DNA from: Azolla caroliniana
Taxonomy: Eukaryota; Plantae; Polypodiophyta
Assembly: GCA_043228905.1 (NCBI GenBank)
Contig: JBHGNT010000009.1
Coordinates: forward strand, 4,960,001 to 5,024,000
Direction: 5' to 3'
DNA length: 64,000 bases
Below the pieces are notes generated by a model. The model saw only the letters and a list, made by a program, of their open reading frames with translations, made no database searches and had not been told where the DNA came from. The translations under genes were made by a program, and so were the position numbers. Shown in pieces: positions 1 through 64,000 of the stretch. How positions within the stretch are numbered: the stretch's first letter is position 1; the number at the start of each line of letters is the position of its first letter.

Positions 1-757
1 ACACGGGGATGGGTGTGTTTGCACTTGTGAGATATGTAGACCAAATGGGAGTGATAATAGATGTAATGCACGAAACACGACTTACGCATCAGTTTCTGTG
101 ATATGGGGGTCTTTTGTTTGTGAAAAACAACCATCATCTGAGTGGCATAATCGTACATGTCTTCTAAGAACATGTAAAGTTTGCCCACAACCACCATTTT
201 GTAGACAAGACCTTGATGTAGATAACTGTCATATTGTGAAATATTTAGAGTATGTGACAGAAAATATAGGTAAGGGTCTTGTTAGTAAGCGTATCAAGGA
301 AGTATATAAGGAGACATGTGCTACTACCCTTGTCTCAGAATTTAAGAACCAACTCGAGGAGTTCATTCCACATAACTTTAGGAGTTATTGGCAAAATTCA
401 CAGTTCAAGGAATGTATAAATAACTTACCACCAAATGTTATAGTATCCGTTATTGACTTTGCAGAGAACTATACGTTTAAAGTTCAAAATGAGGTTCAAT
501 CAATGCATTGGTATAATGACCAATGTACAATACTTGTACATATTTGCTACTGGAGAAAAGACGTCGAGTTACATAAGAAATCAATATTCTACATTTCAGA
601 TGATAAAAAGCACGATACACTATTTGTTCAACATTGTTTTAAGCTTCACCATGCAGATTAATTGTCCTTGGATGTTAACTTTAATCGGCATTGGGTTTGG
701 TTTGATGGTGTTGCCTCACAATTTAAGGCGGCCCGGTCCTTCTACTTCATTGCAAGG
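1..757 (+). pseudogene. DDE transposase fragment, Sola2-like, with in-frame stop; probably intron-containing
   Basis: ORF 98-661 has VIDFAENY..EVQSMHW..Q.TILVH and FYISDDKKHD. After a TAA the same frame continues HWVWFDGVASQFKAARSFYFIAR, then a splice-donor-like AAG/GTGAG at ~757. Superfamily call is from recalled motifs. Confidence 0.6.
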
Positions 758-869
758 TGAGGAAATAATCCATATGTTTGGTACTTATAAATGGAAGTCT
801 ATTTTGGTAATACTCCATAGTACTTAGAAATGTTTGTATAAAATACTGAATGACATGCACCTAGATTCA

Positions 870-1377
870 CTAGTACTGATTATGTATCCGTAATTTACAA
901 CATAGTATTGTCCCCAAAGGTGCACATGTGCAAGTACTAAATTATAACTTAGGATTGCCCCCTCTTAGTAATGTTTGTACTAATGAGTAACTTAGCTATA
1001 ATCAACTTTGTTCGTTAGTACTAATTTATAATTTAGGATTGTTCTCTCTCATTAATACTAATTATTAACTTAGTACTATCCAACCATGTTCATTAGTACT
1101 ATCCATTAACTTAGTACTGTCCAACTTTATTCATTAAGACCAACTTATAACTTAGGACTGTCCATTGTCATGCATTAGTACTAATTAATCACTTAGAACT
1201 GTCCAAGTTTGCTCATTAAGACCAACTTATAACTTAGGACTGTCCGTTGTCATGCACTAGTACTAAATTATAACATAGGATTGCCCCCTCTCAGTAATGT
1301 TTGTACCAATTCATATCTTAGCTATATTCAACTTTGTTCGTTAGTACTAATTTGTTCATTAGTACTATCCATTAACT
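870..1377. repeat. AT-rich degenerate repeat array (TAGTACTA and ATAACTTAGGA modules)
   Basis: Recurrent tagtacta palindromes; an ~82-bp near-duplicate at ~1121-1200 and ~1203-1280. Confidence 0.7.
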
Positions 1378-1637
1378 TGTTAGGAAACAAGTCCCTCCGG
1401 ATGGGAAATGAGAAGAACAGTACTGATGAGCAAACTCGGCCGAGGCCGAAACAGGATTTGGAGTACCCAGCTACGGAAGACTCGGTGAGAACCGGATGAC
1501 AAGTACCCGGCAACGGAAGACCCGGTGAGAATCGGATGTGGTGTACCCGGCAAGCGCCGGATGAGGAGTACGCGGCTACGGAAGACCCGGTGAGAACCGG
1601 ATGAGGAGTACCCGGTGAGAACCGGATGTGGTGTACC
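1378..1637 (+). mobile_element. Truncated copia LTR (5' part) with CCGG-rich tandem repeats
   Basis: Starts TGTTAGGAAACAAGTCCCTCCGGATGGGAA, nearly the same as the LTR starts at 8364 and 14891; repeats of gagtacccggctacggaagacccggtgagaaccggatg. Confidence 0.85.
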
Positions 1638-1903
1638 AATGCATTGATTGAACCTCATTTTGAACTTTAAACGTATAGTTCTCTGCAAAGTCAATAACGG
1701 ATACTATAACATTTGGTGGTAAGTTATTTATACATTCCTTGAACTGTGAATTTTGCCAATAACTCCTAAAGTTATGTGGAATGAACTCCTCGAGTTGGTT
1801 CTTAAATTCTGAGACAAGGGTAGTAGCACATGTCTCCTTATATACTTCCTTGATACGCTTACTAACAAGACCCTTACCTATATTTTCTGTCACATACTCT
1901 AAA
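1634..1903 (-). repeat. Inverted copy of 244-512 (transposase segment)
   Basis: Reverse complement matches 244-512; ORF 1576-1893(-) reproduces TENIGK...SMHWY exactly. Confidence 0.92.
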
Positions 1904-2930
1904 CTAGAACAATGTCATGATGAGGGTAAACAATAACTTAACATTCCTATCAATTATAGACAACAACCTATATACAATAAACTTATCGTTAGTACTAAAG
2001 TTGTGTCACCCGTCGTGGTGAAGTTTGCTGGTTGAAATATATAGATGTGTTCTTCCAAGTCTCCGTGTAGGAATGCCGTCTTGACGTCTTCAGTCCCCAC
2101 AACCCAAAGTAGGAGTCGAAGGGTGGTCATCTTGACTATTGGTGAGAATATCTCATCGTAGTGAACCCCATGTTCTTGTTTGAATCCCTTGGCGACGAGC
2201 CGAGCTTTGTATTTGGGCTTCTCTAAATCAGATACATATTTGTACCGGAAGACCCATTTGTAGTGCAGTGGCTTCCTTCCAACTGGTATTTCGACCAACT
2301 CCAATGCTTGATTTTGATGAATCGAATCCATCTTGGATTTCATGGCTTGTAGCCATATGTCAGTGTCTAGTGCGGCTATAGCTTCCTCGTCGGAGCTTGG
2401 TTCGCCTGCATCCGGGTAGTTGATGTAATCAAGGCCCATGTGATACAACTTTGTTGGCCTTCGGACTCGTCTGGATCTCCTCGGTGCTGAAGTGTTTGGT
2501 TCAAATTCTTCAATCGGCGCTGAAAGCTGATCGGCATTACTCGAACCTTCTTCAAGACTCCTCTAGGATGACTCGCCCTTGCAACAGGATTTCGGCGATG
2601 TCGAATCATCCTCCCTTTTTTTGGGATTGATTGACTAAGGATCCGAGGACTTGGCCAAGTTGATTCGGCTTTTCGTCCCTTTAGCCTTATTGTGGTTGAT
2701 GGTCGAATCAACTCTATCTCTTTCAACTCTATCGTTTTCGACTCGACACTTGTCAGTTGTGCCTCTTTCGACTCTAGTCGATTCTACTTTGCTTCAGTTG
2801 GCCAATTCGGTTGTTGTCAATCTCTTAGTCAAATAAAATTCGATTTCGACTAATGGACCTCTTTCCAATTCGGATTCGGCAAGGGGTTGTTGGCACGGTT
2901 GATTTTGATTGTTTGTCGAATCTCTGATTC

Positions 2931-2978
2931 TGTCGAGACTTGAGAATAGGAGAGAGAAAGATAAGATGACGATAGAAG

Positions 2979-3018
<40 letters not shown>

Positions 3019-5531
3019 CACTAGAAATGGAAAGAGATTTATATTATAAGAGAGCAAGGATTACAAATAGTAGGCTAAGGGATTACAAATTGGTGTTGAA
3101 CCGAATGAGTTAGAATGAATGAACATACACCTATTTATAGGTCCTTATGGAGTATTCTAGAATGTTCTAGAATTCTCTGAATATCTTGTATTAACTATAA
3201 TATAATTATTATAATTATACATCATGTATCTTATGCTAATGGTTAAAGGTCTAATGGTTTTTGTGAGGAAGAATGGAAAGAGAGTTTATATTATAAGAGA
3301 GCAAGGATTACAAAGAGTAGGATAACGGGCTACAAATTGGTGTTGAACCGAATGAGTTAAAATGAATGAATAGACACTTATTTATAGGTCCTTATGGAGT
3401 ATTCTAGAATGTTCTAGAATATTTTAGATATTTAATATAATCATGGAATATTCTACAATGTTCTAGAATACTCTAAATATATTGTATTAACTATAATATA
3501 ATTATTCTAATTATACATCATGTATCTTATGCTAATGGTTAAAGGTCTAACAGATAGACCAAGACGTCATGGATTCGAATCCTTATAAGGCCAAAACGTA
3601 TGTCTTCATGAAATTATCCCCCCTTTTTGACAACGAGTTCCACGAGTCGAAAGATAAGATTTCGGACTTGGCTTATGGGGATATTTGTTGTGAAACGCGG
3701 AAACCATGTCGGAGGCATTAGCAAGATTCTCGGAAGGCTCCCATGTTCGATCATTAGGTGTATAACCTAACCAATCTACTAAATAATACAGTTTGTTGCG
3801 GACGATCTTGGAGTCGAGAATGGTTGCAACTTCATATTCAAAGCCATTGGAAATTTCGATTGGAGGTGGGGGAGATGTAAGATGACCTGGGCGAGAGCTG
3901 GTTGTGTAGGGTTCCAAAAGGGAAACATGGAAGACCGGGTGAAGACGCATATGAGGTGGTAGATCAAGGCAAAATGCCACATCATTGATCTTACCAGATA
4001 TCACATATGGGCCAAAACGTTGATAATCCAATTTGTAGCAAGGTCAGGTGGTTTTAATGTGACCTTGTAAGAGCCATACTCGATCTCCTACTTGAAACAA
4101 AGGTGATGAATCATGTCAATGTCAGTTGGAAACCGGCTTTTGAGTAGCACATAAATGGTGCGAAAGGATATCCTGAATTTCTTGGAGTCGGCTAAGCCGA
4201 TCTTCAGCAGTTGGGTTTGTCGGGAGCTCAAGATGTTCAAGCATAGTCCAACGTGGATGGTACCCAATGTTCGCAAAATATGGGGAGTATCCAGTAGAAG
4301 AATGTTCTGAGTGTTTGTAAGCAAATTCTGCCAAATGTAATAGATCAACCCAATCATCTTGTTGATAGTTGACAAAACAACGAAGGTATTGCTCTATTGC
4401 CCGTTAGTTTCTGGATGGTAGTCGGAAGAGAGTTTGCAAGAAGTATGTAAGAGTTCGAACATGTGCCGCCAAAATTTTGAGATGAATTGGGGACCCCGAT
4501 CACTGATAATATAATCGGGAAGACCATGATGCCGAAACACCTCTCTCATGAGTAACTCGGCTGTCTCTTGGCTCGTAATGGCCTACGTGCAGGGAAGAAA
4601 ATGCGCCATCTTCGTAAAATGGTTTGCTACCATGAGAATAGAATCAAAACCCTTGGAAGGTGGTAGATCCGTAATGATATCCAATGAAATAGATTCCCAT
4701 GGACTCTCAGGAATAGGCATTGGCTGTAATAAGCCATATGGATGATGTCGAGGTTTTTTGGATCGGCAACATGTATCACAACTACGAACATAATCCGTAA
4801 CAAAATGATGAAGTTGTGACCACCAATATCATCAAGAAATTAATGCCAAAGTCTTGTAGATGCCGAAATGTCCAGCCATTGGTGTGTCATGACATTGTTG
4901 CAAGACTTGGAGTCGAGAAGGACTCTCAGGCACATACAAGAGATTTTGTCGAAAAGTAAATCATCATGCCAACTGAACTGGTTATAGTCTTGACAAGGAT
5001 TTTGAGATTGTGAACAAGAAGCTCAATTTGGGATAATGTGGTTCAAAATGTCTTGGGAGAATTCATCAGTCTCAATATGCTCCCGAATGGAATCAAGAAG
5101 ACTTGAATCTCGGGGTGTATCTATAGCATGGAATGCCATTAGTCGTAGACGGTTAGAACCCAAGAGGATTTGCTTCTGACTTTCAAATGCGACCTCCCCT
5201 AGTTGAAGTTCCATATACGAATGCCGAGATAAAGCATCCGCTTTTCCTTGTTGTATCCCAGGGCGATATAGAATTACAAAATCAAAACGAGTTAAGAACA
5301 AGCTTGTCGACGACTCAAGACTCGAGCACTTTGGAAGTTCATTAGGTTTTTGTGATAATTTAATATAATCATGGAATATTCTAGAATACTCTAAGTATCT
5401 TGTATTAACTATAATATAATTATTATAATTATATATCATGTATCTTATGCTAATGGTTAAAGGTCTAACATATAGATCAAGACGTCATGGATTCGAATCT
5501 TTATAAGGCCAAAATGTATGTCTTCATGATA
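2931..5531 (-). mobile_element. Ty3/gypsy chromovirus (Tcn1-like), internally deleted
   Basis: TSD GATTC at 2926-2930 and 5532-5536. 3' LTR 2931-3612 with PPT next to it; partial 5' LTR ~5355-5531. RNase H end (YRPG..QGKADALSR), integrase, GPY motif and chromodomain (YEVATILDSK..YLVDWLGY..RTWEP) remain. Confidence 0.92.
3606..4031 (-). pseudogene. Integrase C-terminus with chromodomain (chromovirus pol fragment)
   Basis: RFGPYVI..LHPVFHVSLLEPY..YEVATILDSKIVRNKLYYLVDWLGYTPNDRTWEPSENL. Confidence 0.9.
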
Positions 5532-5731
5532 GATTCTGCCCGGTCAGTCAGTCCTTCCACGACATCTCTGTTGATGTCCAAGGAGACCTTCTTGCCAAAT
5601 TTTGGCTGAATCAAGTTGGAGAGTATTGAGTCTTCATTGAAGACTATGTCGTGGCTCTGGATCAATTTCCGGTTCTTTGGGTCCCATAGCTCATAGCCGA
5701 AGTCCCCATCGGTTCCTTAACCGAGAGTGCC

Positions 5732-5880
5732 TGTTGGGAAAAACAGGTCCATCCGGATGAGAAGAGCAATGGTCGAATCAATTGGAATTGATGGGAAGTT
5801 GGCCTAGGCCAAAAACCGAATAATCGACAAATTGAATGATCAATTTAATAGCCGATTCAGGAAACTAATTTTGTAAATAG
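5732..5880 (+). mobile_element. Truncated copia-type LTR fragment
   Basis: TGTTGGGAAAAACAGGTCCATCCGGATGAGAAG resembles the other copia LTR starts; shares ttgtaaatag and aatagccga motifs. Confidence 0.6.
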
Positions 5881-8363
5881 TCAATTCGGGAAACCACGTT
5901 GGCCGGAACTTCGCCCGACTCGAGCCATCGTCTCGTCTCTTCCAATCGAGTCAGGATCGGTTCCTCCAACTTCTTCCCAGAAATTGGGTTTTCCATCGCC
6001 GACCCCGCGTTGTTCCACTGGCGCTGCTTATAGAAACGGTTGTAGACCCTCTTTACCACGACCAAGTCGGTCATTAGTCCTTCATCCATCTCCAACAAGA
6101 GACCTACTTCTCCCGATCAAGGGCATCAACGAACTTGATAAATAACAAGACCTTGCTCGTGTCGAGCATGGTCCGGTCTAACACTGAGAGTCGAGCGAAT
6201 CATTTTTCGAACTCCTAGAGGAGCACCGAGCTATTCCTCCCCTTTTCGGGGCTCTCGACCCATTCCATAAACTCCGTCTTCGAGAACTAGAGCGAGTCAT
6301 CGAAGCCGTACCTCTCAAGGAGCTGTCCCTCGAACTCCAATCAGTTCCGATAGTCAACTTGTATTTCGAGCACCTCCATGTTGTTAAGAATCAACCAGCC
6401 ACAATCGGTTTCATGTTCATATGCGGGTGCAATGAAACGAGGAAAATAGATACACAGATAGAAAATGAGGGACAGAAAACGAGAAAACAGAAAGCACAGA
6501 GACACAGATATTTAACGTGGAAACCAAAAGTAGGAAAAACCACGGGGGTCCACAAACCCCAAGAAATAGATCACTATGATAGAGGAGAAGTACAAATAAG
6601 AAACTCTGAGGCAACGACCTCAAGTTCTCCTTCGTCTGACAGATGGTTACAAAGTTATACTCTCACACACACACTCACAGTTACAGAGGAAACTACCACT
6701 TGTCTAACTATTGTACAACTATAATGATTCACATATGCTAATAGGTTTACCCTAATTGTATTTATACATATGCAACTTTTTGGCTATCTACATACATTTG
6801 AACCACTTACAAATATAGTCTTCCGAATTGGCTATTAAATCGATTTCAGTTCTCGATTTCGATCTCAGCCTTGACCGAATTTTTGTTGTGTCCTCAATTC
6901 GGTTCATTCTCTTCTTCCCATCTGGAGTGACATGTTTCCCAACAAACTCCCCCTTCGCTCTAGCATGATGTACTTTACCAATGTGACTCTCTGTCGACAC
7001 TCAGTCAGCTTCTTTGCTGATAGCACTTTTGTCAGCATGTCCGATCTATTTTTGGCCGTGTGGATCTTCATCAAAGAAAAATCCTTTTCTTCTACTCGCT
7101 CTCGGAGCCAATGATATCTCCTCTGGATGTGCTTGGTCCTCGAGTGGTAGGCGGCATTTTTCGCGAGGTGGATGGCACTCTGGTTATCACAATGTGTCAG
7201 AATTCCTCTTGTTGAATTCCCAACTCTCTAATAAACTCCTTCATCCAGATTACTTTCTCACCGGCTTCCGTTGCGGCCATGTACTCGGCTTCCATGGTCA
7301 GAAACACCACTGTCTTCTGCAGACTCGATTGCCACGAGATAACTCCCCTTGCATAAGTCATCACATATTCGGATATAGATAAACCGGTATCCACATCAGC
7401 CGACATGTCCGATTCCGTGTAACCTTCCAATGTGGGATTACCCGAGCTGAATCGAAGACACGCATTCGATGTGCCTCTCAGGTACAGTATCCACTACGAC
7501 TGCGTATCCAATGTCCGCCCTTGTACGTATACCATCGCGTACATAAGGCGTCTTACCTTTTACATCTCGGCCTTCTCGGTTTTCGATTTTGGACATTGAT
7601 CTTTGCTCAACTTGTAGTTCGTTGGCAGTGTGGAGCCGACCGATTTCGCGCTTTCCATGCTGAATCTCTGGAGCACTTTTGTTATGTATTGCTCTTGTGA
7701 CAACCATAATAATTTTTTTGTTCAATCTCGAACAATGTGCATCCCTAGGATTTGCTTTGTCGGACCCATATCCTTCATCGAGAACGACCTACTCAAGGCC
7801 TTATTCAAGCTTCCGGTTTTCCTCGGGTCTCGTTCGACAATCACCATGTTGTCCACATATAGCCGGAGTATGAGGAAATCTCCTCCATCGAACATGTTCA
7901 CAAACACTCAATGATCGGCCTGCGTTTTGTGATACCCATTGTCGGTCATGAAGGATTTGAATTTTTGGTACCATTGTTGAGGTGCTTGCTTCAACCCATA
8001 CAGGCTCTTTCTCAATCGGCATACCAGGTTCTCTTTACCTTTCTCCACTAATCCTTCCGGTTGGAGCATGTATATCTCTTCCTCCAAATCTCTGTGGAGG
8101 AAGGCAGTTTTGACGTCCATTTGCTCGACTTCGAGTTCCATGCTGGTCGCGATGCTCAGCATTGTTTGGATTGACATCATCTTTACGACCAGGGCGAATA
8201 TTTCGTCGAAATCGACACCCTTCATCCAGAAATCTTGGGGGGGCTCTCCTCTCTCAAAGGGGATATCTTCGGCCTCAATTTGGCACAATCGACAATCGGT
8301 TCTTCTTTGATTTCTTCAACCGAGTCAAACTCAGATCCTTGTTCGGTCAGTTCCCCTTGCTCT

Positions 8364-8996
8364 TGTTGGGAGACAGGTCCCTCCGGATGGGAAGGGAGAA
8401 GAACAGTGCTGATGAACGAACCAGATGACGAGTACCCGGCTACGGAGAGCCGGATGGTGCAAACCCGGTGAGAACCGGATGAGGAGTACCCGGCTACGGA
8501 GAGCCGGATGGTGCAGACCCGGTGAGGAGTGCTCACCAGATGAAGAGACATATTCGTAAATATGTTTTTGAGAGTCCATCATGGCTATATTTGTAAATAG
8601 CCGAAAAGTGATATTAGTATAAATATGAATTAGGGCAAACTTTTAGAGGTGTTGTTATTCTTGTTGGTGAAAGAAGAGAGAGAGCGTGTAACCGTGTACA
8701 AAGAGAGAGAGAAAGAGAAAGAGGTCGTTGCCTCTGTTGAAACTGCCGCCTGTGGCGAAGATCGTGAGCACGAGGTCATTGCCTCCGTGAACTCACTGTT
8801 GTACATTCTAACATAGTGATAGTTTGCAGCCTGTGGGCTGCCGTGGTTTTTTTTTCCCTAGTTTGAGGTTTTCCACGTAAACATCTTGTGTACTCTTCTC
8901 TTCTTTGTGTCATGCATTTATTTCCCATTTTCTGTATATGATTCTAAGCTCGGTTGTGGCCAAGCGTTGCGTATAGGGAGCGTGCAGTTCTTGTCA
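8364..8996 (+). repeat. 5' LTR of copia 8364-15587
   Basis: TG..CA termini; direct repeat of 14891-15587; 2 copies of a 54-bp unit. Confidence 0.95.
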
Positions 8997-9025
8997 AGTG
9001 GTATCAGAGTGAAACGACACAAAAA

Positions 9026-11089
9026 ATGGACGAATTGTTGGGCGGCATGTTCAAGCTCACCGGCTCCAACTATTCAGTGTGGAAGTCGAAGATGAGGGAT
9101 ATGCTCGTGGTTAAAGATCTTTGGTTGCCGGTTCAGTTTGAGGACAAGAGACCGGACAAAATCAATGCCACGATATGGGAGGTGATGCACATGAAGACAA
9201 CAGCGTACATACGGTGCTTCATCGACATGAGCCTATACAACAACTTCAATGAAGAGAGCAAGGGTCATGAGCTTTGGGAGAAGATCGACATTATGTTTCA
9301 GAACAAAAATGTTGTTAATCAGGTTTCGGTATTCCGGAAGCTAGTAAGACTCTGGTACCAAGATGGCTCCAGCATGGTGGAGCACATGAATGCCTTCCAG
9401 GGGCTGATCCACCAGGCAACTTCATTGGAAGTACCTCTCGCCGATGAGGTACTAGTGCTACTCCTGCTCTGTTCCCTCCCGGATAGCTGGGAGACGTTGG
9501 TTGTCACTTTGGGCAACGTCGGGCCGGAAGGAAAGCGGTTATCCCTAGCAAGAGTAAAGTCAAGCTTGCTAGATGAGGAGGCACGTCGGAAAGATAAAGA
9601 TACGAGCTCCGACTCCAAAGCGCTCCTTACCAAATTGGAACGCGGAAGACATAGAAACCGTAGTCCCCAAAACTGGGAGAAGTCGGGGACACGGTCAAAG
9701 TCAAGGGGGAGGCCTACTTGCTTCTATTGTGCCAAGCCAGGACACTTCCAAAAGGACTGTCGGCATTTCCGAAAAGACAAGGAAACCAATGGTACCGATT
9801 CGAAGCGGACCCCGGACCGGAACGGTAAAGACCGGAGGGGGCCGGACCGGAAGGGAACGATGGCAATCGCGACAAGTGAAGAAGAGTTGATGCTCATCAC
9901 AGAGGAGTGTGAGATAAACCTTGCCGGCGACGAGATGACCTGGGTGGTAGACTCCAGAGCGTCGTTCCACCTTACCCCGGACCGGAAATGCTTCTCATTC
10001 TACTTAGCCGGTGATCACGGCTGTGTACGGATGGGGAATGAAGGTACATGCCGAACTGTCGGCATAGGAGACGTGTGGCTGACAACACCAACCGGATGCA
10101 AGTTGCTACTGAAGGATGTCCGACACGTTCCGGAGGTTCGTCTAAACTTGATATCAGCCGGTCGGCTAGATGATGAAGGCTACACGGGTAGCATCCGGAA
10201 CGGTGTCATCAAGTTCAGCAAAGGGAGCCTGATTGTGGCTCGGGCCCGGAAGGTCAACACACTGTACCTGATGAATGCCCGGTTATGTCCGGAGGAAGTG
10301 AACGTGGCATCCGACACTGCCGGTGAGCGGTGGCACAAGAGGCTGTGTCATATGAGCGAGAAGGGGATGAAGAGGCTTGTAGACGACAACCTCATTCCAA
10401 TGAAGAACGTGCACTTGGAGAAGTGCACTGATTGTCTGGCCGGTAAGCAAAACCAGACCTCCTTCCGAACAAGGCCACCGATGAGACGTAATGCACCACT
10501 GGAGTTGGTGCATATGGATGTGTGTCAAGTAGACACGAAGGCACATGCCGGAGCGCAGTACTTCGTGACGTTCATAGATGACCACAGCCGGAAGCTATGG
10601 GCCACACCGTTGAAGACGAAGGATCAGGTGCTATCCGTCTTCAAAGAGCTCCACGCGAAAGTGGAAAGAGAAACCGGCCGGAAGCTGAAGGCGGTTCGAG
10701 CAGATAATAGAGGAGAATACCGGGGGCAGTTCGAGGAGCACTGCCGCTCGAAGGGAATCCGGCTCGAATTTACCGTGCCGAAGACGCTGGAACTAAACGG
10801 ATTGGCCGAGAGGATGAACCGGACCATAATGGACAGGGTACTGTCAAATTGGTATAAGAGCGAAACGACACAGAAAATGGACGATTCGTTGGGAGGCATG
10901 TTCAAGCTCACTGACTCCAACTATTCGGTGTGGAAGTCAAAGATGAGGGACATGCTCGTGGTTAAAGACCTCTGGCTGCCAGTTCAGTTCGGGGACAAGA
11001 GACCGGACAAAATCGACGCCGCGATATGGGAGGTAATGCACATGAAGACATTGATGTACATACGGTGCTTCATCGACATGAGCCTATAG
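9026..11089 (+). CDS. Copia gag-protease-integrase(partial) ORF fused in frame to the start of a second gag
   Basis: Zinc knuckle CFYCAKPGHFQKDC, protease WVVDSRASFH, GAG-pre-integrase WHKRLCHMS, rve core LVHMDVC..FVTFIDD..RADNRGEY..NGLAERMNRT. No RT in this frame, so unlikely functional. Confidence 0.75.
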   Translation: MDELLGGMFKLTGSNYSVWKSKMRDMLVVKDLWLPVQFEDKRPDKINATIWEVMHMKTTAYIRCFIDMSLYNNFNEESKGHELWEKIDIMFQNKNVVNQVSVFRKLVRLWYQDGSSMVEHMNAFQGLIHQATSLEVPLADEVLVLLLLCSLPDSWETLVVTLGNVGPEGKRLSLARVKSSLLDEEARRKDKDTSSDSKALLTKLERGRHRNRSPQNWEKSGTRSKSRGRPTCFYCAKPGHFQKDCRHFRKDKETNGTDSKRTPDRNGKDRRGPDRKGTMAIATSEEELMLITEECEINLAGDEMTWVVDSRASFHLTPDRKCFSFYLAGDHGCVRMGNEGTCRTVGIGDVWLTTPTGCKLLLKDVRHVPEVRLNLISAGRLDDEGYTGSIRNGVIKFSKGSLIVARARKVNTLYLMNARLCPEEVNVASDTAGERWHKRLCHMSEKGMKRLVDDNLIPMKNVHLEKCTDCLAGKQNQTSFRTRPPMRRNAPLELVHMDVCQVDTKAHAGAQYFVTFIDDHSRKLWATPLKTKDQVLSVFKELHAKVERETGRKLKAVRADNRGEYRGQFEEHCRSKGIRLEFTVPKTLELNGLAERMNRTIMDRVLSNWYKSETTQKMDDSLGGMFKLTDSNYSVWKSKMRDMLVVKDLWLPVQFGDKRPDKIDAAIWEVMHMKTLMYIRCFIDMSL

Positions 11090-14000
11090 AACAACTTCAA
11101 TGAAGAGAGCAAGGCTCATGAGCTCTGGGAGAAGATCGGCATTATGTTTCAAAACAAAAATGTTGTTAATTAGGTTTCGGTATTCCGGAAGCTTGTAAGA
11201 CTCCGGTACCAAGATGGCTCCAGCATGGCGGAGCACATGAATGCTTTCCAGGGGTTGATACACCAGGAAACATCGTTGGAAGTACCTCTCGCCGATGAGG
11301 TTCGCTACTCCTGCTCGGTTCCCTCTCGAATAGCTAGGAGACGTTGGTTGTCCCTTTGGGCAACGTCGGGCCGGAAGGGAAACGGTTATCCCTAGCAAGA
11401 GTGAAGTCGAACTTGCTAGATGAGGAGGCGCGTCGGAAAGATAAGGATATGAGCTCCGACCCCAAAGCGCTCCTTACCGAATCGGAACGCGGAAGACAAA
11501 GAAATCATAGTCCCCAGAACCGGGAAAAGTCGGGGACACGGTCAAAGTCAAGGGGGAGGCCTACTTGCTTCTATTACGGCAAGCAGGGACACTTCCAGAA
11601 GAACTGTCGGCATTTCCAAATAGACAAGGAAACCGATGGTACCGATTCGAAGTGGACACCGAACCGGAACGATAAAGACCGGAGGGGGCCGGACCGGAAG
11701 GGAACGACGGCAATCGCGGTAAGTGAAGAAGAGTTGATGCTTATCACCGAGGAGAGTGAGCTAAACCTTGCCGGCGACGAGATGACCTGGGTGGTCGACT
11801 CCGGAGCATTGTTCCACCTTACCCCGGACCGGAAATGCTTCTCATCCTACTCAGTCAGTGATCATGGCTGTGTCCGGATGGGGAATGAAGGTACATGCCG
11901 AATTTTTGGCATAGGAGACGTGTGGCTGGTACCACCAACCGGATGCAAGCTGCTGCTGAAGGATGTCTGACACGTTCCGGAGGTTCGTCTAAACCTGATA
12001 TCAGCCGGTCGGCTAGATGATGAAGGCTACACGGGTAGCATCCGGAATGGTGCTATGAAGTTCAGCAAAGGGAGCCTAATTGTGGCTCGGGCCCGGAAGG
12101 TAAACACATTGTACCTGATGAATGCCCGGTTATGTCCGGAGGAAGTGAACGTGGCATCTGACACTGCCGGTGAGGTGTGGCACAAAAGGCTGTGTCACAT
12201 GAGTGAGAAGGGGATGAAGAGGCTTGTAGACGACAACCTCATTCCAGTGAAGAACGTGCACTTGGAGAAGTGCACTGATTGTCTGGCCGGTAAGCAAAAC
12301 TGGACCTCCTTCCGAACAAGGCCACCGATGAGACGTAATGCACCACTGGAGTTGGTGCATATTGATGTGTGTCAAGTGGACACGAAGTCACATGTAGGAT
12401 CGCAGTACTTCGTGACGTTCATAGATGACCACAGCCAGAAGCTGTGGGCCACACCGTTGAAGATGAAGGATCAGGTGCTATCCGTCTTCAAAGAGCTCCA
12501 CGCGAGAGTGGAAAGAGAAACCGGCCAGAAGCTGAAGGCGGTTCGAGCAGATAATAGAGGCGAATACCGGGGGCAGTTCGAGGAGTACTGTTGCTCGAAG
12601 GGAATCCGGCTCGAATTTACCGTGCCGAAGACGCCGGAACTGAACGGGCTGTCTGAGAGGATGAACCGGACCATAATGGAGAGGGTCCAGACTATGTTGG
12701 CGCATGCAAAACTACCCAAGAAGTTTTGGGCTGAGGCATTGTCGACGGCGACATATGTGATAAATAGATCACCCTCAGTACCCTTGGACGGAGACACGCC
12801 ACAGAGAGTGTGGACCGGTAAGGAAGTATCCTACCGGCATCTGAAGGTGTTCGGGTGTCTCGCGTACGTGCATGTAGCTAAGGACCGGAGAGGAAAGTAC
12901 GTGCATGCATATTCCTCGGTTACGGTGACGATGAGTTCGGCTACAGAGTGTGGGACCTGGTCGACAAGAAGGTATTCCGGAGTCGAGATATTATCTTCAT
13001 GGAGGACAAGACGCTCGCCGACTGGGAGTCGTAGAAGAAGATAATGAACTCCGAGTCGACCAGTAAGGATCGACTCTACAATGAGCAGACCCAACCGACA
13101 AGAGATCGGTTAGCACTCGAGGGACCAGCCGGTTACGGTGAGAATACCGAACAGGCTGAAGAAGAAGTAGAGGAAGCTGAAACCGGAACCGGCCAAGACC
13201 CCAAATCGGATTCAGATGAAGAGCAAATGGAGGAGCCGGCTACCGAAGCCCGAAGACGGAGATATCTTCTCAGAGAGAGAAGGGCGCCCCGGAGATTTCC
13301 GGATGCAGAGCATGTTCTGCTCACCGATGAGGGGGAGCCGGAAAGCTTCGAAGAAGCGAAGGATGACACCCATAGCCGCAAATGGTTAAGTGCCATGCAG
13401 GATGAGTTGGATTCCCTGCATGAGAACCATACGTACGAATTGGTGGAGTTGCCGAAAGGAAAGCGGGCACTCCGAAAGAGGTGGGTGTACAAGTTGAAAC
13501 CGGGAGATGCCGGCAACCCCTCGAGATGCAAAGCCAGGATCGTGATGAAGGGGGTTCCAGGAGAAAAAGGGCGTGGACTTTGACGAGATATTTGCCCCGG
13601 TAGTAAAGATGACCTTCATCCGGACGGTGCTGAGTATAGCGGCAAGCATGGACCTCGAGGTAGAACAGCTGGACCTCGAAGAGGAGATCTACATGCAACA
13701 ACCGGAGGGATTCGTGTAGAAAGGGAAGGAGCACCTGGTATGCTGGCTGAAGAAGAGCCTGTACGGACTGAAGCAGGCTCCCCGACAATGGTACCAGAAG
13801 TTCAATTCCTTCATGACCGATCAAGGGTACCACAAGACGCAGGCCAATCACTGCGTGTTTGTGAAGAAGTTCGAAGGAGGCGACTTCCTGATACTCCTTC
13901 TGTACGTGGACGACATGTTGATCGTCAGACGGGACCAAGCCAAAATACAGATGCTGAAGAAGGCTCTCAACCGGACCTTCTCAATGAAAGACTTGGGTCC

Positions 14001-14880
14001 GGCAAGACAGATGTTGGGGATGTATATTATTCGGAACCGGTCAATGAAGCAATTATGGTTGTTATAGGAGAAGTACGTGACAAAGGTGCTTCAGTGGTTC
14101 AACATGTCAGATGCAAAACCGGTCGGATCGACACTTCCGGCAAATTGCAGGCTATCCGGTAAGCAAAGCCTGAAGACGAAAGCAGAGAAGGCGGATATGA
14201 TGAAGATTCCATATGCCTCTCCTGTCGGGAGCTTGATGTACGCAATGTTGTGTACCCGACCGGATATAGGATACGCAGTCGGAGTGGTGAGCCGGTTTAT
14301 GAGCAATCCTGGCAAGGAGCACTGGAACGCGGTCAAATGGATACTCCGGTATTTGAAGGGCACTTCAAATATGTGTCTCCGATTCGGCTCCGGAAAACCT
14401 CAACTTGACGGTTTCACCGATTCGGACATGTCGGCTGATGTGGATACCAGCCGGTCTACATCCGGGTATGTAATGACATATGCAGGGGGAGCTATCTCGT
14501 GGCAGTCAAGGCTGCAAAAGACGGTTGCATTGTCAACCACGGAGGCGGAGTACATGGCGGCTGTGGAAGCCGGCAAGGAAATATTATGGATGAAGGACTT
14601 CATCGGAGAGCTCGGTATCCGGCAAGATGTATACCAACTCTATTGCGACAGTCAAAGTGCCATCCATCTTGCTAAGAATGCGGCCTACCATTCCCGAACG
14701 AAGCATATCCAGCGAAGATATCACTGTATCCAGGAAAGAGTAGATGACCAGGAGTTCGCACTGACGAAGATCCACATGGCCGAGAACGGGTCAGATATGT
14801 TGACCAAAGTGCTGATACCCGACAAGCTGGATGCATGCCGGAAGAGGATCGAACTAGTAAGAGACCCCATGCCGGAGTGA
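10877..14880 (+). pseudogene. Second copia gag-pol polyprotein (stops and frameshifts)
   Basis: Fragments 11344-11970, 12055-13044, 13044-13583, 13813-14067 (LLLYVDDML) and 14077-14880 (RNase H: FTDSD..SWQSRLQ..STTEAEY..CDSQSAI..SRTKHI). Confidence 0.9.
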
Positions 14881-14890
14881 AGGGGGAGTT

Positions 14891-15277
14891 TGTTAGGAGA
14901 CAAGTCCCTCCGGATGGGAAGGGAGAAGAACAGTGCTGATGAACAAACCGGATGACCAATACCCGGCTACGGAGAGCCGGATGGTGCAGACCCGGTGAGA
15001 ACCGGATGAGGAGTACCCGGCTACAGAGAGCCGGATGGTGCAGACCCGGTGAGAACCGGATAAGGAGTACCTGGCTACGGAGAGCCGGATGGTGCAGACC
15101 CGGTGAAGAGTGCTCACCGGATGAAGAGACATATTCGTAAATATGTTTTTGAGAGTCCATCATGGCTATATTTGTAAATAGCCGAAAAGTGATATTAATA
15201 TAAATATGACTTAGGGCAAACTTTTAGAGGTGTTGTTATTCTTGTTGGTGCAAGAAGAGAGAGAGTGCATAACCGTG

Positions 15278-15314
<37 letters not shown>

Positions 15315-15587
15315 GTCGTTGCCTCTGTTGAAACTGCCGCCTGTGGCGAAGATCGTGAGCACGAGGTCGTTGCCTCCGTGAACTCACTGTTGTACATTCT
15401 AACATAGTGATAGTTTGCAGCCTATGGGCTGCCGTGGTTTTTTTTCCCCTAGTTTGGGGTTTTCCACGTAAACATCCTGTGTACTCTTCTCTTCTTTGTG
15501 TCGTGCATTTATTTCCCGTTTTCTGTATAGGATTCTAAGCTCGGTTGTGGCCGAGCGTTGCGTATAGGGAGCGTGCAGTTCCTGTCA
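14891..15587 (+). repeat. 3' LTR of copia 8364-15587
   Basis: TG..CA termini; 3 copies of the 54-bp unit; (AG)n tract. Confidence 0.95.
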
Positions 15588-16231
15588 GCTCTTCAGCGAG
15601 TATTAAGTCGGTCGACTAGCTCAGATTCTATTTCGATCAACTCGATTTCTACTCGATTCTGTTGAACATCGACTTGGCTCGATTCGGTAGTTGGAGACTT
15701 ATTCTCAATCTCCCAATCGACAATTGTCTTTTCCTCCATGAAGACAATCTCGCGGCTCCGGATCACTTTCTTCTCAACTAAGTCCCATAGCCGATAGGCG
15801 AATTCATCATTGTCGTAGTCGAGAAATAGGCACGTTCGGCTCTTGGGATCGAGTCACCCCTCTTCTCCTTAGCTATATGCACATAGGCCAAGCAACTGAA
15901 TACTCTTAGATGTTGATATGACACCTCTCTGCCGGACCATACCCTTTGTGGTATGTCACCTTCTAGTGGGACCGAGGGAGACCTGTTTATCACATAAACA
16001 GTTGTCATCAACGCCTCAACCCAATATATATATTCGGCAATTTCGTGTATGCCAACACACATTGGAATCTCTCCATGATAGTCTGGTTCATTCGCTCGGC
16101 CATCGCATTTAGTTCCGGCATTTTCGGCACTATGTATTCTAGCCAAATACCTTGAGTTCGGAAATACTCTTCGAATTGCCCTCGGTATTCACCGCCATTG
16201 TCTTCTCGGACTGCCTTCAGTTTTCGGTCGT

Positions 16232-17052
16232 TTCCCACCATCTCCGCAAGGTCGTCGTCTTCCGACTCCATTCTCCCTTGCCGCCCTTCACGTTGGGTTC
16301 ACCAAATATGTCACATTGTTACGCGCGTGCGTGTAGAAGGGCGGGACCACGGGGATCTCGGACTAGGGAAGAAGGGAAGCCGAGAAGACGATTCCGGGCG
16401 CGTTCCGGAAGCAACCGAACGGGAGAGAGAAAGAGAGAGAGCGCGCGCTTGAACCCGACTCACACCCACACACACACACACCACGCCGACCCTACTCACG
16501 CCCTTATGTACAGACACGGAGGTAAGAGAACACCAAAAACACCCGCACAAACACCGAACCCCAACAGACACATGAGTATGCACAGACAGGCGCAAATGTA
16601 TATATATAAATGGAAGAATACATTCCTGGCTTTGAGCCGGACCAAGGTAGGTTACAGCAGTCGTCGGCTGCCAAGCTGCCGGTCGGGGAGCTCACGGGCT
16701 TGTCCCACCGAGCAGGGTCTTGCGCAGGAGACGAGCTAAAGCAAACCCTAAGCGAACACGAAGGGCGGAGAAGAAGAAGAAGAAAAAGAAGGAATGTAAC
16801 TAACCCTAAATCTAACGGTATACCCTCTAACGCAAAATGGGCAACCCCTTCACAAAGGGCGCTCCCTTCCTTTTATAGAACAAGGAGAGTGATGCGTTAC
16901 AATGTGGGATAAATCCCGACTTACATGGGATTGTCTGTCCTGACTTGACTCCTACTATTCACACGTTTATACAAGGGTGAGTGCACATGGTGCACACCGC
17001 CGATTCTCTCGATATTCTTTGAGTCTGCCTAGGGATGGTTTTCTCCACAACA
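16232..17052 (-). mobile_element. Truncated LTR element (5' LTR, tRNA-Trp PBS, gag start) inserted in copia integrase
   Basis: LTR 16309-17052 with TG..CA. 16287-16304 TTCACGTTGGGTTCACCA resembles the plant tRNA-Trp 3' end. Host integrase resumes at 17053 (compare 23655ff). Confidence 0.75.
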
Positions 17053-18302
17053 ACGGATAATACTTGATCCTTCATCTTCAACACAGAAACCCACAACTTC
17101 CGGCTACAATCATCTATGAAGGTCACGAAATACTAGGACCCAACATGAGACTTCCTGTCCATGTAGCATATGTCCGTATGCATGAGTTCCAGCGGCATTT
17201 TCTTCCTCATCGGGGTCCTCGATCGGAACGAGGTTAGATTATGTTTGCTGGCCAGGCCTTCGACACACTTGTCGAGATGCACTTTCTTCATCTCCGGTAG
17301 GAGTTCTTTTTCGGCTAGCACCTGCATCCCCTTCTGGCTCATGTGGCACAACCTCTTATGCCACAACTCACCGGATGTGTCAACTACCACGTTTACCTCA
17401 TTTTGGCGTAATCGAGCATGCATCAAGTACAATGTGTTTGTCTTCCGGGCTCGAGCCACAATTAGGCTCCCTTTGTAGAACTTGATGACGTCATTCCGGA
17501 TGCTACCCGTGTAGCCTTCGTCATCCAGCCGATCGGCTAATATCAAGTTCAATCAAACTTCCGGAACGTGTCGTACATCTCTCAACACAAGTCTACACCC
17601 GGTTGACGTTACCATACACACATCTCCTATGCCAACATTCGGCATGCACCTTCATTTCCCATCGTTACAAATCTGAGATCTCCAACTCTGTAAGAAGAGA
17701 AGAATTTCCGGTCGGGGGTTAGGTAGAATGATGCACCAGAATCGACCACCCACGTCAATTCATCGCCAACGAGGTTTACTTCGTTTTTCTCACTGATGAG
17801 CAACAACTCCTCCTCACTTGTCACTATTGCCGAGGTGTTCTTGCTGACCGAAATCTTCTTCAACTCCCCCTTTTTCCTTTCAGAAATGTTGGTAGTTCTT
17901 TTGGAAGTGCCCCGACTTCCCATAATAGAAGCACGTGGGCCTTCCCCTCGACTTCGACCTTGTCCCCAACTTATCTCGATTCTGGGGACTTCGATTTTGG
18001 CCTCTTCCTCGATCCGTGTCACTTTTCGTGACGAGGGTCTTCGGGTTGGAATTGGACTCTCGGCCCTTCCAGCGAGATTCTTCATTCAATAAGCTCGACT
18101 TCACCTACTCTAGGGATAACTGGCAGCCAGAGATCTTTGCACATGAGCATGTCCCGTATCTTCGACTTCCACACTGAGTAGTTGGAGCCTGTTAACTTGA
18201 ACATACCGCCAAATGAGTCTTCCATCGCTCTGATACTACTTTGTTAATAATCAACCGGCCACAACCGGTTTCACGTTCGTATGCAAGTGCAAAGAAACGA
18301 GC

Positions 18303-20294
18303 TTACTTGAGCATCACTATCAACCAAGGCATCTTTGATGTGAAACCCTTGATGGAAACCGGGATGGTTGGCCATATGTCCTTTAGATCTTCTACTTGCA
18401 CGATCCCCATGTAATGCACGGTCTTCTGACTTTGGTGGATACTTTCAAGCTTTCCCCTCCCCTTTCGTAATGTGGGAGATAATTGGAGAAGTTGTGGCCA
18501 TGTTATCCTTGGTCCACTTGATATCAATTCACGCTTCAGATTGAAAGCTTCTACACTTTCTCCTATAGGAATATCATCCATCTTTATCTTCCTTCTAGAG
18601 TTTCTCCTTCTCAATTTCTCCTCTTTCTCATTCTCCTTCGACTTCTTCTTTTGCCTTGAGGCACTAGATTCTCCTTCTACTTCTTTCTCCCTTTGCGTGA
18701 CTCTTGTCCTTTTCACAGGAACTACTTCACAAGCATTATCACTATCATCAATAAAATTAAGAAGATTCACATTATCACTATGCGTGGGAACTTGAGCCAT
18801 ATGAAGGGCTATGGCTTCACCTCCTTCTACTCCATTATTGATAGGTCATTGCCCATTCATTTGCAATTGATACATGCAACTTCCCATACCACTTTGTTGT
18901 TGATGAGGACATCTTGTTGAGATGTGTCCCCTCGCTTGACAAGAATAAAAAATTACACCTTGATGCTCTCTGAACCCACCGCCATACGGAATAGAGTTGT
19001 GAATTGTTTGGGATTGTCGCAAGTGAGCCATCACTTCATCAAAGCGTTGATTCACCAAGGCCAGTGTACCTTGTTCACTCTTTACTTGCTACATTTCTTG
19101 AGATACACTTGTTGGGTTTATTGTTGTGGTAGTATACACATTTGGAAACACTTGTCCACCATGCACAATTGAAGATGAGGCCTGAACGTTGGCACAAGGC
19201 ATCAAGTTTGCACCCAAAGCCGTCATTTGGGGGTCCCCCATGGAACTCATCATCTTCACTTGTCGATCATAAGATTGACAACTTGAATAAGAGCTTGAAA
19301 AGATGTAGGATCCTTCAAGTTTGCCTCCAAACGGAAATACATGTCAATACCCATCTTGAATCGTTCCATCTTAAACCACTCCTCTTCAATGCCATCACGA
19401 AGAAGAATCCACGGCGTCCACAAATCCTTGAAATTTCTTTCATACTCAATGAAACCAAGAGGTGATTCCATCTTTAGTTGAAAAAGTTCTTCTCTTACTT
19501 CGGTTTCATTGTAGCTACCAACAAGGGAAACTTTTCATTGTCAGTGATGCGTCCATAGAAATGGCATGATGCTCAAAGGATGCCAACAATGCACCAGCAT
19601 CTTGTATTCTTTCACCCGAAAACGTGAACTGCATTCCTAGGTTAATGTAATACACTAACACCAAGAAAGAATAGGACCTCCCTCCTATACGAAAAGTATC
19701 AACCCTCATTGGAGCGCCAAAATGATAAGGTGTATGACACAAATGATAGTTGTACACAATATGAGGGCTTGACCAAACCGATTAGAGAGAGTTGTGAATT
19801 ATAATAGATTATAGATTCCAAGATGGCTAAAAATTAGGGAGAGACACTCAATAAATTAAGAGAAAAGATAGAGAAGACGAGAAAGAGATAAGAATGCTAT
19901 AATATTCTACTATTGAGACAATACAAATGGGATAAAATCCAAATTCAACCAAAGAACCAAAGAACTTCTAAGCTTCCAATCACTCAAATCCACAAATTTC
20001 TTTCCTTATTCTACCTTCATCCCTTTCCTCCTTCAACTATCCTTCTTTATTCTCACTCCTAAGATTCTACCCCTTCTAAGACTCCCTCATCTCACTTTTT
20101 ATAATCTTCTTCTTCCCATCTTTTCCAACTATCTCTCATCCCCGTTTCTATCGAGTCTCTTCTTACTTCTTGTCTCTTCCCTCCCCCACTTCCTCTCTTT
20201 TTCACGCTCTTTACAAAAAAAAATCACCTCCTATTTTTAGCTATGACACAGTGACCTTCTCAGCCTTATATCCCTATCATCCGAGCTCCAAATT
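18303..20294 (-). mobile_element. Non-chromovirus Ty3/gypsy remnant: gag fragments, PBS-like site and part of 5' LTR
   Basis: ITWPQLLQLSP motif and degenerate zinc knuckle FYSCQARGHISTRCP. PBS-like TGGCGCTCCAATGAGGG (19703-19719) lies 3 nt from an LTR end at 19723. The LTR appears to continue at ~33520-33966. Confidence 0.65.
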
Positions 20295-20500
20295 ATATGT
20301 TTTAGACCGTGAGTTCGGTACAAGGAGTGCGGGCGGTATACAATCGGTGGGTGTATGTGAGAGGGAGAGTGAGAGTTAAACAATACAAATGTGAGTGAGA
20401 TATATATATATATATATATATACAAAGTTGAGAGAGAGAGAGAGAGAGATACACTAAAAAACTAATTCATATTAAGAAACTTAATAGCTAATACAAACAA

Positions 20501-20558
20501 ATGGTCGATGTGGCAGACTAGTTTCGCTCCTACGGAGCTCATTAGTGCACATGACCAT
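20501..20558 (-). ncRNA. Type I hammerhead ribozyme motif A (core G5A variant)
   Basis: Minus strand: ATGGTC-ATGTG-CA CTAATGA GCTCC-GTA-GGAGC GAAA CTAG TC TG-c-CACAT-c-GACCAT. Stems I and II pair; stem III is the minimal palindromic form. Confidence 0.8.
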
Positions 20559-20595
20559 GTAGAATTTGAGGGGTCTATATAGGGAAGATATGGGA

Positions 20596-20630
<35 letters not shown>

Positions 20631-20662
20631 GACCAAATGGTCGGAACAAGGAGTGCGTAAAG

Positions 20663-23600
20663 TGTCGAGAAGCGTGACTGGCCACAACCGACTTCTCATT
20701 CAGATGTTCGGGTGCAGGGAATGTAAAGTAGAATGCACTCAAACAGAGTACGAAAATAGAAAGGGCACAAGAGACAGAAACACACAATTTTAGGTGGAAA
20801 CCCGAAATGGGAAAAAACCACAGGGGTCCACAAACCTTGAGAAACAGAATCACTATGCTAAAGGGAGGAGTACAACTAGAAGCTCCGAGGCAACGACCTC
20901 GAGATTCTACTTCGTCAACAGACGGCTACAGAGTTACACACGCCCTCACTCTCACTCACTTATTGTTACACAGTTACAGAGGCAACGACCTTCTAAGTAA
21001 CTTTTTAACAATAACTCATCATCACATTATGATTTCCCTAAGTACTTATACTAGTACACCTTTTGGGTTATTTACAAGTGTACCCCATAAGGGCATATTT
21101 AGACTATTTACAAGTATAGTCTTCCGAATTGGCTGTCTACACGATTTTGATTTCGGTTTCGGCCTCGACCTCGGCCTATCGGCTCTTCTCTTCCCACCCA
21201 GAGGGACCCATTTCCTAACAAATCCACCTTCATTCTGGCATGGGGTACTGCACCAATCCGATCTTCCGTCAGCACGCGCTCAGCTTTTCGGCTAGTAACA
21301 CTTTAGTCAACATATCTAATCCATTTTCGGCCGTGTGGACCTTCACTAGAGAGAATTCCCTTTCTTCTACCCTCTCCCGGAGCCAATGATACCTTCGTTG
21401 GATGTACTTTGTCCTCGAGTGGTAGACGGCATTTTTCACAAGGTGGGTGGCACTCTAATTATCGCAATAGAGTCGGAATTCTTCTTTTCAAATTCCCAGC
21501 TCACTGATAAAATCCTTCATCCATATGATTTCCTTGCCGGCTTCCGTTGTGGCCATGTACTCGGCATCCGTGGTCAACAACGCCATGGCCTTCTGCAACC
21601 TCAATTACCACGAGACAGCTCCCCCTGCATATGTCATTACGTATCTGAACGTGGATCGGCTGGTATTTGCATCAGCCGACATGTCTGAATCCGTGTAACC
21701 TTCCAATGTGGGGTTACCTGAGCCAAAATGAAGACACAAGCTCGAGGTGCCTCTTAGGTACCGAAATATCCATTTCACGGCACCCCAATGCTCTTTCCCG
21801 GGATTGCGCATATATTGGTTGACCACTCCGACGGCGTATCCAATGTCCGGCCTGGTACACACCATTGCATACATCAGGCTTCCAACCGCTGAGGCATAGG
21901 GGACTTTTGACATCTCGGCCTTTTCGGTTTTCGATTTCGGACATTGATCTTTACTCAACTTGCAGTTCGTCGGCAATGTCGAGCCAACCGGTTTTGCGCC
22001 TTCATACCGAATCTCTAGAGCACCTTTGTCACATATTTCTCCTCTGACAGCCATAGCAATTTCTTTGTTTTGTCTCGAACAATGTGCATGTACCCAGGAT
22101 TTGCTTTGCCAGACCCATATCCTTCATCGAGAATGACCCGTTCAAGGCCTTCTTCAGTGCTTGGATCTCCATATGGTCCCGTCCGACAATTAGCATGTTG
22201 TCCACATACAACAAAAGGATGAGGAAATCTCCTCCATCGAACTTCTTCACAAATACGCAGTGATCGGCCTGCGTTTTGTGGTACCCGTTTTCGGTCATGA
22301 AGGATTCAAATTTTCGGTACCATTGTCGTGGAGCCTTCTTCAACCCGTACAGGCTCTTCCTCAATTGGCATACCAGGTTTTCTTTACCTTTCATTACGAA
22401 TCCTTCCGGTTGCTACATATATATCTCCTCTTCGAGATCTCCGTGCAGAAACGTCGTCTTAACATCCAATTGTTCGACTTCGAGATCCATGCTCGCCGCA
22501 ATGCTCAACACGGTTCGGATGGATGTCATCTTCACTACTGGGGCAAATATTTCATCCAAATCCACGCCCTTCTTCTGTTGAAACCCTTTTACGACAATTA
22601 TTGCTTTGTATCTGGGTGGCTTTCGGCCATCTCCCGGTTTCAACTTGTATACCCACTTATTTCGGAGTGCCTTCTTCCCCTTCGGCAACTCGGTCAGTTC
22701 GTATGTGTGGTTCTCATGCAAGGAATCCATCTCCTCTTGCATGGCACATAACCACTCGCGGCAGTGGGTATCTTTCTTGGCTTCTTCGTAGCTTTCCAGC
22801 TCCCCCTCATCAATTAGCAGTACACGTTCTTCATCCGGAAATCTTCGGGGGGCTCTTCGCTCTCTAAGGGGGTATCTTCGGCCTGTGTTCGGTATAGTTA
22901 GTTCATCTTCAACCTCTTCGGCCGAGTCAATTTCGGTTCCTCGTTTGGCCGATTCCCCTTGATCATCAGATGTTTCTCGATTTTGCCGAGTATTAGATCG
23001 ATCGACTGGTACGGTTTGATTTTGATCAAACCATCATCTACACGATCCAGTCGAGCATCGACTCGGCTCGATTCGGTGGTTGGAGACTTTTTCTCGTTCT
23101 CCCAATAAATCATTGTATTCTCTTCCATGAAGACAATGTCTCAGCTCCTAATCACCTTCTTCTTGGCTAAATCCCATAGTCGATAGCCGAACTCATCATC
23201 GCCGTAACTAAGAAATATGCACGACCGAGATTTCGGGTCTAATTTCCCCCTCTAGTCCTTTGCCACATGCACAAAGGCAAGACAACCGAACACCCTCAAA
23301 TGTCGGTATGACACGTCTTTGCCACTCCACACCCGTTGTGGAATATCACCGTCCAAGGGTACTGAGGGTGATCGGTTTATCACATATGTTGTTATCATTA
23401 GCGCCTCAACCCAGAACATTTTCGGTAATTTCACATGTGCAAGCATGCTTCGGACTCTCTCCATTATGGTCTGATTCATTCTCTCGGCCAGCCCATTCAA
23501 CTCTGGCGTTTTTGGCACGGTATACTCAAGCCGGATTCCTTCTTTTCGGCAATATTCTTCAAACGGTCCACGATACTCTCCGCCATTGTCCGCTCGGACT

Positions 23601-26145
23601 GCCTTCAACTTACGACCAGTTTCTCTCTCAGCCCTCGTTTGGAACTCTTTGCAGACGGATAACACTTGATCCTTCATCTTCAACACGGAAGCCCACAACT
23701 TCCGGCTATAGTCGTCTATAAAGGTCACAAAATATTGTGAACCACTGTGCGACTTCGTGTCCATGTAGCATAATTCCGTTTGCACAAGTTCCAACGGCAT
23801 TTTCTTCCTCATTGAGGGCCTTGTTCGGAAGGATGTTCGATATTTCTTACCATCCAAGCAATCCGTGCATTTCTCAAGTTGGACGTTCTTCACCTCCGGA
23901 ATGAGGTTATCCTCGGCAAGCTTCTGCATCCCCTTTTGGCTCATGTGGCACAAACTCCTATGCCACAGTTCACCGATTGTTTTAGCTGCCACATTCACTT
24001 CCCCACGGCATAATCGAGCATTCATTACGTACAATGTGCTGGTTTTCCATGCTCGAGCCACGATTAGGCTCCCCTTGTAGAACTTCATGACAGAATTCCA
24101 GATGCTACCCATGTAGCCTTCATCATCCAGCCGACCGGTTGATATCAAGTTCAATCGAACCTCTGGAACGTGTCGAACATCTCTCAGCACGAGTCTGTAG
24201 CCAGTTGAGGTCACCAAACACATGTCTCCAATGCCCACGATTCGGCATGCTCCTTCATTTCCCATCTTTACGGATCCGAGATAATCAGCCTTGTACGATG
24301 AGAAGCATTTCCGGTCAAGGGTTAGGTGAAACAACGCACCCGAATCAACCACCCATGTCGATTCATCACCGACAAGGTTCACTTCGTTCTACTCGCTAAT
24401 GAGCAGCAACTCCTCCTCACTTGTCGCCGAGGTGTTCCTGCTTTCCGAAATCTTTTTCGGTTGCACACCATCGGCTCCCCCTTTTTCCTTTCAGAAATGT
24501 CGGCAATTCTTTTGAAAGTGCCCCGGCTTCCCGCAATAGAAGCACGTGGACCTTCCTCTCGACTTCAACCTTGTCCCCGACTTGTCTCAATTCTGGGGAC
24601 TTCGATTTCGGCTCCTTCCATATCACCTTGTGTGATGAGAGCCTTCTTGTCGGTATTGGACTCTCAGTCCTTCCGGCGAGCTTCTTCGTTCAACAAGCTC
24701 GACTTCACCTACTCTAGGGATAGATGTTTCCCTTCCGGTCTTGCATTGCCCAAAGTAACAACCAGTGTTTCCCAACTGTCCGGAAGGGATCCAAGCTAGA
24801 ATAGTGCAAACACCTCATTGGCAAGAGGTACTTTAGGGAGGTGGTTTGGTTCATTAGTCCTCGGAAGGCATTGATGTGCTCCGCCATGCTGGAGCCATCC
24901 TGATACCGAAGTCTCACGATTTTTCTGAAAACTAAGACTTTATTCACGACGTTCTTGTTTTCAAACATAACCTCGATCTTCTTCCACATGACATTTGCTT
25001 TTGTTTCTTCGCCAAAGTTGTTGTATAGACTCATGTCTATAAAACATCTTATGTATGCGGTAGCTTTTAAGTGCAACGCTTCCCAAACCGTTGCATCAAT
25101 CTTGTTTGGCCTTGTATCTCTGAACTGCACTAGCAGCTAGAGATCTTTGCACACGAGCATGTCTCTCATCTTCGACTTCCACACTGAATAGTTGGAGCCG
25201 GTTAACTTAAACATGCCGCCGAACGAGTCTTCCATCGCTCTAATACCACTTTGTCGAGAATCGTGACCATGCACAATTGGCTTCTCGTTCGGATGTTTGG
25301 GTGCACAGAACGTAAAGTAGAATGCACTCAGACAGAGTACGAAAACAAAAAGGGCACAAGAGACAGAAACACACGATTTTAGGTGGAAACCCAAAATGGG
25401 AAAAAACCACGAGGGTCCACAAACCCCGAGAAACAGAATCACTATGCTAAAAGGAGGAGTACTTCGTCAACAGACGGCTATAGAGTTACACACACTCTCA
25501 CTCTCACTCTCACTCACTTACTATTACACAGTTACAGAGGCAACGACCTTCTAAGTAACATTTTAACAATAACTCATCATCACATTATGATTGCCCAAGT
25601 ACTCATCCACAAACCCCGAGAAACAGAATCACTATGCTAAAAGGAGGAGTACTTCGTCAACAGACGGCTACAGAGTTACACACACTCTCACTCTCACTCT
25701 CACTCACTTACTGTTACACAGTTACAGAGGCAACGACCTTCTAAGTAACATTTTAACAATAACTCATCATCACATTATGATTGCCCAAGTACTCATCCAC
25801 AAACCCCGAGAAACAGAATCACTATGCTAAAAGGAGGAGTACTTCGTCAACAGACGGCTACAGAGTTACACACACTCTCACTCTCACTCTCACTCACTTA
25901 CTGTTACACAGTTACAGAGGCAACGACCTTCTAAGTAACATTTTAACAATAACTCATCATCACATTATGATTGCCCAAGTACTTATACTAGCACACCTTT
26001 TGGGTTATTTACAAGTGTACCCCATAAGGGCATATTTAGACTATTTACAAGTATAGTCTTCCGAGTTGGTTGTCTACACGATTTCGGTTTTGGCCTCGGC
26101 CTATCAGCTCTCCTCTTCCCATTCGGAGGGACCCGTTTCCTAACA
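20663..26145 (-). mobile_element. Ty1/copia LTR retrotransposon, full length, decayed
   Basis: 3' LTR 20663-21220; 5' LTR 25252-26145; TSD TAAAG/TAAGG (4 of 5); PBS-like TGGTATTAGAGC. gag 24400-25235, PR-INT ORF 23252-24382, RT/RH 21230-22750. Confidence 0.95.
25416..25985. repeat. Three tandem copies of a 190-bp unit inside the 5' LTR
   Basis: Period 190 (ORFs at 25591 and 25781 have identical starts); the 3' LTR has one copy. Confidence 0.95.
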
Positions 26146-26212
26146 TAAGGATAGGCACACGACGGTTAGAGGGTGGTTAAGCTAAATAAGAGAAAGTAGG
26201 CAACATACACTA

Positions 26213-26264
<52 letters not shown>

Positions 26265-26284
26265 AATGTTTTTATTAAAAGAGG

Positions 26285-26347
26285 GTGGTGGTCTTACGCA
26301 AACTAGTTTCGCTCCATAGTGGAGCTCTTCAATGCAAAGACCATTAC
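26285..26347 (-). ncRNA. Type I hammerhead ribozyme motif B (core C3U variant)
   Basis: Minus strand: GTAATGGTCTT-TGCA TTGAAGA GCTCCA-CTA-TGGAGC GAAA CTAG TT TGCG-t-AAGACCACCAC. Confidence 0.78.
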
Positions 26348-26456
26348 AACAAGAGAATGTGATTAATAAAGGGGTGGGGAGGAAGAGGGAGTGAGAGAAA
26401 AGGGGTGGGGAGGATTTAATTTGTCTTGTGGATGACATAGAATGGGAGGTAGTGAT

Positions 26457-29400
26457 GATAGATAGATAGATAGATAGATTATATTATCGTCTTCGGAGGT
26501 CAGATATGACCTATGAGACCAAAAATATTACATTTCACGTGATACATGTGAAGGTGAGTAGTGACTCTCAATGTTCAAGAACTTTACCAATGAATGTTGC
26601 AATTGAGAGTGCACATCGTGGTTGTGAGAGAAATTCATGCAAGGATTGGGCTCAATCGAAGAGATGTGGAAAGCATGGTCGAATATGATCAAAGGCAAAG
26701 CATTGTATCAAAGTGTGATACTCAGACTCTCGAACTTGTTTAGGGCAAAGTGTGCATAGTCGGCCATTCTCATCATTTGTGCCCCAACGCACCATCCAAC
26801 ATCTCAATGTGTGCGAGCTAAGTCACATGGAAGCAATGGTTCGAATGGCAGATATCGGGATGGGCTCTAACATGTATCAATGTGTACAGCTTCCCCGTTC
26901 CGCGAAGAATATGGTTTTGTAGTTAGGTGCAACATTTGTACTATAATGTGTGAAGCGTGAGCCACCACATTTGTCCCATGTCATGATACATTGGCATTGC
27001 AAAAAGGCCTCATTTACAAAGGAATCTAGTGACGCATCATGAAGCAAGTATCTTGCATCCTATCTACCAAACCATTTGTCTAAATCTTGCATCCAACCGG
27101 AACACAAAATTTTGCTTTTATGCGTCTTTTGGATCTTTTTGCTTGCTTCCCATGCAATTCTAGGAAGTTGATGTGAGGGGCTTTTTTGAACCTTAAGCAT
27201 GTATTCAACAACCCTTTCCATGGCCATGATCTCAATGGGAAGCGATTCCGTCTCAAGGAGGAGGAGGGTGTAGGGCGTTTGTTTCTTAACTTGTAGAAAC
27301 TTTGTAAGAAAATGTTTTTGGACATTTTCAAACTCTTTCCACATAGATTTAGGGATGCTACCACCCCATACTTCCACCCCATAGAGAAGAACCGGGGTCA
27401 CCAAAGTGTCAAAAGGATATTTCTTGAGGACCCAACACTTAATATCTCCAAGCTTGCATTGCATGTGTTCTCAAATGCATAATATGCTCGCTTACCCGCC
27501 TCTAAGCGGCGTGTAGCACATTCATTCCATTTATGATTTGAAGGAACTTCAGGCCAAGATATTTGAAGCTTTCCACACATTCAAGTGGCTCATTGTTGTA
27601 CATAATGCATGGTTTATCTATTTTTTGACTCTTCACAAGCATAATCTTTGTTTTAGAGCTATTGACACTTAATCTAGTATGCATGCAAAAAATTTCCAAT
27701 GCCTTCATAAACTTTTGTGCATCTCCTGAAGTATTTGCAAAAAGCACTACATCATCCGCATATAACAAAAGCATAATCACAACATTCCCAATGGCAACTT
27801 CTTCAACACATTCTTCCTTTACAAACTTGGTAACCATTTATTCTAATTCATCAATGCATAGACCAAATAATGTTGGTGAGAGTGGGCATCCTTGCTTAAC
27901 ACCAATAGTGCTATTGAAAAAATCTGAAAGTCTATCTCTCATACGCACACAACATATAACCTTCTCATATATTTGGGAAATTGCAAGCATATATTCACTT
28001 GGCACCTCAAGTTCTTCCATCCGCCTCCAAAGATGCTCACGAGGTACCATATCAAAAGCTTTCTTGAAGTCTACAAAGCAACAATATAAACCTTTACCTC
28101 TAAGGCGACTTTCCTCCATTAATACTCGAAGAGTGACAAGATGATCAATGGTGCTATGGTGTTTTCGAAAACCAGCTTGTCCATAAGCTCGCTTACCATT
28201 TTTTTCTACCCATACACTTATCTTTGTTTCCATTATATATCCAAATAGTTTTGCCATTAATGAGCCAACCATGATGGTTCGATAGTTGTTTACATTATTT
28301 ACATCTCCGCCTTTATGTAAAGGTTTGATCCAATTTGTAGTCCAATCATATGGCATACCATGTTGCAATACATCATTAAACATATCGCATATCCATATAT
28401 GTGATTCCTTTCCCGTCCATTTGAGCATTTCAGTTTTTATACATTGAAGATCGCTTGCCTTTCGAGAGGCCAATTTCTTAAGTCCTATGCATATATCTTC
28501 AATTGTAAAGAAGGGAGACATATGTGAAAGAGAAACATAACAGATCATCTTTCTGGCAAGAGATCACTCGTATAAATTCTTACAATGCATAGACAAGTCA
28601 TGAAGAGTTAAGTCACCATAACTCTCAACATGTTTCCCCTTTAGATTTCCCCAAAATTTAGCACATGCGTGTGCTTTCTCTTACGTTTGGAGAAGTTGTT
28701 GAGTAATTTCCCATATTCGTCTCTTTCTTTAAATAAGCCTTTTATAGTCATGCAAATGCTTTTGGTAATTTTCTTTATCCTTAACTACATCCAAAACCAT
28801 AAGGCACTTTCGAGCTTCATGACATTCTTTATCAAACCATTTTTTCTTACATTTCTTGGTGCATTTCCATGATGTGCGGTTGGTCGAAAAACATTTGTTT
28901 GTACAAGAGAGAATGACATTCTTAAAAGATTCTCATTTGCATTCTAGTGTGGCACCATGTTGTGTCTTTGTCATTTGTAACATATCCTCAACCATCTTGG
29001 AATACATGGGCACTCGCTTAAGATTCATGCTCAAGTGTGTTTGTTTACTATCTTCAATGACCTTCTCGCAATCAAACCTATGCATACATTTGAGATCATA
29101 TACATAAATTCCTATGATCGGATTCCGGTGTCCATTCCCCCGGTGAGAATTTATGTATACGATCCAAAATACCTTCGGAAAGTAGCACATAGTCAATCAC
29201 ACGATTTCCATTGTGTTTTCTACATGTAAAGCCGTTAGTATTTGGCCATAAGGAAACACCATTTGCAATAAGCAATCCGGTACTATTGCACATTTGTAGG
29301 AGTAGTTTCCCAAATTGGTTCGAATCTTTTTCATCGCTAGAAGATCGACTATACATTTGCATATCCTCTTGCATCCTTGAGATATGTGGCATGAAAGATT

Positions 29401-30920
29401 CTTGTGAATCAAGTTGGAAACTTCTTGTACGAGCATTCATGTCACCAAAGACAATAACTTCCACATTGGATTTGAAATAATCAATATCATCTTCTAGATT
29501 TGCAAAATGTTGATCTTTATCCAAACAAGCATAGAAGTTAGAATCTTGATGAGGAATGTAACATCCAACAACAAAAGTGGGCAAATCATTAAGTGTTTCT
29601 ATTTTGAGCCATATGTAGCATTTATGTTCATCATTTTTTACGATTGACACATATTTCTCTATTTCCTTCTTAATCAAACATGCCACCCCTCCTTGTCCTC
29701 TTCTTTGTCTTAGATTTTTCTCCCATATCAAAGAGTGTACATTATAGTTTCCTAAACCTTGAATCCTTTGGGTATCATGCTCCCATGTTTCAACAAGAAG
29801 TATGATATCTGAGTCATCGATGAACTCCTCTATGCCGAATCCCACATTCCATGGGTATCCATTGCAATTACAAAAACATAGTCGTAAAGACATGGTTTAG
29901 TCTCATAGGTCACGTGTCCCTATTTGGCTACATTTCCATCTTTAAGCACATCCTTAACCTTATTTTTGAATCTTTCTTCATACGCTTTACGACGGGCATT
30001 TTGTTGTGAGATAGTACGATCTTCACTCACAAAGTATTGCATACCTTTGAGGTATACCCAACTATTTTCGAGTATGATCCGCTGCTTTGTATCATCCGTC
30101 ATTGTGCATACAATGGGCCTTTATCCGGAGTGAGTAACACCATGTTTCCCAACTCTGACATCCCATATACATTCACATCCGACATCCCATAATGCATGCT
30201 AAAAAATTCACCAATGGCCTTTCCAAGGGAAGCGGGTGTTTCCATACTCTCCTCTTTAATCCGACTGATAACAATGTTCTTTGATCTTCGTTCACGCTCT
30301 TTCAATTCTCGAGCATCTATGCTTTATATATTCTTCTCTTGATGCATCACATGCATATTAGATGAGTTTGATACCCATCCCCACCACATACATCGACCCA
30401 TGATTTCGTTGTACATACATTTTTCATCTCACTTACATCCTGCCTCATCGTGTCTAATTTTTCTTCTTTTAATGCTTCCTTTAACTCAATCTTATTAAGG
30501 CACGCATTTGTTTCGAAAGAAGCTCTTTTACATTCTTGAATCTCTTCTTCAAGTTTTGCAACCACTTTCTTAAGAATTTAATTCTCAATGGTAATAGTTT
30601 GGAGCTTAGCATTCTCTTTCATTAACATCCTAATCTCTTCACCTTGCTTGTTTATGGTTTCTTGAAGGGAAATCAAGTGACTCATAAGCATTTTGTCCAT
30701 TGTGTTTATTGCATTGGAATCAACATTTGTTGGTGATTTCAGCTCCTTATCAATCATACTCCCGAACTTTGAGGCGGCCTTACGAGTGTGTGTCATTGTA
30801 GGACCAAACCTTATGAGAAGAGAGAGAGGGATAGAGGGACAGAGAAAATGTACCTTTCACTTTATTTAGGGCTTCAAAATCTACCTTGCGTTTAAGGGGC
30901 CGTGGGGCAAAGACGGATGC
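26457..30920 (-). mobile_element. Near full-length non-LTR retrotransposon (LINE, RTE-X-like), ORF1 and ORF2 disrupted
   Basis: ORF1 fragments 30796-29900 (coiled coil, ERERRSKNIVISRIKE). APE endonuclease 29893-29096 (LLVETW, GDMNART, IDY, SDH). RT QAGFR, FVDFKKAFD, GVKQGCPLSP, LLYADD. C-terminal C/H motif near 26700-26790. 3' tail (TATC)n at 26457-26479. Clade assignment is inferred. Confidence 0.9.
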
Positions 30921-31031
30921 GGACAAAAATGCTCATAACTTTTTGCCACGATAACGGAATTCAGTAAATGAACATTCCTTAGAAAGCTCTCTGAAAGAGC
31001 TTTCCAATGAGCTATAGAATGCAAACAATGA

Positions 31032-31097
<66 letters not shown>

Positions 31098-31220
31098 AAT
31101 GTGTGTATGAAAGTCATAGGGAGTGAGAGAGGTAGAATGAGTGTAATGATGATGATGATGATGGGTGTAAGGGGGGGGGGGGGGGGGGGGGGAGTTCTTA
31201 ATGTGATGAAAAAAAGGGGT

Positions 31221-31405
31221 TTTAGGATGGTGGTATAATATTAAGTGGGGGATGTGGGTGGATTTTTTGAAAACTTAGTCTTAAGTGGGGGATTTGGGTG
31301 GATTGTTTGAAATTTTAGTCTTAAGTGAGGGATTTGGGTGGATTGTTTGAAAACTTAGTCTTAAGTGGGGGATTTGGGTGGATATTTTGAAAACTTAGTC
31401 TTAAC
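31221..31405. repeat. 40-bp tandem repeat (~4.5 copies) spanning the PLE stop codon
   Basis: Unit ttaagtgggggatttgggtggattgtttgaaaacttagtc; the minus strand reads KTKFSKYPPKSPT*. Confidence 0.92.
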
Positions 31406-32820
31406 TAGGAGGACATGTATGGACTTAGATTTTGTCCAACATATGAAGGGGCGTGAGATGCCAACAAGCTCGGGATCTAGCACTAAGTCATTATAGAGAT
31501 TTTTTAGAAAACTATGAATGCCTAATTTTGGGGTATTTTTGGTGTACGTAAGTTTAAAGATTGTGGGGTTAAGGGAGGTAGTAGTTTTGGGTTGATATAG
31601 GAGTGTTTCTCTAAGATTAAAGGGTATTTTCCTATAGCTTTTTAGTATGAAGGGGGGTAACCACAGTTAACTAGTCTATTGAAAAAGAGCTTTTTCCTTT
31701 GGTAGAAACCTAATGGGGTGCTTTCTCTAATGAGATATCTCCTCGCTTTATTAATGATAAAGTGTTGTTTTGTATGGCGAGGAAAAAGTGTTGTTTTGAG
31801 GATGATCGGATGAAAAAGGCAAGTATTGGTATAAATTGAGAGGTTTTTGAAAACAATTAAATGAAAAAAACGTCTAAAAAATGTAGCCTAGAGGGGGAAG
31901 TTTGAATAGTAATTTTGATGGAGTTATTGTGTGTAAAGGGTAAAAGTGAAGATATTCTAAAAGTTGAGATTTGGTTCCTATCCAGACCCCAAATGCATCA
32001 TCAATATAGTGGGTGAAGTAGAGGAGATGGGGGGGCGATGGTTGTAAGTTTTCGAGATATACTAAAAAGAGGCAGGCATATACAACTGAGACGTTGTTGC
32101 CCATAGTCGTACCTTTTAATTGTTGGTAGACTACGTTGTCGAAAGTGAGATAGTGATATTCTAAAACAAGGGCACTAAGGGTATAGATGAGATTAGTTTT
32201 TGAAGGGGAAAAATGGGGGTTGATTAGACTATGTAAGGTGGGGAAGATTCGGGTTACGTAGGTGAGAGACATTGTGTTCTTCATAATACATGTGTGGGAT
32301 TGGGAAGAGAGGGGGCATGTATCCATGTCGGCTGCCTTGTGTAGGCCCGTGCATCATGCCATGGAGGGGGGGTTTTAGATCTATAGGCTGGCTGTCATAC
32401 ACAGTCTCGAGCCTTACATCGGAGGGGGAGAATGGGTATGTATGATGGTTTCCGTTTCCAGAGATGTGGCCATTACCAGGTCGAAGATGGAGTGGTGGCC
32501 CGGCCTTTAATTGTGGATGATGTTGGTCGTGGCGGAGTTCGTTGTTTCTTACATCAGAGGGGGAGAACAAGTGTGTCTGATGGTTTCCATTTCTAGAGAT
32601 GTGGTCGTTACCAAGTCGAAGATGGAGTGGCGGCCCAACCTGTAATTGTGGATGATGTTGGTTGTGGCGGAGTTTATTGTTAGTGGGTGGCTAGTTCCTG
32701 TCGACTGTCGGTGGCGGGCATGATATGTATGGTGCTTAAATATGTGAATCTAACACATTGTGGATGGTGTCTGGTGTTGATTGTTACTAGGACCAAATGG
32801 TCGGAACAAGGAGTGTGTAA
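31361..32820 (-). mobile_element. Penelope-like retroelement (PLE) reverse transcriptase, decayed and internally deleted
   Basis: LTFDNVVYQQLKGTTMGNNVSVVYACLFL..YFTHYIDDAFGVW, then across frameshifts FLDV, FQKPLNLYQYLPFSSDHP, FFNRLVNCGYP and PFICWTKSKSIHVLLVKTK. These match PLE RT palm and thumb motifs. Confidence 0.85.
32415..32680. repeat. ~120-bp tandem repeat (~2.2 copies) in the Pro/His-rich N-terminal part of the PLE ORF
   Basis: gagatgtggccattaccaggtcgaagatggagtgg at ~32461 recurs at ~32596 (period ~120-135 bp). Confidence 0.75.
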
Positions 32821-32953
32821 GAATAGGGTTTAGGATTTTACACCACATCATATTAAACCCCACTACCCTTTCTTTTTTCAAGTGCACTTAGCACAGCCCC
32901 ACTCCCCAATTCAAATCCCCTCAAAACCCCCTATATAAACCACCTCACACCCA

Positions 32954-33018
32954 CATGGTCATTTGGCAGTAATGAGCCCTTAGGGGCGAAACTAGTTTGC
33001 CCATAGCATTTGACCATG
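32954..33018 (+). ncRNA. Type I hammerhead ribozyme motif C (degenerate core), inverted relative to the PLE ORF
   Basis: CATGGTCA-ttt-GGCA GTAATGA GCCCT-TA-GGGGC GAAA CTAG TT TGCC...TGACCATG. The upstream ccctatata..acatggtca context matches motif A. Confidence 0.68.
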
Positions 33019-33059
33019 CCCCCACCCCCCATCCCATGTAATTTTCCATTTCTAATGAT

Positions 33060-33435
33060 AATTACACTTCTTAATCTCTCTCTCTCTCTCTCTCTCTCTT
33101 TTAATTTTTAATTAGTAATTAGTATGTAATATCCTCCTTAATCTCTCTCTTTCTCTCTCTCTCTTTTAATTTTTAATTAATAATTAGTATGTAATCTCCT
33201 CCTTAATCTCTCTCTTAATTTTTAATTAGTAATTAGTATATAATCTCCTCCTTAATCTCTCTCTCTCTCTCTTAATTTTTAATTAATAGTTAGTATGTAA
33301 TCTCCTTAATCTCTCTCCCATTCTTTTAATTTTTAATTAGTAAGTAGTATATAATCTCTCTTTCTCTCTCACTCTCTCTCTCTCTCTCTCTTTTAATTTT
33401 AATTAGTAATTAGTATGTAATCTCCTCCCCTCTCT
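33060..33435. repeat. AT-rich minisatellite (~50-65-bp unit, ~7 copies) with embedded (CT)n
   Basis: Unit aatctcctccttaatc(tc)n ttttaatttttaattagtaattagtatgt. Confidence 0.9.
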
Positions 33436-33520
33436 CATAATAGGCGAGGATGTTTATTGTTTTAATCATGTGTTTGTTTGTTTGTTTGTTTGTTTTAAAT
33501 CTTGTTTTTAATTAACCCCC

Positions 33521-33966
33521 ATCTTATCCCTCATCCTATCTTTTCCAACTATCTCTCATCCCCCTTTCTATCAAGTCTCTTCTCACTTCTTGTCTATCTT
33601 CCCTCCCCCACTTCCTCTCTTTTTCATGCTCTTTATACAAGTTTTTCACCTCCTATTTTTTGCTATGACACAATGACCTTCTCATCCTTATATCTCTCTC
33701 ATCCAAGTTCCAAATTTAGCGATATTTGAACCCATATTTGAGCATGATATTTGGACTTCAAACGAAGGAGTTATGACCATTCTTTTCGAACTAATTGTAG
33801 GTGGTCCGCTTTTTCGTTTTTTACTTTTCTCTATGTCTCTTACTTTTACTTTGACTTCTCCTTAAGATCTTGGTTTGTGTTCTTCCCCTCCAAATGTGAA
33901 TGCTCCATACTTTATATTCTTCTAGTGTTCAATAGCTGGAATTCTAAAAATACTTTCACACTTACA
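33521..33966 (-). mobile_element. Remainder of the gypsy LTR begun at 19723
   Basis: 33521-33716 is a diverged direct copy of ~20104-20294. The segment ends CTTACA (TG on minus) immediately before copia sequence starts. Confidence 0.55.
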
Positions 33967-34269
33967 TAGGGAAAGCACAACCGAGTCTTCGCTGCTCACC
34001 AGCTCATCATCTTGATGGTACTTCCAACTCAACTCTTCATTCAACCCGCTCAGCCGAAATGAGATCGGACTCTCATCTAGAGTACCAAATCCTTCTTCAT
34101 CTTCTGCCAGGATTGTTTCCGGCTCACTGGCCTCATCTTCCGAATTCGGGTCGGAGATTGGAGTTGGTAGAGAGTACCAGGATGTTGATTCGTCAAATTC
34201 GACATTTCAGCTTACTCGTACTTGCGTAGTCTTGGGGTTGTAGCACTTGTACCCCTTCTACTCATGAGA

Positions 34270-35986
34270 AAGAAAGATATATTAACGTCTTCTAAGGCCA
34301 AAATTGGCCCATGAGACAAAGGGTTTACAACAAAAAATGGGATATTTACCCATTTATCGAAAGTAAAAAATAAAAATAAAAATAAAAATAAGATAAAAAA
34401 TAGAGTTTTAAGCTAAATAGTTCTAGTAAAATAACAAACATGTTCTATATAAAAAACATGTTCTACAATGAAAATGATGTTATAATAGGCCTAAATTCAT
34501 TTCCATCCAAGTCTCTCGAAGAGAAGCGGGAGGTTAAAGTTTCGATGTGGATGTGGCTCGTGGTCCCAATGTAAAAGGTACCCCAACCATAGCTTCTAGT
34601 CAACGTAGCTCACATTCCCTTATCTTCTTAATATTTTCTACTCCGTGTCAACTTGTTTTGAAGCCCAACATCCGAGGGCATTTGGTTGTTCTTTGCATTT
34701 CGGCTTCCTCAAGAGAGAGACCGAGCAGCATAAGTGTATCCACATTCAACGTCTCCCCTTGTTCCTGAAAAATTACACTAGTTACAAGTTGATGAATAGT
34801 AAAAGGGTTATGGTTAACACTTTGTAATTTATTCTCCCTATGTTGTTTTAGCTCTAAGATATACCTACCTAGTCTCTTTACATCCGGGGTATCTAATAGT
34901 TTGGAGAGGGTGGGAGAGGGTCCTAATATGTCTTGGTATTCCGCTCGTATCTCGACATAAGTTGGGCACTTGCATGTGAAATGATACTCATCCTCTATCT
35001 CTATGTGGCATAACCTACATAGCCTTTCCTCTCTAGGGACTCTATTAGCCCAACCATTCTCAATCTCAAGTTGGTGAGATGATATCCTAAGTTGTCCAAT
35101 GGCCACCCTTAGTGCATTTGATAAGAATGTATCTAGATATCTTGGTCGTGTAATAAAACCTAACTTAGAGAAGTGCAAGAAGTGTTCCTTATAGTACAAC
35201 ATTTTAGATGGGAGTGGCTCTCATGGGGTGATCCATTTATATTGAGTGTAAATTTGCCATATTTCTTGGTGTATCACTTTATTACGGTCTTCACGAGATA
35301 TTAGAGTTTGATCAGTCCCATGGTTGTACTTAACGGGAGGTAGGTAGGTTATTAATGTCTATGCCGTTTGCAAGTAACCAACTCACCACAGTGCTATACC
35401 AAGAGCTAGTGTCTCTAGACACATATAGGGATTGGGATGCCTCAAAGGCTCGACGGGATAGCCTATCTTGTGGTTGGTTATGTATCCGATGAATAAAAAC
35501 TACCACTCGAAAAAGTGCTTCTACTAACATTGAGGGCAGACTGAACTCTGTTTTAACAATGTCATGTGGTACTGTCGATTTACTTCGGAGTTGACCTGTA
35601 ACATCGTCACCAAAGGTCTCTCTAATTGCGTCTACATGAAAGATCATACTAGACCAAGAGCCCATACTATTGATGCATAGATGAGGGAAGGGGTCATTAA
35701 TGAGTCGAAGGGCCATCCCTTAGTCTGGGGCTCTTGAAAGTATGCATGGTGGCATTGTCTCTCTAAGAGTGAGAGGGATGCATACCCTCTCGTTAGCCTA
35801 TCTTTGGTTGCCTGGGTCATCGAGAATTTACCTGAGCGAGCAATAAAAGTGACTCCCAAGTATACATATGATCCAACAACCTCACCTAGTTTATGAAAGA
35901 GGATTAGGTGACATTTACTCCTAACTCAGGATGATGTATGAAAGATAAGGACTTTAGTTTTCACTAGATTTACTACTAGTCCTCGT
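34270..35986 (-). mobile_element. 5'-truncated LINE (RTE-X-like 3' portion)
   Basis: Flanked by TGAGA (34265-34269 and 35987-35991) inside the copia codons VGYSHE. Encodes QLRISSHQLEIENG..REERLCRLC..IEDEYHFTCKCP. Confidence 0.85.
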
Positions 35987-36829
35987 TGAGAGTAGCCGAC
36001 CAAAATGCACTTCTCCAACTTCGGGTCCAACTTCCTCCTCTTCTCATCTGGCACATGCACATAGGTAATGCTATCGAATATCCTAAGGTGCCTTAAATTC
36101 GGCTTTCATCCGAAATATAGCTCGTGTGCTGACACCTTATCCCCGATCCGGTTTTGGATGTAAACGGTCGTCTGGACAACTTCAGCCTAGTAGAACTTGG
36201 GCATGCTCTTCTCTTCCAGCATTTCCCATGCCGCCTCGACGATCGACTGTTTTGTTCCGGTGTGTATCGGTAGTAGAATTCCCTTTGAATTCCTTGTTGT
36301 TGCAAATAACTGTTGAATTGGCTGAAAAAATATTCTTTTCCGCCATCCGACCGTAGGCACTTGATCTTTCTCTCTGTTTCCCGTTCAGTAAGACTTTGTA
36401 GGCTCCAGAAACAATCGAAGACTTCGATTTTCTTCTCGATGAGATAGATCCACGTGTGTCGCCTGTAATCGTCAATGAAGGAGACGAAATATCGGCTCCC
36501 ACCAAGACTAACATTCTGTGCCAGTCCCCATCCATCTGAATGTATCAAGTCGAGCTTATTACGGCTCTGGTTTCTTTCAGTGGGGAACGGAAGCCGGTGT
36601 TGCTTCCCGAGTTGGCAAGCTTCACAAATCTGAGCTTTCTAGCCACTAAATTTCGGTTGTCCAAACACAACTTGTTTCATCTACAGGTCTTGACGCCTCT
36701 GATCATTTACATGGCCGATCCACTTATGCCACAGGTCGATATCCGACTCGACCTTTTGACCTTTTGCGAATAGAGCAGCTCCAACATCATTGGTGTCGAA
36801 GATAATCATCCTCTGGTCCCGACGCCCTT

Positions 36830-38533
36830 TGTCAGAACCAATAAAGAAGGTAAAGTGATAGAAGAAAGATATAAAGAGATCACAAGAAGAGGAATGAAAT
36901 GATAAGAGAAGAATGAATGTATTAAAGTAGAATAAGAATGGATACAAGATAGGTGATGAGAGCTTAAGACTGGTGTTGATTCAAATTGGTTTTGAGAAGA
37001 ATTATATGTCCATATTTATAGGTTCCTATAGAATAACCTAGTGATTTCTATAATGTTCTAGAATGTTCTAGACCTAGAATATTCTAAGATGTTCTAGGAT
37101 ATTCTAGAATGTTCTAGGATATTTTAGAATGTTCTAGAACATTTACAATATCAGTCTATTACAAGAAGTAGTTTTTATTATTTCATATAATCATATGTTA
37201 TTTTAATGGTTAGGTTCTTGATTATGTATTACAAGGTCTTGGGTTCAAGCCCAAGGGAAGCCACATAATGTTCACGGATTCATGACACTATCCCTCCTCT
37301 TAAAACAACCAGTGGAAGGAGTTGTTAACAATGCAGGACCGGGTTTGTTGGGATAGCAACGATGGAAGTCGTCAATAAGAGCTTGAGCATTACAAACATT
37401 ATCGATGGGTTCCCATGTGCGATCGCTCAGAGTATAGCCTAGCCAATCAACTAGATAATACAACTTATTGTGCACAATCTTTGAATCAAGAATGGAGGCT
37501 ACCTCATACTCTAGGCCATCAGCAAGTTGGAGAGGAGGCGGTGGCGACACGACACGATTGGGAATCGAGTTGGTGTGGTAAGGTTCCAAAAGAGAGCTGT
37601 GAAAGACTGGATGAAGACGCAAACTTGCAGGAAGATCAATACGAAATGTTGCATCATTAATCCGCTTCGTGATGACAAAAGAACCCAAGAGTTTATAATC
37701 TCGTTTATCACACGGTCGAGTAGTCTTTATGTGACGGCGTAACAACCACACCCGATCACCAACCTTGAATGGAGACGGAAGACGATGTCGATCTGCATGG
37801 GCCTTATGTTGGGTTTGAGCTTTCTGAAGATGTGAAGACAACTCAGACTGAAGGTGTTGTAGTCAGTGGAGGTGTTGCTCTACACTAGGGTTTGGTGAGA
37901 TCATTGGAATGTCCAAGAGACACCATCGAAGATGGTTGCCAGTATAGGCATAGAAAGGTGTGACCTTGGTAGAAGTGTGTATGGTGTTATTGTATGCAAA
38001 CTCTGCAAGATGCAATATATGACTCCAATCATCTTGTTGATAACTGATGAAACATCGAAGATACTGCTCAAGTGTTTGATTTGTGCGCTCTATCGCCTAT
38101 CTTGTATCCATTCTTATTCTACTTTAATACATTCATTCTTCTCTTATCATTTCATTCCTCTTCTTGTGATCTCTTTATATCTTTCTTCTATCACTTTACC
38201 TTCTCTCTTGGTTCTGACAGTTTGATTCGAATTGGTTTTGAGAAGAATTGTATGTCCATATTTATAGGTTCCTATAGAATAACCTAGTGATTTCTATAAT
38301 GTTCTAGAATGTTCTAGACCTAGAATATTCTAAGATGTTCTAGGATATTCTAGAATGTTCTAGGATATTTTAGAATGTTCTAGAACATTTACAATATTAG
38401 TCTATTACCAGAAGTAGCTTTTATTATTTCATATAATCATATGCTATCTTAATGGTTAGATTCTTGATTATGTATTACAAGGTCTTGGGTTCAAGCCCAA
38501 GTGAAGCCACATAATGTTCACGGATTCATGACA
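36830..38533 (-). mobile_element. Second Ty3/gypsy chromovirus (Tcn1-like), internally deleted
   Basis: TSD CCCTT at 36825-36829 and 38534-38538. 3' LTR 36830-37287; ORF 37272-37841 is integrase C-terminus plus chromodomain; rearranged 5' LTR ~38090-38533. Confidence 0.93.
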
Positions 38534-40129
38534 CCCTTGCACGATGATCTGGCCCTCTTCCTCAGTGAAGCCCAATTTCATATAATCATATGCTATCTTA
38601 ATGGTAAGGTTCTTGATTATGTATTACAAGGTCTTGGGTTCAAGCCCAAGTGAAGCCACATAATGTTCACGGATTCATCACACCCTTGCACGATGATCCA
38701 GCCCTCTTCCTCAATGAAGCACACGAGATGCGTAAACCGCACCTGCATTCCCTAGTCGATGATCTGCCCGACCAACACCAGGTTCTTCGTGATTGTCGAG
38801 ACATGAAGCACATTCAAAAGCTTCCCTTGTTGTTCAACATGACTCAAGGGAACTTTCCGACACGCGCTATTGGGTGAGGAGTGCCGTCTCCGATTTCGAC
38901 AACTCCTAGTTGTTTCAGTTTTTCAAGATATGAGAACCACTCTTTATGGCTCGTCATATGGTTGGATGCTCTGGAATCAACATACCACACTTCCTCCGAT
39001 TCGGAAGTGGTCTTATTCATCGAGTTCGCTTTGTGTTTCATCACAAAGGTTGGCCCTTTTCTGGTCTTACCGGTTCCGGATCTTTCCGATCCTTCTACAT
39101 AGTGCGAGCTTTGCCAGCTCCCTTGTCCAGTCTTGTCGGATCTAGATTTGTCCAAATTGGCGCACTTCTTCCAACACTTGCTCTCCCGGTGGCCCTTCTT
39201 GCCACAATACCAGCATTCCGTTCGGCCTTGGCCCTTCCCTTGCCGGGTTCCAATGCCGCTTTGACTCCCCCTGCTTGTGAAGGGTCTGGAACTATTGTTG
39301 CACTGTCTCTATGCCTCCAGTTCTGCTCTTCTTCTTTCTTTCTTTTTTCCAAAACAATATTCTTCATTAGTATAAATTCTACATACATGAGAAAATGATT
39401 AGTCTGACAACATCATAAAAGATGTGGCCATGATAGGCCAATAACAAACTCAGAGACTCAAAGTAGAAGACTACAAAGAGCGGTGGACACACATACATGA
39501 CTCTTTTTCCCATCTCATGTGATCATTGGCTAAGACCCAATGTTCATCCATCTTCTTCCATTCTCGCATGCTGATCAGCATATAAATAAACTCTCATCAC
39601 CATGGCTTCACAATATATTTGACCTTTATCTACCATGGTTGTATGACTGCAAGCATTTCCAACCGGATTAATTTTGCTAAAACTCCATTTCTTCTCATCT
39701 GGTCAAATATAGAGACAACACTTTCAGTTCCTCCAACTTGGCCATATCCTGCAAATGTGACAGAATTAGAGGAGAGATTCTCTTCTATTGCATCAGCTCA
39801 AAAGCATTAAGAGTCTGCTCTTGAAGCTCCTAGTGCACATAGCCTGTAAACAATGTATTCCATGTCAGTGTATCACCTATAGGAGTTTTGTCAAACACTT
39901 CCTTTTGCTCATGCCACATTTCCAACGATTTTCACATCATATCTACTAGTGCATTTCCAACAAGTTGGCTTTTTCAGAAAAGCTCTTTCCTCTTAGCATC
40001 GAAATGTACTCCTCGCCCTTGTTTGTGGATCTAATGCACCCACAAGCTTTCAAAATGCATGCAGAAAACTCTGATATTCACATCCATGGACAAATTGTCT
40101 CTTTTGATTATTATAAGGAACGAAAAGTG

Positions 40130-40597
<468 letters not shown>

Positions 40598-40599
40598 CT

Positions 40600-41610
40600 A
40601 CTAAAATCCAGTCTCCTCATACCCTCACTAAAATTTGCTTCTGCCTCCGCCACCATCTTCGCTCATCGTTGTATAAACTAAAAACAAAAAATGTGCTTCA
40701 AATATTTCCACATCAGCCATATCTCCATTTTCCTTGAAATTCCTACATAGACAACCAAGAAAAAATTAGTTGTCCTCATCCACTCATGACCTTTTGCTTC
40801 AACCCTCGAGAACATCCTCGCTCATCCTTTCAAAAATAAGCAGCTTCCTTTTCCACAACCTCCATCTTGCCAGTCATTGCCCGAGTCGTGTATCTCTCTA
40901 TTTTCAACAATTTCCTGTACCTACAGAAAACAGAATTAATCCACTCTCCTCACCCTCATAAAACCTTACTTCTACCTCCGCCACCATCTTCACTCATCAT
41001 TATGAAAACTAAAAATAACTAAAAATGCTTCGAAAACATCCACATCAACTCTCTCTCCATTTTGCATCAAAATCCTGTTGCCATTCATCACCTGAGTCCT
41101 ATACCTATAAAAAACCAGAATGAATCCACTCTCCTCAAACCCTCATGAAATCTTGCTTCTACCTCCACCACCATCTTCACTCATCCTTCCAAAATTAAAT
41201 TAGCTTCATTTTCCACTACAAGCATCCTGTTATTCAACGCCCGAGTCTTGTACCTACAAAAACCAAAATGAATCCACTCTCCTCAACCTCTCATGAAACC
41301 TTGCTTCCACCTCCGCCACCATCTTCACTCATCCTTTCAAAATAGATCAGCTTCATTTTCCACTACAACCATCTTGCCATTCATCACTCGAATTCTGTAT
41401 ATATACATTCCTTAGACCATGATGAAAATTTGTATTTTCCTCCGTCACCGTCTTCATTCATCGTTCTAGATATTATAATACCTAAATCTGCTTCCACAAC
41501 AACCCTCTTGCCATTTTCACCAATTCTTGTATCGACAACAAACAAAATGAATGAAATGCCCTCATGAACTTTTGCTTCGACCGTCAACAACATCCTCACT
41601 CATCCTTGCC
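40600..41610. repeat. Degenerate tandem repeats (~150-190-bp unit) in the L1 3' region
   Basis: ctccgccaccatcttcactcatc recurs at ~40646, 40976, 41163 and 41311, with weaker copies at ~40812 and 41590. Confidence 0.8.
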
Positions 41611-43561
41611 ATGTTGTATGCACTAAGAACGGCGCTGGTGGCGGAAACAACCAACGAGGTGGAACGTAATTCCACTTTACATCATCACCTGCTTCCAACA
41701 AAATAGGAATAGCTGCCCAAATTCTACGAATTCTTCTTCTTTTCCGGTTAGCTTTATTTCCATAACCCTTATAACTATCATACTCACCTTTTATTGTATG
41801 TATCAATAACTCCCAAAAGGTCTTAACCTGATCCATAACATGAATTTGTTCATCGTTGTATAGTTTGGAACATCTCACTTTCCACAAAACCCATAGGGCC
41901 AAAGAGGAAACAATCTGCCAAACATAACACCGCGAGAAGAACTTAATTCCCGCTATGGAGGTTGAAATAGAATACACCTGAAAACTTTTTACCTGTAAAG
42001 TCATTGAAGAATTATGATAATGGTAAAAAGATTTTTGTTGATCCAACGTTCCCCAAAATACTGCACCCCACGTGAAAATGGCTGACCTATACTTACGACC
42101 TAATAACCTAAGAATTCGAAACCAAAAACTTTTGGCCACAACACATTCCCAAAAAACATGATGAAATGTCTCAGCTGCAAACCCACACATAACACGTGAT
42201 CTATCAGCCATTGTTCCCCTCAATAAACCTCCTACTGGCAAGGCGTAATGAATCATCGACCAATGAAAATGTATACCTTATTCATACACTTAAGTGACCA
42301 AAATTGTTTACAGAACTTCAACATATGCGAGGATGACACATTACCTTCCTCCCAATATTTTTTCCTTGCAGGTACTGATTCAATCTTATTCAAAAGGAAA
42401 TTCCTTCCAAACGCCACAGAATATGTGAAGAATGAAAGGATCTTCGTTTGCGAAGTGTCGGATCTGGACATCTTCCAACCATAATCAGACGGATCCCAAT
42501 GTAGATCAGCAATTGGCTTAGCTTGTAAAACCCAAATATTAGATGAATATTTAGCAAGTAAAAGATTAGGATCTATAAAGATCTTTTTATCTAATCGAGC
42601 AATTACTCGCATTGGTAACTGATTTGCAGAAGACATAATTGGAGCCTCCTCCTCCACCAAAAACAGTCTACCATTATCCAAAACTTCATAAAAATAAAGG
42701 TTGCCATTTTGATGGTATAAACGAGCTCCTATAAGTATATTAAGAGTCGAAAACATACCATACCAATTCTGAAAATGGTTGAAGTGCATAGTTGGCATTG
42801 TTACCTAAAATACCTTGGACACTTCCGAGAACATAATATTTGCCCCTCTTAAATTAGACAGCCTATTCCTTTGGTCCTGCGCTGAAGTCTCCGAAAACTT
42901 TATCCACTCCACAACCGTGCGGGCAGGGCCACTATCCAATGCCGCCCAAGATAACCTAGGCCGTAAACCCAAAACACATGCAGCTTCATCAGTAAATAAA
43001 GGATTCCATAACAATGGTTGACGCATGAATTGAGAACAAGTTTTTGGTGGCAAGAAAACAAGTCCTTGACGAATACTTTCCCATGCATGACTAATCCCAT
43101 TAAAGAACCGTAAAGACCCAACAGACGACTTAGGTAAAGGAAAATCTAAATTAAGGAACCATCTAAGACTATCCCTCCATTGACCACCTATCAATGGCTT
43201 AAACTTATGTAAATGAAGAATCCATAACTCCTCTCCATGCAATAAACTTCTAACAACATGTTTAGCCAGTAATGCCTTACTTTGCATTAAGGGATCAATC
43301 AAACCTAAACCTCCTTTCTGTTTAGATAAGAACCGACCAAGCGACCTTTGCTACAGTAGTATGTGAACTAGCATTCCCCCAAATAAAATTTCGTACTAGA
43401 TGTTGAACTTTAAGCATTACTGACCTAGAAAACAACCATGTAGATGCAATATACCAAATTGAGGATAAAAACCTCCAGTTCTGCTCTTGCTAGCCGTCGT
43501 TATTGCATGTCGACCCACCTCATCAACCATGCCTCTGTGTAAAGCATTTGGTTGTCCGGTT

Positions 43562-44391
43562 CATGGTTGTTTACGTACCCGTATTTAACGTTTAAATACG
43601 TATAGTACCTCATCATTTGTATAGTACGTACTATACCTCAATGTTGTTCAATCAAATATCATGTACATTTGTCCAATACGGTATTTAACGTATTTATAAA
43701 AAAACAGGTATAATACGTATTTATAAAGAAAATGTAAATAAAACCCTAACAAAAAGCAAAAGAAAAAAAAGATTTTAGTGAAAAAGAAGCCAACGGAAGG
43801 AAGAAAGAAGAATAGAAGAGACGACGATGAAGAAGAAGAAGAAGAAGAAGAAGAGAGAAAAGAAGACATAAACCTGTCTTGAGTGTGATAATTGCAGTAG
43901 ATAGAAGAAGAAGAAGAAGAAGAAAACGAAGAAAAGAGAAACCTATCATGAGTGTGATAATTGTAGACGATTCCTCAATCTATGAAGGCATAATTGTAAA
44001 TAATTACAATTTGAAGTAGAACATCGTGATACACACTTACACTGATTTATAGAATAAGGGAATGTCGACATCCATATTACTACAAGTATTTTAGGATGTG
44101 AAATGTTCAAATGTCTTATATGCATTTTAGGATGTAAAACTATATTGTACATCACAAATTTGTGTAAACATAGATGTTTTTTACAATATTATAGATATTT
44201 TTTAGAAAGGTAAATAATTTTCAAATTTTAGAAGTATTTAACATACTATACATAAAATACGTATTTTACGTATTTTATAAGTATTTAACATATTAAGAAA
44301 ATGTATTTAACGTATTTTTTAATTGGGAGGTACTATACGGGTATTAATACGTTAAATAGGTATGGTATCCATACCGTACCTAACAACCTTG
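43562..44391. mobile_element. Non-autonomous hAT-type DNA transposon (MITE-like)
   Basis: TIR CATGGTTGTT / AACAACCTTG; 8-bp TSD GTCCGGTT / GTCCAGTT; subterminal gtatttaacg repeats; no ORF. Confidence 0.88.
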
Positions 44392-45029
44392 GTCCAGTTG
44401 AGTGGTCCTCGACCCACTCGCATGGTTTTCTTCGACCATCAACATCGATTACAGGTCAATGAAGGACGGAGGTTTCTCACGGGTGCAAATCGCCGTTCGG
44501 ATTGGTCCGTACCGTTGTGCTAGACCATTGAGGCAGATCTGGACCATCTCGTCTTCTTCCACCGTCACGTTGATGGAATCGAGCGGTAACCGACATATCT
44601 CACTGTTGGATGTTGTTGAGCTCATGTCGGAGCTGCAACTTCTAGGTCGTCGTGCTCGCCACAAAAATCTTTTCCAGATTCTCCCAAGCTTCTTTCGGCG
44701 TTTTTGCATCCCTGATGTAGCCGAGCATTTGGTCGTGCACACAAGACGTGAGGCAGTACAATACTCTGCTCACTCCTTACTCCCATGCCGGGAAGTCCTT
44801 GTGTGCCAAATCCGGCGCTAGTACATTTGCTCCTTCCACGTAGCTCTAGTATCCATGCCCCTACCTTTTGTACAACCAGGACGCATAGTTGCTCCGATCG
44901 ACCTTTTTCTGTAGGAAGCGAGCTCACCATACTTCTGTCCATGTCTTCCTTCTTTTGGTCTGTGCTTTTCCGGAAGTTAGGGTTCATCTATTTCGATTGT
45001 CGGCAACAGAGGTTCTCAACCCTTGCGCT

Positions 45030-45448
45030 TGTTACCGGCCGGCAAGGAGTCCAAAATACGGAGTGAAGGAATTAATTAAGTATGGTTGTAAATAAGCATA
45101 GTGTGGACGGACGGACTGGAAACGGTATGCCGTTCCAGAACCGGACGGATCCCGAATAGGTGCGATAGGCACCGTTTTGTACTACGGGCCGGAAACCTAT
45201 TTAAAGGCCCGGACCCCATTGTAATCGCAGCGGATAATTAATAGAGCATATGGTGTTTATACTTCTGTGTTGATTTCCGTTCTGTACTTACTGTTATATC
45301 TTACGCGTGTAATTAACCAAAGCACTCTAATCGTGTAACCTACGTAAGTCGGTGTAATCGTTGAATCTTAATCCTATGCCGTAATCACCCTTTGGTGAAG
45401 TGTCTCTGTGACACCTTGTGTTAGGCCTTGTCCGGTCAGAGAATAACA
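45030..45448 (+). mobile_element. Solo LTR
   Basis: TGTTA..TAACA termini; TSD GCGCT at 45025-45029 and 45449-45453; inserted at the edge of the host PBS. Strand inferred from TATA-like cctatttaa. Confidence 0.9.
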
Positions 45449-45462
45449 GCGCTCTGATACCA

Positions 45463-45786
45463 TGTCAAAGTTAATATGTTGAAGCTTGTAGATGAAACTG
45501 TCTTAACAAGATAGCAACAGAAAATAGGGACAAGGTTTAATGGAAGCTTGAATCTCATAGACATGCAGAGAGCGGGAGAGAAAGAGATATCAGAACAACA
45601 TTAACTAAATTCAGAATAATAACACTCTGTTACATACAATGTGCTCAGTGAGCACTTTTATACAAGTCAAAGCTTGCTCTCTGTCTGTCTGTGAGATTCA
45701 AGCTTCCATTAAACCTTGTCCCTATTTTCTGTTGGTATCCGGTTAAGCTGGTTTCATCTACAAGCTTTTGCATATTAACTTTGACA
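45463..45786 (-). repeat. Copia 5' LTR with ~110-bp terminal inverted arms (fold-back)
   Basis: 45463-45572 is the imperfect reverse complement of ~45675-45786. TG..CA termini; PBS directly abuts. Confidence 0.9.
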
Positions 45787-45948
45787 CACCCCATAGAGAA
45801 GCACTGATGTCACCAAAGTATCGAAAATGTATTTCTTGAGGACTGAACACTTAATATCTCCATGATTGCATGTGTTCTCAAATGCATAATATGCTCGCTT
45901 TCCTGCCTCTAAGCGGCGTGTACCACATTCATTCCATCTATGATTTGT
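45787..45948 (-). mobile_element. Short LINE RT fragment related to the 26457-30920 element
   Basis: Closely matches 27375-27540 (ttgcatgtgttctcaaatgcataatatgctcgct..gcctctaagcggcgtgta). Confidence 0.85.
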
Positions 45949-48900
45949 TAGAGAGATGAGGAAGAAGACAAAACGTAGTGACTGGCAAACTAGTTGTTAG
46001 AGTCTAACTAATTAATTAAGCAAAACATAAGGAATTATTGACCAACGAAAGGAAAGAGGGTTGTCAAACCACCCGACTAACTACTTATGATGATGTGAGG
46101 ACCTAAACTTCCTCGATGTCCCATACGGTCGAGGGTTGATGCAAGTTGCACCTTGGGTTTTGTAAGGATGGCATTTGCTTAGCTAACAAGAGCTATAGCA
46201 CATTGTCATGATGTCAACATAAGTCAAGCCTCCTTAAGAAGAAGTTAGCTAGCATTATTAAATAGGTAGAATCCCTAGCTACCTAGTGTGTTCACACTTG
46301 GCTACTTTATGTGTGAGTGGTGAAGTGATAACACACTTAATATTTATCCCACATCATAGAATTGAATATTACAATTCATACCCTCATTCCTTTCATAATT
46401 AACCCGCACGTACTCATCATAAGATTAGGGGAAACTACAATAATTCAATCTCATGATCAGTTATGGTTATACATGTAACACTAGTGTTCTCCTCCACGAC
46501 CATTTATATTGAGCATTCACCTCACTCTAATCCTTGGTTTCCCAAGCCACAAGCCCAACGAAACCCCGTCTCAAACTACTGAACACGATAAAAGGGGGGG
46601 AATACACAAGGAAACCTATGGAGGGGTGAGAAGGAACTTCTCACACAGCATTATTTCCTGCCTAGTTCAAGCCCCCCCGCTCTCACTCAAGTAACACACA
46701 CACTTGAGTTTACTCAACAAAACGTTTACTACACTTGGATCACTCAAGAGTCGTAAAACTTTATAATTTCAAGCACACTTACTCGCTCGTTCAGCAACAA
46801 GCAAGGTAGAAAATTAATAAAGGAGAAAGTAGTTACACATAGACACAAATCAGACAAAATTCATACATGAAAGGATTGGTGTGGAATTCATTGGAAAGAG
46901 CGCAAACAAGAAAACATGGAGACAATTCTCAAGTTGGCTTGGAGAATCTACAACGAAGGACTTTCATGCCATGGTTATTGTTTGCCTCTTACATGAGCTC
47001 TCGTTACCTACGTCACGTTGGGAAAACTCTTGATGCGGAATCTGAGGCATTAAATCTTCAAGTTAACGGACCCCACAATGAGCTAATGCCTTCCGTTTTA
47101 TAGTTCTCAACCAAAACTTATCCCCTTCACTAAATATTATGATTATCTTTTTCCCGTTTGATGTGCACCTTTGAATTTTCGTTTTCCACAAACGCCTAGT
47201 GTTGAGCAAAGGGCACATAACACATTTGTCCTAACCTCATGCCATCCTTTTTAGCTTCATCTTTGTCTTCTTTAGGTTGTCCACATTGTTAGCCTAATGG
47301 GACATATGTCTTTCTCACATTTTCTCCCTTTGTTTGTATCACATTGGGATAACACTTAGTAGAATTCTTAAACATCGGGAGTGACTACTCAATTCCACGC
47401 ATACTATATAAAAGTTTTTTCACGTTTGGTTCCAACTGCATATTTTATCACAATCGGTCTCTTGTGGACATTAAAAAGATATTTATCTATCTATCTCCAA
47501 TGGACATAAACTAAGCCTCGTGACCACCACTTATCATGCGATATCCTAGCATGTCTTCAACTTTTGTTGTATATCTCTCTTCCAATCCACCTTGGCCCTT
47601 TTATAGGATCTCCAAGTTAAATCATGATGATATGATGGTGAGGAGACTCCTTGTCCCTTCTTCACATGCTTGTGCCTTAACATTAGGACTCTTGATTAAT
47701 TTGGGGACAATCTTTTGTATACTTTCAATGCTACTATTCAATTGTGCGCACCCTAATCAAATGTATCCTTCTCTCCTCTATTTTGCACTCACTCATAACT
47801 CACTAGAAAATCTTTCACTCCTCACTTCTTTATAGCTCGTTCCCTTAGTTCTATGATATCCTATGTGCAATATCTGCACTTAAGCATGGGAGGACCTCAA
47901 GAAAAATACGTAGCCACGTGTGGCTACATCCTTTGCACCTACAAATGAGACTATAATAACACTCTTTTGGGTCCCATACGAGATATCCTTGGTCTCCAAA
48001 GGAAATCAAGATATACTCGTCATTGTCATCTCTCTCTATCTAGCTAAACATTAATTATAATGTACATAGTGATGTACACATTATAGTGGACCATTGAAAT
48101 GTATACCTTTGACACTAAATGCATCTTCATTTTAAAGCGTAATTTATTCATACATCCAACTTTCAATACCATTTCCAAACTAAAAACGTTGCTTTTGAAT
48201 CATATCTACAAGGATTTATTCAAAAAAGTAAATGCGGTGATAGTGACATGCAACTATCTTTATCCTATTCTTATTCAACGTTTTCGCTCTAATTAACAAT
48301 TAACACATTGTAAGTTTTTTCATATATTAAGAACAAGCAACATAGCTAATATATCTTGCAATCACGAACACCTCGTTTTTCATTTTCTGAACATGTATCA
48401 AAACTTCCTTGTTATAAATGTGATGGAACTCATTGCCATGCATGGGTTTTGGCATTTTGGTACCCATGCTACCACATGTATAAATGATGGGGGTTGCATT
48501 ACCTAAAAACATATAGCAACATTTATTATAACATGTAGCCTATATCCATGTATTTACACAACCCATTTTTCAAAGATTCAACTTAGTAAAGGAAAAATCT
48601 CATGACTCACAAACAAGGCGGGGGGATTTGGTCCATATTGGTCTAACCTTTCTCTCTCTAAGTTTTGTGGTGTGCGGAGTCAACACAATAATGTACAAAT
48701 ACCTAATGTGTTGAAATCAGCCTTTAATGCATTTTCGGTTTATCCTCTTGTTTAACCGTAGGTTACTAACAATTTATGTATCTAAAACATGTGTGTACGT
48801 GTAACGATCATATGTGGATGCCTAAGACATGCCAATTAAGGACATTAACTTTGAAGCGATACAATCATTTGATGCAAAAGAGTTAGGATATATGTTGTCT

Positions 48901-50688
48901 AATTACATTCATGAGATTTTGCAAAGAGTTTAGATATATGTTGTCTAATTGAATGCTTTTCTGCACATATGAATGTGTGTGTACATTATTCAGCCATCCA
49001 CGAGGGGATACAACTTTGACAAACAAATATTGGTTGGATAACCTTGTCGTGTAAATATGGGCCATTTACACATAGTTGCACAAACTACCCCAAATTCAAG
49101 TAATTGCCAAACAAGGTCCTCTTGGACATATAATTTCTTACAATGAATTTCCTACTAAGATGGAAGAAAGACAACAAGTACAAGCTTTTGAATACACATG
49201 GATGCACACATTCGCCTCTAGATTAGGTGGGGTGGCACTACATCTAACTTGATTATTTAATTATAGATCATTTATCAACAATTCGGCAAACAAATTATTG
49301 GTTGGGAAATCTTGTCATGTAATTGAGGATTAATTATGAATCATTTATGGAAATTTTGGCAAACAAAATATTGGTTGGAGAATTTGGGCATGTAACTATG
49401 GATTGTTTATACATACATATCTAAATGAACTAACCTAGATTTCAAATTTGCTAAATAATGTTCTCATGGGTAGATGCATATGAACATAATTATATGCACC
49501 TCAAAATTAGGATTTGGCGAATCTTTTGGCTCCACAAATTTGAGCACCCCAAAAGTCTTGAGATCTACACCCATTAATTAATGACCTATGAAAGAGAACC
49601 ATCTCTCCTTTTAACAAAGAATGCAAGTGCACTAGTAGGGAATCTAGAATGTTCGCATAAATCCATTTGCTAGATTTTCATCAAAAACTCCTTGAAGAAC
49701 GTCAAGCTCAAATGGTGTTCCCCCATGGCGATTCCTTCCCTAGTTGCATATGAAGAGTACAACCAATGCTCTAGGAGTGCGTTCACCATCATCTTATCGA
49801 AAACATAGGTGACCCCTTGATATTTTGTTGGGGGTTGGACCTTAGACTTCTATGGTTGGAAAACAAATTTGTCAACATTGCAAATATAAACATTTCTTAA
49901 GGGAAACAAAAATTGAGATGGAGATTGGAGAATCCATATTGAATGGATATCAATATGGATTCCCTTAATATTCTCTCATGATCTATGTTTTGATTTTTGG
50001 CATGTTCGAATAACATAAGAACTCAATGGATATCAATATCTTTTAATGAATGTTTTCCCCTATCATATTTGGATATTGACCTTAGTTGTTGACACCAAAA
50101 CCCATTATAATAGTGAACCTTGTCCAACCATATAAGTTCTAGCCTACTGAAAGGTTGTATGGTTTGCACCTTTGAGCGATTTGTAGAAGAAAACAAAATG
50201 ATGGATTGAGTAAAAAAGGAAGGGAAGGGTGGAACAAGCATAACATTCCATGCACTTTGTTAGCATTGTCTCTCTTTATCAAATTAACCTTAAAAAACCT
50301 TAAGATGGAGAAAATGACTCGTGTTATAAAATATAGCTTGCAAAAATCATGCCAACTTTAGAAATGATATCAGAGTTACATAACTTTTCAAACTTAAGAG
50401 GTTCATTATAATAAGAAAACTCTTCTTCAAAGGAGAATAAGTGATACATTAGGAAGTCAAATGTAAGCAAAATTAGAAAATAGATGCTTTGGATAAGGGT
50501 AGAAATTTGACGGGTGTCATGCCCATCAAAGGCCATTTTTCCCGTAAAAAACATACACCCAATAAAAATGTCTGTGAAAGTGACATATAAAGTTAAAATT
50601 TCCATTTTCATGTGAAAGGCCCCCAAAAATTATACATGTCAAATGACATGCTAAAATTTTATTTTCCATGTCATATATATATATATTA

Positions 50689-53190
50689 CAGTGTTAGGCA
50701 AAGTCCCAGGAACAGTGTTAGCGTTCTAGTTGAATTGGAACTTTTACTGGTCAAGGTGGGGGACAGCCGGAATGTAGCCGGTTCATATTTTTTGAACCGG
50801 CTATTTATGTAGTTTTGGGAAAAAACAAAAGATTGAACTCTTTCTCCCTCTTTTCCCTCTTCTGTAATGCTCAGTGCTCACCTATTGCCTGTGTTTCAAG
50901 TCTCGACATTTCCCTCTTCAACTCATTCCTCCATGCTCATAGATTCCCTATTCCCTTGCTTGTTGCTTGTTGCTTGCTGCTCCCAAGTCGCTAGTCACTG
51001 CTCCTTTGTCACTTCTCACTAATTGCGCGACATATGTTCATCACTCTAAGGTATGTATTTTGCCTATTTTTCTTACAAGTTCTTCAATGTATTTTGGGCT
51101 ACAGCTTTAGTAAAGGTTGTGTGTTCAAAATTTGAAATTTTCCAAGTAAAATTTGTGCTACACCAAAGGTTTTAAGATTTGGAAATTCCATTATGTGTAG
51201 ATTAGGGGTTCTATTTTGTTAATATAACCTAGATTTGGGGTTCCTAATGTTGTAAGCATAGTACGTAATATTTGTGTTCATTAGCCCAAACATTCGTTTT
51301 GCAAACGAATGCGTATGTTATTAAAACATTCTTGTGTGTTTTTTTTGCACTTTTTACCTTAACTTTAAAAAAATTGCCTTATAATATATAAATAATGCAA
51401 AAGTATGGTATTTACCATACTTCCAGGGCGTTTTCATACTCGAATGATAAGAATGTTTGCGAATGAGAATGCACGAATGGTCCGTATGCTTCATACTATG
51501 GTTGTAACTTGTAAGTACTTCCAAAAGAATATATTAATAAATAATATTTGTATTAGGGAGGGTAGTATGTGCAGAAATTTTGGAGAGGAAGTAATGCATT
51601 GATTGTGGAAGTGAAAAGGAATATGCATAGATATTGAAAATGTAAAAATGTAATGACATGATGCCATTGGATCGTACAAATCTAAAGATACAAACATGGA
51701 GCCTCTTGAGTGGGATCACCTTTGTGATATTACATACCTTAATCTCAAGTATGGTAAAGCAGAATGTAGATCACTCTAAGGAATGTATAAATGAATGTTT
51801 TATGTATGTGTGTGAATGACTAATTGTATGGATGAATATGTGTGTATGAATGACTATACATTGAATGAATGTAATTTTGTATGCATATGATCTCACTCAA
51901 TGCCTCTATGTGAATGTGTATAAATATACAATTTAATGAATATGTGTGCATGAATTGATGGTGGTATGAATGAATGATTTTTTTAGGTTTAGTATGAATA
52001 TACACTCCACGGGTTTTGAATACTCCATGCTCATTTTCCCTTTATCCTTGACTCATCATGGTCTCTTGATTGCCCAAAAAATCTCTGTTTTTCTTTCTCG
52101 GTTTATGATTTCTCTCAGTTTCAAGAGTATGTTTTGCAAGGGAGCACATGTTAATGATACTCCAAATAATGAGCAAGAGGTTCCAACAAAAAACAAAGTA
52201 CACTAACCTTCTATCAAGACTATGTTTTGCAAGGGAGCACATGTTAATGATACTCCAAATAATGATCAAGATGTTGTTACAAATGCAAATGGGTCAATAT
52301 CTTATTCTAATAAACAAAAACGGAAGTGGAGAAACCAATGGACTTTGTTTCACCCATGGGCATATGTGACAAAGTTCTTATTAGGTGATGATAAAATCAA
52401 ATGCATGTGGTGTGAAGATGCAAGAAAGAATAATGTTTTTACAGATGGTGGATCTCAAAGCATGCAAATGTCTTCATTGAATGAACATGCAAAGGCATCC
52501 GATCATGTGATAGCAAGTGCCATATATCATGCAAAAATACAAAAGGAAAATGCAAATGTGAAAGGCCCAATGGATGAAAAAATTCCAAAAATCATGAATT
52601 TAGAATATGAGAGGATACTTTTATGCATGAAGTTGGTTCATTTTTATGCTTGCAATGATATTCCATTAGAGAAATATGTAAAACAATGTAAGTTACAAAG
52701 AGAACTTGGTGCTCCAAACGCCCTTGCCTCAAATGAATATGGTGCTTATGCTAATGCTAAATTTGCAAGAGAATTCTAAATGGCCATTAAGAACCACACA
52801 AGGAAACTCTCGTATGATGAAATTCTTGGAAGTCCATTTTTCGCAATGTTGATTGATGAAAGCATTGATTGTACATTGGAAAAACACCTCCTTATCTATG
52901 TCTTGTACTTAAGTGAAGGTGGCAAATGGGAGCCACATTGTAAATTTGTACAACTTCTTCCAGTGGAAAATTTGAAAAGCTAAAGGTATCGACAATTCTA
53001 TCAATGAATTCATTTTGGCGAGCAATTTAGATTTAAAAATACTTGTGGCTTTTGCAAGTGATGGGGCATCATCTATGATAGGGAAGAACAATGGTGCTAT
53101 TTCTAAGTTTCAATCCATGATGCTTAATATATTTGGGAGTCCATTGCATTGCACATCGTGAACCACTTGCCATAAAAGATGCATATAGAG
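50689..53190 (+). mobile_element. hAT-superfamily (ZNF862-like) DNA transposon, 3'-truncated, transposase pseudogene
   Basis: Begins CAGTGTT after a (TA)n tract. Fragments 52222-53190: zinc finger CMWC..H..H, FAMLIDESID, LVAFASDGASSMIGKNNG, HCIAHRE.LA; stops and frameshifts. Confidence 0.8.
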
Positions 53191-54270
53191 GTCAAGGAAT
53201 TTCAAGGCTTTACATATAAAATTACATTTGAAGTTTTAAGAAAACAGGAATAACATTTCAAAACATCTACTTGTTGAGTAAGTAATCAACAATAATATAA
53301 GTTTCTTTTGTGCTTTATGAGGTTAACCCTTTTAAAATGTGGCCTGTAAGGAACTAATTGATGGTAGTGGGAATTCCTTGACCTCTATATGGGGTTCCCA
53401 TACACATTTTGCATGGATCCACACAAGCAGTGTGGACGATGGACTATTAACCAAGGCTAGTTGCCAACATGAGTCAAACCTTATTACAAATCTTGTGTGG
53501 CATCTTTCCAATGAACAATTTGCTCAAATGTCGATTATTGGTCCACATCAAGTTCTGTGAAGCCAAGTTGTCAGTATGAACCACATACCATTATTACAAA
53601 TGTTGTTGGTATGGCAACCGTCCAAATTGCAACTTGGTAAAAAATCTCTCATTTGGTCGACATGCATAGATTCATGTTATGAATGTAGGTGAGGTTGTCA
53701 ATATGAAACGTACCATACATGGCTTACTCACCAGTTAGCAACCTGGCTACTTGGACTGCACCAACGCACGACTGGATGCACATGTTACGAATGGCAGACG
53801 ATATGTGCACACAATACCTCTTGTAATGGGGCAACTCACTTGTGTGGGATGATGCCCATGCAACGGGGGTGGGTGGCCGAGATAGTCATCGCAAAGTGGG
53901 CATGCACGTGGGTGTATTGATGCGCATGTGGACAGAGCTAGGTGATGTGGGGCACGCAATCATCGAGTTGTTGGTCAACAAAGGTTCCATGGATAAAGCT
54001 GGGGCAAATGCTATATCATCTGTTTGTTTGTTTGTCTGTTTATCTGTCTCGCACTGACACGAGCGTCTCAAATAGCGTTACATTCTTTAAGGATGGGGGA
54101 CCCATGGAAGAGTGCAAACATATAAAGGGAAGCTTGATGGTAGGCCGACGTTCTTGTAACAACAGTTTATAACGAACGAAACAATATTTTCGAGGGGAAA
54201 AAGAAGACGAAGAAGAAGTGTCTTGATAGCGTGTGTTCGGTGTGGTCAGTGGCAGGAGGGGATATTACAC

Positions 54271-54303
<33 letters not shown>

Positions 54304-54381
54304 TGTGTAGTAATGATGATTGAGAGGGCTAGGTTGTCTTTTAGCTGGACAAGGTGTCATGTGATGATGATGGGCCCATGC

Positions 54382-54437
54382 ATGGCTATGGCTATGGCTA
54401 TGGCTATGGCTATGGCTATGGCTATGGCCATGGCTAT
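54382..54437. repeat. (ATGGCT)n microsatellite upstream of HMGR
   Basis: About 9 units; (TATG)n at ~54275-54305 and (ATCC)n at ~54613-54637 lie nearby. Confidence 0.95.
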
Positions 54438-54660
54438 ATGTGGTTTCCAACTTACATGTATTTATTTATACACAGAAATAGTTGTTCTTCTGGCCAGAGA
54501 GAAGGAAAAGCAGGGGCTCATATTTAACCCCTCCCCTTCCTTTCTTCTTCCTCTTGTCTCTCTCTGTCTCTCTGTTTTCTAATTCTGTGCTTCCCCAGAA
54601 GCAGAGACCCTAATCCATCCATCCATCCATCCATCCATAAGGTTTCTTTCCTTCACACAG

Positions 54661-56391
54661 GTATGTTTTTCCTCCTCTGTCTTTGCCCTCTCTCGCACAA
54701 TCATACACTCTCTCTCTGTATTTAAAATTCTCTTCTTTCCCGGACGCCTTTGAATCCGTCCAATCCTTCCCTCCCTTCCTTTTGGGTCGTTTTGAAAACA
54801 ATGCAGATAACCCTTGATCTCTGTTCAGATGTAAAGGCTTCTTCTCCCTCATCGATTCCCTTTCGAAGGAGGCGGGATCTAGGGTTTTCTGCATTTTTGG
54901 GTTTTTTTTTTCTGCTTTCAAATGCATTGCTTCCAAATGCATATTCGTACAGTTCCAATCATAAGGCTAGGGTTATGTTCAGGGTTTCTCCGTTTCATAA
55001 CTTTAGCGTTATGTTTAATGTTTTCAGATTATGCAATTAGCGTTGGAGCTTTTCAAGTTCATATACTTGGGCCTAGGTTATCAGACAAATGTAGTTAGCA
55101 TTAGGATTTTCAGGTTTATAAAAATAGGGTCAGAAATTTCAGGCTCGTTTTGGTAATTTTAAGGTTGCAAGTTTTTCACATTCATATAATTAGGGTTAGG
55201 GTTTCCATGTAGCGTTAGGAAATTGGATATTTATGTAGTTAACATTATATTTTTTCAGATTCATTCAGTTATGTCGCGGTTTAGTATTTTTACCTTGATC
55301 TTCAGTACTTTGATCTTAAGTATGTTAACCAGGTCAAAATTGTATATTGTGGTACATATAACCCTTCGACCTATTTTCAATTAAGGCTCCAAGCTTCCAA
55401 AATTAGCCCTTGATTGAAACCATTAAAGGAAATCCACAATCTTTCATATATTAACCCTTAAGATGTGTCAGATAACAGGGATCCAAGTCCTTGATATTAA
55501 TTACCATAATTGGGGGAAATTTGTGAATTTCTTAACATCAACCCCTATGATGTCACTGGAAGTAGGGTGTAATCTTAAATACCATTATCAGGTTAGAGTT
55601 GTGGATTTTCTTACCATAACCCCCACCAATTACAGGGAAGTAGGAATCCAAAACCTTAACCAATTACCTTTGGGTTTAATGGCTCTTAGGAACTCACCCT
55701 GGTAAATTTAATGAGTTAACTAACTTAATGAACATTATGAATTAAGACAATTTAATATAGAGGGTTGGAGTTTAACTAGCCGCCAGATCTACTTTAGTTA
55801 TGAACCTGAGACCTACTCTGGTATTCATTAAATCCTAATTACCTGTGTCCATAAAAACTATGCGATTTTTATTGTTTCGTCCATGTTTCATGAACGACGG
55901 GATTCAAGCATCACACTTTTCCGTGAATTCACTAAATAGGTTTTATATGTCATGTACACTAGATCTGCATGTTTGTCATATCCCAGCTTGGAGTTTTTTA
56001 TTCTAACATGTGATTCTTAATAATGTGCTGGATTAGAGTATCCAACATCATGTAGATCTGCACAACGTAAGTCCAACCTCCCATTCATAAAATCTATTTT
56101 TTAGATTCTTATTATCGGAAACATATTACTTTCTATTATGCTTTGGTTTTGACTGTATAGAAAAACGTTACGAAAGCACCGCATCTCTCTGGTTTATGAA
56201 AAATGACGTTCCAAAGTTTGCTTTAGTCTGATTATAGATCAAGATCTTAAGAAAGCCCCGCATGTTTTTCCTTTGTGAAACCTGTTGCCTTCTAAATTAT
56301 GCTTAGGTCTAACTCTTAAGAACAACCTGTAATATGATTTTGTGTTTGTGTGGTTTGGCAGCTTTTCTGTAGATCTGTTTATGATCTGCAG
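54661..56391 (+). other. Putative 5'-UTR intron of HMGR
   Basis: Donor CAG/GTATGT at 54661 after a CT-rich leader; acceptor TGCAG ending 56391, 11 nt before the ATG; T-rich body. No transcript evidence. Confidence 0.55.
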
Positions 56392-56402
56392 AGTTGTGTA
56401 GG

Positions 56403-58960
56403 ATGGCCTCCAAGCTCCAAAATCATGTACCTCTAGTGGAGAAGAATGGAAACAATAAAAAGAATGCAAAGCTACTAGCATCAGATGCTCTTCCACTTCC
56501 AGTATGGTTAACAAATAGAATCTTCATTGTACTTTTCTTTGTTGCATCATACTACCTCTTGGGAAGATGGGGGGAGAAGAAGATTCGATCCTCGACACCC
56601 CTACATATCCTTAGTTTCGGTGACATCGTTGCATTCGTTTCCGTTATTGCCTCATTCATATACTTGTTGGGATTCTTTGGGATTGATTATGTCCAACAAG
56701 CTCTCAAATCTACTGATGGACAATGGGATTTTACTGAAGGAACCGAAAGTGTGTCCCAAAATTGTGGGATAGTCTCTAATGCACCACCTCTCTCGAAGCC
56801 ATCTCCTTTGCAGCTTGAAGGTAAAGATTTACACGAGAATGGTGATGAAGACATTGCATATGCTGTGAGTTGTGGAAGCATAGCTTCTCATACATTGGAA
56901 TCGAATCTTGGAGATGCGAAAAGGGCTGCAGTCATTAGACAAAGGGCAGTTGAGATGATAACTGGAAGGTCTCTTGTGGGTCTTCCTTTAGAAGGGTTAG
57001 ATTATGCAAGTGTCTTAGGGCAATGTTGCGAAATGGTCATCGGTCATGTGCAAATTCCAGTGGGTGTTGCTGGGCCACTTTTCCTTGACGGGTATGAATA
57101 TATGGTACCGATGGCAACGACGGAAGGTTGCCTTGTAGCAAGTACCAATAGAGGGTGTAAGGCTATACATATGTCTGGTGGTGCTACCAGTGTTATTCTG
57201 AGAGATGGCATGACTAGAGCTCCTGCAGTACGATTCAGCTGTGCTAGGCGTGCTGCGGAGATGAAATTCTATATAGAAGATGCTGATAACTTCGAGACCA
57301 TATGCACGATTTTCAATAGGTATTTCTCTCTCAAAATAATTTTTTTGTTATTTGTTTGACTATCGGGAAGTGTATATTATGTGTAACTTTACATTAAAAA
57401 TGCATTAGAGGAGTCAAAACAAAGTAAATGATGGGTATAATTAACAAGTGTAGGCATGATTTGGATAGAATTAGATCCTCATTATTTTGTAGGAGTATGC
57501 CATAATAATTAATGTATTTTGGGGTTTTGGAACCGACAACATTTGTCAGGTCAAGTAGATTCGCGAGGTTACAATATATTCAGTGCGCTTTGGCTGGGCG
57601 CAATGTATACATGCGTTTTAGCTGCTCAACTGGAGATGCCATGGGGATGAATATGGTGTCAAAAGGTGTCCAGAATGTGCTCGAATATTTGCAAGATGTT
57701 TTTCCTGATATGGATGTGGTCAGCTTATCAGGTAGCCTTATCTTGTCGCCAATTATGTCTCTTTGCATTTTTTGTGTTATATTATCATGAGGATGCAATT
57801 ATGAAATATGCAACTCATATCATGTGAGCTTAAGAGAATATATATTCATAAACATGGTTCTTTTACATTTTCTAAATGCATAAGAGTGCCAAAAATAAAG
57901 GGGTTATTTATGCTCTGAACAGGAAAGCGGTATATGTTTAACTCATGGAAGATTTACAAATAAGGGGGTTTACACATGTGATATGAAGGGTTTACATATA
58001 GCGGTCCCGCATATGCATGTTACAAATCTTGGTGCTCAACATACCTGTATTGATCACGTGGGTTTTTGAAATAATTCAATGATTGTAGGCAACTTCTGTG
58101 CTGATAAGAAGTCCACTGGCGTGAATTGGATAAATGGACGGGGGAAGTCAGTGGTATGCGATGCCGTTATCAAGGGCGAGGTTGTCACCAAAGTGTTGAA
58201 GACATCAGTATCTGCTTTAGTGGAGCTTAACATTGTAAAAAATCTTTCTGGCTCGGCCATGGCTGGTGCCCTAGGGGGGTTTAATGCCCATGCATCCAAC
58301 ATTGTGAGTGCAATTTACCTCGCCACGGGACAAGATCCCGCGCAGAACGTTGAGAGCTCCAACTGCATAACCATGATGGAGGCGGCAAATGGTGGGCATG
58401 ATCTATATATTTCGGTATCAATGCCCTCGATTGAGGTAAGACATCTAGCCTTAATTTAAGTCCTAGCAATATTTGTAATACTGTTATGCTCATAAAACTC
58501 AATTAATTAGGCAGTTAGCGTTGGGCTGTTTTTTATAGCTCATTTATAAGGTGTCGTGTCTCATACCGGTTTAACTAAAGTGTCTTTGTTCACATGTGGC
58601 AGTTTTCCATTTACTATTAATCTTTAGCTCAGTATATTTAGATATATATACGATGCATCTAGTATAGATGAAATTAAATTGCATTATGATTTTCCTCAGG
58701 TGGGAACGGTGGGTGGAGGTACACAACTAGCATCTCAATCGGCTTGTTTGAATTTGCTCGGAGTGAAAGGGGCTAGTTTAACTGTGCCTGGTGCGAATGC
58801 GCAAAAGCTGGCATCAATTGTTGCAGGATCTGTTTTGGCTGGGGAGCTTTCTTTAATGTCTGCTCTTGCGGCTGGACATCTCGTCAAGAGCCATATGAAG
58901 TATAATAGATCAAGCAAGAACATAAATGAAGCTGATTCCGTTGGTAAATGTGTCACCTAA
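56403..58960 (+). CDS. HMGR: 3-hydroxy-3-methylglutaryl-CoA reductase (class I); exons 56403-57319, 57550-57731, 58089-58435, 58700-58960; 568 aa
   Basis: ASDALPLP and two TM helices; motifs [69 protein letters not shown] introns join in frame (917+182+347+261=1707 nt); the 182- and 347-nt internal exons match the usual plant HMGR layout. Confidence 0.97.
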
Positions 58961-60269
58961 AGTTCTCTCCGACTAATTGTTGATTTTCTCGCTTTCTATA
59001 TAGGCTGTCTTTCTTTGGATTGTTTGTCTATTGTAGCTCTACTTGCCTTTAGCTTGTATAATCAATCAATCACACATAATTCATGGTTTTGTTATTTTGT
59101 CGTGCAAACAAAGTTGGAACGCGGTATGCTACGCCACTTTTTTTAAAAACTAGTCCTCTCTTTCTGGGTCTTCCTATCATTGAATTTATTTGTATTTCCA
59201 TTTTCAGCTGGCTTTTCTTCTTATAGCCATACCTTGTGCATATATAATTTTCTTTCCTTCAATAAAAGAAAAAAAATATGATTTTTTTTTGGCACATGAC
59301 CCCACGTTTGTGTAATGAACAACCATGTTTTTGTAATGAAGAACACTATTATTCATACTTTGCTTGACTATGACATGATTTAGTGTGGTATGGAATTAGC
59401 TGTCCCAACGTCAAATTTAAAAAGTTATTTCCCAAGGTCAATCATAGGCCTGCCTAAATTACCACGTGCTTATGTGGCTACTCTTGACATTCTTTATCAC
59501 ATGGCCTTGAGGTCCGCTAAATGATTCAATCAATCTGTCCTACTAGCATCTGTCTACATTTATTTGATAATAACCATTGGCATCATGCCTCTTGCCCATG
59601 ATTGTTAGACATCAAGACCTCGTCAATAATGTTGGATTGTAGTACACGCTCTAATAGGGTGGTTTACTTTTGACAGCTTTTCATACAAGTGTAGATTTGA
59701 TTGTTTTATCTTTTAATATTGTGACTTAAATATTTGATGATCAGTATGTCATACTCGATATTTCCTTTAGATCACTTGTCCTAGATCTAAACTTCAATAA
59801 GATATGGGATTGGTTGCAATAAGTTTTAGTTTTAGGCATAAGGGTATTAAAGGATACCCCTATTGACAAGAGAAAATGATTCTAAAATATATATTCGAAT
59901 TTATAATGCTAATCACTCTTGTTGTGTGAGGACATTGACAAACTTTTGGTTTTGTTGTTCGAGGCATAATTGATAGTATTGAGCACGCATAATTAGAAGT
60001 ATGATGGGAATTTGGCTTCACACTTGAAGGTTTCATTTCACATGTCCCTTAAATTCTTTTAGGGTATGTTACCTTCTAACATTGTTCAGGATTCAACACT
60101 AACTAAATTCAAGATCTTGACTGGGGATAACAAGTAATTGCCAAAGAGTATAGGCAACCATTGATGCAAGGGAGCCCTCAAAGCCTTGAGTATCACTTTT
60201 CAAGATGATAGTTTTTGACAAACTAATAATGTATTGAAAAGTGTTATATGTAAAGAGTGAAGTAAGAAA

Positions 60270-61550
60270 ATATAGATTTTATTATCGTCCTTGGAAGTCT
60301 AATATGACTTATGAATCCAAAAGTGAGAACATTTTCATGTAGAATGTGTGAAATCTAGTGACTCTTGATGTTTAAGAATGTTATTTATGAATGTTGCAAT
60401 TGGTAGTGCACATTGTGATTGTGTGGGAAGTAAATTGGATTTACAATGTTTGGAAATAAAACTTGAATATGGTCATAGGCAAAAGCATTGTATCAAAGAG
60501 TCATACCTAGTGGCTTGTCTCGCATAGAAGAGAATGTGAGCTTAATCTATGGAAGCAATATTGTAGATGTTAGACAAAATGATAAACTCTAGGATTATCA
60601 ATGAGTGCAATTTCGCTGTTTAGAGAAGATTATTTTGTAGTTTGGTGGAACATATGTAATATAAGGGTGAAATTTGATCCTCCACATCTTTCGTACATCC
60701 AAATCATTGGTGATGCAAAATGGATGTATTCCCAAAGGAATCTATTGATTGATCACAGAATAATATTAAAAAAACATATATCACTAGATATGAGATTTAC
60801 ATTTCAAGGGCTCCATCGGCAATTTCACTTGAAAATGGCACACTCACAATACATGACATGTTTAGGTTAAATTGCTTGAAAATAATGCTTAACAAAACAT
60901 TTAATTTAAATGATTATTGATAACAATCACCATGGAAATAAAAATGTTGGTGCGTTAATGAAGAGCAATTATTTCTTGCATGTCTTAATGTTTCGAAGAA
61001 GCTTCAACCTTTTCATTTTCACGCAATTAGTTTATTGAGATGATTTGGATGGTGTAAGGTTTTGTTTCGAAACTACCAGACATATTAGAAGAGAAAGAAA
61101 CACTTTGTGTAACGTTAGATGATCGCTTTTTGAACAAAGGACATATTTTTCGATGTTATAAAAACATGAGATGTACATTTCTAGGTCTTCTTTGTACTAC
61201 CAATGCTTACGGTCTCATGTGGCATTTTTGCTTGAATATGGAATGTTAGCAAACATGATATGCTTAGGTTTCAATATGTTTCCCATATTGCGTGGTTTAC
61301 CTCTCGGATGCATCCCATTTTCCAAACCATTTCTTCATATCTTGCATCATTTTGTGGCCCAAAGTTTTGTTTTTTTGCATCTATTGAATATCTTCAATTA
61401 TTTCCCTTACATGGATTGGGTTTAGTCAAAGATGTACATAAATCTTATTAAAGGTAGAGAATGTATCAAAGGGTGATATTGAGACTTGTGAACTTGTTTA
61501 AGGCAAATTGTGCATATCAGTTAGTCTCATTATGTGTGCTCCAATGTCCC
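60270..61550 (-). mobile_element. Highly decayed LINE 3' fragments related to the 26457-30920 element
   Basis: 60272-60500 aligns by eye with 26475-26720 (attatcgtc..atatgac..atgaatgttgcaattg..gcattgtatcaaag); 61462-61545 resembles 26705-26790. Confidence 0.7.
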
Positions 61551-62849
61551 TCGTCAAGCATCAAGGCTAGGTAGTCATAGAACCTTGGGTATTGTTGATT
61601 GTACCTATTTCTCTTTCATCCATGATTGTAATCTTTGCGTGGGTTTCCTAGAGATCTATCTATAATTGCCGGAAGTGTCTTTAGTGAATGTGGACCTATG
61701 GAAGAGGTTGGAGGCATGGATCTTTCTCTCCTATTCTTTATGTGGGGTTATCATTGTATCTTGTTGGCGGTATCCACGTGCTCGATAACCCATTGTTGTA
61801 TGCATTTGAAGTGAATCTTCATGATTTCAACCTATAGCTTCATGTGTCTCAATGCAACCATCTTTGTGTTAGGCCAATCACTTCGTGCCAATGAGTTTTT
61901 GTATCATGGAAGCATTATTTAAGGTGAGGTTCATGATTATACTATATTCACCATAATCTTGGGAAGTTTGTAGGTTCTTGGAGGCTAGCATATCTACATT
62001 CTTCAACTTGCTCATTATCATGGACCCCATTGGACAAATCACTATTTAATGTTGTGTTCACTATTGCTAAGGGGGCTATTGTCATTATTCCCATGATTGA
62101 GATTTGTTTGGTGGTGAGATTTTCATTGTTGCCTCTACTTTAGATGTCAGGTGATCCTTGACCAAGGGAGACGCCCGGGAGATGGGGTTTGTCAGCCTTA
62201 GTCGAAACTAATGAGGTTGACATCTATTGGTGAACTACCTTTGTGGCTAGTACTACGGAAGGAACAATTTGATGCCATTATCCCATGTTGCGGTGTGGAG
62301 AGGCCATTATATAGCAATGATGAGTAGGTAGCACCCTCTTAACCCTAAAACTTATACTCGGGTAGTGGGGAAGAGGCAATGGTGATGGATATAAGTTTAT
62401 AGGGTAGGTTGACCACATGCCTAACACGATTTATCGTTGTTGTACTTGCAAGAGTCACTATCGAGTCTCAAGGGATCTCTTCCATAGTGGGCTAACCAAG
62501 GGATTGGGGGGTGTTACTACTTCAACACATGTAAATTACTCCATGTAAATGTGGAAGCCTCAAAGGCTTCTTTAAGTTAAACTAAAATTAACACACACCT
62601 AATCTTTGTACCAAATAAAAAATATGTTTATCTTAATTAGATAGATAATTAATAATTAAGAAACATATAAGATTTCTCTATTAAATAGATATTTACTAAG
62701 AAAAAAAAAAGTATATCTCAATTAATTAGTATGGGAAAGCTATATAGAGGAGAATGGTTGTTCATGACTGAAATTCTAGGTTAGAAATATTCTTACTTAT
62801 ACTAGGGTTATTGAAGCAAAATAATAGAGTTTTATTTATCTTAACAACC

Positions 62850-64000
62850 ACAAACAACCCTTTGACATGGCACCTCCATCTTGGGTTTGTTCAAGGCACC
62901 CAATGAAGAAGTAGGGTGCATTGTTCTCGAGGGTTCTTCCCCCATGAGCTAACTTTTTTGTTTGTGTTGGGGGAAACAACATTCCAAACTAGCAAGGTAG
63001 GTAAGTGGGGCAAAGCTTGCCTTCTAGCCCTAGAACAATGCAATTATAGGCATGGCATTGTTGTGGGGCATATAAGGCAACTTGTGGAGAAGCAACCTCA
63101 TGTTAAGTAGTAACTCCACAAGCTCTCCAAAGGGCAAGTCAAGGACATGTTGGGTCTTGTATGTTACAAAGGACATAGATTATGCTCCAATTAAATATAT
63201 CCCCATCATCTCTACATCCAACATCATTGGTTAGAAAGTGTTATCACAACATAGGCCCAACAACTTATCGTGGTACTATTTCCTATGCTAACTCCTTGAA
63301 CTAGTACAGTATTGGTGAACTTATCATGACATTTTTCTACCCTTTTGCACAAGTGAAGTTTGTAACTTTTCTCTCTTTGGGGTTTACTTAAGCGATTGGC
63401 TAGAAATATGACATGGTACAACTACTTGTGGTATCCATTGACTAGAAATATGACATGGTACAACTGCTTGTGGTATCCATTGACTAGAAATATGACATGG
63501 TACAACTGCTTGTGGTTGATGAGTTCATGGGGGAGTTATTGCAACACCATATGTTTTTGTATAGAAAATGAAATGTGGAAGTCATGTTTTTATAGAGCTC
63601 TTTCACTTCAACCCATTTCATACAACATTCCTTGGCAACTAGGATGTAGTGGTTGGTCTTGGTTTGGGTCACCACGAGCATAAATAGGCTAACAAAGTTG
63701 AGGTTCCATTTCTAAAAAGGATGATGATGCATATGGGCCTTGTTTGTTCGTTGGCCTAACTAATGGCATTTGTCTCATGCTTTCCATAATAATTGTGCAT
63801 TCTTTTGTATAACGTGGGGTCACCATAGGCCACTCTATCATATATTTTATGTCATACCTTCACCAATGTAATGGTCACTAGAGACCCCAAATGGGTTCCT
63901 TCTAGCATGCAATCCATTTCGTGATACATCGTGCACATCCTTATGATACTAAGACATCATCGGCCAAGTATTTGCACCCAAATGCCTTCATTAGCATAAT
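62850..64000 (-). mobile_element. Decayed non-chromovirus Ty3/gypsy integrase
   Basis: YILVAKECCMKWVEV..FLYKNI..P resembles YILVAxxYxTKWVEA..FLYENI; contains a 42-bp x3 tandem repeat at ~63396-63515. Confidence 0.65.

Follow-up and report, generated by a model that had tools for sequence, protein, structure and literature searches.

The region at positions 20297-33528 of the window (the whole 64-kb stretch of DNA analysed here) is best explained, with a probability that we put at about 0.85, as an old, inactive pile-up of pieces of endonuclease-less Penelope-like elements (PLEs) of land plants. Read along the minus strand, it comprises the 3′ fragment of an ORF-less variant, inverted and bearing hammerhead C, a 40-nt tail, a truncated and internally deleted autonomous-type copy ending in hammerhead B and a terminal block, and a 5′-truncated fragment of a second ORF-less family with hammerhead A, joined via (AC)n. 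A LINE, and then a Ty1/copia element, inserted into the array; that the PLE came first, and the order and number of the insertion events, we infer. The pieces and the repeat that adjoins them are as follows.

20109-20296, no strand assigned: direct repeat X, 188 bp, left copy, adjoining the left end of the composite
20297-20624, minus: A-type 3′ fragment of an ORF-less PLE-derived family, 5′-truncated, with (AC)n, a TATA-like box (20575-20582), hammerhead A, (CT)n/(TA)n and a terminal block (20300-20335)
20625-20662, minus: 3′-terminal block of the B-type PLE (pattern match), the copia element being inserted just inside it
26146-26478, minus: 3′ hammerhead module of the B-type PLE, with (CT)n and a TATA-like stretch before hammerhead B and (CT)n(CA)n (26214-26265) after it
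31074-32784, minus: body of the B-type PLE, 5′-truncated in ORF1, 85-88% identical in nucleotides to L014 (2056-2558 and 4231-5357) and to L027
31236-31435, minus: 40-nt repeats in the 3′UTR of this body
31379-32239, minus: C-terminal half of ORF2, the reverse transcriptase (RT), frameshifted, RT motifs visible (tblastn, ORF2 residues 329-617 of L006)
32232-32405, minus: ORF1 fragment (tblastn, ORF1 residues 550-607 of L006)
32238/32251, minus: internal deletion of 1.67 kb, from the alignment to L014/L027
32781-32820, minus: tail, a 40-nt copy of the 3′-terminal block directly upstream of the truncated body (pattern match)
32821-33528, plus: C-type inverted 3′ fragment of an ORF-less variant, with a TATA box (32932-32939) and hammerhead C
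33022-33440: tandem repeats of 57-65 nt with (CT)n, within the C-type fragment
33529-33716, no strand assigned: direct repeat X′, 188 bp, right copy, moderately repeated in the genome by contig depth

The designations L014, L027 and the like refer to contigs bearing relatives; the contigs that bear intact copies belong to assemblies labelled as metagenomes (ERZ10343xx-44xx), which possibly represent the same plant or a close relative.

The RT remnant lies between the hammerheads, is 57% identical to ORF2 of L006 and gave 944 phmmer matches, the best at 70% identity. By homology it is a PLE-type reverse transcriptase, and the PLE origin claimed in the preliminary description is thereby upheld. 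The remnant reaches residue 617 of 620, and beyond it a GIY-YIG domain is absent, with nothing further following. Downstream, the module at 26146-26478 is 83-91% identical to L027 4658-4999 and L014 5344-5580, and L027 continues without a break through the block and the copia site (...cgtgtgcatatccgtacgcactccttgttccacccatttgg) before passing into unrelated flank. Based on these matches, we identify motif B as the own 3′ hammerhead of a two-ORF, endonuclease-less PLE, the copy of which is 5′-truncated, deleted, and split by the LINE and copia. The conserved block CACTCCTTGTWCCGAMC occurs three times, always on the minus strand (20313-20329, 20639-20655 and 32799-32815), where 0.06 occurrences are expected by chance. 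It had been described at ~20315, 20641 and 32801, in the last case as preceding the PLE ORF. All three occurrences hold, but no PLE ORF starts at 32801, because the copy is 5′-truncated and carries the 1.67-kb deletion; the block there is the 40-nt tail, which is 90% identical to the block that separates hammerhead and ORF1 start in L015, L032 and L048.

Two nested elements now interrupt the B-type copy.

20663-26145, minus: Ty1/copia LTR retrotransposon (Pfam Retrotran_gag_2, Pol_BBD, gag_pre-integrs, rve, RVT_2)
20663-21220 and 25252-26145: the copia LTRs, 89-92% identical to each other
26479-31073, minus: LINE (non-LTR retrotransposon; Pfam Exo_endo_phos, RVT_1) with a 3′ tail of (TCTA)n

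That both are later insertions, as first proposed, is confirmed by uninterrupted relatives: L027 provides an empty copia site, and L014 and L027 are contiguous at the LINE insertion point, a (CT)n run of the PLE 3′UTR. The copia element had also been credited with a target site duplication; the element is there, but its 5-bp duplication is imperfect (TAAAG vs TAAGG). The PLE copy is surrounded by copia, LINE and gypsy elements, and the 64-kb window holds no telomeric array. Repeats X and X′ are 88% identical, with homology that begins and ends exactly at the composite borders, and represent either flank or, possibly, a long target duplication.

The pieces that carry A and C have other affinities. 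Over ~320 nt the A-type fragment is 81-85% identical to L013, L029, L034, L040, L046, L047 and L050, in which no PLE ORF was found; the L013-type ORF-less family is ~1.8 kb long. With the autonomous elements in L015, L032 and L048, the ORF-less A type has only two stretches in common: promoter with hammerhead, 80% identical over 110 nt, and block with 5′ leader, 68% identical over 178 nt. The C-type fragment is 78% identical over 188 nt, including sequence downstream of the hammerhead, to L047 1737-1912, which holds the second hammerhead of that contig. Motifs A and C are thus assigned, by sequence comparison, to ORF-less relatives that share with autonomous elements only the promoter-hammerhead module and the 40-nt terminal block.

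This assignment bears on the view that a single PLE was inserted once, with an inverted pseudo-LTR (C), an ORF, and two tandem ~300-nt pseudo-LTRs (B and A), the latter forming a retrozyme-like unit. The claimed layout of an inverted upstream copy and downstream head-to-tail modules is indeed seen and is typical of PLEs; inverted copy, body and downstream repeats are the textbook arrangement (PMC8557442). A direct repeat of 188 bp flanks the three pieces exactly, which would fit integration at one site or in one event, perhaps combined with a template switch from one co-expressed RNA to another, and true tandem hammerhead modules of 273 nt exist in L014, where 5335-5558 matches 5608-5815 at 88%. 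The 297-nt spacing originally calculated was also reproduced: cleavage is predicted at 20516|20515 in A and 26301|26300 in B, and 5785 minus 5488 (the copia insertion) is 297. However, A and B can be aligned over ~48 nt of hammerhead core only, so that the 297-nt interval spans the joint between two dissimilar 3′ modules. Moreover, A matches the ORF-less L013 family (320 nt), B and the ORF remnant match the L014/L027 type at 83-91%, and C matches a third variant; since each has a different type of relative, the three are paralogues of different subfamilies. Neither the ~300-nt tandem unit nor one PLE with its own tandem pseudo-LTRs withstood this comparison, and we consider a single insertion unlikely.

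The hammerheads themselves were located in two ways. The motif GCGAAACTAGT is present three times in the window, at 20517-20527 (minus), 26302-26312 (minus) and 32986-32996 (plus), and a covariance model (R1) built from 16 hammerheads on other contigs, with zero window sequences, returned exactly three matches in the 128 kb searched (the 64-kb window).

20493-20561, minus: hammerhead A, type I, helix III ACUAGU, box CTAATGA (G5 to A); R1 58.8 bits, E 1e-14
26278-26348, minus: hammerhead B, box TTGAAGA (C3 to T); R1 62.3 bits, E 1e-15
32952-33021, plus: hammerhead C, box GTAATGA (C3 to G, G5 to A); R1 37.4 bits, E 3e-8

Stem I encloses the stem II hairpin in A, B and C (folding z-scores of -3.0, -3.0 and -2.2, respectively), and each retains stem I, stem II and a helix III with the palindrome ACUAGU. 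The GAAA and H17 of the core are likewise present throughout, and the CUGANGA box is altered in every one. Together with 17 relatives, the three show stem pairing in which loops close helices II and III while helix I stays open. Among the relatives, stem I covaries between GGUC/GACC and GACC/GGUC, stem II changes from GCUC/GAGC to GGGG/CCCC in Cryptomeria, and helix III has the variant ACAUGU in place of ACUAGU. The positions and strands first given for the motifs were therefore borne out, as was the pairing of their stems. The preliminary description had proposed an Infernal-type search with hammerhead models; the family model recovers all three, and Rfam reports no hammerhead in the window at its gathering score. 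In E-value mode A alone matches Hammerhead_HH9 (17.5 bits, E=4.4), while intact relatives reach 25.8-32.5 bits against a gathering threshold of 52. We conclude that A, B and C are genuine but mutated type-I hammerhead ribozymes.

Near-identical counterparts of A and B on other contigs have the box CTGATGA, so the window copies have decayed. For B these are found in L014 and L027, and for A in the L013 type, every intact example of the A type having been retrieved with a pattern that itself demanded CTGATGA. The second tandem unit of L014 has stem II as in B and the box CTTAAGA. At 32969 (C3 of motif C), C rather than G accounts for 80-100% of depth in contigs of four sequencing runs, an observation that concerns position 3 only. 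Window-specific substitutions amount to 8.8-12% in this region without sparing the core, which corresponds to a ~50% chance of mutation in any 7-nt box, so that flank divergence of ~9-12% suffices to account for the altered boxes. Loss of essential core bases (C3 and/or G5) thus fits neutral decay at ~10% divergence. The earlier statements that these copies are probably inactive and that active relatives may exist elsewhere agree with these sequences, the cores being dead here and the box intact in relatives.

Given such decay, it is highly improbable that the locus is a working, retrozyme-like source of ~300-nt circular RNA. Two same-strand hammerheads, a palindromic helix III, and cleavage sites 297 nt apart without copia would suit such a source, but G5 is gone from A and C3 from B, a 5.5-kb copia element now lies between them, and the region has diverged at a neutral rate, the core included. 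Among the listed sequencing runs that contain this stretch, none is recorded as RNA. Refuted is the reading that the motifs arose by chance or are Helitron 3′ ends, as a CTAG after a GC-rich hairpin and the lack of an Rfam match at gathering score might suggest, since the family model gives E-values of 1e-15 to 3e-8 with three matches only in 128 kb, and the hammerhead lies at a fixed distance downstream of a PLE RT ORF in many contigs and in Cryptomeria. A Helitron end was rejected on the further ground that homology to relatives continues for hundreds of bases beyond CTAG in either direction (20289-20624, 26149-26478 and 32929-33106).

Intact relatives have the order terminal block, ORF1, ORF2, 3′UTR, TATA-like box, type-I hammerhead, (CT)n and terminal block. 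ORF1 (~760-810 aa) has no Pfam domain, and ORF2 is a PLE reverse transcriptase of ~620 aa that stops after the thumb; no GIY-YIG domain (PF01541) was found in the intact ORF2. The best RT homologues (620-641 aa) likewise combine DUF8422, RVT_1 and HTH_animal without GIY-YIG, and more distant ones include animal PLEs with PF01541. By host, RT identity is 39% for Selaginella moellendorffii, 40% for Cryptomeria japonica, 40% for Ginkgo and 34% for Closterium. Of the six contigs fetched by protein alone, a sample free of selection for the ribozyme, five bear a hammerhead with the box CTGATGA; on L002 no hammerhead was found. L004, L006 and L013 contain pseudo-LTRs; in L006, 31-179 matches 4742-4890, and L004 75-487 matches the ORF2 end and hammerhead of L001. 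Because relatives occur as such partial tandems, the hammerhead module acts as a pseudo-LTR. At least five autonomous subfamilies, plus ORF-less partners, can be distinguished. In one sister subfamily (L009/L017/L030/L036), the hammerhead is followed by (CCCTAAA)n, telomeric repeats of the C strand; beside the hammerheads of the window copies and of the L014, L027 and L013 types there are none, and (CT)n and the block stand there instead.

In active relatives, transcription would start where helix I begins, ~25 nt past the TATA box. A pair of hammerheads may then associate via the palindromic ACUAGU or ACAUGU helix III, self-cleave and trim the RNA to unit length, which the ORF2 reverse transcriptase would copy from the conserved terminal block. 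As the ORF-less families retain this block, their mobilisation in trans would be possible. We tentatively suggest, as the less probable case, that living ORF-less derivatives (the ~1.8-kb L013 type and the 273-nt tandem modules) are mobilised in trans via the hammerhead module and the 40-nt block and release hammerhead-processed, possibly circular RNA, and that the composite as a whole integrated interstitially, duplicating 188 bp of target. If true, these derivatives would correspond in a land plant to the non-LTR retrozymes of animals and differ from the known LTR retrozymes of plants, and the duplication would show integration of endonuclease-less PLEs away from telomeres.

Endonuclease-less plant PLEs with pseudo-LTR hammerheads are already published for Selaginella, and the window locus is dead. 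Knowledge of plant hammerhead PLEs rests mainly on Selaginella, and the locus and its intact relatives add a diversified two-ORF lineage in another land plant, with hammerhead conservation that extends to a conifer. They also offer material for deciding whether PLE hammerheads serve unit-length RNA processing or parasitism on the PLE, and whether retrozyme-like RNAs of plants can have a PLE ancestry, which de la Pena and Cervera are said to have proposed in 2017. As for the window locus, it is a fossil, of use as a dated nested record of a PLE followed by LINE and copia.

A tail, an inverted 5′-truncated copy and pseudo-LTRs are described hallmarks of PLEs (PMC8557442, PMC11167929). Their counterparts here are the 40-nt block at 32781-32820 (for a 30-40-bp tail), the inverted copy C and the pseudo-LTRs of the relatives, and the hammerhead lies within the pseudo-LTR, as in PLEs. 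Unlike the endonuclease-bearing PLEs (Penelope/Poseidon, Neptune, Nematis, Dryad), these elements are missing the C-terminal GIY-YIG endonuclease, and unlike the endonuclease-less, telomere-associated PLEs of the Athena/Coprina type, the window copies have no reverse-complement telomeric repeats beside the hammerhead.

Endonuclease-deficient Coprina-type PLEs of S. moellendorffii were reportedly described by Gladyshev and Arkhipova in 2007. In this species the pseudo-LTRs of PLEs contain hammerheads of type I (Cervera & de la Pena, 2014, PMC4209133). The elements described here resemble them in the plant host, in a PLE RT without GIY-YIG, in the hammerhead repeat up- and downstream of the ORFs and, for the sister L009 type only, in the (CCCTAAA)n after the hammerhead. 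They differ in having two ORFs and only 39% amino acid identity to the Selaginella protein (an R1 scan within 4 kb of that gene gave no hammerhead); the window subfamilies have (CT)n and the 40-nt block rather than telomeric repeats, and the window copy is interstitial, among other transposons.

With the canonical type-I hammerheads of metazoans (Schistosoma/human HH9-like) and with those of PLEs, the motifs share an open helix I, the core CUGAUGA...GAAA (in intact relatives), Hammerhead_HH9 as best Rfam match, and a 2-bp helix III whose palindromic loop implies that they act as dimers. They differ in scoring 17-33 bits in Rfam against the threshold of 52 and in having a long, bulged helix I (10-13 bp).

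Animal non-LTR retrozymes have been proposed to be non-autonomous PLE derivatives (bioRxiv 10.64898/2026.07.22.740005). Similarly, ORF-less relatives retain the PLE hammerhead module and termini, and L014 has a short, 273-nt tandem hammerhead module. In contrast, the host here is a plant, the ORF-less unit is ~1.8 kb as opposed to 170-400 nt, and the 297-nt interval of the window does not consist of repeats of one unit. Plant LTR retrozymes carry type-III hammerheads in true LTRs, with a PBS and PPT, and use Ty3/gypsy machinery (Cervera et al., 2016, PMC4918200). They too are non-autonomous plant retroelements with hammerheads, whereas the hammerheads described here are type I, the termini are those of PLEs, and the flanking repeats are PLE pseudo-LTRs.

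Three hammerhead ribozymes with mutated cores had been placed in the window by the preliminary description, and pattern matches, folding, arm pairing and a covariance model all bear this out. The sequence GCGAAACTAGT occurs three times in the window, and at all three sites helix I closes around the helix II hairpin, with folding that beats shuffled controls. Helix I pairs over 10-13 bp and helix II over 4-6 bp in each motif, and helix III is the palindrome ACUAGU, with 2 bp and a 2-nt loop, followed by U or C. Read directly, all three core boxes depart from CUGANGA, as had been stated. Model R1, a covariance model trained on 16 distinct hammerheads of relatives with the window sequence excluded, gave exactly three matches in the window:

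20493-20561 (-): motif A; GCGAAACTAGT at 20517-20527 (-); box CTAATGA; 58.8 bits, E 1e-14
26278-26348 (-): motif B; GCGAAACTAGT at 26302-26312 (-); box TTGAAGA; 62.3 bits, E 1e-15
32952-33021 (+): motif C; GCGAAACTAGT at 32986-32996 (+); box GTAATGA; 37.4 bits, E 3e-8

Stock hammerhead models, which had been proposed as a check, look negative: Rfam returned no match in the window at gathering score and, in E-value mode, a single weak one, to motif A (Hammerhead_HH9, 17.5 bits, E 4.4). At position 32969 of motif C, where the window has G, C makes up 80-100% of the assembled-contig depth in four sequencing runs; the table has a row covering 32969 and none for 32971 (G5). A MAFFT alignment of the three units misaligned B because it belongs to a different subfamily. 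Dimer co-folding yielded trivial swapped duplexes only and was set aside as evidence. Elsewhere in the window, CTGATGA is followed 17 nt later by CGAAAC at 1403-1487 (+), which has no convincing helix II and was matched by neither Rfam nor the family model; this is probably a chance occurrence.

The composite of Penelope-like element (PLE) pieces in which the motifs lie is split by two other elements, identified by Pfam as a minus-strand Ty1/copia (20663-26145) and, on the same strand, a LINE (~26.5-30.9 kb) encoding APE and RVT_1 domains. Its reverse transcriptase (RT) ORF at 31874-32326 (-) carries the motifs GTTMG, YIDD, LHFLDV, SSDHP and CGYP across shifted frames. Pfam found nothing in this ORF at E<0.01, and homology was therefore taken from phmmer, in which the RT remnant gave 944 matches among 1.8 billion representatives. 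The best of these are proteins of 620-641 aa with DUF8422, RVT_1 and HTH_animal domains, and without GIY-YIG. Named relatives, all uncharacterised proteins, come from Cryptomeria japonica (40%), Ginkgo (40%), Selaginella moellendorffii (39%) and Closterium (34%), and more distant matches are animal PLEs bearing PF01541. Judged by these similarities, the RT lineage appears to be that of streptophyte endonuclease-less PLEs.

On relatives' contigs fetched by protein only, the order of parts is (CT)n and a 5′ leader, ORF1, ORF2 (RT), a 3′UTR of ~220 nt, the hammerhead, (CT)n, and the 5′ leader repeated, which is the partial-tandem pseudo-LTR layout of PLEs. ORF1 encodes 757-806 aa (for example, L006 195-2465 and L027 82-2499), is conserved, with 35-85% identity between subfamilies, and has no Pfam domain. 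A canonical CTGATGA hammerhead is present on five of the six protein-fetched contigs, and none was found on the sixth, L002. Scanning metagenome contigs for the pattern added 49 loci which, since CTGATGA was required, show that intact-box copies exist and say nothing of their frequency. Active relatives had been raised as a possibility, and near-identical counterparts with CTGATGA were indeed found for A on seven contigs (L013, L029, L034, L040, L046, L047 and L050) and for B on two (L014 and L027), the cores being compared among natural copies only.

The main PLE copy in the window is colinear with these two autonomous B-type contigs at 85-88% identity, and its match starts inside ORF1, so that the copy is 5′-truncated. 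Against L014, its segments are as follows:

32784-32584: L014 2056-2258, within ORF1
32519-32251: L014 2284-2558
32251/32238: gap, L014 2558-4231, 1.67 kb absent from the window
32238-31189: L014 4231-5270
31158-31074: L014 5273-5357
26478-26258: L014 5344-5580, beyond the LINE, holding hammerhead B

The LINE lies within the (CT)n run of the 3′UTR, which makes its target duplication unreadable. L027 runs uninterrupted across the copia insertion site, and this confirms the copia borders and its 5-bp duplication. In the same contig the element terminates with ...ACGCACTCCTTGTTCC.CCCATTTGG, beyond which the flank is unrelated. A conserved block had earlier been noted after motifs A and B and ahead of the PLE ORF; it does occur three times in the window, and the end of L027 identifies it as the 3′ terminus of the element. 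All three copies are on the minus strand:

20625-20662 (-): end of the B-type copy
20300-20335 (-): end of the A fragment
32781-32820 (-): 40-nt tail that abuts the truncated body on its upstream side

In L015, L032 and L048 the block is also found after the hammerhead and ahead of the start of ORF1. Both a tail of 30-40 bp and an inverted, 5′-truncated copy upstream have been published as signatures of PLEs (PMC8557442, PMC11167929). Two local repeats were seen in the window copy: a 40-nt unit repeated in tandem at the end of ORF2 and in the 3′UTR (31236-31435), in higher copy number than in L014 or L027, and 135 bp duplicated in tandem within the ORF1 remnant (32413-32681), where both relatives have 99-nt repeats.

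On sequence comparison, motifs A and C are not pseudo-LTRs of B's element. The A fragment (20289-20624) is 81-85% identical over ~320 nt to the L013 family, a partial-tandem unit of ~1.8 kb (L013 1429-1631 matches 3222-3425) with no PLE ORF and no ORF >106 aa. This family has in common with the autonomous elements, the closest of which is the L015/L032/L048 subfamily, only the promoter plus hammerhead (80%, 110 nt) and the block with the 5′ leader (68%, 178 nt), a pattern that would be expected of a non-autonomous derivative. For motif C (32929-33106, +) the match is to L047, in its second, variant hammerhead module and the sequence downstream of it. The composite had been described as a single PLE with tandem retrozyme-like units of ~300 nt. 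The arithmetic of the 297-nt spacing is correct, but it does not measure one repeated unit: A and B share a stretch of only ~48 nt, with A related to L013 and B to L014/L027. The interval is the 3′ module of one subfamily joined via (AC)n to the 5′-truncated 3′ module of another. L014 does have its hammerhead module in true tandem, with a period of 273 nt (5335-5558 and 5608-5815), (CT)n flanks and a mutated box, CTTAAGA, in the second module.

The composite lies precisely between the two copies (88% identical) of a 188-bp direct repeat, at 20109-20296 and 33529-33716, and the left junction shares the 7 nt AATTTGG with the A-type 3′ end as microhomology. This geometry resembles that of a very long target duplication. 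The repeat matched none of the fetched contigs; by contig depth it is multi-copy in the genome and the right flank is repetitive as well, and the reading as two copies of a dispersed repeat therefore stays beside that of a target duplication.

The locus is inactive. Counted at sites where all relatives agree, window-specific differences amount to 12% (A unit), 10.5% (B unit) and 8.8% (body). Divergence of ~10% hits a 7-nt box about half the time, enough to account for three mutated boxes without any special cause. Transitions are frequent, not overwhelming; both CTG to TTG and CTG to CTA belong to the CHG type, and box decay would to that extent be compatible with a methylation-driven process. 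The copia LTRs are 89-92% identical, making even this nested insertion old. Their lengths differ (894 and 558 bp) because the upstream LTR has three 190-bp tandem copies (25416-25985, 98-99% identical) and the other one (20858-21047).

Across subfamilies, the stem AUGGUC...GACCAU is replaced by AUGACC...GGUCAU, and helix III changes from ACUAGU to ACAUGU, palindromic in both forms. The Cryptomeria relative (L057) has a hammerhead 400 nt past its RT ORF; its helix II pairs GGGG with CCCC, and its helix I CCAA with UUGG. With covariation reaching as far as Cryptomeria, the family hammerhead is thus a conserved structured RNA. The 3′UTR of L057 also has a 5S-rRNA-like stretch (32.9 bits, under the gathering score of 38), and a second ORF copy lies 2.4 kb downstream.

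L057 3767-3865, 4109-4177: covarying hammerhead and 5S-rRNA-like stretch

In the Selaginella relative, model R1 matched no hammerhead within 4 kb of the gene; the published one may have diverged more or lie at a greater distance.

These comparisons establish the element design, the covarying, conserved hammerhead and the termini common to autonomous and ORF-less families. Helix I is preceded, at a distance of 23-25 nt, by a putative TATA box (CTATATAG, 20575-20582; TATATAAA, 32932-32939), from which transcription would begin at the ribozyme. Given its unstable helix III, the ribozyme would act as a dimer formed by adjacent copies (Cervera & de la Pena 2014, PMC4209133), and cleavage would trim the unit RNAs. 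Reverse transcription may start at the terminal block, ~200 nt beyond the hammerhead, which would resemble the internal initiation reported for an Anolis PLE, whose insertion in vitro did not need hammerhead cleavage (PMC11167929).

In a sister subfamily (L009 type; L017, L030 and L036), the plant telomeric C-strand (CCCTAAA)n lies downstream of the hammerhead, a classic telomere-attachment feature, whereas the window subfamilies have no such repeat there. Several subfamilies carry (CCCTAA)n arrays within ORF1.

Telomeric-repeat sites in relatives: L009 2-64 and 167-247; L017, L030, L036; L014 1839-1856; L015 5987-6040; L020, L041

Tandem hammerheads are mentioned for early land plants (PMC5680766). 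Endonuclease-less PLEs of Selaginella are credited to Gladyshev & Arkhipova (2007), as cited in PMC4209133, and such elements with type-I hammerheads in their pseudo-LTRs are published for that genus (PMC4209133). The kind is thus already known from Selaginella, and the window element is a further member.
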